64,000 nucleotides of DNA, taken from the NCBI GenBank assembly GCA_041751215.1, contig JBGSXW010000002.1, positions 3,123-67,122 on the forward strand, in the 5' to 3' direction. Shown here piece by piece: positions 1 through 64,000 of this stretch. The stretch comes from Candidatus Saccharimonadales bacterium (lineage in GTDB: Bacteria > Patescibacteriota > Saccharimonadia > Saccharimonadales > JBGSXW01). Numbering within the stretch: position 1 is the stretch's first letter; each line of letters starts with the position of its first letter. Below the pieces are notes generated by a model. That model was not told the DNA's origin, did no database searches, and saw nothing but the letters and a program-made list of their open reading frames with translations. The position numbers were made by a program, and so were the translations under genes.

Positions 1-9261: not shown

Positions 9262-9798
9262 TTACCTCTTATCGTGAATAAATTTATAGTATGGGGCTGA
9301 GGAGGCAGCGAAAGTACGACTACTGACTATGTTCAAACCTTTGACATTCATTTCGGTAATCTTCCATGCGCCTGTCTCGGTATTAACATCAGTCACAAAT
9401 GCTACGTGCCCCCAAAAGCCCTCATCAGTCTGATAGATGGCTCCCACTGCTGGCACATGACTAACTACATAGCCATCAAGTTCCGCTCGGTCATCCCAAG
9501 TGTTGGCATTACCCCAAGTTGTTGGTATTGGCTTGCTAGCCCACAGACGCTGAGCAAATGCCCAATAGGTACAGTTACCCCACTCGTACGTATCACCTGG
9601 TATTGGTCCGCCCATGTAAAACCCTTGCGTCTCAGCGTGTTCAGCACTCGGTGTTGAGATTAAAAACGATAGGACATCCTCACCCATTGAAAATACTGCC
9701 ATAACAGGTAGCGCAACTATAATCACTATGCTTGCTAGCACGAAACCAATCTGCTTTTTGGTAACGCCACTTATGGAGAAGATGAGAGCTGGGTTCAC
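9262..9798 (-). CDS. CHAP-domain peptidoglycan hydrolase (T4SS-associated)
   Basis: 178 aa with an N-terminal TM segment. GNCTYWAFAQRL (Cys) and WGHVAFVTDV (His) are spaced as in CHAP domains. Confidence 0.8.
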   Translation of the reverse strand: MNPALIFSISGVTKKQIGFVLASIVIIVALPVMAVFSMGEDVLSFLISTPSAEHAETQGFYMGGPIPGDTYEWGNCTYWAFAQRLWASKPIPTTWGNANTWDDRAELDGYVVSHVPAVGAIYQTDEGFWGHVAFVTDVNTETGAWKITEMNVKGLNIVSSRTFAASSAPYYKFIHDKR

Positions 9799-11558
9799 TT
9801 TTGGTATAGCTCCGCTGGATTAGTAGTGATGAGGGGGTGCTCTTTATCGGAAGCCACAACTTTAACGGCTACGTGGTTTTGGTCGGCAATAATTAAAGCA
9901 TCACCTCGCTCGCAAGTCAGTAGAAAATTTTGTTCGTATTCAGATAAATTAAACTCACTGACTACATTTCGTATGGTGGTTGTATCCTGTCGCATCAAGA
10001 TACGTAGTGCTGACTGAGAAGCAATTGCTCGCCCATACTCACTTTGTAGGAAGTCATTAGCTTGCTGAGAAATCATCGACACTCCCAAGTAATACTTGCG
10101 GGCGCGGCGTACTAGTCCTGATACGAACCGTGCACTTTGTTCGTGCTCGAGTAACAACCAGCCCTCATCAATAATCAGCAATCGCTTTTCCGGTTTGGCT
10201 TTCACTTGATTTTGGACGAAGTTAGACACGATCAGCATCATGATTGGCTGCAGGTTGGCAGGCATATCTTTGATATCAAAGATGATCAGACGGTTATCGA
10301 GTCTAATGTTTGTTGGCGAGTTAAAAACTCCGGCGAGCGAACCAGTAATGAATCTTTCCAGTCGTTCGCAAAGATGCAACTGTCCAAGCTTGTGAAGTTC
10401 CGCATAGAGGTCTTGTAGTAAAGGTTGTTCTTTCTTAACCTTCTTATATATTTTTAAAATTGCTTTATCGACCGATGCTTTCTCACGCTTGTCGAGTCCC
10501 TCGACCATCAGATCAATCAAGCCGGTTAGGTCTTGCACATGTTCAGATAGGTCGTTTCTAGTGTGGAAGGTGGTTGCCAGATCGAACGGATTAATCTTTT
10601 CTTTACTCTTAGCAGAAAGCTTTATGTAGGTACCTCCGACGGATTCTGTGAGTCGTTTGTACTCGCGTTCAGGGTCAATCACAATGACCTTCGTTCCTTG
10701 CATAAGTTGGCGTAGTATCTCTACCTTGGTAGCGTAGCTTTTTCCAGAGCCTGACTGCGCAAACACGATTGAGTTTGCATTATGCAGGCTAAATCTATCA
10801 AGGATAACGAGAGAATTGTTCGATTTGTTGACACCGTACAGAATACCCGACTCCTGTACGAATTCAGAACTCATAAACGGAAATGATAATGCGGCTGATG
10901 AGCTATCTAAGTTTCGCTTCTGGTTGAGTTGATCTTGGGCGCGTGGCAGTATGGATTGCAGTGCCTCAAGCTGTTGGTAACGAGCAGTCTTTGAGTAAAA
11001 CAAACGAGCGGATAGCGTTGTTTCCAGTAGCTTCGTCACTTTATTAAGTTCAACCAGCGACGGTGCACGTAATGATACATAAATGGACATTTGGAATAAC
11101 TTTTCTTGACCACGCTGAATTTTGTCACGCAACTCAATAGCCGATTCGAGCGGATCAGTAACCTCAGAGCCAACAATCTTACCGGCTCGTAACATTGCTC
11201 GTTTGGTCGATTCAAGCTCAGTAATCTTTCGGTGTAGTTTTGGCAGGGCTTGCAGAGCATTAACTTCGTGCAAGTGATAGCTAATATCGGCGTTATGACT
11301 GAAGTTAATTAGGGTATCGAGCCAGCCACTTGAAGCCACAAATGGATAGCCAGAAATATAAATCGTACGTATGTAGACGCCATCGATGCACAGGTAATCT
11401 ACCTGTTCTTCAAGTCCAGCATATGACAGCACGTCAAGTGCATCTTGCTCCCCAAAGGTTAAGGCTAGTTCCTTAGGACGTTCGTCTCGTTGCTTCTTCC
11501 ATTGTTTTAATTGGTCAATCGGATTAGGTACACCTTTTTGTTTAGTCTTCATTGTCAT
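9795..11558 (-). CDS. VirB4/TrsE-like conjugation ATPase (ATPase portion)
   Basis: 587 aa with Walker A FAQSGSGKSY and Walker B RLLIIDEGWLLL. It overlaps the CHAP gene start by 4 nt. Confidence 0.85.
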   Translation of the reverse strand: MTMKTKQKGVPNPIDQLKQWKKQRDERPKELALTFGEQDALDVLSYAGLEEQVDYLCIDGVYIRTIYISGYPFVASSGWLDTLINFSHNADISYHLHEVNALQALPKLHRKITELESTKRAMLRAGKIVGSEVTDPLESAIELRDKIQRGQEKLFQMSIYVSLRAPSLVELNKVTKLLETTLSARLFYSKTARYQQLEALQSILPRAQDQLNQKRNLDSSSAALSFPFMSSEFVQESGILYGVNKSNNSLVILDRFSLHNANSIVFAQSGSGKSYATKVEILRQLMQGTKVIVIDPEREYKRLTESVGGTYIKLSAKSKEKINPFDLATTFHTRNDLSEHVQDLTGLIDLMVEGLDKREKASVDKAILKIYKKVKKEQPLLQDLYAELHKLGQLHLCERLERFITGSLAGVFNSPTNIRLDNRLIIFDIKDMPANLQPIMMLIVSNFVQNQVKAKPEKRLLIIDEGWLLLEHEQSARFVSGLVRRARKYYLGVSMISQQANDFLQSEYGRAIASQSALRILMRQDTTTIRNVVSEFNLSEYEQNFLLTCERGDALIIADQNHVAVKVVASDKEHPLITTNPAELYQK

Positions 11559-12207
11559 CTCCTTTCTGTATGTACGAAGTATGCAGTAGCTGTAGGGCTT
11601 GGCTGGTGAGTGGCTGTATCTTTGCTTGTTCAGGACTATAGAAGCTATAGAACAAATCGAGAATTTCGAGGTTGTTTAGTTCTCGGCTGTGCATTCCGAT
11701 ACGTGCCAGACCCTTAGCAACGATATCCGCAGTTAAGTTAAGCCGTTCTTTGACGGATTCGAAGTCAGTTTTAGCGGTGGCGTTATACGGGATTATTACA
11801 TAGAAGTTGCGAGTTAAAATCTTGTTGGTGGTAATCAGCGAACGAATAAACTCATCATAGTGCTTAAGCTGATGCTTATAGATTTTCTCGGATTCATTTT
11901 CCAAGCGTTCTTGTAGATCGCTTAAATACTTATCCATGTCTATTTCACGGGTGCGAACTAAGATTTGCAAACTACTGCCCACTGAGTTTAAGAAGCTCTC
12001 ATAGGTATCGATGATGGCATCTTGCTCATCTTCACTTTTTAACTCAAAATTAACTGATGAAACGTGTAAGACCGCGCGGTACTGATTGCTAGGTAGAATC
12101 AGTACATTGTCACGTACACCTTTAATATCTATTTGGCTGCGCGCACTAACTCTCTTCTTTGATTTCTGTAAAGCGAACATACAGTTTTCCTTTCCGGTTG
12201 GTTTCAA
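11542..12207 (-). CDS. VirB4 N-terminal-domain-like protein (split VirB4)
   Basis: 221 aa. IDIKGVRDNVLILPSNQYRAVLHVSSVNFELKSEDEQDAII resembles the N-terminal region of Gram-positive VirB4 homologues. It overlaps the ATPase ORF by 17 nt in another frame. An alternative start is Met10 (12180). Confidence 0.5.
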   Translation of the reverse strand: MKPTGKENCMFALQKSKKRVSARSQIDIKGVRDNVLILPSNQYRAVLHVSSVNFELKSEDEQDAIIDTYESFLNSVGSSLQILVRTREIDMDKYLSDLQERLENESEKIYKHQLKHYDEFIRSLITTNKILTRNFYVIIPYNATAKTDFESVKERLNLTADIVAKGLARIGMHSRELNNLEILDLFYSFYSPEQAKIQPLTSQALQLLHTSYIQKGDDNED

Positions 12208-12661
12208 AACGTACCTTTGAGGCTGGATTATTTATGATATCCAGTGCTCGTACCGTATCGGCAATGCCAAGCTGCTGTAGAGTTGTTTCTCGCGCAGTAT
12301 TTGTAGCCTCCTGAGGTTCGTTTTCTTCAATAATTGTGTCGCGATATTGTTCACGACTTTTCAGTGTGTTCTTGTTAAAAACGTACAAGCTTGGCCGTAA
12401 ATTGTAGCGCAACACTATGACCAACCAGAGTAGTAAGATAGTGCCCTTAATACGGATCGCCATTGTCCAGAAAATAAAAGCAAGCACACCAATCAACACC
12501 ATTTTATAGGCAGCGTTGTTCATAAAGGGTGGCAAGACCACATACAGGAGACCTCCTGCAAAAACGGGCGTAGCAAGTAACAAAAGCTGAGAAAAGCCTA
12601 AGTTACCGGCAATACGGTCTTCAACAGTTGTAACTTGTGCGGGGACAACAGTGGCTTTCAT
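12146..12661 (-). CDS. PrgI/VirB3-like small membrane protein
   Basis: 171 aa. The N-terminal EDRIAGNLGFSQLLLL is followed by hydrophobic helices, and the gene sits immediately upstream of VirB4 as in Gram-positive T4SS. Confidence 0.55.
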   Translation of the reverse strand: MKATVVPAQVTTVEDRIAGNLGFSQLLLLATPVFAGGLLYVVLPPFMNNAAYKMVLIGVLAFIFWTMAIRIKGTILLLWLVIVLRYNLRPSLYVFNKNTLKSREQYRDTIIEENEPQEATNTARETTLQQLGIADTVRALDIINNPASKVRFETNRKGKLYVRFTEIKEES

Positions 12662-14131
12662 CTACTTTTTCTCCATAATTTTAGGTGGCTTAAGTTCTTC
12701 TTTGTTTAAGCGGGGGGCCTCGCTGGTAGTACCAGTCGGTGGGCGCTTGTCCAGATTTTGTTTTTGAGTTGCACGATTATTTGTATTACCGCTTATTGGC
12801 TGTTTATAATTTGCGCTTGTCGTTCTCTTACTGCTTGATGAACTGCTTGTACTCTTGCTACTGACGGCGTTTTTACGGCTACTGACTTTACTGGTCGTCG
12901 CGTTGGTAACGGCACGGCCCTTACTACCAAGATAGCTAATGCCAGTCATGAATTGGCTGCCAAGTTTACGTGCAGTTCGTGGTCCGATGCTGGCATATGA
13001 GAACTGCATCATTACGCCCTGAGTTTTGAGGAGCGCGATAATTGTTGCCAGCCCTGCTATCATGGCCATGAGAGGGTTTAATGTCTCACCAGGTGTTGCG
13101 ACAACCATGCCAGCAAACAGTGAGGCAGCAAGCAGCAGAATAATCACATGGATAAAGAGTACAAAAATGGTGGCAATATATGCTTTGATGGCAGTTACGG
13201 AAAAGTCTCGAAAGCCTGGAATTAACCATATCAATATGACAATTGGTGAAAGTACCGCTCCGATAAACAGTGTGACCAATCGCCCAACATAGTAAACCAG
13301 GAGTATCACAGCAAAAATTAGGAACACCAGCATCATGAGCAGACCAGCCACACCCTGTCCGCCAGAGCCCTCGACAACTTTAGTTAAAACTTCCCAGACT
13401 GTACCGGGTGCGCCAGCGGCATTGATAGCTCGAATCAACGCGTTAGAGAGTCCAATAATGCCATCGATGATGAAAATTGAGGTATTGAGGAGCATAAATA
13501 CTAAAGCAATCCGTGGCAATAAGTGTTTAAACTCGATTTCGTCAAAGCCAAACGTCGAAGCACTCATAATGTGGAAGCCCAACAGAACAATAACTAGCAC
13601 AAAGAGCGCATCAGCAATCCCCACCATCGCTAGCCATAGATTAAATACAGTCGAGTTATCGGCCATAAGTGGCGTTGCTTTGGTAAAGAAAGACAGAGCA
13701 GCCAGAAATGGCGTGGCTACGGTTTGAATTATATTATTAAGCAATCCGGTTACGGCCTTAATGAGAATATCTACCAGCCCATTTGAAGCAGGTTGTGGTT
13801 GAATTTGCGTAAGCTGTGGCAAACTTGAACTGGGCGTAACGGCGGAACTGGTATAAGCATGGGTTAACACTTCAGTAATAACAGTGGCAGCCAGAATAAT
13901 GATAAGCCCGAGTAGTGCATTGCGGATTACGCGTTTGGCATGGTCAAGATTCTCTGGTTTACCAGCACTAGTCATGTAATTAATACCACCGCTTACGAGA
14001 AAGAAAACACAGGCTAATGAGGCAAGCGCACTAAGCGTGCGAACAAGCGGGCCGATATACGATTGCATGACAGAGCCTGCCGCTGATGCGTCGGCTACAA
14101 GTGAAAGATTCGTAGTTAAAAGCTCGATCAT
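12662..14131 (-). CDS. VirB6/TrbL-like polytopic membrane protein with N-terminal pilin-like module
   Basis: 489 aa with many hydrophobic helices and a Ser-rich C-terminal tail. The N-terminal SGGINYMTSAGKPENLDHAKRVIRNALLGLII parallels the neighbouring pilin-like protein. Confidence 0.6.
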   Translation of the reverse strand: MIELLTTNLSLVADASAAGSVMQSYIGPLVRTLSALASLACVFFLVSGGINYMTSAGKPENLDHAKRVIRNALLGLIIILAATVITEVLTHAYTSSAVTPSSSLPQLTQIQPQPASNGLVDILIKAVTGLLNNIIQTVATPFLAALSFFTKATPLMADNSTVFNLWLAMVGIADALFVLVIVLLGFHIMSASTFGFDEIEFKHLLPRIALVFMLLNTSIFIIDGIIGLSNALIRAINAAGAPGTVWEVLTKVVEGSGGQGVAGLLMMLVFLIFAVILLVYYVGRLVTLFIGAVLSPIVILIWLIPGFRDFSVTAIKAYIATIFVLFIHVIILLLAASLFAGMVVATPGETLNPLMAMIAGLATIIALLKTQGVMMQFSYASIGPRTARKLGSQFMTGISYLGSKGRAVTNATTSKVSSRKNAVSSKSTSSSSSSKRTTSANYKQPISGNTNNRATQKQNLDKRPPTGTTSEAPRLNKEELKPPKIMEKK

Positions 14132-14139
14132 GGTTGTCC

Positions 14140-14481
14140 TTAACTCCCAAAGGCATTGGTCGCGAGTGTCGTAACAATATTGCTAATGACAAAAGCAGCA
14201 ATGGTAATCGCCAAGCCAATTGCAGCATACAGAATTGTCCTTTTGGCACGATCGAGATGTTCAGGATTTCCAGAACTTGTGATATAGCTAAAACCACCTA
14301 CAACAAAAAAGCCGGTCGCAATGAGACCGGCCAATCCGGCAATTACCCCAATAACGCTCCGTATGAAGTTTTCAATATTACTTACCCCCGGTGTGGCGGC
14401 AAATGCTGTCCCTGTTAGAATAAATGGCAAGCCCGCTGCTACGAATAGAGCAACGAAGCGATTTGTTCTTTTAGTTCCCAT
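14140..14481 (-). CDS. T4SS pilin-like protein (VirB2/TrbC-like)
   Basis: 113 aa with a signal-like N-terminus ending TGTAFA, then two hydrophobic helices flanking GGFSYITSSGNPEHLDRAKR. Confidence 0.6.
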   Translation of the reverse strand: MGTKRTNRFVALFVAAGLPFILTGTAFAATPGVSNIENFIRSVIGVIAGLAGLIATGFFVVGGFSYITSSGNPEHLDRAKRTILYAAIGLAITIAAFVISNIVTTLATNAFGS

Positions 14482-14690
14482 GGTGTTCCCCTCTGCTTTA
14501 AATGTAAGGTTCCCACCATCCCTAAGCGTTAGTATTTTCCCGATGAGATGAAAACGGTCGCTCCTTTAGCGACACGCCACATGCTCTCATGTACCCCTAG
14601 ACTATCAGGGGTGAATTTTAAATTGCAATAAGGTACTTAGAAGATAGTTTAGCACCTAGATAATACTAAGTTACCCAAAAGTTAGTATTA

Positions 14691-15054
14691 CTAACGGGTA
14701 AGGTACCTATCGGTGCGTCGATCATAAGCTTTTTGATCGCGCTTGATTTTTTCTTTGTGTTTTTCTGCCCAATTTACTAGGATGTCGGTAATCTCTAGCA
14801 ATTCAAATCCAATAGGAGTGAGCTTATACTCAACCTGTGGCGGTACAACTGGGTAGTGAGTGCGCTCAACAATACCATTGCGCTCTAATGACTTGAGAGT
14901 GTCAGTTAGAACTTTTTGCGTTACACCGGGCGTATACCTAATTAGTTCTGAATGGCGTCTTACCTCCGTGCCGAGTTGACGTATTATTGGAACTGCCCAC
15001 TTTCTCGACAGAATATATACTGGGTGGTGTTTTTATTGTCTGTTGACATGCCAT
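14691..15054 (-). pseudogene. HxlR-family transcriptional regulator with a +1 frameshift in an A5 run
   Basis: Not in the ORF track. The minus strand reads MACQQTIK, then after an extra A (T5 run at 15030-15034 on +) continues HHPVYILSRKWAVPIIRQLGTEVRRHSELIRYTPGVTQKVLTDTLKSLERNGIVERTHYPVVPPQVEYKLTPIG. The ATG-to-stop span is 364 nt (3n+1). Confidence 0.6.
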
Positions 15055-15080
15055 AATTTTAAAGCATGAGCAGCAATATC

Positions 15081-15095
15081 TGCAATTTAGTTGCA
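15081..15095. promoter_or_regulatory. Fur/Zur-box-like palindrome (one-mismatch copy)
   Basis: TGCAATTTAGTTGCA, about 26 nt upstream of the HxlR-like ATG. It has one mismatch to the boxes at 18388 and 21192. Confidence 0.45.
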
Positions 15096-15187
15096 AAAGT
15101 TTCACATATTTGAAACAAGATTAATTCTGATATACTTCTAACCAAGAGAGGTTTGTGTTTCCTTGCGAGGTTACAGAAGCCTTTCTT

Positions 15188-16609
15188 TTATTTCCAAACG
15201 AGCTTAGAACCGCTAACCGTCTTTAAGACTTTTCCATCTGAGGTATTAATAATAGATGTTTGTACATTTGTGGGTTGCAGTTCACTTCCATACTTATCGT
15301 ACTCACGACCTTTAATTGCCGAAGTTTCTAAGATTAAGTATTGATCGTTTGGCGTGGTGCTGTAATTGCGCACCTCGTTGTCTTGGGTACTCACTCTATA
15401 GAGCTCTTTGTCGGCGCCCCATCGCTGTATTGCTACCGTGTACTCATAGCTGTAGCTGGTCACGGGAATATTAAGTAGTTTTATAACGCCCTCGCTATTT
15501 TGCAATAAGCGTATGCTTGTAATAATTGGTGTAGTCGCGCCAGTGTTGCGGGTGGTGTAGGGGTTTTTACTTTTCTTAGAGACATCAAGTATGGTTGGCC
15601 CCTCTCGGTAGTCTATAAAAGCTATCTTGCCACCGTTGCTTGAAGTATTGGCTACGCCAGACAAGTTACCTAAGGGGATTGGTTCGTGCTGTGAGAACAC
15701 ATCAATAAATAATGTGCCAGAGGTGTACGTTTCGGCCACGATTGTTGTTCCATCCGGCATAAATCTCCAATTACCGACACCCGTACGGACGTTACCAATA
15801 CCTTTTATCTCATCAAGTAACTTGGATTTAAAGTCATAGATGAACAAGTTGTAGGAATACTTTTGGTTTCCAGAGACAAACTTACTAGTAAACGTATAGC
15901 CTACAAATCGTCCGTCGCTAGAGGTGTGTAACTTATCGATTGTACCTTTGGTTTCAGGCAAAGAGATATTGATCGATTCTTTGGTTTTTAGATCATAAAC
16001 AACGAGACTGGGAGTACCTTGTTGCGCATCTTCGTCTATACTACTGACTTGACTGCTAATGAGCTTGTCGCCGCTGACAGTGAAATCGAGTATCTTCTCC
16101 GCGCTATAAACAACTTCGTCTTCGCCGTACAGAGAACCTTTAATAATTTGATCTTCTTCCTTTTCGGCAAATGCGTAGAGGTTGGAGGAATAGCCATAGT
16201 TTCGTTTCAGGTAGTAGTAATTGGAACCACCAGTTTTAAAACTTGATTCGTTGTTTGTGGTTCGGCCATTACGGCCGGTTATATCGTTTAATTTAACACG
16301 GTATGTAGTGTCCTCAAGCAAACGCTGCTTCAACTGAATAATTACCGATTCACCAGACGTAGTAACATTAAAGTCAGTATTTGGTTCAATATGTACCTGA
16401 GATTTATCAACGCTTTTGAGGGGCTGGTTGGCGCGCAGTACAATAGTTTGGTTGAGGTCTTTAGTCAAAGCTTGCGAATTATAGTCAATCTGCCGAATAC
16501 GAGGTCCACTAAATACGAGTCCAATGATACAAACGAGACTTATCACAGTGCAAACAGTTAGGACCCACAGCACCCTTTGCTTATAGGTCGTGGGTGGCTT
16601 AATAGACAT
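15188..16609 (-). CDS. membrane-anchored extracellular protein (Ig-like plus beta-propeller-like regions)
   Basis: Start taken at Met29 (MSIKPPTTYKQRVLW + TM helix) of track ORF 15188..16693. It is beta-rich and the last gene of the permease operon. Confidence 0.55.
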   Translation of the reverse strand: MSIKPPTTYKQRVLWVLTVCTVISLVCIIGLVFSGPRIRQIDYNSQALTKDLNQTIVLRANQPLKSVDKSQVHIEPNTDFNVTTSGESVIIQLKQRLLEDTTYRVKLNDITGRNGRTTNNESSFKTGGSNYYYLKRNYGYSSNLYAFAEKEEDQIIKGSLYGEDEVVYSAEKILDFTVSGDKLISSQVSSIDEDAQQGTPSLVVYDLKTKESINISLPETKGTIDKLHTSSDGRFVGYTFTSKFVSGNQKYSYNLFIYDFKSKLLDEIKGIGNVRTGVGNWRFMPDGTTIVAETYTSGTLFIDVFSQHEPIPLGNLSGVANTSSNGGKIAFIDYREGPTILDVSKKSKNPYTTRNTGATTPIITSIRLLQNSEGVIKLLNIPVTSYSYEYTVAIQRWGADKELYRVSTQDNEVRNYSTTPNDQYLILETSAIKGREYDKYGSELQPTNVQTSIINTSDGKVLKTVSGSKLVWK

Positions 16610-17324
16610 ACGGATCCTTTGGCTTATCGACGATACTGGCCTTACTTGGTTCGATAGCCAAGCGTCCCCCAACAACTTTAAAAGTTCCTTCAACTAACAC
16701 CCACTGATCGGCTTTATAGTCATTCTTCCATGATGATTTGTGAATCGGTACGCCAATTGGACGGGCATCGACAGCACAACAACTTATAATAAAGCGAGAG
16801 ACATAGAAATAGTTATCTGAACCCTCTTGATCGGGCGTAACAAAGCCGACCAGTGACACTTGCTTACCGGCAAAAAAAGCTTGGTCGTTGGTTTGAGCTA
16901 GCAAGTTTGCCCAATCTTTGACGCTTAACTGGGTGAAGTCATTACCACCAAACGGTGAAACAACGTCGGCTTTGGCTAGTTTTGTTAGGGCGTCGGTATT
17001 GGCAGCACTATTAATACCGCGCTGGTTAGCAATGTTGCTCGATAAGGTTGTCGGCTTAATTATCAGGAGCGTCAGCATGGAAATTCCGATGAGCAAACAT
17101 GCAAACAAACCGGAGTGATCATTTTTGTGATCTCGATTACCGGTAACTGCCCACATGAGCGCCAGCAAACCGAGACCACCAGCTATAAGTGTGAAAGTGT
17201 TATAGCGTGGATGGATAAATAAGCCGAGTTGCTTAGTAGCCCCGAGCCACAACGTAGCTACGGCTGCCACGGCAATTAAAATGACCCCGCGGTTATGATA
17301 CAGCCAGCGTATACTAGAACGCAT
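16599..17324 (-). CDS. TIGR03943/DUF1980-family membrane protein (partner of DUF318 permease)
   Basis: 241 aa with N-terminal TM helices and a C-terminal domain containing FIISCCAVDARP. It overlaps the permease gene end by 11 nt. Confidence 0.65.
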   Translation of the reverse strand: MRSSIRWLYHNRGVILIAVAAVATLWLGATKQLGLFIHPRYNTFTLIAGGLGLLALMWAVTGNRDHKNDHSGLFACLLIGISMLTLLIIKPTTLSSNIANQRGINSAANTDALTKLAKADVVSPFGGNDFTQLSVKDWANLLAQTNDQAFFAGKQVSLVGFVTPDQEGSDNYFYVSRFIISCCAVDARPIGVPIHKSSWKNDYKADQWVLVEGTFKVVGGRLAIEPSKASIVDKPKDPYVY

Positions 17325-18324
17325 AGTTCACTACCAATCCCAGGCAGGCACTAACTAAGAAAGTTACCAATATCACTGTACGTATGACGCGCTTGGTATA
17401 TGTAGTTCGCATGAGACTTATCATCTTGATATCAACAATTGGACCGAACACCAAGAAGCTGACTAATGAACCAGTTGTAAAGGTATTAGCAAAAGCCAGT
17501 GCAAAGAACGCATCTACGTTAGCACAAATTGACACGATAAATGCCAGCATCATCATAGCGAATATCGACCAGATCGGATCACCACCAAGGCTAATAAGAA
17601 TACTGCGTGGCACCATAACTTGCACAAATCCTGCTACAAAACCTCCAATAAAGAGCGCTGGCACAATAACATTGGCTTCACTGGCAAATATCTGAAAGCT
17701 TTGTTTGACCTTGTTGTGCTGATGCTTGGTTTTACGGTGATCTACTTTACAGGTAGCGGCGAACTCAGGCGTTAGTAACGCTTGCTGCTTTTGTTTGCCT
17801 GCAAAAAACCAACCAACGATATTGGCAATAGCAAACCCGCCCAACAGGCGCGCAATCAGAATTGTACTATCCGAACCAAACGCTTGTTGGGTGGTTATGA
17901 TTGTAATCGGATTAAGAATTGGTGCTGCCAGTAGAAACGTCAGCGACTCACTTACGGTTAGGCCTTTAACCATCAAGCCACGCGCAAGTGGTATATTACC
18001 GCACTCACAGACCGGTAAAAAGATACCCAAGAATGATAAGGCAATTCTGCGTGGTGTGGGACGTTTTGGTAGAAGTCTTAAGAGTAAATTTTCTGGTAAC
18101 CAGACTTGTACCAATATGGAAAGCGCAATACCAAGCAGTACAAATGGCAAGGCTTCGATTATGATGCTTGAGGAGAGCGTAATAAAGTCCTGTATCTTTG
18201 TTGGTACGGTAATCGCGGTATACCGATTCGAGAGAACTTTTAAGAGCAATAAAAGGCCGACCAGAGCCAGTCCCATCGCAGGGAAGCGTAGTCGGTTTGA
18301 TTGTTGTACGTGAACTAATGCCAC
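17314..18324 (-). CDS. permease, DUF318/ArsP_1 (YraQ-like) family
   Basis: 336 aa, polytopic, with the family signature PVCECGNIPLARGL. Confidence 0.75.
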   Translation of the reverse strand: MALVHVQQSNRLRFPAMGLALVGLLLLLKVLSNRYTAITVPTKIQDFITLSSSIIIEALPFVLLGIALSILVQVWLPENLLLRLLPKRPTPRRIALSFLGIFLPVCECGNIPLARGLMVKGLTVSESLTFLLAAPILNPITIITTQQAFGSDSTILIARLLGGFAIANIVGWFFAGKQKQQALLTPEFAATCKVDHRKTKHQHNKVKQSFQIFASEANVIVPALFIGGFVAGFVQVMVPRSILISLGGDPIWSIFAMMMLAFIVSICANVDAFFALAFANTFTTGSLVSFLVFGPIVDIKMISLMRTTYTKRVIRTVILVTFLVSACLGLVVNYAF

Positions 18325-18387
18325 AATGGCTTATATTTTACAAGTATCTGGTGAGGACAGGAAAATAGTTGCGAAATTAGTTATTTC

Positions 18388-18402
18388 TGCAACTAATTTG
18401 CA
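18388..18402. promoter_or_regulatory. Fur/Zur-box-like palindrome
   Basis: tgcaactaatttgca is the exact reverse complement of the 21192 box. It lies in the divergent intergenic between the permease operon (start 18324) and the His-rich ORF (start 18458). Confidence 0.55.
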
Positions 18403-18457
18403 TTTACGAGAAGTTATAGCATACAATCTGTCTGTTAATTCTAAGGTGAAAGACATA

Positions 18458-18826
18458 ATGATACGAACAGATGGTGATATTCAGCACGGACTAGCTCATT
18501 TAATGATTGGTGAGGCTTTTATTGCTAATACGATTGAAAACGATCGCTTTTCGGCTGCACAGCTTGATCAGTTCTTTGGAACCTTTCGAGAAAGTCATAG
18601 AGGCGCGCTTGGTCAGTTTACGACGCGTGCTGCCGAGATAGTTGGTTATGATGAACATCATGAGCTAGACGACTTCGGCCCACACGGTAAGTTTGCAGGC
18701 AAATTATCTCTACGAGAGTCTGGCTTAGCCGTTGTTGAAACTGAACTTCATCATGCCGCCCCAGCAGGGCTTAACGAGGCTTTAAAAGCTTCTTGCGCGA
18801 CTGCCGTAGCCGTACTACGCGGCTAA
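18458..18826 (+). CDS. His-rich hypothetical protein
   Basis: Start taken at Met45 of track ORF 18326..18826, preceded by aaggtgaaag. Scattered His clusters (DIQHGLAH, DEHHELDDFGPHG, ELHH). Confidence 0.45.
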   Translation: MIRTDGDIQHGLAHLMIGEAFIANTIENDRFSAAQLDQFFGTFRESHRGALGQFTTRAAEIVGYDEHHELDDFGPHGKFAGKLSLRESGLAVVETELHHAAPAGLNEALKASCATAVAVLRG

Positions 18827-20503
18827 GGCTAGTGGTTGACGATTGCGAGTTAAAACTAAGAGTATGATCTCGCCAAGCACCTGGGCCATACTCATAGTTT
18901 TATTTGTGGATTGAGTGGATGAGAATTGAGAAAATTCGAAACTGTACTCAATACTGAGGTCTTTTCTGAGTCCATGCAAGATATCGTATGCTTCTTGGTC
19001 AAAGATTAGTTCTTGATCGTCTGAAAATTCCAGCATCTGTGCTAAATCCTCGTAAGTAAGAGAAAGTTTAGCGGCAAGTTCTTCAAGTTTTTCTTTGAGT
19101 GTGGGCGATAAGACTGCTAGCTCATGGGATTCCGTGGTGCCTACTCCCTTAATTAGTTCAAAGATGTCTTCAATGATTTCTTGTACCTCTGGTGCATCCT
19201 CTGGCTCAACAGCAGATATTAATTCCGCAACCACAGCTTGCTGAGCGGGCTTTAACTCTCGTTCTGGAATGACGTTTTGTTCAGTACTCGAAGTCCTGTC
19301 TGGCACTGTGAAAAGCTCTTGTGCGGGTTCTTCAACTTCACTTATTGTGAGATTGTTGGTTGCTCCGGCATCAACAGCTATATCCCACAAGCTTATCTCG
19401 TCATTTTCTGACAGAGCGATAGGTAGCTCGCCAGCTTCAAAGGTAAGATCTTCAACTTCACTTGATTCTTCAACCATAGTTTCGCTGGTCGTGAGAACTT
19501 CTTGCGTGAGCAAGTCAATGTTATCGACATCATTGCTATCAGCCTGTTCAATATCAACAGGTTCCATATCCTCTGATACTGACAGTGTATTAAATTCTAC
19601 GCTGCCCTCGGTTTTTTCCTCACCATCACCATCAGTAATCTCTGCTTGATTGGTTTCGATAGTACTTTTCTGTATTGGTTCCACGGCTTCGATAGCGTCT
19701 GTTTTGCTCCTTTCAACTGGTTTGTTAACCGCAGGTACTTTGGCTTCTTCCCGATTAACCTGTTCCGTTCGTTCGGCTATATTTTGTTTTTCCTTTTCGG
19801 GCATTGATTTGGTGTTACTCTCAACGACTGCTTGAGAGGCCTCGGTAGCATCAATACGTTGCCGTAGGGCTGCATCCATTTCGGGTTTAACGATGGTTGC
19901 TTGTTTGGCGATCTCTACTTCTACCGCAAGGCGTTGTTGGGCTTCTGTAGCATCTACAATCTGTTCTGCGATGGTTTCTGCCGCCGTTTTTTGTTCCTGG
20001 TGAGGTGCTTTTTCTAAATTATCAAATAAAGAATCGGCGTGTTTATCAGCTTGCGGCTGATTATGTTCGCAGTGTGCATCACAGACATGCGGTTTATGTG
20101 CTTCGTGCTGGTGATCGTCAAGTTCTTTTGCTGCTCTGTTGGCGGTTTCTTTATCGGCTGCTATCTTGGCTGGCTCAACTTTTGGTTTGGTTGTCTCGGC
20201 TTCAGGTTTACTGAGATCATTAAAGAGACTGTCAGACATCTCATCTGCTTTAGACTGATGGTGCTCGCAGTTAGGGCCGCAAACATGATCTTTTTCTAGG
20301 TCTGCAAAAAGATCATCACTCATTTCATTGGCTTGCATCTGCGAGTGCTCACAGTCTGGGGTGCAGACGTGTCCTTCAACCCCGTGTGCAGTTTCTAGGT
20401 GGGGGTGATGTTGCGTAGTCTCTGCTTGCTGTTCAACATGAGCCACAGCCTCATGAGCTTCGTGCTGATGGGCTTGCGCTAGAACTTCAGCATTTGCAGG
20501 CAT
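18815..20503 (-). CDS. acidic, His/Cys-repeat putative metal-binding protein
   Basis: 562 aa with a His-rich N-terminus and three repeats of HVCxxxCEHxQxxA(D/N)(E/K)xxDxLFxxL. It has a very acidic middle and a hydrophobic C-terminal segment. Confidence 0.6.
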   Translation of the reverse strand: MPANAEVLAQAHQHEAHEAVAHVEQQAETTQHHPHLETAHGVEGHVCTPDCEHSQMQANEMSDDLFADLEKDHVCGPNCEHHQSKADEMSDSLFNDLSKPEAETTKPKVEPAKIAADKETANRAAKELDDHQHEAHKPHVCDAHCEHNQPQADKHADSLFDNLEKAPHQEQKTAAETIAEQIVDATEAQQRLAVEVEIAKQATIVKPEMDAALRQRIDATEASQAVVESNTKSMPEKEKQNIAERTEQVNREEAKVPAVNKPVERSKTDAIEAVEPIQKSTIETNQAEITDGDGEEKTEGSVEFNTLSVSEDMEPVDIEQADSNDVDNIDLLTQEVLTTSETMVEESSEVEDLTFEAGELPIALSENDEISLWDIAVDAGATNNLTISEVEEPAQELFTVPDRTSSTEQNVIPERELKPAQQAVVAELISAVEPEDAPEVQEIIEDIFELIKGVGTTESHELAVLSPTLKEKLEELAAKLSLTYEDLAQMLEFSDDQELIFDQEAYDILHGLRKDLSIEYSFEFSQFSSTQSTNKTMSMAQVLGEIILLVLTRNRQPLALAA

Positions 20504-21157
20504 TTAGGCAGTAACTTTCTTTTGAGTGGTTAAGAATTCGTTAATATTTAGGCCGACACGGCTTTGTGCTAATAGCTTGATCCGTTCCATCTCACTATCC
20601 TCAACCTCTTTGATAAAGAAACTAAAGAATTGTTTCTTTGAGACAAAATAGGTGGTTATTAGTAAGCGTTGGTATGGTAATACCTCCACGCCAGACTGCT
20701 TGCGTGTCCAGTGCTCAATCTTTGGGGTATGGTCGAACAGTAGCGGGATATTCTTAGAAAAGACTTGCTTACCATCACGTTCTAGCCAGTGAGTGTAAAA
20801 GTTCTCCCAGGTGTCGTATTCAGCAAAAGCATGTGTTTCATCTGGCGTAAAGTTACCAAACCGGTTGCCAAGCTCTTGATTATATCGATCACGAGAAAAT
20901 GCCAAAAATTGCTCCACAGTTGTATCAGGTACATGCTTTACGAGATATTCCTTTATTTCCTTTTTAAAAGGATTAGCAAGCGTTATGGTAAAAGGCTGGA
21001 ACCCAAGCTCATCTGTGCCATTACGGCGCTGCTCAGCGTACTCAGCGTCGCCGACATGCAAAAAACTAACCACCTGCCAATCATGGAATCCGTCCTTGTT
21101 TGGCTTCTCGGTTGCAAAATCGTTCCAAAATAACTGAAATGAATCAAATACTATCAT
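20504..21157 (-). CDS. hypothetical protein (first gene of the operon divergent from the Fur-family gene)
   Basis: 217-aa ORF with no recognised motif. Its stop abuts the start of the 562-aa ORF. Confidence 0.55.
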   Translation of the reverse strand: MIVFDSFQLFWNDFATEKPNKDGFHDWQVVSFLHVGDAEYAEQRRNGTDELGFQPFTITLANPFKKEIKEYLVKHVPDTTVEQFLAFSRDRYNQELGNRFGNFTPDETHAFAEYDTWENFYTHWLERDGKQVFSKNIPLLFDHTPKIEHWTRKQSGVEVLPYQRLLITTYFVSKKQFFSFFIKEVEDSEMERIKLLAQSRVGLNINEFLTTQKKVTA

Positions 21158-21191
21158 ATCTAGTACATTCTAAGAGGTAGTGACTACTTAT

Positions 21192-21206
21192 TGCAAATTA
21201 GTTGCA
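21192..21206. promoter_or_regulatory. Fur/Zur-box-like palindrome
   Basis: TGCAAATTAGTTGCA (arms TGCAA/TTGCA), about 20 nt upstream of the Fur-family ATG in a divergent intergenic region. Confidence 0.55.
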
Positions 21207-21226
21207 TTTTTGATATTATTTGCATC

Positions 21227-21703
21227 ATGGATCAGATTGATAGATTAAAATCTCTACTAACCGAACGCGGGTACAGTATTACTAAGCCTCGCTTAGAGGT
21301 CTTCCGTGTCTTAGCAGCGAATGAGGAGCCACTGAATGTAACTGATATTGTGGCTCGTCTCTCTACTAAGGTAGATAAGGTAAGTATTTACCGCACGATT
21401 GAGCTGTACGAAAAGATTGGCATTGTGCACCGCGTATGGACCGGGTTTAAGAGTAAGGTTGAGCTGAGTGAAGCATTTTCACCTCACCACCATCACTTCA
21501 CATGTATTAAATGTGGAAAAACAACCGGATTGCGAAGTGAGGCACTAGAGAAAGAACTAGAGAATCTTGAGAGTGATCAACACTTTAAGCTGACACACCA
21601 CTCAATTGAACTAAAGGGCTTTTGTGAAGATTGTATAAGGCAAGTTAACATAACTCACGAAAAAGGGAGGGTTGCCCATGCCAGCGGTGTACAAGCCACG
21701 TAA
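21227..21703 (+). CDS. Fur-family metalloregulator (probably Zur)
   Basis: Start taken at Met13 (MDQIDRLKSLL). Winged-helix N-terminus, then HHHFTCIKCGK and GFCEDC metal-site motifs. Confidence 0.85.
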   Translation: MDQIDRLKSLLTERGYSITKPRLEVFRVLAANEEPLNVTDIVARLSTKVDKVSIYRTIELYEKIGIVHRVWTGFKSKVELSEAFSPHHHHFTCIKCGKTTGLRSEALEKELENLESDQHFKLTHHSIELKGFCEDCIRQVNITHEKGRVAHASGVQAT

Positions 21704-21848
21704 ACGAGTAGATCGAGAGGTTTTACAGACGACTGCAAACTCGTCTCAATCAGATGATGTACAGCAGCCAAGAGATAAATCTATAAAAGTACTCGTAGTT
21801 TCCCTGCTTGTGCTTATTGCAGTATTAATTTATCTTATCGCCCAATAA
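21678..21848 (+). CDS. possible small tail-anchored membrane protein
   Basis: 56-codon ORF below the track threshold, with RBS gggagg 7 nt upstream of the ATG. It ends with the hydrophobic VLVVSLLVLIAVLIYLIA and overlaps the fur-family 3' end. Confidence 0.35.
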   Translation: MPAVYKPRKRVDREVLQTTANSSQSDDVQQPRDKSIKVLVVSLLVLIAVLIYLIAQ

Positions 21849-21858
21849 CTAACGAGAT

Positions 21859-22086
21859 TTAGCTGTTCTTGAGTGATGCTTTATATTTTTCTAAAAAGTC
21901 GTCGTAATTGAGGTCGCCAACTTTCTCGGCGTGGAATGCGAAGCGTTCCATGAATTTCAAGAAGCCTACGGCGTAGTTGCGGTTGGCGTTGTTTGAATCG
22001 TGGTACTTCAAATAGTTGATAGTCTTTTCGATTACTTCTTCATCTTCATGAAGGTTACGATCTTTGAATACATCTGCGTCGCTCAT
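21859..22086 (-). CDS. hypothetical small protein downstream of the PLD nuclease
   Basis: 75-aa ORF starting 1 nt after the PLD-like gene stop. Confidence 0.5.
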   Translation of the reverse strand: MSDADVFKDRNLHEDEEVIEKTINYLKYHDSNNANRNYAVGFLKFMERFAFHAEKVGDLNYDDFLEKYKASLKNS

Positions 22087-22087
22087 A

Positions 22088-22552
22088 TCAACTCACTTTC
22101 GTTAGATATCGACTTAGTCCAATAAACTTTATGAGTGTTTCAGCCTCAACGGCCGATACCGTTCGCCTCATTATCTCACAACTATCATAGTACGAAAGAA
22201 TGTTCAGGCTTCCTTCGTAAAATACGGTACGGTCAATGATGGCGATTTTTCGGTGGTGTTTAACGGTAAACAGTACATTTACACCAAGTTCTTGTAATAG
22301 GCCTACTGCACATTCAGCTTGTAGCCTGTATTCTTGGTCATGTTCCTCTGGGTTACGAGTATTGATAACAATCTTTACCCCACGTTGTCGTAGTTTTGTA
22401 ATTAAGGGTACGAGTTGATTTACTCGATTGAACCGAATGAAAGGGCTTTCAATAATCAGGCTGCTGTGCGCCCGCTTAATATCTTTCATGAACTGTTGGT
22501 CAAAGGTCTCTTGATCAAACAGACTTGATGCTACATTTCTACGACCGAACAT
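22088..22552 (-). CDS. phospholipase-D-superfamily (Nuc-like) nuclease, single HKD domain
   Basis: 154 aa. HHRKIAIIDRTVFYEGSLN matches HxK(x)4D...GSxN. Confidence 0.75.
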   Translation of the reverse strand: MFGRRNVASSLFDQETFDQQFMKDIKRAHSSLIIESPFIRFNRVNQLVPLITKLRQRGVKIVINTRNPEEHDQEYRLQAECAVGLLQELGVNVLFTVKHHRKIAIIDRTVFYEGSLNILSYYDSCEIMRRTVSAVEAETLIKFIGLSRYLTKVS

Positions 22553-22688
22553 TTCTTAGCTCCAAATCGGGCAGATATACTTCACCGTCTTTGATGACCA
22601 TGCCTAATGCTTTAAAATTATCTCTGAGCTTAAAAAGATCGTCGAAAAGCGGTTCTAAATTAATACTAGTGAGCTCACCAAAGTAAGC

Positions 22689-22875
22689 CACCCACCTTGC
22701 GTGGGTGTTTTACTTTGGTACGCTCTGCGAGCGTAGAATTCGTAGGGTTCGATAACAACGAGCACGCACAGGAACTACCTCCTAGTTCCGAGCATGCGAG
22801 GAGGTTATACTTCGAGTACTCCCGTAGGGATCACCAATCTAAGGACGCCAGCTTGCTGGTGTTTTTAGATTGGTG
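22689..22875 (+). other. structured intergenic region with two terminator-like hairpins on the + strand
   Basis: cacccac-cttgc-gtgggtg+TTTT (22689-22711). Mutually exclusive hairpins ggaacta..tagttcc and cctcc..ggagg. Nested hairpin caccaatctaa...ttagattggtg (22832-22875) encloses gccag-cttg-ctggt+TTTTT (22847-22866). No + strand gene is nearby. Confidence 0.3.
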
Positions 22876-22890
22876 ACTTTGTGTACGAAT

Positions 22891-23811
22891 CTAGCCTTCT
22901 GGCGCCAAAAACCCGCCAATCGGCATGAACTGAGCTGACCATTCTCTCACCCTGTCGATGTCGTTTTCATCTGGGAGCCCCAGCTTAAGCCCGGCCGTAG
23001 TCCAATATGTGGTATGAGGAAAGCCGAAGTAAAGTTCTTTGGCGGTGTAGTTCGTGAGCGTAAAGTCTGTCCTGTCGGTTACTAAGTCTCCATTTGAGTC
23101 GCGCCAGTTTATTTCCATGAAAGAGTTAGAGCCATCAACTCTAGTAACGATTAGAACAGTTACGTTATCGTCCATAAATACGCCTGTTGCGGGCCACGCT
23201 GTACCCGGGGCGACTCCTGTAGTTGCGCCCCATCTTCGGGGCGTGCCCAAGACGTTGGATATAAGACTTACGGTTGTGCCAATGTAGCCTTGGTGGGCGT
23301 CCCAAGCTGAGCCATTTGTCTGTGCGGAACCATTCGGGAGCCGGCACAACATGGCGCACCAGTAAGGAGTGTCGTATCCGTTCGGGGCATTAAACCATGT
23401 ACTAGAATCTTCAGGATCTAAGTTTGGTGACAGCGTAGAGTGGGCGTCGTGTAAGCCGCCGAACTCCGGTACGTCAAGTTCTGCCAAAAAATCGTGGTAT
23501 GCCGCGGCCCGGCCGTTAAACCTTTGGGAGCCTGGCAAGTAAACTGCACCCGGAAAGGCTGTCTGGCCTACTGTATTTCCCCATGCTCCATTATCTCTTT
23601 GTACAGGCATGTTATTCGTGCCTCTGTCTAAGATTGTCTCAATCCGAGTTGCGGGATCAATGTCCCAGCCAGAGCCATCATCAGCATAGGTCGACGAATC
23701 AGCTACGTCCCAAGAGTGGGTCCAGGCCGTCAGGCTATCCCAGTTGGGCACAGCCACTAGCTGACCGTTAACTGAGAGTGACCCGCCGTTAACAAGTATG
23801 CGCTTTGGCAC
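22891..23811 (-). CDS. hypothetical protein co-transcribed with the tail-fibre-like gene
   Basis: 306 aa, Trp/Gly/Asn/Thr-rich (beta-rich, lectin-like composition). It starts 4 nt after the upstream gene. Confidence 0.5.
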   Translation of the reverse strand: MPKRILVNGGSLSVNGQLVAVPNWDSLTAWTHSWDVADSSTYADDGSGWDIDPATRIETILDRGTNNMPVQRDNGAWGNTVGQTAFPGAVYLPGSQRFNGRAAAYHDFLAELDVPEFGGLHDAHSTLSPNLDPEDSSTWFNAPNGYDTPYWCAMLCRLPNGSAQTNGSAWDAHQGYIGTTVSLISNVLGTPRRWGATTGVAPGTAWPATGVFMDDNVTVLIVTRVDGSNSFMEINWRDSNGDLVTDRTDFTLTNYTAKELYFGFPHTTYWTTAGLKLGLPDENDIDRVREWSAQFMPIGGFLAPEG

Positions 23812-23814
23812 TTT

Positions 23815-24990
23815 TTATGCCCCTGGCTCAAAATCTACTAATAATACTTCTGACACGACATCATTGTTTGAAACGGCTTCGCCGGTAGCAAACAGGCTGT
23901 TAGCGCTCGAGAGTGTAGCGGCGACTGTCGTGAAGTTTGTGAGGACTGAAGTATTGTAAAACAGTGTGCCAACACAGTCTTGAGTGGTCGCTCCGGTTCG
24001 TGTGATGCTCACCTCTGCTCGCCACGAACCAGCCACAGAAGTAGGAAGAGCTCCACTGTCAAGGATGGTCGTTGCACCAAACTTAATTCGGATTCGCTTT
24101 GCGTTGGCGTTGTTTGCGAATGTGCCCTGAAAACGACCCCGAACAGTGTCCCCGTTAGTAGCTAACGTGTTTGCTATAACAGAGAAGGTTTGCAGGTTAT
24201 CTTCGCCGCCACCGACATTGCCAACCGCAGTAACGCTATGTCCGATACGGCCAGGGAGACTGGCGTAAGACCCCAAAATGTAGATGTTAGCCATAACGCC
24301 CGCCCTTAGTCTGCCAATGAACGCGTCGGGTGCGGTCGTGCCAGCGCCAAATCCTATAAAGCCAACCGAGCCAAATGCACTGGCGATTGCTATTGAGGGA
24401 TGAGCGTCGGTACTGTTTTTATACAAAGTCAGACGTATGTCGTCAGCAACCCCACCATTAAAGCTCTCGATAGCCACTCTTCGCCCTCCGCTGTTAGTGA
24501 ACGTTTGGCTGGTTGTTCCAAAAGCTTTTTTAGCGGCACCAGACACGGCAATGACATCATCAGAATCCATAAGCACGGCATTGCCATCCTCAACACCCAC
24601 AATAGTGTCGGTCGTGTCAGGGTTAGTTGCTGCTGGCAGGTCGGCAATTTCCGTTGCGTCGTCTAATACGGCATCGATGTCAGCTTGTGTCGCCAGGTCG
24701 CTGGTGTCAGCAATACCGTGCACATCGTTCGTTGTATTGCTGTGAGTGGTTAAGTTGCTAGCGACGGTCGCTGCTGCTCCAGCCGAGTCAAAGTCACCGG
24801 TATCAGCTGTTGCGGCGCTGCCTAGGCCAAGGTTATTGCGAGCCTGCGGTGCTGTAGTCGCGCCTGTTCCCCCTTTGGAAATGCCGACTCGTTTCAGCGA
24901 CCCGTCGGGGTTATGGGACGTTTTTAAAAATGCATTGAGGATCTCACCCCAGTTTCCAGTATCTCCCCCAGGCTTTGGCAGTCTTGGCAT
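23815..24990 (-). CDS. phage tail-fibre-like protein
   Basis: 391 aa. The N-terminal LPKPGGDTGNWGEILNAFL and GGTGATTAPQARNNLGLGSAA resemble N-terminal motifs of phage tail fibres; the remainder is Gly/Thr/Ala-rich. Confidence 0.55.
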   Translation of the reverse strand: MPRLPKPGGDTGNWGEILNAFLKTSHNPDGSLKRVGISKGGTGATTAPQARNNLGLGSAATADTGDFDSAGAAATVASNLTTHSNTTNDVHGIADTSDLATQADIDAVLDDATEIADLPAATNPDTTDTIVGVEDGNAVLMDSDDVIAVSGAAKKAFGTTSQTFTNSGGRRVAIESFNGGVADDIRLTLYKNSTDAHPSIAIASAFGSVGFIGFGAGTTAPDAFIGRLRAGVMANIYILGSYASLPGRIGHSVTAVGNVGGGEDNLQTFSVIANTLATNGDTVRGRFQGTFANNANAKRIRIKFGATTILDSGALPTSVAGSWRAEVSITRTGATTQDCVGTLFYNTSVLTNFTTVAATLSSANSLFATGEAVSNNDVVSEVLLVDFEPGA

Positions 24991-25118
24991 CAGAACCCTC
25001 CACAGTTCTTAGGTCTCGGCTTTAAACGCACCTCTATCACAAACCACGTCTCTTGTGGGGTAATTATATCACGGTAATAACATAAGCTTTTAGGCGAATA
25101 ATTGTCGTTAGCCGACTA

Positions 25119-25147
25119 TTGTAAAAACCCTTAAGGCATGGCATAAT
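25119..25147 (+). promoter_or_regulatory. candidate sigma70-type promoter for the small-membrane-protein cassette
   Basis: TTGTAA (25119-25124), a 17-nt spacer, then CATAAT (25142-25147), in low-GC DNA just upstream of the GC-rich genes. Confidence 0.3.
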
Positions 25148-25264
25148 ACTTGCGATTCACTTTGTGGGCAACTACAGAGGCGAAAGTAGATCTGAGGAGA
25201 CAACCTCAACCAAGATCTTTCCATCGAACGACTAAACACGTTCACTGACAGTTGGGAGTAAACA

Positions 25265-25600
25265 ATGCACTACACCCTGATGAAGCACTTCAAGATGAAG
25301 GAGGACGGTTTCGTCGACTTCGGTCACAGCGCCTCGGTCCTCTTCATGGGTTTCATGACGGTCTTCGGTCCGTGCGTGATCTTTTTGGTCGCGCTGCCCT
25401 CGTTCGCTTACGCGACTGTTGAAGGCGGTGCGTTCTGGTTCATGCTGCTCACCGCCGCTCTCTGCTTGGTGGCGTACCTCGCCGCCCTCAGCGTCTTGAA
25501 GCTGGTGATGTTCACCATCGCCTGCTACATGGCCTGCCGCGAGGAGTTCATCAAGAAGATGCTCAACGAGAGTCGTTCATCCGAACGGTTCGATTCCTGA
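25265..25600 (+). CDS. small membrane protein 1 (GC-rich cassette)
   Basis: 111 aa with RBS gggag, hydrophobic helices and strong G/C at third codon positions. Confidence 0.6.
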   Translation: MHYTLMKHFKMKEDGFVDFGHSASVLFMGFMTVFGPCVIFLVALPSFAYATVEGGAFWFMLLTAALCLVAYLAALSVLKLVMFTIACYMACREEFIKKMLNESRSSERFDS

Positions 25601-25613
25601 GATTGGAGCAGCA

Positions 25614-25892
25614 ATGTCCGAAGTCAAGCAGTCCGAAAAGTACAAGAATGCCTACAGATCGGGCGTCCGTAGCTCGCTCATCTCGGCCTCTGTTGCCCTG
25701 ATGATGCTGTACTGGGCGCTCACCCCCACCCCGAATGTCACCGAGAAGATGCAGGTCAACACGTGGCTGCTGTTCGCAGTTGTCGCGGCGGGCTTCTTTT
25801 GCACAGTCTTGCTGGCCATCGGAAACTGGATCCTCGCCGAAGTCGCCAAGATGCACGAGTCCGACAGCGAGCCTGTCAACAAGTCCAACTGA
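25614..25892 (+). CDS. small membrane protein 2 (GC-rich cassette)
   Basis: 92 aa with RBS ggag, two hydrophobic helices, an N-terminal KQSEKYKNAYRSGV and strong GC3. Confidence 0.6.
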   Translation: MSEVKQSEKYKNAYRSGVRSSLISASVALMMLYWALTPTPNVTEKMQVNTWLLFAVVAAGFFCTVLLAIGNWILAEVAKMHESDSEPVNKSN

Positions 25893-25909
25893 ACGATCGG
25901 AGCAGATCA

Positions 25910-26188
25910 GTGACAGCAAAGATCAACCCGGAGAAATACAACGACTGCAAAGATGGTGTCCTCGAGTCGCTCTTCTCGGCCTTCATTTTTGGGGGTTTTG
26001 CCGCAATCACGTTGGGACTTGCAGTTACGGGCGATGCCGAAGACTCTGGTAGCCCGCAATGGGTTCCCTGGGTGCTCTTCGGCCTGCTGACCATCGCGGT
26101 CATCTGGTTGCTGTTGCGGGCGTACTACTACCGCATCAGGATGATCGACATCAAGTCCGGCGAGGAGGCTTCAGCCACCGAGCAGTAG
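25910..26188 (+). CDS. small membrane protein 3 (GC-rich cassette)
   Basis: GTG start preceded by ggag, inside track ORF 25763..26188. The N-terminal KINPEKYNDCKDGV parallels protein 2. Two hydrophobic helices. Confidence 0.5.
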   Translation: MTAKINPEKYNDCKDGVLESLFSAFIFGGFAAITLGLAVTGDAEDSGSPQWVPWVLFGLLTIAVIWLLLRAYYYRIRMIDIKSGEEASATEQ

Positions 26189-26217
26189 CACTACGCGCAA
26201 CATCGATTGGAGGTCGA

Positions 26218-26478
26218 ATGAGTGGCCACAACTACCCGCGAACAAGTGGCGAGTACGTACGGATCGCTGCGTTGTGGAAGCTGACGGGGCGTACCTTCAC
26301 GGGGGCTGCGCTGTTCAGCTTCGTCCTGCTGATTGCCATGTGGGGCAACTTCAGTTTCGTGGCGCGGCTTATCCAGATCGTCTTGGTTCTGACATACCTC
26401 GTAGGCCTTGCTACCTGCTTGGTGCGCTACGTAGTCAACATGAACCGAGCCTTTCCCGAGGAAACGCCAAACAACTGA
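26218..26478 (+). CDS. small membrane protein 4 (GC-rich cassette)
   Basis: ATG preceded by ggagg, inside track ORF 26059..26478. Two hydrophobic helices. Confidence 0.5.
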   Translation: MSGHNYPRTSGEYVRIAALWKLTGRTFTGAALFSFVLLIAMWGNFSFVARLIQIVLVLTYLVGLATCLVRYVVNMNRAFPEETPNN

Positions 26479-26660
26479 GAGCTGGGCGGGATCGCTGCAA
26501 ATACTGGGCGATCCCGCACCACCAGCCTCACATCCAATAACTCCCAACTGTCAATTCACTTCAGAAATTGTGTAATTTCTCTGATGAGTCCCCGGCCTCC
26601 GCAACTACTGCGGCGGGCAGGCGCCAGGACGAAAAGTGAACAACATGTTACAATACATTC

Positions 26661-27401
26661 ATGAAAAGTTTGCAAGATTTAGGCTTTGAGCTTGGTGGAG
26701 ACGAGGCGCACCTTCAAAAGGTTGCCCCAGAAGACATAAACCCCGAGCGGTTTTTTGATCAGGCCGAGCCGTTACTCGAAGAATTGAGTGAATCAGTCTT
26801 AACTGAAGTCGTGCCCAACCTCGAAGACTATGAGGGGCGCTGGCACCCACTTGGTTTTATGATCTACCCATTAGGAGTGCATGAGGGCTTAGGTTCGTTG
26901 CGTCTCCATATATGGCCGGCTGGACATAGGGTTTCTATTGACGGCGGCTCGGGCATTCATGATCACGCTTGGTATCTTGCTTCGCGAGTACTCGCGGGTG
27001 TGTATTCTGACGATCGTTACGATGTTGAACTTATGCCAGATAAAGCACCAGAAGGTGATTTATCAGAACCTTTTTTTCGGGTTTTTGGGGTTACAAAAGT
27101 TCCTGGCGAACCAGACGGCCTAAGAACTGATGGCACCTACGCACGTGCGCAAGTTTTCGATCAAGTGTTGGTACCGGCGGGCTTAACTCACCGGATTGAA
27201 CCGGGCGCATTTCATCTGCCAACAATTTCTGAAGGACAGCTGGCGGCAACGTTGGTCCTAGATTCTCCAAGCTTGGGCTTTAAACCAAGCATTTTGATCA
27301 ACAGATCGTCTGAGCCCATCTTTAACCCAAGACCAGCGGTTCACGAGTCCGAAGCCCTTCAGGTAAAAGATCAGATATTATCCGACCAACAAAGCAGCTA
27401 G
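26661..27401 (+). CDS. hypothetical protein, possibly cupin-like
   Basis: 246 aa with His cluster LHIWPAGH...GIHDHAW. Its codon usage resembles the backbone rather than the flanking GC-rich DNA. Confidence 0.55.
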   Translation: MKSLQDLGFELGGDEAHLQKVAPEDINPERFFDQAEPLLEELSESVLTEVVPNLEDYEGRWHPLGFMIYPLGVHEGLGSLRLHIWPAGHRVSIDGGSGIHDHAWYLASRVLAGVYSDDRYDVELMPDKAPEGDLSEPFFRVFGVTKVPGEPDGLRTDGTYARAQVFDQVLVPAGLTHRIEPGAFHLPTISEGQLAATLVLDSPSLGFKPSILINRSSEPIFNPRPAVHESEALQVKDQILSDQQSS

Positions 27402-27588
27402 TTAATACTTAAGCTTGCTACTTGCGCGAGTTACTTAGATAATTATCCAGATTGGATGGGACCAAAGGACTTTAACAGTGCCAGGTTGGACGAGTCGCCT
27501 TTTTAATAAGAGACCGCTCCCCCGACCTGGCAAAGGGTAATTGGGAAACAAATCGCCCAGACATGGGCCAAACCGAAAGGAGAGGCCC

Positions 27589-28328
27589 GTGGCCTCACGC
27601 AATTGGATAGAGCTCAACGCAGCGGCGCAAGCTGCTGGTCGGCACGTCTGTGCTGGCATCGACCTCGACCTGAGCAAGCTGCCGGCTGGACTGGAGACTC
27701 CAGAAGGTCAGCTGTCGGCATGGTGGATCGCACCGGAGTCGACGCCATCACGATCACCCCGTACATGGGGCGGATCAAAGGGCTGCAACCGTTCCTCGAT
27801 CGGGCCGACAAGGGCGCGATCGTGCTCTGCCGGACCAGCAATGCCGGCGGTGCCGAGACGCAGGACATCCCCTGTGTGCCCCTGTTCGATCCCGACACGG
27901 AGCAGTTCTACGCGAGCGAGCGTCACTACGAGCTCGAGAACGGTCACCCGCCCACGGTGCTCATGAACGATGCGATGCGTATGCCGTACTACAAGTACAT
28001 CGCCTACCGTGTGACCAGCGCGTGGAACGCCAACGGCAACTGCGTGATGGTGGTCGGCGCGACGGTTCCGGAGGAGATGGTCGAGATCCGCAAGATCGCC
28101 GGCAACATGCCGTTGCTCATTCCGGGCATCGGCAAGCAAGGCGGCGACCTCAAGTCGGCGGTGCTCTCGGGCATCGACAGCGAGGGTCAGGGCATCATCG
28201 TGAACAACAGCTCCGCGCTGACGTTCGCGTCCGATGGGCCGGACTACGCCGATGCTGCGGCCAAGGTGGCCGAAGGAATGCACAAGGAGATCACGGAGAT
28301 CATCGCCCAGCACCTCGCTGCGGCCTGA
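27589..28328 (+). pseudogene. pyrF: orotidine-5'-phosphate decarboxylase (type 2 pyrF), apparently disrupted
   Basis: A GTG start after aaggagag gives ...HVCAGIDLDLSKLP (the N-terminal substrate-binding motif) in one frame. From ~27720 the homology continues in another frame (GVDAITITPYMG, VLCRTSNAGG, LLIPGIGKQGGD). The ~55-aa segment that should carry DxKxxD is absent. Confidence 0.55.
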
Positions 28329-28345
28329 ACGACCTAGGAGGTCAC

Positions 28346-29041
28346 ATGGGAGCAATCTACGACGCCCTGGTGGAGAATGATGGCATCCACTTGGGTGGCC
28401 ACTTCATCTACACCAGCGGCGTCCACGTCGAGCGCTACCACAACGTGCGCTGGTCGGCCTGCGACAACGACACCATGTCGATGATCGCGTCAGACATGGT
28501 CGACCCGCAGTGGGCTGGTCAAGTCGACGTCGTCTTCGGTCCAGAGACCTTGGGTCGGACTTTCGTGGATCGAGTTGGCCAGGCAGCGTCGCAACAAGGC
28601 GTTACTGGCCTGAAGGTCATGTGGTGCCAGATCGTCAAGCACGATGACGGCACTCGTGAGGTGCGCTTGCCAGACGAAGAGATGTACGGCTTCAGCCGTT
28701 ACCTCAAGCCTGGTGCCAAGGTGTGGATCATCGACGACGTGCTGTCCAAGGGCACGACTTCCCTCTTGGTCCTCAACTTCTTGCGCGCATTCGGCGTTGA
28801 AATCGTCGGTGTTTCGGCTGTGCTTCGGCTCAACCAGACGGTGACGGCGAAAGTGCTGGGTGTCCCTGCGCTGCAATTCCTCGAAGACGTCGTCGGCGTC
28901 GAGATGCTCAGCGAAGCCGAGTGCCAGGAACGCGGCATGTGCTCGCGCAACGAGCCGATCGTGCTCAAGCCCGGTCACGGATTCGAGTACCAGATCGAGC
29001 ACCCCGATTACCCCGGAGGATACGTCGATCTCGATCGATGA
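28346..29041 (+). CDS. type I phosphoribosyltransferase (orotate PRTase-like)
   Basis: ATG after ggaggtcac inside track ORF 28022..29041. PRPP-binding loop KVWIIDDVLSKGTTS, with strong GC3. Confidence 0.7.
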   Translation: MGAIYDALVENDGIHLGGHFIYTSGVHVERYHNVRWSACDNDTMSMIASDMVDPQWAGQVDVVFGPETLGRTFVDRVGQAASQQGVTGLKVMWCQIVKHDDGTREVRLPDEEMYGFSRYLKPGAKVWIIDDVLSKGTTSLLVLNFLRAFGVEIVGVSAVLRLNQTVTAKVLGVPALQFLEDVVGVEMLSEAECQERGMCSRNEPIVLKPGHGFEYQIEHPDYPGGYVDLDR

Positions 29042-29306
29042 CACCTCTTTGTCCTATCCGACCTTGCCGGTCGATACTTTTCCCTTTTGGGATTTGTGTC
29101 GGCCGGCTTTCTCTTTGGCCGCTCTTCAGCGCGAATCAACGTGGCCCAGTCGCCTGGCACAGCCAGTCGTGACGGCCACTCTGCGTCACGTGCTCTGTTG
29201 CTCGCCAGCAGTACTTTCGTGTGTACAACTGAGCTCTGCTACTCGCACCTTCCTTGTGCTTCATCACTGAAGAGACGCCCAAACTAACCGAGGGTTGGCT
29301 ACTAAT

Positions 29307-29520
29307 TGGTTTATTACTACTGCCGCCGCGTCTAGTAAAACCTCTGAACTTGTAAGGACAGAACCTGGCGTGACGAGGACTGTCCGCCAGCTGGCGGACG
29401 GACTCCGCAGTCACCCAAGTTCTGTCTGAAGCAAGTTCATGAGTGTTTTGGTAGTAGCGGGATAGTTTTGGGGCACCTTTTCTAAAAAGGCGCCACTACC
29501 CTCGCCGGGAGCGACAAGCA
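29307..29520. repeat. structured repeat, copy A (inverted relative to copy B)
   Basis: Core 29337-29516 aligns to the reverse complement of 43146-43317. It folds as a long hairpin plus two short hairpins and begins a few nt beyond the response-regulator stop. Confidence 0.7.
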
Positions 29521-29524
29521 AAGA

Positions 29525-29956
29525 CTAACTAGTTGGTCCGGTAGCTGGCCCCTGCGATTGCTCGGGCACTTCCCCGAACTTCTCGATCTGCTTGATCAGC
29601 TCGACTAGTTTGCGCGGTGTAATATCAGCTTTAATCAAATATCCATCGGCTCGCTCTTCGATTGCAGCTCGGGTTTTTTCGTCCTGGTCGAGGTTGGTCG
29701 TAACTACTACCTTGGTGTTTGGTAGTCCTTGTCCATCAACACCGCGGATCTTGTTAAGCACCTCAATACCGGTCATGTCGGGAATCATAAGGTCTAGTAG
29801 AACTAGGTCGTACTTTCCGGTTTGCGCCATTTCCAGACCCTTAGGACCAGTAATCACCTCATCGACTTCATAACCAGCCCGGCGCAGCGCCCGAGCGTAG
29901 AGTTCGCTGATAAAGCGATCATCTTCGATACATAGAATGGTTTTTAATCCAGCCAT
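29525..29956 (-). CDS. single-domain response regulator (CheY-like receiver)
   Basis: 143 aa with ILCIEDD, DLVLLDLMIPDMTG and a YLIK-type lysine region; there is no output domain. Confidence 0.85.
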   Translation of the reverse strand: MAGLKTILCIEDDRFISELYARALRRAGYEVDEVITGPKGLEMAQTGKYDLVLLDLMIPDMTGIEVLNKIRGVDGQGLPNTKVVVTTNLDQDEKTRAAIEERADGYLIKADITPRKLVELIKQIEKFGEVPEQSQGPATGPTS

Positions 29957-31448
29957 GAGCCCCTCTTATAATTGCACCGTTATTATCGGTTGTTTTAAGT
30001 TTATCGGCAACCGAAGTATAAGTTGGCAGATCAAAGCCAAAAGTAGCTCCCTGCCCCTCGGTTGAGCGCACCCAGATGTTGCCGCCGTGACCCTCGACAA
30101 TCGCCTTAGACAAGTATAATCCAAGCCCTGTCCCGCCAACGTTCTCGCGTGAGCGATGCGATCGGTAGAATTTATCAAACAACTTGCCGATAACAGACTC
30201 TGGTATGCCGATGCCAAAGTCTTGAACGGTGGTTTCGATCATGCCGTCTTTTTCATAGGTACTTACAATAATCTGACCACCGTCGGGGCTGTACTTAATG
30301 GCGTTGTCTATTAGGTTGCTCAACACCTCATAAATGCTAACTCGGTCGGCGGCCACGGTTGGCATTTGTTGAGGCATCTTAAGTAGTAGTTTGCGGTTAC
30401 GCACCGCTGCTCGCAGCGCAAAGTCCTGAGCTGCTCCTTTGATAGTTTCGAGCCAGTTTTCTTCTTGCAGGTGAACAGTCATCTGCTCGTTTTCGATCTT
30501 AACAGCACTTAGGATGTTGTTAACAAAAGTGGCCAGCTGCGCGGCCGAGGCGGTCATTTTATACATAAACTGCTTCTGCTCGGCATCAAGGCCTGGGCCT
30601 AATTCGTCTTCAAATAACTCAATGTAGCCGCGGAGCGCAGTAATCGGTGTCCGAAGTTCGTGAGCCGCCAGCGAGACAAAGCTAACTTCTGATTCGTCTG
30701 ACGCGTAGAGTTTAGTGTGGTCAAATAACACCAGAACGACCTCTAGGCCTTCGCTGTCATTCTTACTAAAGGTTGCGATTAAATCAAACATTCGGTTGGA
30801 CTGATCTTGCATTGTCAGCTTGACCCGCTCCCATGTGCGCATGGTCTTTATGCTGCTTTTTTGGCATTCATCTAGCCAGCTGTTTAGGGTTACCGATTCA
30901 AGAAAGCTAAGGTTGTAGATTGCACTAAAGTCTTGGCCAACAACTTGATCAACTTTTTCACCAACATATTTGTTAGCGGCTAAGTTGTGGTAACGAATTT
31001 TCTTGTCTTTATCAAGAACCAGAATCGGGGTAGGAATTGTGCCAAGCAGTGCACCCATGTAGCTATGCTCAGAGGATAGTCGTTGATTTAATTTTTGCTG
31101 CCCACTGGCAATGTCATAAATCGTGCCGATCGCCTGGTTAAGCAACTGTCGGCCATACAGCGACGAAGTTATGTCGGGTGCGGCAGTCTCGCCGTTTTCA
31201 GAGCTAACGTGCATGATAGCTTGGGTTAGCAGCTCCATTGGTTTCGTTAGAGTTTTGCTGATTAACAATGCAAATATTAAGCTCACTACGGCTCCGATTA
31301 TCACTCCGGCCGAGATGGCGATAAGCGGTGCAACCTCTATGACGTAGGCCATGACGTACCAGGATATTGATACAACGCTGGATACGATTAGATAACTGGC
31401 AATCGAGATGCTGGTGGTCTGTGACTTATAGTTTCCAAGGGATATCAT
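29919..31448 (-). CDS. sensor histidine kinase
   Basis: Start taken at Met16 (a 4-nt ATGA-type overlap with the upstream gene). Two TM helices, H-box SLAAHELRTPITAL and G-box GTGLGLYLSKAIVEGHGG. Confidence 0.85.
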   Translation of the reverse strand: MISLGNYKSQTTSISIASYLIVSSVVSISWYVMAYVIEVAPLIAISAGVIIGAVVSLIFALLISKTLTKPMELLTQAIMHVSSENGETAAPDITSSLYGRQLLNQAIGTIYDIASGQQKLNQRLSSEHSYMGALLGTIPTPILVLDKDKKIRYHNLAANKYVGEKVDQVVGQDFSAIYNLSFLESVTLNSWLDECQKSSIKTMRTWERVKLTMQDQSNRMFDLIATFSKNDSEGLEVVLVLFDHTKLYASDESEVSFVSLAAHELRTPITALRGYIELFEDELGPGLDAEQKQFMYKMTASAAQLATFVNNILSAVKIENEQMTVHLQEENWLETIKGAAQDFALRAAVRNRKLLLKMPQQMPTVAADRVSIYEVLSNLIDNAIKYSPDGGQIIVSTYEKDGMIETTVQDFGIGIPESVIGKLFDKFYRSHRSRENVGGTGLGLYLSKAIVEGHGGNIWVRSTEGQGATFGFDLPTYTSVADKLKTTDNNGAIIRGAHGWIKNHSMYRR

Positions 31449-32503
31449 GGCCGGTATTGAACCGGGCTGCCTGGACTGACCGCCGTAACCCAAGTTTGAC
31501 CTGGATTTAAGCTGATCGGCTGCCCACCCCCTGTTTTAAATCTAAACTGACCACCACGTGCATTGCGAGTCCAGACGCCCTTTATTACTCGGCCGTCCTG
31601 AAAAATTGTGACCTTTCCGGTGCCAACTAGATCGTAGTGCCAGCGGCTGTTGGCTGTGCCACCATTTTGAAACTGCATAGCGATAACCACGCTTGGTGCC
31701 AGTTGCTGCTTGGTCTGAGCGTCTCTGTGAATCTGTCCTCCAACCCAGCGCTTGTAGGTGTTGGTTTTGCGATCGTACTGATAACGCACATCGTAAAGAG
31801 TCGAAGATATTGGGATGTTAATTGTACGTGCAGTTACCTTGCCTTCAGGATTAGCTTCTTTGCGCGGCCAAGATATAAAGTCACTAGTTTTGTAGCCTTT
31901 TTGCTTCATTAGCTTATCGAGATAACCACTGGTGGTATAGACGTTATGCGGAGCATAGCGGTGAGTAGCCCGCCAGTAAGCCTGGGGGTTCTGGAACTGA
32001 TCCAGATCTTTCATCTTGAACTTTTGTGCTTGAACTTGCGCTCTTAAGCTCCCACCGACATGGGCTACGGCGGCATCAAAGGCTAGCGCCCAATCTATGA
32101 AATAAGGACGCATGCTACGAACCGGGCCAATTGGTTGATGTCGATTTTCTTGCCACAGAGTCATGAAGCGGGTGATTCCGCCTTCGGCAATGGCTTCAAA
32201 CACGACTCCAGCCTTGTGCAGACCTGACTGAGGGCGCGCATCGGGGCTGTTCTCAATAACTATTCCGATCACTGGTCGGCGCGCGGCCGCCGGCGAAACC
32301 TGAACTCCGGTAAGCGGCGAGGCTACAGTTGTTGGTTCTTGTTCGGTGCTGTTTGTATCGGTATCGGTGCGAGCGACCGTGTCGTTTGAGCGCATAACTA
32401 GAGCAGTTACTCCCCCACCGAGCAGTAAAATGAGTACAGCAACTATTAGGACTGTTCGTTTTTTATGACTGCGAATCCAGTCCGCAATCTGCTTACGCTT
32501 CAT
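31445..32503 (-). CDS. DUF3048 (YerB-like) secreted/lipoprotein-type protein
   Basis: 352 aa with an N-terminal TM/signal segment. GIVIENSPDARPQSGLHKAGVVFEAIAEGGITRF matches my recollection of the DUF3048 family. Confidence 0.65.
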   Translation of the reverse strand: MKRKQIADWIRSHKKRTVLIVAVLILLLGGGVTALVMRSNDTVARTDTDTNSTEQEPTTVASPLTGVQVSPAAARRPVIGIVIENSPDARPQSGLHKAGVVFEAIAEGGITRFMTLWQENRHQPIGPVRSMRPYFIDWALAFDAAVAHVGGSLRAQVQAQKFKMKDLDQFQNPQAYWRATHRYAPHNVYTTSGYLDKLMKQKGYKTSDFISWPRKEANPEGKVTARTINIPISSTLYDVRYQYDRKTNTYKRWVGGQIHRDAQTKQQLAPSVVIAMQFQNGGTANSRWHYDLVGTGKVTIFQDGRVIKGVWTRNARGGQFRFKTGGGQPISLNPGQTWVTAVSPGSPVQYRP

Positions 32504-32516
32504 GCAGATGAGTATA

Positions 32517-33971
32517 TCAAGATGAGTGGGCGCGCGCCAGGGGTATTGTCAGGGCGTGCTCGAGTTGTTTTAGGCTGCGGTCTTTGCCTAGTAAGTTAAG
32601 CGTTTCGGCCAGGCCAGGGCTAGAAGGACTCCAGGTGACACAGATTCGGATTAGGCTAAACAAGACTGCCGGCTTTTGGTTGGTTTTTTCTAACAGCTCG
32701 TTTAAGCCAGCAACCAAACTGTTCTCAGAAAAATCATTGTCTTTAAGCATAGCCACCGCTTCGCTAAGCAACGACTTTAGCTCGGTCTCAGGCAGTTTTT
32801 TAAGTTGCTTGTGAGAGCTTATTAAATCAAGATTAGGCTCAAGGTCCTCAAAGAAAAAGCTAGAAAGCGCTGGTAGTTCGGCAAAGTGTTTAAGTCGATC
32901 TTGTAAGAGCGCTAAAACTCGGCGCTTGTAATCATCGGGAAATTCTTCGGCTGATTCTGGCCAGAAGCTTTGTACTAATTTGTAGAGCTCATCGATCGAG
33001 GCTTTTCGAACATGGGCACCTTGCAGCCAAGACAGCCGGGTTTCGTCAAAACGGGAGCCGTTTTTTTGGATTCGCTTCATGTCAAACTTGCTAATTAGTT
33101 CTTCAGTTGTAAAAACCTCTTGTTCGGTTCCGTCGTTCCAGCCAAGTGTGGCTAAAAAGTTCATCATGGCAGCCGGCAAATAGCCTTGCTCTCGGTAATC
33201 TAGGATATCTTTTGCCCCGTCTCGCTTAGATAGTTTTTTGTTTCCGGTTGGTCCAAGAATGTGTGGCACGGTGCCCATTATTGGCGGTGTAACTCCAAGG
33301 GCTTCGTAGAGATTCAAATAAATTGGCGTGCTAGCAATAAATTCTTGTCCTCGAATGATGTGAGTTATCTCCATATCGACATCATCAACAATGTGCGAGA
33401 AGTTGTAGGTCGGGTAGCCATCGGACTTAACTAGAATGAAGTCATCTATTACTTCCGGACCAGTCGATAAGTCGCCCATGACCTCGTCATGCCAGTTATA
33501 GTTTTTTGGGTCAGACTTAAAGCGCAGCGGCTGGGTTCCGTCCCATTCGGGAGGATTTTCTGGCCGATGATTGCGATACAGAAACGGCTTTTTGGTTGCC
33601 TGGGCTTCTTCACGGAACTTCTGTACTTCTTGTGCACTGTACGGGTCGGCGTAAGCTCGGCCCTGTTCAACTAGCTTTTTAGCCCACTCCTGGTAGCGAT
33701 CGAGTCGCTCGCTTTGGCGGTACGAACCATGCTTGCCGGGTTTATCAAAACCCTCTTCCCAACCGATGCCAACCCAGCGCAAAGATTCGGCGATGTGGGC
33801 ATCGGCACCAGCTACTTCTCGTTTCTTGTCGGTGTCCTCGAGCCGGAGTATGAACTGTCCGTCTCCTTGCTTGGCGATTAGCCATGCAAATAAAGCGGTG
33901 CGAACTCCGCCAACGTGCAAATAGCCAGTTGGGCTGGGTGCGAATCTAGTGCGGACAGATTGGTTGCTCAT
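32517..33971 (-). CDS. gltX: glutamate--tRNA ligase
   Basis: 484 aa with RFAPSPTGYLHVGG (HIGH) and KLSKRDG (KMSKS). Confidence 0.95.
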   Translation of the reverse strand: MSNQSVRTRFAPSPTGYLHVGGVRTALFAWLIAKQGDGQFILRLEDTDKKREVAGADAHIAESLRWVGIGWEEGFDKPGKHGSYRQSERLDRYQEWAKKLVEQGRAYADPYSAQEVQKFREEAQATKKPFLYRNHRPENPPEWDGTQPLRFKSDPKNYNWHDEVMGDLSTGPEVIDDFILVKSDGYPTYNFSHIVDDVDMEITHIIRGQEFIASTPIYLNLYEALGVTPPIMGTVPHILGPTGNKKLSKRDGAKDILDYREQGYLPAAMMNFLATLGWNDGTEQEVFTTEELISKFDMKRIQKNGSRFDETRLSWLQGAHVRKASIDELYKLVQSFWPESAEEFPDDYKRRVLALLQDRLKHFAELPALSSFFFEDLEPNLDLISSHKQLKKLPETELKSLLSEAVAMLKDNDFSENSLVAGLNELLEKTNQKPAVLFSLIRICVTWSPSSPGLAETLNLLGKDRSLKQLEHALTIPLARAHSS

Positions 33972-34011
33972 ATCAGATAAGTATCGGCGATTTAGCAGAT
34001 TTGGGCAAGTT

Positions 34012-35007
34012 TTAGAGGCTGCTGGCGATTTTTAGAAGCTGCTCGGTGTTGAGCGGAGCATCGCCCTCGATGGAGTACCAGACTCCCCCATCTACCCAGC
34101 TAGCGTTGCTTCCATCGTAAACGTAGACCGTAAGTCCGCGCTCCTGGAAAGTTAAGTGCTGCTCGTGCTCTTTAGCTACGTAGTTGTCTAATAGAGACTG
34201 CGAATCCCAGTTGGATTCCTTTTCGGTTACTTGATAGGTGCTGTCATCGGTATTGGACTTATACTGCAGGGTTAGTTCACCCTGAGAGTACGATGACGGT
34301 CCGGTAAAGGCATAGCCGGATGGTTGATAGCTTGGGATGTTAGCGTCCATTCCGGCTCGAGATGCTGCAATGCGCAAGGCTACATTGGGCACGTTAAGAT
34401 AAGTAAAGTAGCTGCCTAAAACCAAAACTGCTGCCACAGCAGCGGCAACGGCGGCAAACTTAGGCTTGTGTAAAGCAGTTCTGCCGAGTCGTTTTTTACT
34501 GGCTTTGTGTTTAGCAGGAGTTGGACTGACTGATGGAGCAGCTTGTGGGGCTACTGCGGCTGCTGGTCGAGTCGAGGTTACGGCTGGGGCCTGTGCTAAC
34601 GGCAGCACAACCGGGGCACTGAGCGCTGGCTCGGCGTTTGTTTTTGGCTGAGCATTTGACCCAAACTTAGAAATCATGGAGCTCTTTTGATGACGATTTG
34701 CCCGGCTAAGTCGTTCTTCGGCTGGGCCGGCAATCTTAGGTGAAGCAGCTGTTTTTTGCGGCGTCTGACTTGCTCGCACGGCGGCGCGGTGGAGAGTTTT
34801 GCTTTTTTGAACTGGGCGGGTGTGATGAGGTTGAGGTGTTCTGGCCGGTTTGCTAGTGGTTGCTGACTTGCGACTAGCGGGAGCTCTAAAACCATCGATT
34901 ACTTTTGGCGCACCCGTATTTAACTTAGCTAACTTTGCTATTGGTTGGCCAGTTGTTGCGTCGTAGCGGCGCCCGTTGATTTCGATAATGTTTTGTTTGG
35001 AGCTCAT
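34012..35007 (-). CDS. hypothetical membrane-anchored Pro/Ala-rich protein
   Basis: 331 aa with a low-complexity basic N-terminal half, one TM helix (FAAVAAAVAAVLVLGSYF) and a globular C-terminal domain. Confidence 0.55.
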   Translation of the reverse strand: MSSKQNIIEINGRRYDATTGQPIAKLAKLNTGAPKVIDGFRAPASRKSATTSKPARTPQPHHTRPVQKSKTLHRAAVRASQTPQKTAASPKIAGPAEERLSRANRHQKSSMISKFGSNAQPKTNAEPALSAPVVLPLAQAPAVTSTRPAAAVAPQAAPSVSPTPAKHKASKKRLGRTALHKPKFAAVAAAVAAVLVLGSYFTYLNVPNVALRIAASRAGMDANIPSYQPSGYAFTGPSSYSQGELTLQYKSNTDDSTYQVTEKESNWDSQSLLDNYVAKEHEQHLTFQERGLTVYVYDGSNASWVDGGVWYSIEGDAPLNTEQLLKIASSL

Positions 35008-35081
35008 CCCTTACCCGTTAAAAAAGACGCTTATGATCTGCTTAACAGCTTAGAATAAACCAGTCTCAGTTACAAGCTACT

Positions 35082-36086
35082 TTATGCCAGAAGACTGCGC
35101 TTGTAGTCGTCAAGATGAGTTAACGCCATGTGAGCACCTTTGATTGTGCATAGTTGTGGGTCTTGAGCAACAATACAAGCTACGTGTAGTCGCTTAGTAA
35201 AGTATTCGCTTAGACCGCCAATTTGCGCGCTGCCACCACTCAAAATTAAGCCATGCCGGATAATGTCGCTGATTAGGTCTGGAGGCGTTTGCTCTAGTAC
35301 TCGTCTAATGGCAATTACGATTCTCTCTAGGGTTGTCTCTACGTATGACTGAAGATGAGGAAGTTTAACGGTAGTAGACTTTGGTAGTCCTTGAATCGTG
35401 CTGCGACCATGAACTGTCATGGTGTGCGCTTCGCGCAGCTTGAGGCTCAGGAACTCAGTCTTAATTCGGCGAGTCTCGTCGCCACCAATTTGCATGCCGT
35501 GCTCACGACGCATAAATCGTTGGATTGATTCATCAATAGCGTTTCCGCCCACACGAATCGCACCTTGGGCCACGATTCCGCCCAACGAAAAAACTCCGAT
35601 TTCGGTTGTTCCCGCTCCCATATCTACAATTAGATTTCCTCTCGGTTCGGTTATGGGAAGCCCAGCTCCAAGCGCAGCGGCTACAGCGCCTCTAATCAGA
35701 AAAACCTGCTGAAGCCCAGCTTCGCGGCCAGCGTCAATCAGGGCACGCCGCTCAGTTGAGGTGGCGCTACCAGATACAGTGATCATGGCTTCGGGCTTTT
35801 TAATTTGAAACCGGCCAACAGCTGTTCCTAAGAATTGCTTTAGCATCGCGGTTGCGGCGCCAAAGTCTGCAATCACGCCAGCTTGGAGAGGATAAATTAT
35901 GGTTATAGTGTCTGACGATCGTCCGGCCATATCGATGGCATCATCGCCAATTGCCACAAAGCTATCTAGGGCCTCGTCTTTTGCAACTAAACTGGGCTGA
36001 CTTAAAACGATGCCTTTTCGAGGCACATATATACGGGTCGTTGAACTCCCTAAGTCAATTGCTAGCTTTCTTGTCGCAAGTCCCAT
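35082..36086 (-). CDS. mreB: rod-shape-determining protein MreB
   Basis: 334 aa with actin-fold phosphate motifs IDLGSSTTRIY and DMGAGTTEIGV. Confidence 0.9.
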   Translation of the reverse strand: MGLATRKLAIDLGSSTTRIYVPRKGIVLSQPSLVAKDEALDSFVAIGDDAIDMAGRSSDTITIIYPLQAGVIADFGAATAMLKQFLGTAVGRFQIKKPEAMITVSGSATSTERRALIDAGREAGLQQVFLIRGAVAAALGAGLPITEPRGNLIVDMGAGTTEIGVFSLGGIVAQGAIRVGGNAIDESIQRFMRREHGMQIGGDETRRIKTEFLSLKLREAHTMTVHGRSTIQGLPKSTTVKLPHLQSYVETTLERIVIAIRRVLEQTPPDLISDIIRHGLILSGGSAQIGGLSEYFTKRLHVACIVAQDPQLCTIKGAHMALTHLDDYKRSLLA

Positions 36087-36237
36087 AAGTCACAGCTTTC
36101 TTTTGTTCTCCTTCATTCTAAACGCATTCTATTGGGCTGCAAACTTCTTTAAAGCTGCATGTAGCTGATGCGCCTATCCCCGGCGGCGATCAGATGCTTT
36201 TGCACGAGTCCGCCTAAAGCCTCATAATGTAAAACAT

Positions 36238-37683
36238 ATGCACCATGTCGACCCCGACAATCATCGCCAGCGAGTTATTATTCGTGGCTCAATGTATGCA
36301 ATTTTTTCGGCGCTGTTAGTCGCGGTAACCTTCTTGTTTGTATTAGCCGCTCAAGGGTATGACTACGATCGTCAAACTGGTGCGATTATTCATAATGGCT
36401 TAGTTATGTTGCGCAGCAAGCCGGTTGCTGCCGAGGTTTACATCAACGGGTCTAAAGAATCGTCTAACACTCCGGCTCGACTAGCGTTGCCAGAAGGAGA
36501 ATACGACCTTGAACTAAGGGCTAAGGGTTATCGCACTTGGTCGCATCCACTTAAGGTTGTTGGGTCTACGCTTCATTGGTATAGCTATCCCCTGCTGATC
36601 AGCCAGTCGCCAGTTACAAGTCCGGTGAGAATCTATGATGACATGGGCATAGTCTCGCAAAGCCTAAACCAAAATCGCCTACTAGTTCAAACCGGAGTAA
36701 GAGCTCAGACCTTTGATCGCTACGACCTGTCTGCACCGCAAGCTTCGCCAGTTCGACTACGAATGCCTGAGGCAATTTATGATCGAACAGGAAATCTGTC
36801 TGTGGTGGAGTGGGCCGACAATAATCGACACGTTTTGCTGCGGCATGAAAAGCCAAACTCAACTCCAAACTACTTGGTTTTTGACACCGAGCAGCCGGGT
36901 CGCTCGGTTAGTCTTAAAAATCGCCAAATTGCGAATCACCCAGACTTACAGGTGACGCTTAGAGACGGCGACTGGAACCGACTTTTAGTTGTCTCGGATC
37001 AAACTCTGCGCACAATCGATATTGCGTCGAATTCACCGGCCCGAATTCTGGCGCGTAACGTAAGTGAGGCGATTAGTTTCGACGGATCAATTTATGCGGT
37101 CAGTGACATAAACGACCGCGCTGCCATTCGCCGCTACACCGAAGAAGGTTGGGTGCTGGTGTACTCAAATCCTCAGCTTAAGACTGAGCTGGTTCTTAGG
37201 GCCAGCAGTTATGAAAATGAAACTCAGTTAGCCGCTTGGGACAAAACAGCTGGCCTAGTGTACGTTATCGCCAACCCGCAAGATGCCGACGACGATACGC
37301 CGGCGCGTTCTAGTCGTGTGGTTAAGCTCCGTGACATTCAAAATGTTGGCTTTGCACCGCTGGGCCGGTTCTTAATGGTGCGCTCACCGGATAAAGTCGT
37401 TGTTTTAGACTTTGAAGCGCTAAGTCGCTATCAGCTTTTACCTAGCACAGATACGCCGACGAGCAGCGTGCGCTGGCTAGATGAGTTTAGATTAATCGAA
37501 AACAGCAACGACAAAGTAACTATGATGGACTTTGATGGCTACAATCGTGCACTTATTCGCAGTTCTGATCCAAATCGAACAGCCTACCTATCGAGCGATA
37601 AGCGCTACATCTACTCAATTCGCCCAAGCGCCAAGACTTCGCAGAGCATACTGGAGCTAACTAACCTACGCGCCTCGCCTTAG
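36238..37683 (+). CDS. PEGA-domain membrane protein
   Basis: 481 aa with an N-terminal TM helix and VYINGSKESSNTPARLALPEGEYDLELRAKGY (PEGA motif). Confidence 0.7.
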   Translation: MHHVDPDNHRQRVIIRGSMYAIFSALLVAVTFLFVLAAQGYDYDRQTGAIIHNGLVMLRSKPVAAEVYINGSKESSNTPARLALPEGEYDLELRAKGYRTWSHPLKVVGSTLHWYSYPLLISQSPVTSPVRIYDDMGIVSQSLNQNRLLVQTGVRAQTFDRYDLSAPQASPVRLRMPEAIYDRTGNLSVVEWADNNRHVLLRHEKPNSTPNYLVFDTEQPGRSVSLKNRQIANHPDLQVTLRDGDWNRLLVVSDQTLRTIDIASNSPARILARNVSEAISFDGSIYAVSDINDRAAIRRYTEEGWVLVYSNPQLKTELVLRASSYENETQLAAWDKTAGLVYVIANPQDADDDTPARSSRVVKLRDIQNVGFAPLGRFLMVRSPDKVVVLDFEALSRYQLLPSTDTPTSSVRWLDEFRLIENSNDKVTMMDFDGYNRALIRSSDPNRTAYLSSDKRYIYSIRPSAKTSQSILELTNLRASP

Positions 37684-38789
37684 TTGAAGAGCCAGTCTTT
37701 AATTTTTTCGATAAACGATTGTGAGTTGCCGGGAACAATTTGAGATTCGGGTGAGATGACTTGGCTGGCCGGGGCCTTGCTGGTTGGGGTTGGGCTGATT
37801 TGCTCGCCCTGAATAATTAGACGGCGCCAGTTGGTCCCTGGAGGCGTGCAAGTAATCAGGGTGGTCGTTGGCTTAGCTGTCGGCTGAATGACCGAAAAGT
37901 CAGACGGATCAACCACCTGCTTGTTGTAGACTCGGTAAACATAGCGTTTGCCTTGATAGTGCAAAACAAAGGTGTCGCCTTTCTCCAGCTTGCCTAGGAG
38001 CGTAAAGACATACTTAAACTTGCCGCCGTTAAAAAAGTTGCTACTGGAGTGACCAAGAATCACATTGTTGCCCGGCTGGCCTGGCAGTGCAGTGGTTCCA
38101 TAGTGTACTACTCCGCGTTCTAGCGCCTCCTGAACTTTTTCTTCTTCGTAACTCTTTTCGTCATAAACAACTGGAACATCAACTTTAATTTTCGGGATTA
38201 TGATTCGTGGCTCTTGGCCGATGGCGACTTTCGAATTGGGGTCGATAATGACCGGACTACTGCTTGATCCACTTGGAGCAACGAACTGTTTGATTTGAGC
38301 GGTGGCAAGCTGGTTGTAGTTCATCAGCAACACAACACTGCCGGCGGCAAGCGCAATTAAGACTGGCTTAATGTGGTGTGAGTGCTTCTTGGCTCGTTTT
38401 TTGGAACGCTCGATTATTTGTTGCTTGAGCTGGGCGACATTTTGAGGTTGATTGCTATCAGCTTGCGCAGCTGGCCGCGGTGTGGGTGCAGCTGACGGTT
38501 GTTGAGTGGCCTGATATTCGGTCCAGAGTTGGTACTTCTCCTCCTGGCTGAGTCCAGCATAGTAGTTATGCCAAGCTGTTTGCTGATTGGGTGAATGACC
38601 GTGGGCGTCAAAGAATCGCCTTGTTAAGTGGTGCGGATCAGAGGTTGGCTCGCCATAGCTTTTTGAAACCTGGCTTCTGGCATAATCAACAGCAGCGTCG
38701 TCGCCTTGCCCTTTGCTATGATCTGGCTGTCCTTGGTCCGTCGATCCCACCCGTTCTTCTCCAGTTTGCTTATTTGAATGACTATTCAT
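37680..38789 (-). CDS. sortase-family transpeptidase
   Basis: 369 aa with a TM helix, NVILGHSS (His) and TLITCTPPG (TLxTC Cys). Confidence 0.8.
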   Translation of the reverse strand: MNSHSNKQTGEERVGSTDQGQPDHSKGQGDDAAVDYARSQVSKSYGEPTSDPHHLTRRFFDAHGHSPNQQTAWHNYYAGLSQEEKYQLWTEYQATQQPSAAPTPRPAAQADSNQPQNVAQLKQQIIERSKKRAKKHSHHIKPVLIALAAGSVVLLMNYNQLATAQIKQFVAPSGSSSSPVIIDPNSKVAIGQEPRIIIPKIKVDVPVVYDEKSYEEEKVQEALERGVVHYGTTALPGQPGNNVILGHSSSNFFNGGKFKYVFTLLGKLEKGDTFVLHYQGKRYVYRVYNKQVVDPSDFSVIQPTAKPTTTLITCTPPGTNWRRLIIQGEQISPTPTSKAPASQVISPESQIVPGNSQSFIEKIKDWLFN

Positions 38790-38858
38790 GGTTATTTATG
38801 GTGTATGGCCTGCATTATAGTACAATTATCCCTGTTAGTCAGCTCCTGGATAGTTGCT

Positions 38859-38947
38859 GCCGCAGTGGCGGAACTGGTAGACGCGCTGGACTCAAAATCC
38901 AGTGAGGGTAAAACCTCGTGTCGGTTCGATTCCGACCTGCGGCACCA
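38859..38947 (+). tRNA. tRNA-Leu (anticodon CAA), long variable arm, encoded CCA
   Basis: Acceptor GCCGCAG/CTGCGGC, anticodon arm ctgga-CTCAAAA-tccag, T arm gtcGGTTCGATTCCgac and a 3' ACCA. Confidence 0.9.
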
Positions 38948-38968
38948 ATTGTGCAGGACATTTGTTAA

Positions 38969-39769
38969 CTAGTTTGGCTTGTTGCTACTCACAAGCCAAG
39001 CCGCACTTGTGACCACCTCAAAGGTTGGTCCTAACTTTTCCGCTAGCAAAACAGCGGCATTGGTCGCTAACTCGCTAATTGGATCACTGGCTGAGACGTC
39101 GGTTGAGCTGACCGAACCACCCGCAGCCACTAAGAGCTTTTGCTGATGAAAAACACCCAGTGTGGCCGGCAGGGTTTGGGTTAGGTCATGCAGCTGCATG
39201 ACCAGATCATGAACCGACATTGTGCTGGTAATGGGATGGGCTCGTTTTAGATGCTTGGCAGCCTTTTGCAGCTGCTCAAGCGACATTAAAAGTACTATCG
39301 AGTCTTGGTTCAGAAATCTTTGCAAGTCGTGCTCGATAGTATCAAAGCCATCTTGGGACAACACAACCGGCAAGTCTAAACGAAACTGCAGAAGCTCTAA
39401 AAGTAAACGCTGAGTTTCGCTATTATGCCCGACGCTGCCCGGGACTAGCAAGGCATCGGCGCTTTGCAGATGTTGCTTGATTTGATCACCAGCCGATTCC
39501 GAGAGGCTTCCAGAAGGATTACTCTTAGCAAAAATAATCTCTGGCTGGTGCGGCACTTTGCGCGCGAGTGTATCTGGCAAAACCAGAGTTACTTGACCTC
39601 GACCAGCTTGATTAGCTTGCAAAAACGATTGACTGGCATTGGCTAGATGATCAGAGGCGCCAACCAAAACCGCCACGCTCCCCGCTTTGGACTGCTGCTC
39701 CGGGCGTGACCACAGAATCTCCGGGAATAGCGGTTTATCAGTTTGGTTTAACCAAAACTCTTCAACCAT
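38969..39769 (-). CDS. hypothetical protein, possibly a YjeF C-terminal-like (NAD(P)HX dehydratase-like) fold
   Basis: 266 aa. VAVLVGAS..., LLVPGSVG and LLVAAGG resemble the ribokinase-like fold pattern; the assignment is weak. Confidence 0.4.
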   Translation of the reverse strand: MVEEFWLNQTDKPLFPEILWSRPEQQSKAGSVAVLVGASDHLANASQSFLQANQAGRGQVTLVLPDTLARKVPHQPEIIFAKSNPSGSLSESAGDQIKQHLQSADALLVPGSVGHNSETQRLLLELLQFRLDLPVVLSQDGFDTIEHDLQRFLNQDSIVLLMSLEQLQKAAKHLKRAHPITSTMSVHDLVMQLHDLTQTLPATLGVFHQQKLLVAAGGSVSSTDVSASDPISELATNAAVLLAEKLGPTFEVVTSAAWLVSSNKPN

Positions 39770-39771
39770 CG

Positions 39772-40287
39772 CTAGTTGGGAGAGATCTTAGCAGCGATTT
39801 CAGGGTACCGGAGGCTGAATTGCTCGCTGAGCTTGCAGTTGCCTTCGCAGGTAGGAATCCACCAGGATTGCGCTGAGTCTTTGCTGTTGCCGTAGAAGAA
39901 GTTAGTGTAAGTTCCATCCTTGAAAACCACAAAAACCTCCCAGGTGTCGGCCTTTTTTGTGGGCATTGTGATGTGAATGGTTGCGACTTCCGGCGGAGTG
40001 ACCTGGGAGTAGTCAATAAATGGAGCAACAAATTTGGCAGTAATTTCGTCGCGTTGAATCTGAGAAAACGCTGTTTGAGGCTCCATGACGATTACAGCTT
40101 GCTGATTTGATGCAGCAGCTACACTCGCGTCTTCTTTAGTTGTATCACCAACAAGCTCGGTGGTGGTGAGCTGGGTTTTGGGGCCAATTAGCATTGACAC
40201 CCCAAGGTAACCAAACAGTAGAAGTCCCGACACTACGGCCACAGTTATGACAACCGGAAAGGCTCGATCGGGCGTGATGTTTCTCAT
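39772..40287 (-). CDS. hypothetical membrane-anchored protein
   Basis: 171 aa with one N-terminal TM helix. It has a 4-nt overlap with xth. Confidence 0.5.
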   Translation of the reverse strand: MRNITPDRAFPVVITVAVVSGLLLFGYLGVSMLIGPKTQLTTTELVGDTTKEDASVAAASNQQAVIVMEPQTAFSQIQRDEITAKFVAPFIDYSQVTPPEVATIHITMPTKKADTWEVFVVFKDGTYTNFFYGNSKDSAQSWWIPTCEGNCKLSEQFSLRYPEIAAKISPN

Positions 40288-41243
40288 ATTGTTAATTCTA
40301 CACTGACTGGGCAGTGATCAGAACCCATGACATCTGCGTGAATCTGAGCAGACTTTATATTTTTAGCGAGCTTGCCTGAAGCCAAAAAGTAATCGATTCT
40401 CCAGCCAACATTTCGGGCTCGGGCATTGGCCCAGTGAGTCCACCAGGTGTAGTGGCCGTTGTCCTTATTGAACAACCGGAAAGTATCGATAAAACCCGCA
40501 TCAAGAAAATTATCGAATCCAGCGCGCTCTTCTTTGGTGAAGCCCTTTTTACCATCATTCTCTTTGGGCCTGGCGAGGTCATCTTCGGTGTGGGCGACGT
40601 TAAGATCGCCGCAAAAGACCACGGGCTTGCCGGGACTATTCGCCGCGCTGGCCTCACTGACGGCTGAGCCATCAGCTCCATCAGCGCTCTTGGCGCTCTG
40701 CGGTGTTGCCTCCTTCGGTGCTCGCTCCCCGTATTTTGCATACGCCTCGCTCCGCGCCTCATTGTCGCCTGGCATAGCATCCAAGCTAATAGCCCCGCTC
40801 TCTAGCCCCTTAAGATACTCCAAAAACGCCATATCCCAATGCTTGGCCCGTAGGTCTAGCCGGCTGAGGTCGTCCTTGGCGTTAGGTGTGTATACCGTAA
40901 CAAGATAAAACTTCTCAAACTCGGCGGTTATGACACGACCCTCTTTGTTTGGATCCCCATAGTTGTCGGCCATGTCGTACTTTTTAATTAGCTCCGGCGA
41001 GAAGCCGTTAATAACAGCTAAGGGTTTGACCTTTGAAAAAATGGCCGTCCCTGAATAACCTGGTTTGTCGGCGCTGTGCCAATACTCGCTATATTCGGGC
41101 AAGTCGATTACGGCTTGACCCTGCTTGGCTTTGGTTTCTTGCAGGCACAATACGTCTGGATTATATTTGGCTATAAATTTCTGAAACTCACCTTTCTTTA
41201 TAACCGCCCGAATCCCATTGACGTTCCAGCTGTAAATTCTCAT
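40284..41243 (-). CDS. xth: exodeoxyribonuclease III with an internal low-complexity insertion
   Basis: 319 aa with MRIYSWNVNGIRA, LCLQETK and GSDHCPV. It has a ~55-aa Ala/Ser/Glu-rich insert (DAMPGDNEARSEAYAKYGERAPKEATPQSAKSADGADGSAVSEASAANSPGKP). Confidence 0.9.
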   Translation of the reverse strand: MRIYSWNVNGIRAVIKKGEFQKFIAKYNPDVLCLQETKAKQGQAVIDLPEYSEYWHSADKPGYSGTAIFSKVKPLAVINGFSPELIKKYDMADNYGDPNKEGRVITAEFEKFYLVTVYTPNAKDDLSRLDLRAKHWDMAFLEYLKGLESGAISLDAMPGDNEARSEAYAKYGERAPKEATPQSAKSADGADGSAVSEASAANSPGKPVVFCGDLNVAHTEDDLARPKENDGKKGFTKEERAGFDNFLDAGFIDTFRLFNKDNGHYTWWTHWANARARNVGWRIDYFLASGKLAKNIKSAQIHADVMGSDHCPVSVELTI

Positions 41244-41438
41244 AAATTTAGTTTAGCACCTTTGACTAAATTGCCAGAACCTTGTAAAATAAACGCGTAC
41301 TTTAACAGTTCACACCTCCTTTGAGTACGGCACTTTGTTGCCCTTTTTTGCTTCATGGCACCAATGCGCCGTACTCAAAAGCTATCGACGGGAAATTCCT
41401 GTCACTATGTAGCATACGCGGCAGAGAGAAGGTTCGTC

Positions 41439-42218
41439 ATGACGACCGACGTCACCGACGAAATGCTTGGGCGCCTGTCCAAGAAGCACCACGAGTTGTA
41501 CCGAAGGGTCAGGGAGGGCTCACTCGATCCCGAGATGGTGCTCGATGGGCTGCAGTGGCTGATCGAAGGGGGCTTCAGATCAAAGCCGAAGCCGTTCCTT
41601 TTCGAACAGTCTGACGAGCAGCTCTTCAAGGCCATGGAGTGGTGGGGGCCGCACTTCAGCGATGTGGAATGGGAGGACGCCCAGTACCAGATCCCCGACT
41701 GGCCATCCGGAGGGCTTGTGGCTCCAGTGCTGGTTCCCTACTTCAGCACCGTCCAACAGACGTTCGAGCTGTTGTGGCGCACTGTCACCGAGGTTCACCC
41801 GACTATCACTCGCCGAGAGGACTTGCTGTCGGATCCAACCCACCTGAGGCCGTACACGGACACGGCATTCAAGAGCACCGATCACCCGGTCAACACCCTG
41901 CGCTGGGAGATCATTGACTTCAAGGGTGTCGACAACGCCATGCCATGTGAAGTGCGTCATGTGGGCTCACCCCATGCTGCCATCTTGGCCGCGGCCTGCC
42001 TCCATCCTGAATGGGTAAAGGCGATAGATGGCGGTGAAGTTCCAAACGTGTGGCTGTCTGGCTATGAAGTCAGTCTTGCTGGTGGCGAGAGGTGGTCGCA
42101 TGTTCCGGTTCTCGAGCTGTCGGGTGTCGGATCCCAGCTGCGACTCAGCGCCCATTTTGCCAGTGCCACTGAGCCGGGATATGCAAATCCAATCCGACGG
42201 AGGTTGTTAGAAGATTGA
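41439..42218 (+). CDS. hypothetical protein (single-gene GC-rich cassette)
   Basis: Start taken at Met29 of track ORF 41355..42218. Strong GC3 and no recognised motif. Confidence 0.55.
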   Translation: MTTDVTDEMLGRLSKKHHELYRRVREGSLDPEMVLDGLQWLIEGGFRSKPKPFLFEQSDEQLFKAMEWWGPHFSDVEWEDAQYQIPDWPSGGLVAPVLVPYFSTVQQTFELLWRTVTEVHPTITRREDLLSDPTHLRPYTDTAFKSTDHPVNTLRWEIIDFKGVDNAMPCEVRHVGSPHAAILAAACLHPEWVKAIDGGEVPNVWLSGYEVSLAGGERWSHVPVLELSGVGSQLRLSAHFASATEPGYANPIRRRLLED

Positions 42219-42283
42219 GCTTCGGCTCCTAGGAAGAACAGCTTCCAAGGTCTTCGGATCTTGGCTGTCAGAGCTTCCGCTTG

Positions 42284-42350
42284 AGGGGCATGAGTATGTT
42301 TGGAGATCGCTCAGCGATCATTAATACCAAACTGCTCATGCCCCTTTCTT
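42284..42350 (+). terminator. long-stem intrinsic terminator after the GC-rich cassette
   Basis: aggggcatgag...ctcatgcccct followed by TTTCTT. It is preceded by two UUCG-tetraloop hairpins (gagc-ttcg-gctc and ccaaggtc-ttcg-gatcttgg). Confidence 0.5.
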
Positions 42351-42432
42351 CATTCTTAAGATCTATTAAGCTAAATACGTAATTCCGGTCGCCTAATTCC
42401 CTTTCTTAATGTTGTCTGCTAGAGTTGTTGTG

Positions 42433-43137
42433 ATGAACAAACGAGTGTTAATTAAAGTTTCGGGCGAGCAACTAGCCGGTAAGCAAGAGAACGGTTTAGA
42501 TCGTGACTTTATGGAATGGCTCTCTAAAGAAATAAAAAAAGTTACAAGTGCTGGTATTGAAGTAGCTATCGTCGTTGGCGGCGGAAATTATATTCGGGGG
42601 GCTGATTTTGCCGGCGATGGCATTGAAGCAGCAACCGCTCACTACATGGGTATGATGGCAACTGTTATTAACGGCATGGGCCTAACGGACGTGCTGGAGC
42701 ATAACGGCGTGCCGACTCGTTTACAGACTAGCTTTGAAGTTAAGTCGGTTGCCGAGCCATTTATTCGTCGCCGAGCACTTCGTCATCTCGATAAAGGACG
42801 CGTAGTTATTTGCGCAGCCGGAACCGGACGTCCATTTGTAACCACCGATAGTGCTTCGGTCTTGTTTGCTCTTGAGCTAGGTTGCGACGTGGTCCTAAAG
42901 GCTACAAATGTTGACGGAGTTTATGACGACGATCCGGCTAAAAACGACCAAGCTAAACGCTTCGAAAGCCTATCGTTTCAAGAGGCCATCGAAAACCCCA
43001 AGATCAAGGTTATGGACAAGGCGGCAATCGGTCTTGCAATGGAACAAAAGCTGCCAATCGTAGTGTTTGATATTCGCCAAGAAGGTAATATTCTTAAAGC
43101 CGCTCAAGGGGACGGTATAGGAACAAAGATTTCCTGA
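42433..43137 (+). CDS. pyrH: UMP kinase
   Basis: MNKRVLIKVSGEQLAG and VVGGGNYIRG. An alternative upstream ATG lies at 42409. Confidence 0.9.
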   Translation: MNKRVLIKVSGEQLAGKQENGLDRDFMEWLSKEIKKVTSAGIEVAIVVGGGNYIRGADFAGDGIEAATAHYMGMMATVINGMGLTDVLEHNGVPTRLQTSFEVKSVAEPFIRRRALRHLDKGRVVICAAGTGRPFVTTDSASVLFALELGCDVVLKATNVDGVYDDDPAKNDQAKRFESLSFQEAIENPKIKVMDKAAIGLAMEQKLPIVVFDIRQEGNILKAAQGDGIGTKIS

Positions 43138-43140
43138 GAC

Positions 43141-43362
43141 GCTCTTTGTCGCTCCCGCGACGGGGTAATGACACCTTTTCAAAAAGGTGTCCCAAAAACT
43201 TTCACGCTACTACCAAAACACTCATGAACTTATTTCAGACAGAACTTGGGTGACTGCGGAGTCCGTCTGAACAGTCCTCATCACACCAGGCTCTGTCCTC
43301 GCAAGTTCAGAGGTTTTGATAGAGGCGGGGCCTCCGTCTTCTACCGGTAGGAGCAGGAAACC
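43141..43362. repeat. structured repeat, copy B (inverted relative to copy A)
   Basis: It starts 4 nt after the pyrH stop. Core 43146-43317 is the reverse complement of copy A with roughly 85-90 percent identity by eye. Confidence 0.7.
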
Positions 43363-43417
43363 TCCCTCCCCAAATTCAGGAGTTTTAGCTGATGCTTATA
43401 CCAAGAATAGGCTGAAG

Positions 43418-44518
43418 CTAGTTACGGCCTTGCTCGTTAAAGATTTCTTTGGCAACGTCCCACAGTTCTTGGTCGTTAAACTTGCTGTAGCGCCAGTACC
43501 ACCATTCGCTTCCCCACCAGTAGACATCGCGCATGCCCGTGGCCTTAACATAGCCAATGCGGCCTTTTAGGCGCTCGGCATCCATAGACTTGTCTTGCTC
43601 CTCTATGGATAGGTTTTGCGTAGCTTCCGGACCCCACGGCTCTCCTTGAAGCTCGTGAACTATAGAATCTCGTTGTTTGAGTAGTTTAATCCAGCCAGCG
43701 CGCAACCCGTGATACCAGCCTGGCATAGGGTATTCAAGATAAGCGTTGGTATAGGTGCCGTCATAAACTCGCTTATAAACAGAATGGCCGTAAATGTCGG
43801 GGGTCGGTTCGTTGATTGGTAGCCAGAAATTGCTACTCAGACTAACAATGACTGGATGATCTGGGTCTAGCTGCTTTACAAGATTATATTCACTGACTAG
43901 TCGTTCGCGTCGATGGTCTTTGCAGTCGCCAAAACTAACAATGAAGAACTCATTTTCTAATTGATAGCTCTCTAGCGCCGGACTATCTTTGTAGCGGTTA
44001 ACCACTACTTTTAGGTAGCTATTGACTGCATCTTCTAGTTCCCGGTCATTTAAGTTGGTGGCCCAGCTCGGCTCATGGCATTCGGGCCAGCGAGGCTGAC
44101 GCATGCCTATCGCTAGACTTATCTTTCCCTCGGCAGCTTCGATAATTTCAAATTGACGATCTAGGCTACTAAAGTTGTACTTTCCTGGCTGCGGTTCGTG
44201 CAGGTCCCAGTAGCTCATCAGACGGAATTGTTTTACCCCGAGATCATCAATAAGCGCTTTTAGGGCTTCCTCGCTGTCTAGCCCGTAGTCGCCGGCCTGC
44301 TTAGTCGAAAAGCTTACGCCGTGCCGATATGGTTGATTTGACTGAGATTGATACCAATAAAACAACACGGCTAGGTTTATCAGTGCTGCAAAGAGAATCG
44401 ACCCTAGCAGTGCCAGATAGATAACTCGCTGTTTGCTCACGTGTCGGCGGAACCGCTTTGGCCAGCTTTTTAGGCCCTTGGATTTCTTTAATTTACGCAT
44501 CTTAACAGTATACTGCAA
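43418..44518 (-). CDS. membrane-anchored TIM-barrel glycoside-hydrolase-like protein
   Basis: 366 aa with an N-terminal TM helix. The YQLENEFF (NE acid/base-like motif) and overall pattern resemble clan GH-A enzymes; the family is not assigned. Confidence 0.5.
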   Translation of the reverse strand: MQYTVKMRKLKKSKGLKSWPKRFRRHVSKQRVIYLALLGSILFAALINLAVLFYWYQSQSNQPYRHGVSFSTKQAGDYGLDSEEALKALIDDLGVKQFRLMSYWDLHEPQPGKYNFSSLDRQFEIIEAAEGKISLAIGMRQPRWPECHEPSWATNLNDRELEDAVNSYLKVVVNRYKDSPALESYQLENEFFIVSFGDCKDHRRERLVSEYNLVKQLDPDHPVIVSLSSNFWLPINEPTPDIYGHSVYKRVYDGTYTNAYLEYPMPGWYHGLRAGWIKLLKQRDSIVHELQGEPWGPEATQNLSIEEQDKSMDAERLKGRIGYVKATGMRDVYWWGSEWWYWRYSKFNDQELWDVAKEIFNEQGRN

Positions 44519-44630
44519 CGCGCCGCGGTTCGGAGACTTGAGCTTAAGCTTTTTTAGAACTGATCACACGCTCGTAAAGTCTTGCCTAGTTTGATACGCT
44601 TACCCCACTATTTTGCACAAGCACCCCACA

Positions 44631-45437
44631 ATGAAAAAACTAAAGATTGCCGTCATCATTCCGGTCTATAACGAGACCAACTATATTGAGGACTGTCTTG
44701 AGGCCGTTTTTAATCAAACTCGTTTAGCCGATGAAGTTATCGTGGTCGACAACAACTCCACGGATAATACTATTGAGATCTGCAAGCGATTTCCGGTTGA
44801 TATTTTGCATGAACCACAGCAAGGGCAAGTATTTGGACGGCTCAGGGGCTTTAATGCAGCCTCTAGCGAGATCCTAGTTACGATTGATGCTGACACTATT
44901 TTAGATCCCGGCTGGCTGGCCGAAGTTCAGACGCGTTTCTCCAAAGACCCCAATGCAGCAGTAACTAGCCTAATCAGTGTTTACGACGGCCGTGTCCGAG
45001 GCTTAATCAACCTGGCCATGCGAGTCATTTACGTAAGCCAAAAGTTAATAACCAGGTCTTACGGTCTGTACGGCTCGGGGATGGCTTTATCTAAACAGGA
45101 CTGGCTCAAGATTAGGGATCAAATCCACCTCGACCCTAGCTACTGCGAAGACCTAGAAATAGGAATTTTGCTAAACAGACTTGGCCGAAAGATTCAATTA
45201 ATCAGCAAGCCCCGGATTGGTATATCTTGTCGCCGCGCTGGTTCATCTTCGCGTGCGCTACTTCCCTATCTACTTCAGTGGCCTCGAACCGTCTGGGCCT
45301 ATAACAAGGCGCAAGCGGCATTCATTTACCCGTTTGTGGTCTTTATGTGGCTCGGTGCGCTGCCGCTTCATGTTGTGCTTTATGGTTCGTTTAAAGACTG
45401 GCCGGACCGGTTGAAAAATAAGGTTCGCGCTCAATAG
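44631..45437 (+). CDS. family 2 glycosyltransferase
   Basis: IAVIIPVYNE, VIVVDNNSTDNT and TIDADT. Confidence 0.85.
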   Translation: MKKLKIAVIIPVYNETNYIEDCLEAVFNQTRLADEVIVVDNNSTDNTIEICKRFPVDILHEPQQGQVFGRLRGFNAASSEILVTIDADTILDPGWLAEVQTRFSKDPNAAVTSLISVYDGRVRGLINLAMRVIYVSQKLITRSYGLYGSGMALSKQDWLKIRDQIHLDPSYCEDLEIGILLNRLGRKIQLISKPRIGISCRRAGSSSRALLPYLLQWPRTVWAYNKAQAAFIYPFVVFMWLGALPLHVVLYGSFKDWPDRLKNKVRAQ

Positions 45438-45963
45438 CGCAGCTAGACCACAGTCCGACCGATTTGGCCTCAGCGTAAAGCTGGGCCTGAGTAAACGTTT
45501 CCATCTTGGTGTGAGGAAAGGCTAAAACTGCAAAGCCAAATCCTTGTTCGATTAGTTGTTGGTTAAAAAGCTGGTCGTCCTCGGTGTAAACAAAACGAAG
45601 CAAGCGTTTGTAGCGGTCACGGTTGCCACTTAACGGATCGGCCTCTAGTCTCACAAACTGACCGGACAGTTGCTGCTTGGCAAAGTCGCTGGCTTCACGG
45701 CCAAAGCACTGCACCGGTTTGGATGGATGGTGAGTTTCTGGGGTGTCTACGCCGATTAGGCGAATGGTTTCCTTCTGCCCTGCCATATCAACAATTACTG
45801 TATCGCCGTCGCTGACTTCAACTATTCTGTAAGTGCCGGGCGGGTGCTGCCACCAGGAACTGATTTTGGCGTAGGCATTTGAATGATCGATTGTCCAAAC
45901 CAAGCCACCAAGCAGCGCAGCAACAATCAAAACCAGAATGGCAAAGCGAATAAAAAACTTCAT
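45391..45963 (-). CDS. thermonuclease (staphylococcal nuclease-like)
   Basis: 190 aa with a signal/TM segment, VSDGDTVIV and IRLIGVDTPE. Confidence 0.85.
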   Translation of the reverse strand: MKFFIRFAILVLIVAALLGGLVWTIDHSNAYAKISSWWQHPPGTYRIVEVSDGDTVIVDMAGQKETIRLIGVDTPETHHPSKPVQCFGREASDFAKQQLSGQFVRLEADPLSGNRDRYKRLLRFVYTEDDQLFNQQLIEQGFGFAVLAFPHTKMETFTQAQLYAEAKSVGLWSSCAIEREPYFSTGPASL

Positions 45964-46022
45964 ATTGCTACTTTAACCTTCACTACCTTGGAATAGTCTT
46001 AAGAATCGTCAAAACGAGGCAG

Positions 46023-46658
46023 CTAGTTTGGCCGACCGTCGCCGCGCTTTATATCGTGGGCGTAGCTGTCGATTATAAAAACGACTGCGCTCAGCCCGTA
46101 AAACAGCCAAAGCGAGCGTAACCAGCCGTTTTGTAAATGCTGGCCTAAAAAGATGCTATGAAAGTAAATAGCTACAAAAGCCGCAATATTAAAGGCTTTA
46201 ACCAGTGGCCAATATCTCTGGACCGCCGACTTTTGTCTAAATCGATCGACAACTTCGTAAAGCAAAAACACACTAATCGCAAAATACGCTAGCAAAACAT
46301 AAAAATGCCGATTCCTGCCGACATAATCTACCGCATCAAAATCATTTATCTGACCCTGGTAAATAAGTAGTCCTGGGTGAAGCAAAATCAATGCCAAAAC
46401 CACAACCCCAGTAAATTGATAGTAAAAGCGGTAATCGATGGCTTCTGGCCACCGTCTTTTAAGGCCGGCTACTAAAAAGTGACTCCACATTAAGCCAAAG
46501 GCCCACAATCCGATTAAAGGAAAGAGCTGCAACATAGTTAGGCTCCCGAACTCCCAGTCGAGTTGATTAGCCCAGTATATAAATGGCGCAATCAGCACAA
46601 AGGCGGAAACAGCCGAGATAACCGATAGAACAGTTCGCTCCTGTGATGATTGAGTCAT
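46023..46658 (-). CDS. integral membrane protein (about 6 TM, conserved His; ferric-reductase/MsrQ-like topology?)
   Basis: 211 aa with regular hydrophobic helices carrying His residues; the function is not assigned. Confidence 0.55.
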   Translation of the reverse strand: MTQSSQERTVLSVISAVSAFVLIAPFIYWANQLDWEFGSLTMLQLFPLIGLWAFGLMWSHFLVAGLKRRWPEAIDYRFYYQFTGVVVLALILLHPGLLIYQGQINDFDAVDYVGRNRHFYVLLAYFAISVFLLYEVVDRFRQKSAVQRYWPLVKAFNIAAFVAIYFHSIFLGQHLQNGWLRSLWLFYGLSAVVFIIDSYAHDIKRGDGRPN

Positions 46659-46700
46659 GCGACAATATTAGCATGTACGTTTTCAAGAAAAGAAAAAAGA

Positions 46701-47090
46701 CAAGAAACACAGTTTATACGCAAGGGGTGGGGGCCGACTGACTAGTCGAACTATTGCCAGTCGGCCCCCAATGCTATTGATTGCTCCAATATTGCATTGC
46801 GATGAAGGCTCGACAGCCCAGAGACGCAGAGTCTCCCACAAGAGGACGCGGGCGGAGTTCGGAAGGGGTTGCGGCCATATCTTGGGCATGGGACGTGCGG
46901 GCTGTCGAGCCTGACTTTTAGAAAACCTTCGCTAACGAGGGCCTTCTATTAGAACTCCCCGATCGGGTGCTCTGCTTGCGAGGCAGATAGGGAGGGAGTG
47001 CATCCGATCGGGGCCGACACAGCGATGAGGTGCAAAACGGCGAACCGTTCCGACGTCGTGGCTGCGCGCGGATTTGAACTGTGTTTCTTG
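46701..47090. other. GC-rich hairpin-rich non-coding element bounded by 14-nt perfect inverted repeats
   Basis: caagaaacacagtt (46701-46714) vs aactgtgtttcttg (47077-47090). Internal perfect stems are gggggccgactg/cagtcggccccc (46729-46740/46758-46769) and ggctcgacagccc/gggctgtcgagcc (46807-46819/46899-46911, apex GGAA). Confidence 0.6.
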
Positions 47091-47202
47091 CCGGTAAGAA
47101 CTTTTAGTCATAAACACGACCAAAGTTCATATATTTAACATTAAAAACATCGATTAGTCAATCAGTTAATTGTCGTTTTTAGACTGTCTGCAGGGGGCTA
47201 AA

Positions 47203-47772
47203 TTAGTAGTCGATGCCCTTGTTGGCTAAAAACTTGTCGTCAAAGTGATGGCGGAGCTTAGCCATATTAGTTGCGATGTCAACTTCGCTCAGCAATTCTT
47301 CTTTAAAATTTCGCCCGGTCATACAAAGGCTCGTCTTTGGGGCCAAATCTTTCATGAGCTTGCGTTGGTCGGCAATTGTTATGAGTCCATCATTTACGGC
47401 ATTGTTAATTTCGTCACAGACCACCAGATCATAGTCGCCGGAGCTAGCGCATTGATAAGCAAAGTCCAGGGTATCTTTAGCAGCCTGCTTGTGTTCGTCT
47501 TCACTAACATCTTTAGCGCTTAGCTCGCCCGCGTTATAAAAGCCCTTGCCGCCCTTATAAAATGTCAGCTTATCCTTAAAAATAGGTTCGATTTGTTTAA
47601 TAAAGTCGTGCTCGCCCACTTTCCAATGCTTAATAAATTGGATGTAAGCAACTCGCCAGTTAGTTCCGAGTGCGCGAGCCATTAAGCCAATTGAAGCGCT
47701 GGTTTTGCCTTTGCCCTCGCCCGTGTAGACGACGATGACGCGGTCTTTAGTATTGTAGTCTTCCATCTTCAT
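47203..47772 (-). CDS. ATP:cob(I)alamin adenosyltransferase (CobA/CobO/BtuR family)
   Basis: 189 aa with VYTGEGKGKTSASIGLMARALG...YIQFIKH. Confidence 0.85.
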   Translation of the reverse strand: MKMEDYNTKDRVIVVYTGEGKGKTSASIGLMARALGTNWRVAYIQFIKHWKVGEHDFIKQIEPIFKDKLTFYKGGKGFYNAGELSAKDVSEDEHKQAAKDTLDFAYQCASSGDYDLVVCDEINNAVNDGLITIADQRKLMKDLAPKTSLCMTGRNFKEELLSEVDIATNMAKLRHHFDDKFLANKGIDY

Positions 47773-47803
47773 ATTGATCCAATTATAGCAGCCTAGGGAG
47801 GCG

Positions 47804-48535
47804 TTACTTAGACAGAAGCTTCATTTCGATTTCGCTGATTGGGTCGTAAACGCCGTTGTCTAGGAGCCAGGTTTGTAGGTCTTTATCAAATCCAGTTAGC
47901 ACCAGTATCGCTACTGCTAAGAAGATCGCTCCGATGGCTCGCCTGAATTTGCTGTTTGGGTCAATTGCCCAGCCAAATTTCATAACTGCACTGCGGCCAG
48001 CCAAGGCAACTACTAGTAAAATTGCACCTAGTCCTATAGCGTAAGCAATCAAGTAGATTACGCCCTCGGCGTAACTTACCGGTAAAACTGTTGCCAGGAT
48101 AATTGCGTAGGTGGGACTGCAGCTAGTAAAGACCGGGCCCAGCGCTGCTCCGACTAAAACGCCCCCAATAACTCCATCTCGTTTGCCGGCACTGTTCAAC
48201 CAGCGACCAGTGTGATTGCCTAGCTTCAGCTTCAGCGCAACTTGCTCCCAAAGCTTATGGAACAAGAAGGCTAAACCAAAGAACATCAAGATAACACCGG
48301 AAATCGTCGACCATAGTGTGTCGGGGATCTCAATTAACGAAGTACTAGCGCGCAGGAGCAAAGTGAAGATTACTACCGAGACCGCCAGCGACCCGGCGAT
48401 TATGTATGGCCGCCAAGTGTCTTTTTCTTCAACTACACTGCCACCGACAATGATCGGCAAAACTGGAATTACACAGGGTGCTAAGACTGTTAACACCCCT
48501 GCTAAGAACGAGGTTATTAGCAGCGAGAGGTCCAT
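47804..48535 (-). CDS. ccdA: cytochrome c biogenesis/thiol-disulfide transfer membrane protein CcdA (DsbD family)
   Basis: 243 aa, polytopic, with VLAPCVIPVLP. Confidence 0.85.
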   Translation of the reverse strand: MDLSLLITSFLAGVLTVLAPCVIPVLPIIVGGSVVEEKDTWRPYIIAGSLAVSVVIFTLLLRASTSLIEIPDTLWSTISGVILMFFGLAFLFHKLWEQVALKLKLGNHTGRWLNSAGKRDGVIGGVLVGAALGPVFTSCSPTYAIILATVLPVSYAEGVIYLIAYAIGLGAILLVVALAGRSAVMKFGWAIDPNSKFRRAIGAIFLAVAILVLTGFDKDLQTWLLDNGVYDPISEIEMKLLSK

Positions 48536-49033
48536 TTACTTAAGTTGCTCCACGATTTGATCAACGGTGTAGCTGTTAGACCACTTACCTATTTGGTTGC
48601 CGTTAGAATCAACCTGCACCAGGGTGTGCTGATAAGTAACTCCGTACTTCTTCTTTAGCTCGGTTTCTGAGTCGTAGTCGGTTTTTAATATCGTTAGACC
48701 GCGCGGCAATGAGCTTTCATTTAGGTTGGCGTCGAGCTGACGGCAGGTTGGACACCAAGGCGCATGAAAAAACAGCACTATGTCCGATTGGCTATTGGCC
48801 GACAAGGCCTCGGGGCTGTAGCTGACGTATTTACCGGCGGGCTTGGTCTGATTGTTATTTGCTTGATTGTCTCGTCGTGCTGGAGTTTCGGTAGCGGGAG
48901 GCTGCGTATCGTCGCTTTTGGCTTCATCCATTAGAGCTGCGCTGCCATCGGTTTTAGGCTCGTCGCCTCCTATAAACATAGAAACCCCAAACAACACCAC
49001 AATCACCGCTAAAATAATTGCTGCTATCTTCAT
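48536..49033 (-). CDS. membrane-anchored thioredoxin-like protein
   Basis: 165 aa with an N-terminal TM helix and FHAPWCPTCRQL (CxxC). Confidence 0.8.
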   Translation of the reverse strand: MKIAAIILAVIVVLFGVSMFIGGDEPKTDGSAALMDEAKSDDTQPPATETPARRDNQANNNQTKPAGKYVSYSPEALSANSQSDIVLFFHAPWCPTCRQLDANLNESSLPRGLTILKTDYDSETELKKKYGVTYQHTLVQVDSNGNQIGKWSNSYTVDQIVEQLK

Positions 49034-49035
49034 GA

Positions 49036-49335
49036 CTAATCCTCCTTTTCTATCAACTTGAATAGACGACGGTTCACGTCGGAATCGTTAATAACGCGGT
49101 AGCAAATCTTTTGACCCATGCGTTGGCGCTCGATCAGTCCCGACTGCTCAAGAACTTTCAGCTGCTGAGAAACGCCCGCGGTAGAGATCCCTACGCGGCT
49201 AGCTAGCTCCGAGACGCAGATCTCTTGCTCTTTGTTAAGAATTTGCAGTAGTTTAAATCTGGTTTTGTCACCTAGCGCACCGAATACAGAGACTAGTGAC
49301 TGTTCGCCGAGAGATTGCTTGTTAGAGAAAATCAT
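49036..49335 (-). CDS. ArsR/SmtB-family transcriptional regulator
   Basis: 99 aa with wHTH CVSELASRVGISTAGVSQQLKVLEQSGLI. Confidence 0.85.
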   Translation of the reverse strand: MIFSNKQSLGEQSLVSVFGALGDKTRFKLLQILNKEQEICVSELASRVGISTAGVSQQLKVLEQSGLIERQRMGQKICYRVINDSDVNRRLFKLIEKED

Positions 49336-49453
49336 AAATAAAGTTTAAGTACTCGGTTAAATATTAAATGTCTATGCTTAAGATGTCAATTCATGTAGCT
49401 AGTTCCTGACCCCTTGCGCTCTTGATGTGAACTTGCTACACTTACCTCGATAT

Positions 49454-49777
49454 ATGGGACAGTCAGCAAAAGACAAGAACGACACTTCTCGTGTGCCGCG
49501 AACCGGGCGGCCTGCGTCTAATTCTAGAACCAAAAAAACCAGCAAAGCCGACGACGAACACTTAGCCAGACTCCCACTCTACATGGGTGAAGTTACCTGG
49601 AGAGTCGCCGTTCCGATTCTTACTATGTCGCTTGGCGGAAACTGGCTCGACAACCGATTCGACACTCGCCCACTCTTTTCTATTATCGGGGTTTTGCTAT
49701 CGATTCTATTTGCCAGCCTATTGGTATATAAGTTCTTACTTAGGACCTTCCCAGACATTATGGGAGGTAAAAAATGA
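49454..49777 (+). CDS. AtpZ/AtpI-like small membrane protein preceding atpB
   Basis: ATG inside track ORF 49427..49777, with two hydrophobic helices. It has a 4-nt overlap with atpB. Confidence 0.5.
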   Translation: MGQSAKDKNDTSRVPRTGRPASNSRTKKTSKADDEHLARLPLYMGEVTWRVAVPILTMSLGGNWLDNRFDTRPLFSIIGVLLSILFASLLVYKFLLRTFPDIMGGKK

Positions 49778-50598
49778 CTTTGAGTTTGTTCGGTGCAGCC
49801 CTAGCGGCTGAGACTTTATTTACCGTCGGTGGATTGACCGTTACCAACTCGATGTTCTATGGGCTGCTTGGTTCGATTGCGATCCTGATTATTTTAGTAG
49901 CCGCTGCCAAGCGCATAAGTGTTAAGCCTGGTGGTGTGTTTGCGAGCGTTATCGAGGTCGGTGTGGAGTTTGTAGTCGATACAACCGCTAACATCATGCA
50001 TGATCGTAAAAAAGCCGTACGGTTTGCTCCGATGATTTTGACCATCTTTTTCTTTATTCTGTTTAGTAACTGGTTTGGCTTGATGCCGGGTGTCGGATCG
50101 GTTCAGGGAAATGGCCAGCCAGCGTTCCGGGCGTTTACAGCCGACATCAACGGAACCCTCGCGCTAGCAATATTTACAGTTGTACTCATTCAGATATACG
50201 CCATTAAAGAGCTGGGGGTTATAAATCACCTCAAGCACTACTTCTCAAACAAGCCGTGGAACCCCATCAATCTTTTTGTTGGCATCCTTGAGGTAATTGG
50301 TGAATTCACAAAAATGCTCTCGCTCAGCTTGCGATTGTTTGGTAATGTCTTTGCGGGCGAAGTGCTGCTAGCGGTGATAGCCTCTATTAGCGGCTACTTA
50401 GCACCTATCGCCACCCTGCCCTTTTATTTCATGGAGTTATTTGTTGGCTTTATTCAAGCCTTCGTCTTTACGATGTTAACCATCGTCTTCTTATCGGTGG
50501 CGACCCACCACGAGGAAGGCCAAGAAGACGAATATGAACCTATTGTCGATCACTCGCCTGATATAGCCGTAGCTACGGAGATAACAGCGAATGATTAA
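49774..50598 (+). CDS. atpB: F0 ATP synthase subunit a
   Basis: 274 aa with LSLRLFGNVFAGEVLL. Confidence 0.9.
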   Translation: MTLSLFGAALAAETLFTVGGLTVTNSMFYGLLGSIAILIILVAAAKRISVKPGGVFASVIEVGVEFVVDTTANIMHDRKKAVRFAPMILTIFFFILFSNWFGLMPGVGSVQGNGQPAFRAFTADINGTLALAIFTVVLIQIYAIKELGVINHLKHYFSNKPWNPINLFVGILEVIGEFTKMLSLSLRLFGNVFAGEVLLAVIASISGYLAPIATLPFYFMELFVGFIQAFVFTMLTIVFLSVATHHEEGQEDEYEPIVDHSPDIAVATEITAND

Positions 50599-50633
50599 AT
50601 TTAAAGTAATTAATAACAAGGAGTAATAACTAA

Positions 50634-50912
50634 ATGGTAGATTTACTACAGACATTTGCGCAGAATGCAGACGTTGCAGCCGAGGCTACAGCATCAGCTT
50701 TTTCTGACCCAAACTTCGTCAAGGGTATGACTATTACCTTGGGTGTGGTTATGCCAGCTTTCAGCTTAGGCTGGATTGGTAGCAACCTGATGAAGGCTTT
50801 AGGACGAAATCCTGAGCTTACCGGCAAAGTATTGCCAGTGTTCTTGATCTCAGCAGCCCTCGTTGAGGCTATTGCCATCTACGTGCTGGTTATCGCCTTC
50901 ACAATTTCATAA
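50634..50912 (+). CDS. atpE: F0 ATP synthase subunit c
   Basis: 92 aa, a hairpin of two helices with the carboxylate in AALVEAIAIY. Confidence 0.9.
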   Translation: MVDLLQTFAQNADVAAEATASAFSDPNFVKGMTITLGVVMPAFSLGWIGSNLMKALGRNPELTGKVLPVFLISAALVEAIAIYVLVIAFTIS

Positions 50913-50940
50913 ATAGAGCGATATAGGAGCATACAGGAAC

Positions 50941-51480
50941 GTGAATTACTCACTTTGGTTAGCGGCAACAGAAAGTGCTGAACAAGTCGGCGGCGTAGCT
51001 GCGTTGGGCGTAGATGTAAAAAAACTCGCCTTTCAGCTACTTACGTTTGTGCTGATCTTCTTGCTGCTCAAAAAGTTTGCTTTCAAGTCGATTCTCGAGG
51101 CTTTAGAAGATCGTCGACAAAAGATCGACGAGGGACTTAAGTTGGCAGAAGACATGGGTAAGCGTGAAACCGAACTAAACGAACAGGTCGAGCGCACCAT
51201 GTCTAAGGCAAGAAGCGAGGCCGAATCCGTAATTGCAAAAAGTCACGAAGAGGCTGGAGCAATTGTGGCTGAGGCAACCGCTAAGGCCAACAAACGAGCC
51301 GAAGAGATTGCTGCTGAGCAGCAAGGGCGATTTGAGCTCGAAGTTGCAAAAGCTAGAACCGAACTTAAAAAAGAGGTTCTGGGCTTAGTAGTTGACGCAA
51401 CCGAGACTGTTCTGGAAGAAAAGCTAGATGATGCGCGGGATCGTAAGCTCGTTGAACGAGCCTTGCGAGGTAACTCGTGA
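50941..51480 (+). CDS. atpF: F0 ATP synthase subunit b
   Basis: 179 aa with one TM helix then a long charged helix. Assigned from its position in the operon. Confidence 0.8.
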   Translation: MNYSLWLAATESAEQVGGVAALGVDVKKLAFQLLTFVLIFLLLKKFAFKSILEALEDRRQKIDEGLKLAEDMGKRETELNEQVERTMSKARSEAESVIAKSHEEAGAIVAEATAKANKRAEEIAAEQQGRFELEVAKARTELKKEVLGLVVDATETVLEEKLDDARDRKLVERALRGNS

Positions 51481-51869
51481 ACAAACTCTCACGTCGCCGG
51501 ATCGCTAAGCAAGTAGTGTCTCGTATTGAAGACGGCGACCTGACAATTAGTCGAGCAGCCAAATTACTGGCCGCTTACTTAATAACTGAGCGTCGAACTA
51601 ACGAGGTTCACTTACTGCTTAACGATCTGGCCAGTGAGCTAGAGAGTCGCGGAACTACTACTATTAACGTAGTGTCTGCGCACAAACTGACTGATCAGAT
51701 CAATCGTGAACTAAAAGATTTGTTTAAAAAGCAAACCGGGGCAAGTCACGCCGAACTAGAAGCGGAACTTGATCCAGCCCTGCTTGGCGGACTCCGTGCG
51801 AGCAGCGCTAATCTAGAAGTAGACCTGTCGGTTAAAGGCCGACTTAACGCCCTAAAGGCACAATTATAA
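51477..51869 (+). CDS. atpH: F1 ATP synthase subunit delta (short form)
   Basis: 130 aa between atpF and atpA. The C-terminal LDPALLGGLRA...VDLSVKGRL matches the delta/OSCP C-terminus. Confidence 0.65.
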   Translation: MNKLSRRRIAKQVVSRIEDGDLTISRAAKLLAAYLITERRTNEVHLLLNDLASELESRGTTTINVVSAHKLTDQINRELKDLFKKQTGASHAELEAELDPALLGGLRASSANLEVDLSVKGRLNALKAQL

Positions 51870-51889
51870 GAACTAAGGGAATGGACTAA

Positions 51890-53434
51890 ATGGCTAATTT
51901 ATCAATTAAAGAACTATCGGACGAACTCAAAGAAGCGATTGCTGATCTTAAAAAGTCGTCTGAAATCGAGAAAGTCGGTGTCGTTACCCGTGTGGGTGAT
52001 GGTATTGCCTGGATTTACGGACTTCGCGACTGTGGATTTAACGCCATGATTGAGCTTGAGGCTAATGACGGCTCAAAGGTTACCGCCTTTGCCCTCAACT
52101 TAATGGAAGACGAAATTGGCGCAGTGTTATTGGGTGGTGAAACCAAGATTAAGGCTGGAGCCCGCGCTCGCCTAACCGGCAAGGTTCTAGAGGTTCCTGT
52201 CGGACCAGAACTCGTCGGACGCGTTGTCGACCCTCTTGGTCGACCGCTAGACGGCAAGGGAGCTATAAAGACCAAGGAAACTAGCCTGGTTGAAAAGACG
52301 GCACCGGGTGTAATTGCCCGTAAGTCTGTTCATGAGCCAATGATGACCGGTATTGCAGCCATTGATACCATGATTCCAATCGGCCGTGGACAGCGTGAAT
52401 TGATTATTGGTGACCGCCAAACCGGTAAAACCGCCATCGCAGTCGACACCATGATCAATCAGTACCGCCAAAAGACCGGCGTGATTAACATCTACGTTGC
52501 AGTCGGTCAAAAGCTAGCTAAGATTTCTAGACTGGTTGAGCGACTAACCGAAGAAGGCGTTATGGATCAAACTATTGTGGTTGCTACATCCGCTTCGGAC
52601 TCGGCTTCGCTACAGTACCTAGCTCCTTACGCAGGTGCCGCTATGGGCGAATACTTCCGTGACCGCGGTCAGCACGCCTTGATCATCTTTGACGACCTTT
52701 CTAAGCACGCTGTGGCCTATCGACAGATGTCATTGTTGCTTCGACGCCCTCCCGGCCGCGAAGCTTATCCTGGTGACGTTTTTTACTTACACTCTCGCCT
52801 ACTTGAGCGCGCAGCCAAATTGTCCGACGCCGAAGGCGGCGGTTCATTAACTGCGTTGCCAATTATTGAAACTCAAGCTGGTGATGTTTCGGCTTACATT
52901 CCAACCAACGTGATTTCTATCACAGATGGTCAGATATTCTTGGAGACCGACCTTTTCTACCAAGGTATTCGACCGGCTGTAAACGTTGGGCTATCGGTTT
53001 CTCGTGTTGGTGGCTCAGCTCAGACCAAAGCCGTTAAGGGTGTGGCTGGATCGCTTCGACTCGACTTGGCTCAGTTCCGTGAACTTGCAGCTTTTGCGCA
53101 GTTCTCTACTGATCTAGATGAAGAAACTAAGCAGCGTATCGAACGCGGCCAACGACTGACCGAGATCTTAAAACAGAAGCAGTACTCCCCGCTTAGCGTT
53201 TGGGAGCAAGTGTCGATGGTAGTGGCCGGTACCGAAGGTGCTTTTGATGCCGTACCAGTCGAGAAGATCAAGCACGCTCAGGACCAGTTACTAAAACTAC
53301 TTGGCAGTGCACACAAGGCTGAAATGACCCACCTCAACAAGGGCGACAAGCTTGATGACAAAACCAAAGAGTTGATCTTAAAAGTTGCCAAGCAGGTAGC
53401 TCAAGACGCTCAGCCCAGCGAGGAAAAGGAATAG
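51890..53434 (+). CDS. atpA: F1 ATP synthase subunit alpha
   Basis: 514 aa with [13 protein letters not shown]. Confidence 0.97.
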
Positions 53435-53437
53435 CAT

Positions 53438-54303
53438 ATGGCATCCGTCCAGCAGATTAAACGTCGCATTCGCAGCGTAAAAAGTACGCGTCAGATCACC
53501 AAAGCCATGGAACTGGTGGCGGCTTCAAAGATGCGTCGTGCCCAAGAGGCAGCGCTTAGAACGCGGGCGTATCGAAATACTGCTGGAGAAATTCTTGCTC
53601 GATTACGACAAGTGGCGGATATGGCTGCGGTTCCGTACTTTACGCCGCGACCGGTTATAAAAAATCGTCTCTACATTGTGATTACCAGCGACCGCGGTTT
53701 GGCGGGAGCTTATAACAGTAACCTGCTTCGCTACTTTACTTCTGAGCTCAAGAAGGACGAACAAACCAAGGTTGGCCGCCGCGGCATTATGATCGGTCGT
53801 CAGGGCTCTCGCTTTGCAGCTCGAATCAAAGACTTGAGTGTTATCGGCGACTATCAAGACTTCCCCGATCGACCATCAGTCAATGACATTCAGCCAATAC
53901 TGCAAACAGCCATGACCATGTTTAGCGACGGCGAAGTTGACGCGGTAGACGTATTGTTTACCGACTTTAAATCCTCGATTGCACAAGAAGTTAGAACCCA
54001 CCGTCTACTTCCGGCAGCATTTGAGATCGATGAAGTCAGGCAGGACCTTGAGGATGCGGTGTTTGAGCCATCACCGCGCGAAGTTCTGGAAACGATTACT
54101 CCTAAGCTCATTGAAGCTCATTTAATGCAGACGTTTTTAGAAGCAGCAGCTTCGGAGCACTCGATGCGCATGATGGCCATGAAGAATGCCTCGGACAACG
54201 CCGGTGATTTGATCGACGATTTAACCCTAGTGTATAACGGCGCCCGCCAGGCCGCCATCACTCAGGAACTAGCAGAAATAACCGGTGGCGCGGAGGCAAT
54301 AGC

Positions 54304-54307
<4 letters not shown>
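53438..54307 (+). CDS. atpG: F1 ATP synthase subunit gamma
   Basis: 289 aa with IKRRIRSVKSTRQITKAMELVAASKMRRAQ and ITQELAEITGGAEA. Confidence 0.93.
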
Positions 54308-56514
<2,207 letters not shown>

Positions 56515-56517
56515 ATC

Positions 56518-57318
56518 GTGAACGTACAAGAAATTGATGCTGCAACTAGCAGTAAAATCCAAGCTGCCTATAAACCCCTAGCCGACTGGCAGCACGCCGG
56601 ACCTTTTTGTGTTGATGGCCGGACCGGTGCAGTTACAGCCGGAACTCCCCGTGAAGACAGTCTGTATGTGCAAGCTATTGGCGGCAGTTTGCTGTTTGCG
56701 GTTTTGGTTCACTTACTAGAAGAACGAACCGGCGACTTCAACACCACCTGGGAAGAAGTACGCAAAAAGCTTTCAGAGTCTGGCTATTCTGTAGGCGTCC
56801 ACCGTGGCAGTCATCGTTCAGAGACTGGTTCTGACTGTGGCTTTGCCGACAATCTGCCAAAAATTGTGGCTCGCTTAAATGCAGCACAAGCAGACATTAG
56901 ATCGATTATCGAAGGCGCGACTCAGCCGTTTAACGACGAACAAGCCGAAATTTGGCAAGCGGTTGTTGACCAGGCCAAAACTGGTGAAAATCTACCGGGC
57001 TTTGTCAGCGGCGAAAAACTGGTTGGTGGCGCTGAGACTAGCAATGGTTCCGTGCAGACACTAGACGGTGACCACGCCGAAGTAGCCGCGGCTGTTAACC
57101 TAGCCGAGGGCACGACACTCGATACCGCTGGACTTATTAAAGAAGGCTTGCAGTCTTTTAATCTCGATTTGTGGTATGTGCTCAAAGTTGCCGAGGAAGT
57201 TTTTGCTCTTAACAAAGACCAAGTCATGCCAGCGGCTCTTGGACTTTATGTCGCAACCGAGATGGTCTTAGTTGAAGACAAAAAAAATTACCGACTGCCG
57301 GTAATCATTCATTCGTAA
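56518..57318 (+). CDS. hypothetical protein with CVDGR / DCG motifs
   Basis: 266 aa with a GTG start directly after atpC. Contains FCVDGRTG, LYVQAIGGS and HRSETGSDCGF. Confidence 0.55.
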   Translation: MNVQEIDAATSSKIQAAYKPLADWQHAGPFCVDGRTGAVTAGTPREDSLYVQAIGGSLLFAVLVHLLEERTGDFNTTWEEVRKKLSESGYSVGVHRGSHRSETGSDCGFADNLPKIVARLNAAQADIRSIIEGATQPFNDEQAEIWQAVVDQAKTGENLPGFVSGEKLVGGAETSNGSVQTLDGDHAEVAAAVNLAEGTTLDTAGLIKEGLQSFNLDLWYVLKVAEEVFALNKDQVMPAALGLYVATEMVLVEDKKNYRLPVIIHS

Positions 57319-57450
57319 ACTATTTTAGACAAAAGAAAAAACACGGAAAGCTAGAGATTATAAGAAGGAAGGGATGACCGGGGCGGTCGCCGCGTGAACG
57401 TGAAGTTCAGTTGGCGACCGCCGTCGATCATGCTGGTCTCAGCCGCGTGT

Positions 57451-58047
57451 TCAGCCGATGAGGCCGCCGACCCGCTCGGGTACGAACGGGATCGTCGAAC
57501 CTTCGTCCATGTGCTCGGCGGCGACGGGTTCGTCGACGAAGTGCCCGGGGGTGCCGGTGTAGACGAAGGCGCCCGTTGCTCTGGAGCCGGCGATGCGCTG
57601 GCCGCTGAGCATCAGGAAGTGGTGCGTGATGCTGATGCTGGTCGCAGAGAGCGATGACATGAGCTGATCGGTGCTCAGCGCGTCGTAGAGGCGGTTGGCC
57701 GCTTCCTGCTGCGCTGCGTAGTGGTGTGCGAGCTCCGCGTTCATGTCGCGGAATGAGCGCGAACCCCCTGCTGCGCCGCAATCCTCATGGCAGTGCAGTG
57801 CGATCACCAGCGCGGTGTTGTCGTCGCACTTCTTGCTCCAGAGGTCGCCGAGGTTGGCGATGAAGCCGTTCCTCGCTCTGGAGTTGAGCAGCCCTGAGGC
57901 GCCACCAGCGATCGAGTAGAGGTGGAACCCCTCTTCGTCGTCGTAGGCCTCGAGCAGACTCGGATGGATCCGGATCAGTCGAGGGTCGACACAGCTGATG
58001 CCTGCGGTGAGCATTGCGAGCTTTGGTGGATTTGAGTCCCCCATCAC
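57451..58047 (-). CDS. beta-carbonic-anhydrase-like-motif protein (single-gene GC-rich cassette)
   Basis: 198 aa with strong GC3. SCVDPRL (CxDxR) and ALHCHEDCGAAGG (HxxC) are spaced as in beta-CA-type metal sites. It is followed on its strand by the GC-rich hairpin ggcggtcgcc...ggcgaccgcc. Confidence 0.5.
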   Translation of the reverse strand: MMGDSNPPKLAMLTAGISCVDPRLIRIHPSLLEAYDDEEGFHLYSIAGGASGLLNSRARNGFIANLGDLWSKKCDDNTALVIALHCHEDCGAAGGSRSFRDMNAELAHHYAAQQEAANRLYDALSTDQLMSSLSATSISITHHFLMLSGQRIAGSRATGAFVYTGTPGHFVDEPVAAEHMDEGSTIPFVPERVGGLIG

Positions 58048-58299
58048 TCTCCCTTCATTTCTTCTTGTGGTTGGATGTTGCTTGCTACTTGCATGCCTAG
58101 GTCAATGTGCAGTTGACCTGAGCAGGCAAGTAACAAACGTTCCAGCTTTCCGTGTTGTTAAGGTGCCGCGCGAAGTAATCCCCGCACGTCTGTGGTATTG
58201 CCGATTCGGCTTTACCTAACGCGCAATTATACTCCATTTACTACTGTTTGTAAAGAGTCCTTATGCTTCCGAGGCTACGACCATGTTATAGTTGCGGGT

Positions 58300-59010
58300 A
58301 TGAAAAGCATCGATGATCGACCCAACTCAATATTAGTAGTTGTCGCCCACCCTGATGACGCAGACTTTATATGTGGCGGTACGATTGCGCTTTGGGCCGA
58401 GCAAGGGTCTGAGATTAACCTACTGGTCTGTACTGATGGCTCAGTTGGGGGTCATGACGAGAACCTGACGGCGCAAGAACTTGAGGAAACACGCAAGCAA
58501 GAGCAGCGCGAGGCGGCTGATCTGCTTGGCATCAAGAATGTTCATCACTTAAGTTTTCCTGACGGCGGACTCGAGGCTAACCGAGACCTTAAACTACAAG
58601 TCACTCAAAAGATTCGCGAACTCCAGCCCGATCTCGTCATTACGTTTGATCCAACTTTTTTCTATTCCTCAGAACTTAACTATGTAAACCACGCCGACCA
58701 CCGAGCGGTTGGGGAAGCTACTTTTGACTGCGTCTATCCCCTCGCCCGCGACAAACGAAGTTTTCCTGAACTCGCCCTTGAACCTCACAAGGTCAAGATA
58801 CTTTTAATGTTTAATCCAAGTAACGCCAGTTGTTTTGTGGATATTGAAGCTAAAACTGACTCTAAGTGCCAAGCACTGCTCTCCCATGCTAGTCAGTTTA
58901 AGGATGAAGCTGCGATTAAAGCCATGGTTGAGAGGTTCGCAAAATACGACGGCGCCAAAGCTGGCTGCAATAGCGCCGAATGTTTTGTGAGGTTAGACCT
59001 CCCAGCGTAG
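58300..59010 (+). CDS. PIG-L/LmbE-family deacetylase
   Basis: Start taken at Met37 of track ORF 58192..59010. Contains ILVVVAHPDDADF and NHADH. Confidence 0.85.
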   Translation: MKSIDDRPNSILVVVAHPDDADFICGGTIALWAEQGSEINLLVCTDGSVGGHDENLTAQELEETRKQEQREAADLLGIKNVHHLSFPDGGLEANRDLKLQVTQKIRELQPDLVITFDPTFFYSSELNYVNHADHRAVGEATFDCVYPLARDKRSFPELALEPHKVKILLMFNPSNASCFVDIEAKTDSKCQALLSHASQFKDEAAIKAMVERFAKYDGAKAGCNSAECFVRLDLPA

Positions 59011-59157
59011 TTTCATTCTGCCCTTCTCGTGTTCTTTCTGGCTGCAAACAGCCAGCAACTCGTCGTCGTATCTTTCAGATATGCCTCCTTGTTGATGGCC
59101 GCTTTCGCTCAGAAATCTTCACGAGCATGGCTTAGAAGCAAACTTCGCCGGAAGGTC

Positions 59158-62100
59158 TTAAATCTTCCCGCTTAGCAAGTCGTCCTCGAACTGAAGAATT
59201 CCTTCGCCGTCGGGGCTATAGCCATCTACTGAAGGAAACTTGAGTTCGGTAATACATCTCCAGACAGCCGCAACCAGTTTTTCCATGCGTTCAATCTCGT
59301 CGGGTGTTGGACTGTATGTTTGAATAAACTTTGGTTCGCCGATTGATTCAAGATAGATCATCTGGCCTAATACCTCGTCAACCTTGTTGTACTGAGTAGA
59401 GTTCTTGAGCAGCATGGCGTAAAAGATTAACTGAGTGCGATGCGTCCAGCTTTTGACACCAGACTTTCCACTAGCAGTAAGATTTTGCGGGGCAGCGCCA
59501 GTTTTATAATCTACGATTACGGCTTTGTTAGTATCGATGTCGAGTCGATCGAAAGCACCATTAACGGTTGCTGGTCCAATTCGTAAATCTTTCACCACAA
59601 CCTCAGCTTGGCTGTTTTTTGGGATCACAAAAGCGGAATCTTTATCAAATAGTTTTTCCAGCAGTTGCCGGCCTTGCTGTGAGTAGCGCTCAAGCTCAGC
59701 GTTTGTTATGGCTTGGCCCTTTAAGGTTAGCTCAAACTGCTTTATGACTTCTGGTATCGCTAGTTTGTCCTCCGCAACTAGTTTCTGTGCAAACTGCAGG
59801 CTTCGGTGAATGGCCGACCCGTAGGCGGTGTGCGGTGTCTGCACTTCGGGTAGGCGCAGCAGAACCTTTTCCACGAAGTATTCTGGTCCACTCTCTGGGC
59901 GACTAAAGTCTAGGAACTTCAGGAGATGAGTTACGCTTAACGAATAGCTATCAAGCCGTGGCCGCAGTAAGTCGGATAGCTCAGTGTTTGAGAGCTCTGG
60001 CCAGCGCAGCGTTTGTTCTAAGATCTCTTGCGGCTGACCTAAACTTTCAGCTGGGAGTGTTTCTTCTGGCAAGGCCCCGCTAATTATCGGCGTTGCCATG
60101 ACTTCTTTGCCGGCAGCATCCTGGCTCCAGCTACCAACGATTATCGAGGATTTTGCTCGAGTTAACGCCACATACATTAGGCGGACATAGTCATCCCAAT
60201 CATCTAAGGCTGGGCGCAGCGGCAAGTTTGCTGGCGGTTTACGACCATTTTTTGCGGCCTGCCAGTGTGGTTCCACGGCATCGAGCACAATAACTGTATC
60301 GAATTCGAGGCCTTTGGCTTTGTGGATTGTCATAAGTTCAACAGGAGTGCCCTGGCCTTTAACAAACGGTGAATCGTTAGAGATTACCGCTTGATTTGCC
60401 TGTGAAGTTTCAATGAAGTCGACAAAGTCTGTCAGGCTCGGCTGAGCTTGATCGCTGAAAGTGCTTGTTAGTTCGCGCAATAAGCGAACTGCCGAAAGAG
60501 CTTCGATAAGTTCGTAGCTGGGCTGCTTATCGTTTGAATGAAAGCTGCGAAGCGGGCTGGTGAATCCTTCAAGCTCTCGCAGGCCGATCAAGTGCTCTAA
60601 GGCAACCGCCAAAGGTTCGCCCTCAATCGCTGGCACTAAACCGGTAAGCCAAGAGCCAATTTGCTGCAATGACGGCTCCTTGTGATCAAGCAGGCTATTT
60701 AGCCATTGTGGCTTGCGATTATTTTCTAGTGCTAGCTCCCACAGAGTAAGAGCCGGTATCTGCCACATTGGGTGCCTAAGGCTTCTATGCAGCAAGGCAT
60801 TAACTTGGTTGTTGTCGCCAGACCCAATAGCCTCTACTAATTTGGCTAGAATAATAAACTGGCTGGTTAGCGGGTGCTCCAGGGCATTTGATTCTTTTTC
60901 GTAGCGAATCGCTAGCTTTTTTTCTAGCAACAGTGCTGATAGTTGGCGCAGACTGGCGTGTTTACGCGCTAGTACCACGATTGATTCATCGGGCGCTGAG
61001 CGGCGTCGGGCTTCAATCAGATTTGCCATGTCGGAGTATTGATACGCCGGATCAGGGTACAGGCGGTGTTGAAGTTCTCCGGGCTTAACCTTGCTCTTAG
61101 CTAGCAGATCCTTAGAAAGCCCTTCCGTTTGGTTTACTAATCTAAAGTTAGCTCGAGTAATAACTTGAGCGGCCGCGTCTAGGACCGATTGATGAGAGCG
61201 ATAATTCTCTTTTAGCACCACAGTGGAAGTATCTCGATACTGACGGCGAAAGTTGAGCATGTTGTTGAGTTCGGCGCCTTGGAACTTGAAGATTGACTGA
61301 TCGTCGTCCCCTACCGCCATGATGTTGGGGCGACCTTCGGCGGTCGGATGATCTGCGACTAGGTGTGCCAATCTTAGCTGGGCTTCGTTGGTGTCTTGGA
61401 ATTCATCAATCATTACGTAGAGGAAACGCTCTTGCACATCAGCTCGCAGCTCGGAGTTTTGCGCAAGTTGGGTAATAACCTCGATGATCATGTCTGAGAA
61501 GTCATAATATCCACGCTCGTGCAGAGTTTGCCGATAAGTCTCATAGACATCAGACAGGGCTAGCCACCATTGGTTGCGCCGGCGTTCATCGAACATGCCT
61601 TTAGCGCCATTTTGGCTTTGTACCCAGCGCTTCTTCCAGACGCCTACGGCCGTTGTTTTACCGTCTTCGTGAGCCTGCCAATAAGCTTGTTCGAAGCTTT
61701 GCTTCAGGGAGACGTCATAGGGAGTAATTGGAAAGATGTCATCATCGATATTCTGAGCCGGCAGCTCCTGTATGGTTTCCAGTATGGTGTCGAGTCTTTT
61801 CATGCTCAGCGCTGGGGTTAGCAGCTCCTGAAGTGTAGGTTCGATTTGTTCAACGTAGTCTAGGTTGCAGGCGATGATCTGCCGTAATCGGGCCGGTGTT
61901 AGGCCGGCCTGCTTGGCTAAGCCTATGCTCTCAGCCACTTCTTTTACTAGCGTAAACTGGCCATTAAACTTTAAGGCCAGCGGATTATCTAGTGGCAGGC
62001 TACTTAAAACTTCTCCTACAATCTTGTACTGCAGGCCGTCGGGCATGCTACTTAACTGCGCGTTATTCCAGAAGTGCTCGGGGTACAAATCAATAATTTC

Positions 62101-62388
62101 GGCTCCAAAGCTATGGAAGGTTTTTATCTGAACGCCCTGACTCTCTGGCCCAATTAAGTCCAGAAGTCGTTCTCGCATATTAAGGGCGGCTTTGTTGGTA
62201 AAGGTTAGACAAAGGATGTTTTGCGGGGCCGTGTCGGTGTTTTGCAAGATGTAAGCGACCCGTAGGCTTAGCAGCTGAGTCTTGCCAGTTCCGGGCCCTG
62301 CGACCACTAGCAAAGGACCGTCAATCGTCTCAGCAGCCTGCCGCTGCTCAGGGTTGAGTTGGGATAAAGCCTTTTTGTAACTTTCCAT
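59158..62388 (-). CDS. UvrD/PcrA-family helicase fused to a C-terminal PD-(D/E)XK nuclease (AddA/AdnB-like)
   Basis: 1076 aa with VVAGPGTGKTQ, MIDEFQDTN and VGDDDQSIFKFQGA. The C-terminal DRLDID...IVDYKTG is the nuclease motif. Confidence 0.85.
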   Translation of the reverse strand: MESYKKALSQLNPEQRQAAETIDGPLLVVAGPGTGKTQLLSLRVAYILQNTDTAPQNILCLTFTNKAALNMRERLLDLIGPESQGVQIKTFHSFGAEIIDLYPEHFWNNAQLSSMPDGLQYKIVGEVLSSLPLDNPLALKFNGQFTLVKEVAESIGLAKQAGLTPARLRQIIACNLDYVEQIEPTLQELLTPALSMKRLDTILETIQELPAQNIDDDIFPITPYDVSLKQSFEQAYWQAHEDGKTTAVGVWKKRWVQSQNGAKGMFDERRRNQWWLALSDVYETYRQTLHERGYYDFSDMIIEVITQLAQNSELRADVQERFLYVMIDEFQDTNEAQLRLAHLVADHPTAEGRPNIMAVGDDDQSIFKFQGAELNNMLNFRRQYRDTSTVVLKENYRSHQSVLDAAAQVITRANFRLVNQTEGLSKDLLAKSKVKPGELQHRLYPDPAYQYSDMANLIEARRRSAPDESIVVLARKHASLRQLSALLLEKKLAIRYEKESNALEHPLTSQFIILAKLVEAIGSGDNNQVNALLHRSLRHPMWQIPALTLWELALENNRKPQWLNSLLDHKEPSLQQIGSWLTGLVPAIEGEPLAVALEHLIGLRELEGFTSPLRSFHSNDKQPSYELIEALSAVRLLRELTSTFSDQAQPSLTDFVDFIETSQANQAVISNDSPFVKGQGTPVELMTIHKAKGLEFDTVIVLDAVEPHWQAAKNGRKPPANLPLRPALDDWDDYVRLMYVALTRAKSSIIVGSWSQDAAGKEVMATPIISGALPEETLPAESLGQPQEILEQTLRWPELSNTELSDLLRPRLDSYSLSVTHLLKFLDFSRPESGPEYFVEKVLLRLPEVQTPHTAYGSAIHRSLQFAQKLVAEDKLAIPEVIKQFELTLKGQAITNAELERYSQQGRQLLEKLFDKDSAFVIPKNSQAEVVVKDLRIGPATVNGAFDRLDIDTNKAVIVDYKTGAAPQNLTASGKSGVKSWTHRTQLIFYAMLLKNSTQYNKVDEVLGQMIYLESIGEPKFIQTYSPTPDEIERMEKLVAAVWRCITELKFPSVDGYSPDGEGILQFEDDLLSGKI

Positions 62389-62476
62389 TACTAACAGTAT
62401 AACAAGTAGTTCATGTCAGTTTTTTGTATGATCGAAAAGATTGTAAGATAAAAGTATTGTTTAAGGAGTATCTCCG

Positions 62477-62956
62477 TTGAAACGTCTGCATAAATATTTA
62501 CATGCCTCAAGCGTGGTTCCCGCACTGCTTATTTTAACTGGGCTTGGGTTGATGTTTGCGGCTTATAGCGATAACTCAGTGACCCAGGCGGTAGATGCGC
62601 CCGGAGTTAATCAATCATCAGACGAGAGTATGCAAGACGAAACAGACAAGCCAGAGGGTGTTGTCGGCGCGGCTTATGTGACAGCGGTTGTTCAGCCTGG
62701 CGACTCACAAACTTTGATTGCTCGCAGAATTCTTAAAGAGTACTTAAGCACAGATCGGCAAAAGCTTAGTCCAGCAAAGCTGATCTACGTGGAGACTAGA
62801 ATGGTCGACCAGGTGAAGCGTATTGACCACATAGAACCTGGAGATTCAATAACATTTAACTTGAAGCAGACAGAAGAGTTTATAAAAGACTCAAAAGAAC
62901 TTAGTGCTGCCGCACTTCAAGTTTGGAGCGGCTACGCCCAGACAGTCATCTTTTAA
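62477..62956 (+). CDS. hypothetical secreted/membrane-anchored protein
   Basis: 159 aa with a TTG start and an N-terminal hydrophobic helix. Confidence 0.45.
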   Translation: MKRLHKYLHASSVVPALLILTGLGLMFAAYSDNSVTQAVDAPGVNQSSDESMQDETDKPEGVVGAAYVTAVVQPGDSQTLIARRILKEYLSTDRQKLSPAKLIYVETRMVDQVKRIDHIEPGDSITFNLKQTEEFIKDSKELSAAALQVWSGYAQTVIF

Positions 62957-63444
62957 TCGATTGATTTGTAGGCTACATGACAAGCACCGTAGCCATTTTT
63001 TCTGACAAAGTCTTGGTGATATTCTTCGGCCGAGTAAAACTCGCCAAGTTTCTCGAGCATGGTTACGATGGGTTTATCTTTAGGCTGTTTAGAGTTGAGC
63101 TGCTTAATCATGGCCCTGGCAGCTTCCTTTTGGTCGTCACTGGCATAAAAAATTGCGGATCTGTACTGAGACCCAGTGTCTGGACCTTGGCGCATGTACT
63201 GAGTTGCGTCGTGCATCTTAAAGAAGTGCTTAAGAAGAGTTTGGTATTTGACAATTTTTGGATCAAAAACGATTTTCAGGGCTTCGGCGTGATTAGTGCT
63301 TCCGGTGCAGACCGACTCGTAGGTGGGATTTTCGGTTAGCCCGCCGGTGTAGCCGACCTCGGTCTCTTTAACGCCCGGTATTTGGTTAAAGTAATCTTGA
63401 ACTCCCCAAAAGCATCCAGCCGCAAAGACAGCCGTCTCAGTCAC
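62953..63444 (-). CDS. msrA: peptide-methionine (S)-S-oxide reductase
   Basis: 163 aa with AAGCFWGVQ. Confidence 0.93.
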   Translation of the reverse strand: MTETAVFAAGCFWGVQDYFNQIPGVKETEVGYTGGLTENPTYESVCTGSTNHAEALKIVFDPKIVKYQTLLKHFFKMHDATQYMRQGPDTGSQYRSAIFYASDDQKEAARAMIKQLNSKQPKDKPIVTMLEKLGEFYSAEEYHQDFVRKNGYGACHVAYKSID

Positions 63445-63445
63445 T

Positions 63446-64000
63446 TTAAAAAGCTCCGGTCTTGATAACCCTTACCGCTACTCCATGTATCTGCAAAGCT
63501 TGAGTGTCTTGCTCGTCGAGAATAATCGGTGGCCGCGCTTCGGTTGATTCTGACATCAGGGCTACTAAATGAGCATTTTCGTCGCGCTTAAAGCGTTTAA
63601 TGTTGGCCAGCCCTTCAATGGAAGAAACCACGTAGTCGCCGTTCTTGGGCACTTCGACAGTTCCGTCGACGATAACGTAGTCGCCGTCACTGATTGATTG
63701 GCCACCGACTTGTGCGCAGTTCATAGACTCGCCTACGGCCTGCACGGCAAATAGTTTAGAGCTCTTTTTGGGCATCAAGGTTTTTGAAATAGTTAGAGAC
63801 TCAATATCGGCATCTTCGCTAATTGCTAATGCCTCGCCGCAGTTGGCGCGACCAAGTACCGGAATGTTAAACAAAGACTGCACTCCTACTGATTCGGCTG
63901 TAGAAAGTTGGCCCGAGGCAGTTCGCTTCAGATGACCGTCTTTAATTAGTTTTTGGAGGTGCCACTTAACTTGCTGAGGGTGGTCGACCCCGATCTTCTC
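63446..64000 (-). CDS. lexA: LexA-type repressor (S24 peptidase), 5' end beyond the window
   Basis: The C-terminal domain has VQAVGESM (Ser) and ANIKRF (Lys). The frame stays open upstream of the track Met to the window edge and reads a winged-helix-like ...VKWHLQKLIKDGHLKR. Confidence 0.8.
   Translation of the reverse strand, partial: EKIGVDHPQQVKWHLQKLIKDGHLKRTASGQLSTAESVGVQSLFNIPVLGRANCGEALAISEDADIESLTISKTLMPKKSSKLFAVQAVGESMNCAQVGGQSISDGDYVIVDGTVEVPKNGDYVVSSIEGLANIKRFKRDENAHLVALMSESTEARPPIILDEQDTQALQIHGVAVRVIKTGAF

Follow-up and report, generated by a model that had tools for sequence, protein, structure and literature searches.

Two non-homologous carbonic anhydrase-like genes, one of them GC-rich and long resident, beside the ATP synthase operon of Saccharimonadales

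Analysis of a 64,000-nucleotide stretch of DNA (hereafter the window) from a Candidatus Saccharimonadales bacterium revealed two adjoining genes, designated P1 and P2, that probably encode non-homologous, functionally analogous carbonic anhydrase (CA)-like proteins with Cys-His-Cys zinc sites tied to the ATP synthase (atp) operon. P1 has the composition of its genome and is predicted to belong to the zeta class, whereas the convergent, GC-rich P2 resembles the beta class and is probably an old resident of the locus with its own regulation and a maintained GC content at third codon positions (GC3). The locus had been described in an earlier note as a possible pair of xenologues, with a foreign homologue recently inserted beside its native counterpart or replacing it; the common motif layout and the contrast in composition were confirmed, and the relatedness and the recent arrival were not.

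Organization of the locus

The features of the locus are collected in Table 1. Both open reading frames were found where the earlier note had placed them, with the motifs FCVDGR, LYVQAIGGS, and SDCGF in P1 and SCVDPR, LYSIAGGAS, and HCHEDCGA in P2, in the same order in the two proteins. The P2 frame can be read from a GTG at 58047 (198 aa) or from an ATG at 58044 (197 aa). An independent Logan assembly of SRR28170463 was identical across 3,200 bp covering both junctions of the GC-rich island and therefore, the locus is not an assembly chimera.

Table 1. Coordinates of the genes and predicted regulatory elements of the locus (positions within the window).
Feature	Position	Strand	Basis or remark
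atpC (ATP synthase epsilon), last canonical atp-operon gene	56086..56514	+	Open reading frame; PF02823 on the identical Logan gene
P1, predicted zeta-class (CDCA-like) carbonic anhydrase-like protein, 266 aa, native composition	56518..57318	+	Starts 3 nt past the atpC stop
3' arm of the bracketing inverted repeat	57337..57355 (core 57341-57355)	-	19 nt past the P1 stop; inverted-repeat search
GC-rich hairpin in the P2 3' untranslated region, stem GGCGGTCGCC/GGCGACCGCC	57382..57422	-	Inverted-repeat search (window and L002) and alignment
P2, divergent, C-terminally extended, predicted beta-class (Pro_CA_2-related) carbonic anhydrase-like protein	57451..58044	-	197 aa from ATG
Shine-Dalgarno-like GAAGGGAGA directly upstream of the P2 start	58048..58056	-	Sequence read
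25-bp hairpin in the P2 5' leader	58082..58136	-	Kept in window, L002, and L003; inverted-repeat search and RNAalifold
5' arm of the bracketing inverted repeat	58141..58159	-	Inverted-repeat search, covariation
Predicted sigma-70-type promoter for P2	58226..58254	-	TTTACA, 17 nt spacer, TATAAT; 11/12 matches
PIG-L family deacetylase (BshB/MshB-like), syntenic right-hand neighbor, outside the pair	58300..59010	+	

Class assignment of P1 and P2

The zeta class of carbonic anhydrases is best known from diatoms. On its predicted structure and conserved residues, P1 is a zeta-class (CDCA-fold) carbonic anhydrase-like protein. The AF2 model of P1 (pLDDT 93.9) had significant Foldseek matches in the PDB only to the CDCA1 repeats R1-R3 (E 1.5e-7 to 7e-7, probability 1.0), which predicts the CDCA fold. 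The window protein scored 14.5 bits against the Pfam CDCA model PF18484 (E 0.027; gathering cut-off 29.2) and most of its 219 homologues carried a precomputed PF18484 match, while the P1 family profile reached CDCA1 with CVDGR aligned on CVDGR. Six residues were invariant among 35 sequences (C31, D33, R35, H95, H99, and C107) and would supply the Cys-His-Cys ligands, with H95 or H99 as the ligand histidine, and the Asp/Arg dyad. Through the relatives of P1, the zeta class would be extended to a large bacterial family.

P2 is, according to profile and model comparisons, a very divergent, fast-evolving branch of the small, beta-like Pro_CA_2 family with an extended C-terminus. The window protein had no Pfam match at E up to 10 and the family had only four members among 1.84 billion representative proteins, one of them with PF20393; against Pfam, Pro_CA was matched by two of four family members (best E 8.6e-5) and Pro_CA_2 (PF20393) by one of four (E 1.4e-9). 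The family profile reached Pro_CA_2 proteins at E about 1e-11 to 6e-7, and seven of its nine matches among PDB sequences were beta-CAs with CxDxR and HxDCG aligned, including an alignment of the P2 zinc-site motifs to CMDAR and HTDCG of Rv1284. The P2 model had a core pLDDT of about 85-95 with the last 33 residues unmodelled, and its top Foldseek matches were the beta-CAs 1G5C (Cab), 6Y04, and 8THM and the COS hydrolase 3VQJ (probability 0.82-1.0), comprising by name Cab, TvaCA1, a carboxysomal beta-CA, and COS hydrolase. A beta-CA fold is predicted from these matches, albeit with modest values (E 1e-3 to 1e-2, TM 0.33-0.46). The family-invariant residues were C19, D21, R23, G48, H87, E88, and C90, of which C19, D21, R23, H87, and C90 were invariant across 14 sequences, and they make up a putative CxDxR plus HxxC zinc site. 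The suggestion in the earlier note that these two motifs mark a beta-CA-type zinc site was borne out by the Pro_CA_2/Pro_CA profile matches, the solved beta-CAs, and the best-matching folds.

A common catalytic layout without homology

P1 and P2 were not homologous by any test run. No BLASTP match was in register, the best (E 0.09) falling in other parts of the proteins, and hhalign of the two family profiles gave a probability of 1.3% (P 0.04), with CVDxR, GG, and His nonetheless aligned, that fell to 0.1% with a deeper P2 profile. No cross matches appeared in the structure searches, in which P1 retrieved zeta-class CDCA1 only and P2 beta-CAs only. The lack of significant profile-profile similarity is the result that the earlier note itself had named as speaking against a xenologue pair, and that reading therefore falls; what stands of the claimed relationship is that both proteins are carbonic anhydrase-like with the same catalytic layout.

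By sequence statistics, the sharing of motifs is no more than would be expected by chance, and the motifs are real all the same since they are the invariant catalytic positions inside each family. Beta and zeta carbonic anhydrases are known to place a common active site on two different architectures (PMC8217695). By analogy, the CxDxR...GG...H..C order of P1 and P2 corresponds to this known beta/zeta catalytic plan, in which two Cys and one His would act as metal ligands together with an Asp/Arg dyad.

Conservation and origin of the gene pair

The convergent P1-P2 pair was identified in five related Saccharimonadales genomes (window, L002, L003, L009, and L021/L022), directly after atpC wherever upstream sequence exists; L009 was the one extra member from a scan of the genome collection. 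Among 68 loci obtained from metagenomes with P1 as the anchor, a P2-like neighbor was never present. The P1 proteins of the five genomes are 49-82% identical and since a GC-rich homologue of P2 lies at the same convergent position in all of them, P2 is not a recent arrival. The synonymous sites neighboring P2 were near-saturated, and fully saturated in the deepest pair tested; for example, fourfold-degenerate sites of P1 were 33% identical between the window and L003 against 27% by chance.

P2 also lacked the features of a recently acquired island, as the gene occupies the same site in relatives and neither a donor nor hallmarks of mobility were found. No donor candidate was present among 1.84 billion representative proteins, viral contigs, and plasmids, and no target-site duplication was seen at the ends of the bracketing repeat. 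The nearest outside relatives of P2 were instead the atp-operon-linked Pro_CA_2 genes of other Patescibacteria, which lie directly after atpC in three of three canonical contexts, with native GC, and beside atpB in L007. P1 is the immediate successor of atpC in the P2-bearing clade alone.

P2 is consequently regarded as an old resident beside the atp operon and not a newcomer. A recent insertion of a foreign homologue of P1 by homology-facilitated insertion, or a replacement in progress, is very improbable. It could draw on the composition of P2, on the motif order common to the two proteins, and on other GC-rich genes in the window, which suggest that this genome may take up GC-rich DNA; it is opposed by the different folds and undetectable homology of P1 and P2, the presence of the pair in all five genomes, the conserved and co-evolving promoter, leader hairpin, and bracket, and by the want of a donor in the sets searched or of the flanking motif anywhere else in the window.

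Proposed role of the pair

P1 would be a zeta-class enzyme fused to the operon and co-expressed with the ATPase, while P2, for which the corresponding Pro_CA_2 slot in other Patescibacteria is directly after atpC, lies here just beyond P1 on the opposite strand and would be expressed separately. Together, the two proteins may interconvert CO2 and bicarbonate plus a proton near the proton-translocating F-ATPase. A gene for a Na+/H+ exchanger adjoins the pair in two relatives and this neighborhood, with the proximity of the F-ATPase, suggests a module for pH and proton homeostasis.

Small CA-like genes, either beta-like Pro_CA_2 or zeta-like CDCA, thus seem to be attached to the ATP synthase operon in Patescibacteria, with one clade keeping both; no published description of this attachment was found in the literature searched. 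The link offers a testable hypothesis on proton and bicarbonate handling in ultra-small epibionts.

Composition and divergence of P2

P2 has a GC content of 64% in a genome of 48% and a GC3 of 0.82 against a window median of 0.48 (sd 0.08), the most extreme value among the 58 long open reading frames of the window. P2 had a GC3 of 0.77-0.89 in every one of the five genomes, and its third positions carry roughly two C for each G. At the same time, no other segment of the locus has diverged as much as P2. Its nucleotide identity was 59% against a shuffled baseline of 53% and 67-77% in the flanks, such that the coding sequence has diverged far beyond its own non-coding flanks, and pairwise protein identity was 27-34% or undetectable. 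These similarities were out of step with those of P1 (window-L003 34% and window-L002 27% for P2).

Third-position GC of about 0.8 is actively maintained in P2 and is not a relic of transfer. The sharp GC jump at this locus reflects a long-standing, maintained trait of a single gene and is thus no sign of newly arrived foreign DNA, and P2 offers an uncomplicated natural system in which to ask how synonymous GC is held far from the equilibrium of a genome. Selection for RNA structure in the coding sequence was considered as a cause and found no support, as MFE z-scores against synonymous-codon shuffles (-0.02 to -2.7) did not differ from those of the P1 controls.

The divergence and the GC content might both be accounted for if the P2 slot had been repeatedly overwritten, through recombination in the flanks, by divergent GC-rich alleles from an unsampled pool. 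The excess divergence of the coding sequence over its non-coding flanks, the lack of tracking between P2 and P1 similarities, the high GC3 despite near-saturated neighboring synonymous sites, and the conserved sequence blocks flanking the gene fit such an exchange. It is nevertheless quite unlikely, as searches of 1.84 billion representatives, 5.8 billion clusters, viral contigs, and plasmids yielded no pool member, and breakpoints would be needed at the edges of the coding sequence five separate times. In addition, the 3' hairpin just outside the coding sequence is kept with compensatory changes, which favors evolution in place. A further and somewhat tentative view, unlikely in itself, is that P2 marks a locally acting evolutionary process in Saccharibacteria, being a gene-sized segment within a co-evolving inverted repeat with near-saturated divergence and with GC3 held at about 0.8 in lineages that have reached, or nearly reached, saturation at neutral sites; the cause might be a hotspot of site-specific recombination or of GC-biased conversion, or else a cassette that is programmed to diversify or invert an atp-linked CA.

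Fast divergence would also be expected of a decaying or neofunctionalized remnant under relaxed constraint that is no longer a carbonic anhydrase, in which the scarcity of stop codons in GC-rich sequence would partly account for the open frame. The lack of a Pfam match for the window protein, the replacement of the dyad Arg by His in L021, and the variable, poorly modelled C-terminal tails are compatible with this. However, every member, like Pro_CA_2 as a whole, retains the Cys, Asp, His, and Cys without variation, all five genomes keep an uninterrupted frame with a GC1/GC2/GC3 pattern typical of coding sequence, and conservation extends to the promoter, the ribosome-binding site, and the RNA elements, making a remnant improbable.

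Promoter, leader hairpin, and bracketing inverted repeat

P2 would be transcribed from its own near-consensus promoter into an mRNA with a 25-bp leader hairpin. Both promoter hexamers are kept in L002 and nearly so in L003, and they sit in the most conserved part of a spacer in which the window and L002 agree at 76.5% of positions. RNAalifold predicted 25 pairs in the leader hairpin, 11 of them with compensatory changes, and G.U cells outnumbered C.A cells in the minus sense by about 6 to 2. The GC-rich 3' hairpin showed compensatory changes in L002 and is not followed by a U-tract.

An inverted repeat of 11-19 nt brackets P2 in all five genomes, with arms equivalent to those of the window in L002, L003, L009, and L021, an invariant GGAAAG/CTTTCC core, and the predicted promoter outside the repeats. 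The 14-mer of the bracket was found nowhere in the 64 kb window beyond the 3' arm and its partner, and other GC-rich islands were without it; the bracket was likewise absent from canonical Pro_CA_2 loci and from L007, and no Rfam family was found at the locus. RNAduplex energies of the long untranslated regions were uninformative (z -0.6 to +1.0) and longest-complement statistics and full-length partition-function folds were used in their place. The observed complementary run was reached by 0-3 of 1000 shuffles at each of the five loci. In an alignment anchored on the arms, which favors structure, 93% of cells were paired against 33-45% with slid partners and compensatory changes occurred in 7 of 15 pairs. 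On the strand of the P2 mRNA, the base-pair probability was predicted to be 0.98 or higher; folds of the plus strand form the bracket too, and the G.U evidence for the strand was 3 to 2. The Shine-Dalgarno sequence was not consistently covered and no conserved U-tract follows the bracket.

The bracket is most simply interpreted as a helix that would close the P2 mRNA from 5' to 3'. This helix, of 11-19 bp, would join the 5' leader to the 3' end and would most likely control the stability or processing of the P2 mRNA, by protecting its ends or as an RNase III-type substrate. Inverted repeats flanking a whole gene with the promoter outside might alternatively be DNA recombination sites, either active, with P2 flipping between transcription from the separate P2 promoter and joint transcription with atp-P1 in the ancestral atpC-CA orientation, or left as the scar of an inversion. 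The canonical Pro_CA_2 genes are co-directional with atpC, from which an inversion must have occurred at some point, and their non-inverted loci have no bracket. An inverton has, even so, a low probability: the orientation was the same in all five genome assemblies and in the independent contig L004, which ends just past the arm, pairing at the RNA level is indicated by mismatches of the G.U type and by the covarying leader hairpin next to the bracket, and no recombinase was noticed adjoining the locus.

Comparison with known systems

The comparator for P1 is the zeta-class CDCA1 of the diatom Thalassiosira weissflogii (PF18484; PDB 3BOB, 3BOH, and 3UK8), with which it has the predicted fold, CVDGR, the Cys/His/Cys ligands, and the Asp/Arg dyad in common. 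P1 is a single 266-aa domain with extra helices, whereas CDCA1 is a triple repeat, and the two are 17-20% identical with TM 0.48-0.60. Unlike CDCA1, the P1 family is bacterial (Patescibacteria and some metagenome-assembled genomes labelled Gammaproteobacteria), and P1 is fused to the atp operon in the P2-bearing clade only.

P2 resembles Pro_CA_2 (PF20393) and the Cab-type beta-CAs (PF00484; PDB 1G5C and 1YLK) in its CxDxR, AGG, and HE(D)CG motifs, in the matches of its family profile, and in its predicted beta-CA fold, and is linked to the atp operon as is Pro_CA_2. It differs from Pro_CA_2 in an identity of 25-37%, a C-terminus about 50 residues longer, an inverted orientation relative to atpC in contrast to the co-directional canonical members, a GC3 of 0.8 against their native 0.35-0.39, extremely fast divergence, and the presence of a dedicated predicted promoter together with the leader hairpin and the bracket helix.

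Pairing between 5' and 3' untranslated regions of bacterial mRNAs has been described for icaR of Staphylococcus aureus (PMC3868564) and hbs of Bacillus subtilis (PMC5737220). As in these mRNAs, the predicted P2 transcript has a 3' untranslated stretch complementary to its own 5' leader, and the resulting duplex would be of sufficient length for RNase III or end protection; in all five loci, the arm-anchored alignment suggests icaR-like complementary leader and 3' segments with compensatory change. In contrast to both, the P2 pairing is deduced from covariation and folding only, the Shine-Dalgarno sequence is not consistently covered, essentially the whole mRNA would be closed, and the element, which has no Rfam match, immediately adjoins the stop codon of a gene running convergently. 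The P2 bracket is hence a compact, covariation-supported candidate for 5'-3' closure of a whole mRNA.

Identity of the paired carbonic anhydrase-like proteins

The GC-rich segment carrying P2, the convergent neighbour of the 266-aa P1, was identical over 3,200 bp spanning both of its edges in an independent Logan assembly of SRR28170463 and is therefore not an assembly artefact. The open reading frames, GC-rich island, and every motif quoted in the earlier note were confirmed in place (see the table of features).

Searches with P1 detected 219 homologues, chiefly from Patescibacteria and Saccharimonadales, and the majority carried the Pfam CDCA domain (PF18484), while the window P1 alone scored under the Pfam CDCA threshold. 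The P1 model (pLDDT 93.9) fitted solely diatom CDCA1, a zeta-class enzyme, at each of its three repeats (E ~1e-7, probability 1.0), and residues C31, D33, R35, H95, H99, and C107 were invariant in an alignment of 35 relatives. P1-like CDCA genes also occurred in MAGs labelled Chromatiales/Gammaproteobacteria (L005/L008 on JANQEV010000132.1, L012, L013, L016, L018, and L020), such that either the family extends outside Patescibacteria or some bins are mixed. One of these genes lay near dnaA/yidC/trmE and the L020 copy adjoined fragments of the inorganic-carbon pump DabA.

P2 is nearly an orphan, with a k-mer search returning only P2 itself and phmmer, run exhaustively against 1.84 billion representatives, matching four proteins, including P0123 that carries Pro_CA_2 (PF20393) and adjoins an atp operon. 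The P2 family profile retrieved Pro_CA_2 proteins of other Patescibacteria (E 6e-11 to 6e-7) and beta-carbonic anhydrases in the PDB with CxDxR and HxDCG in register, and C19, D21, R23, H87, and C90 were invariant among 14 relatives. The model, well predicted in its core and poorly in the last 33 residues, matched the beta-class folds of Cab (1G5C), TvaCA1, a carboxysomal beta-carbonic anhydrase, and COS hydrolase. P2 is a very divergent beta-like carbonic-anhydrase-type protein extended at its C-terminus; the earlier note had rightly likened its motifs to the zinc site of beta-carbonic anhydrases. In the L021 homologue (3959-4492, minus strand) the motif reads CVDCH, i.e., the Arg of the Asp/Arg dyad is replaced by His.

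The two proteins had been proposed as a xenologue pair. BLASTP gave no match in register, and hhalign with 35 P1 and four P2 relatives aligned CVDxR, GG, and His at a probability of 1.3%, falling to 0.1% with 14 P2 relatives; this lack of significant profile-profile similarity refutes the proposal. Fold searches with either model did not retrieve the carbonic anhydrase class of the other. Beta and zeta enzymes differ in architecture but have three metal ligands and an Asp/Arg dyad in common within superimposable pockets (PMC8217695), and this common active-site plan accounts for the motif order in P1 and P2. They are divergent members, each of a known family; the functional relatedness held, while xenology and recent insertion did not.

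Features of the window and of Pro_CA_2 loci in other Patescibacteria
Locus	Feature	Position	Strand	Remark
Window	atpC	56086-56514		upstream of P1
Window	P1 ORF, 266 aa	56518-57318	+	starts 3 nt after atpC
Window	P2 ORF, 198 aa	57451-58047	-	convergent to P1; 197 aa from ATG at 58044
Window	Bracketing inverted repeat	57337-57355 with 58141-58159		encloses entire P2 gene
Window	Leader hairpin, 25 bp	58082-58136		within predicted P2 leader of ~170 nt
Window	Predicted sigma-70-type promoter	58254 to 58226	-	near-consensus (TTTACA, 17 nt spacer, TATAAT); reads into P2
L093	Pro_CA_2 (PF20393)	5001-5396
L094 and L095	Pro_CA_2 (PF20393)	5001-5447
L096 and L097	Pro_CA_2 (PF20393)	5001-5447
L007	Pro_CA_2 (PF20393)	6001-6432		adjoins atpB

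Age, composition, and divergence of P2

P2 has a GC content of 64% (GC1/2/3 of 0.62/0.48/0.82) in a window averaging 48%, where 58 long ORFs had a median GC3 of 0.48 (sd 0.08). Further islands of 58-65% GC were present at 25250-26300, 27450-29050, and 41355-42218. Among the ORFs in them were one of 241 aa at 27603-28328 with no Pfam match, one with a phosphoribosyltransferase domain ending at 29041 (PF00156, GC3 0.66), and an orphan of 287 aa spanning 41355-42218 (GC3 0.68).

Recent foreign insertion of P2 is contradicted by four related loci (L002, L003, L009, and L021/L022) with P1 orthologues 82, 63, 54, and 49% identical to the window, in every one of which a convergent P2 homologue lay directly downstream of P1; these homologues had GC 0.61-0.66 and GC3 0.77-0.89, against 51-53% GC for the loci themselves. 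Gene order was also conserved, the atp operon and P1 being followed by P2 (opposite strand), a Na+/H+ exchanger (L009 and L021), a PIG-L deacetylase, and a UvrD/AddA-type helicase. No candidate donor was found in protein collections, viral contigs, or plasmids. At P1 fourfold-degenerate sites the window shared 48% identity with L002 and 33% with L003 (chance 27-29%), indicating substantial turnover in the first comparison and near saturation in the second, so that a P2 GC3 of 0.8 is no passive relic of a single ancestral transfer. Its maintenance may reflect alleles replaced time and again from a pool not yet sampled, a local hotspot of GC-biased conversion or recombination, or selection on codons ending in C. 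Third positions favored C over G by ~2:1 in all five genes; selected RNA structure inside the coding sequence was unsupported as a cause.

P2 also diverges abnormally fast, with P2 proteins 27-34% identical or undetectable by BLAST next to P1 proteins of 63-82%. Nucleotide identity between the window and L002 was 75% in P1, 67% in the left spacer, 59% in P2 (shuffled baseline 53%), 76.5% in the promoter-bearing spacer, and 75% at the PIG-L 5' end. The window P2 resembled canonical Pro_CA_2 of distant Patescibacteria (32% identity) as closely as it did its counterpart in the nearest relative (27%), the protein diverging to near-saturation with GC3 staying near 0.8.

Linkage to the ATP synthase

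Canonical Pro_CA_2 genes were directly 3' of atpC on the same strand in three of three contexts (L093, L094/L095, and L096/L097), with native composition (GC3 0.35-0.39, the loci themselves having 39-40% GC), and no description of this linkage was found in the literature searched. A P1-like gene followed atpC only in the P2-bearing clade (window, its Logan copies L001 and L092, L003, and L021/L022) and in none of 61 other testable loci. Most economically, the beta-like enzyme would be the ancestral partner of the Patescibacteria atp operon, with a zeta-like enzyme having occupied the post-atpC slot in this Saccharimonadales clade and the beta-like gene kept just beyond in inverted orientation. 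This history is close to the opposite of a foreign homologue landing beside its native counterpart. Gene context suggests that P1 and P2 handle protons and bicarbonate around the F-ATPase. The Na+/H+ exchanger (PF00999) between P2 and PIG-L (L009 1315-2739 and L021 4716-6113; none in the window) fits the proton/ion-homeostasis theme of the neighborhood. A 127-aa ORF between atpG and atpD (window 54304-54687, plus strand; no family match) and a 136-aa ORF between atpD and atpC (L021 2132-2542) may be lineage-specific accessory atp-operon genes.

Conserved cis elements around P2

The predicted P2 promoter sits in the best-conserved portion of the spacer, and the leader hairpin displayed compensatory changes in 11 pairs across three genomes, with more G.U than C.A cells in the minus sense. 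A GC-rich hairpin between the convergent genes (57382-57422) was kept with compensatory changes in L002; it has no U-tract on either strand and, if a terminator, would be no canonical intrinsic one.

The inverted repeat bracketing P2 was complementary at 15/15 positions in L002, 14/14 in L003 (including a matched C-to-T and G-to-A change), 11/11 in L009, and 15/16 in L021, and at all loci the left arm began 6-20 nt past the stop codon of P1, with the right arm situated 5' of where P2 starts. Only 0-3 of 1000 shuffles per locus attained the observed run, 93% of cells paired in the arm-anchored alignment versus 33-45% with slid partners, and double changes in 7 of 15 pairs surrounded an invariant GGAAAG/CTTTCC core. 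The repeat was absent from canonical Pro_CA_2 loci and had no Rfam match. The arms could possibly be DNA inversion sites, against which all assemblies displayed a single P2 orientation, including a contig terminating just past one arm. The preferred reading is at the RNA level, where the arms would join the P2 mRNA end to end (5' with 3') in a closing helix, for which full-length minus-strand folds predicted a pairing probability of at least 0.98. The ribosome-binding site was covered inconsistently, making a role in stability or processing more likely than translational occlusion. In L021 the 5' arm, ACCAGGAAAGAAGGCA, is just 7 nt away from the P2 start codon and might also serve for ribosome binding. 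What is new here, and merits modest follow-up, is how P1 and P2 are arranged, the compositional anomaly that P2 maintains, and the proposed bracketing helix; known analogues of such an end-to-end mRNA helix are icaR and hbs (PMC3868564, PMC5737220).
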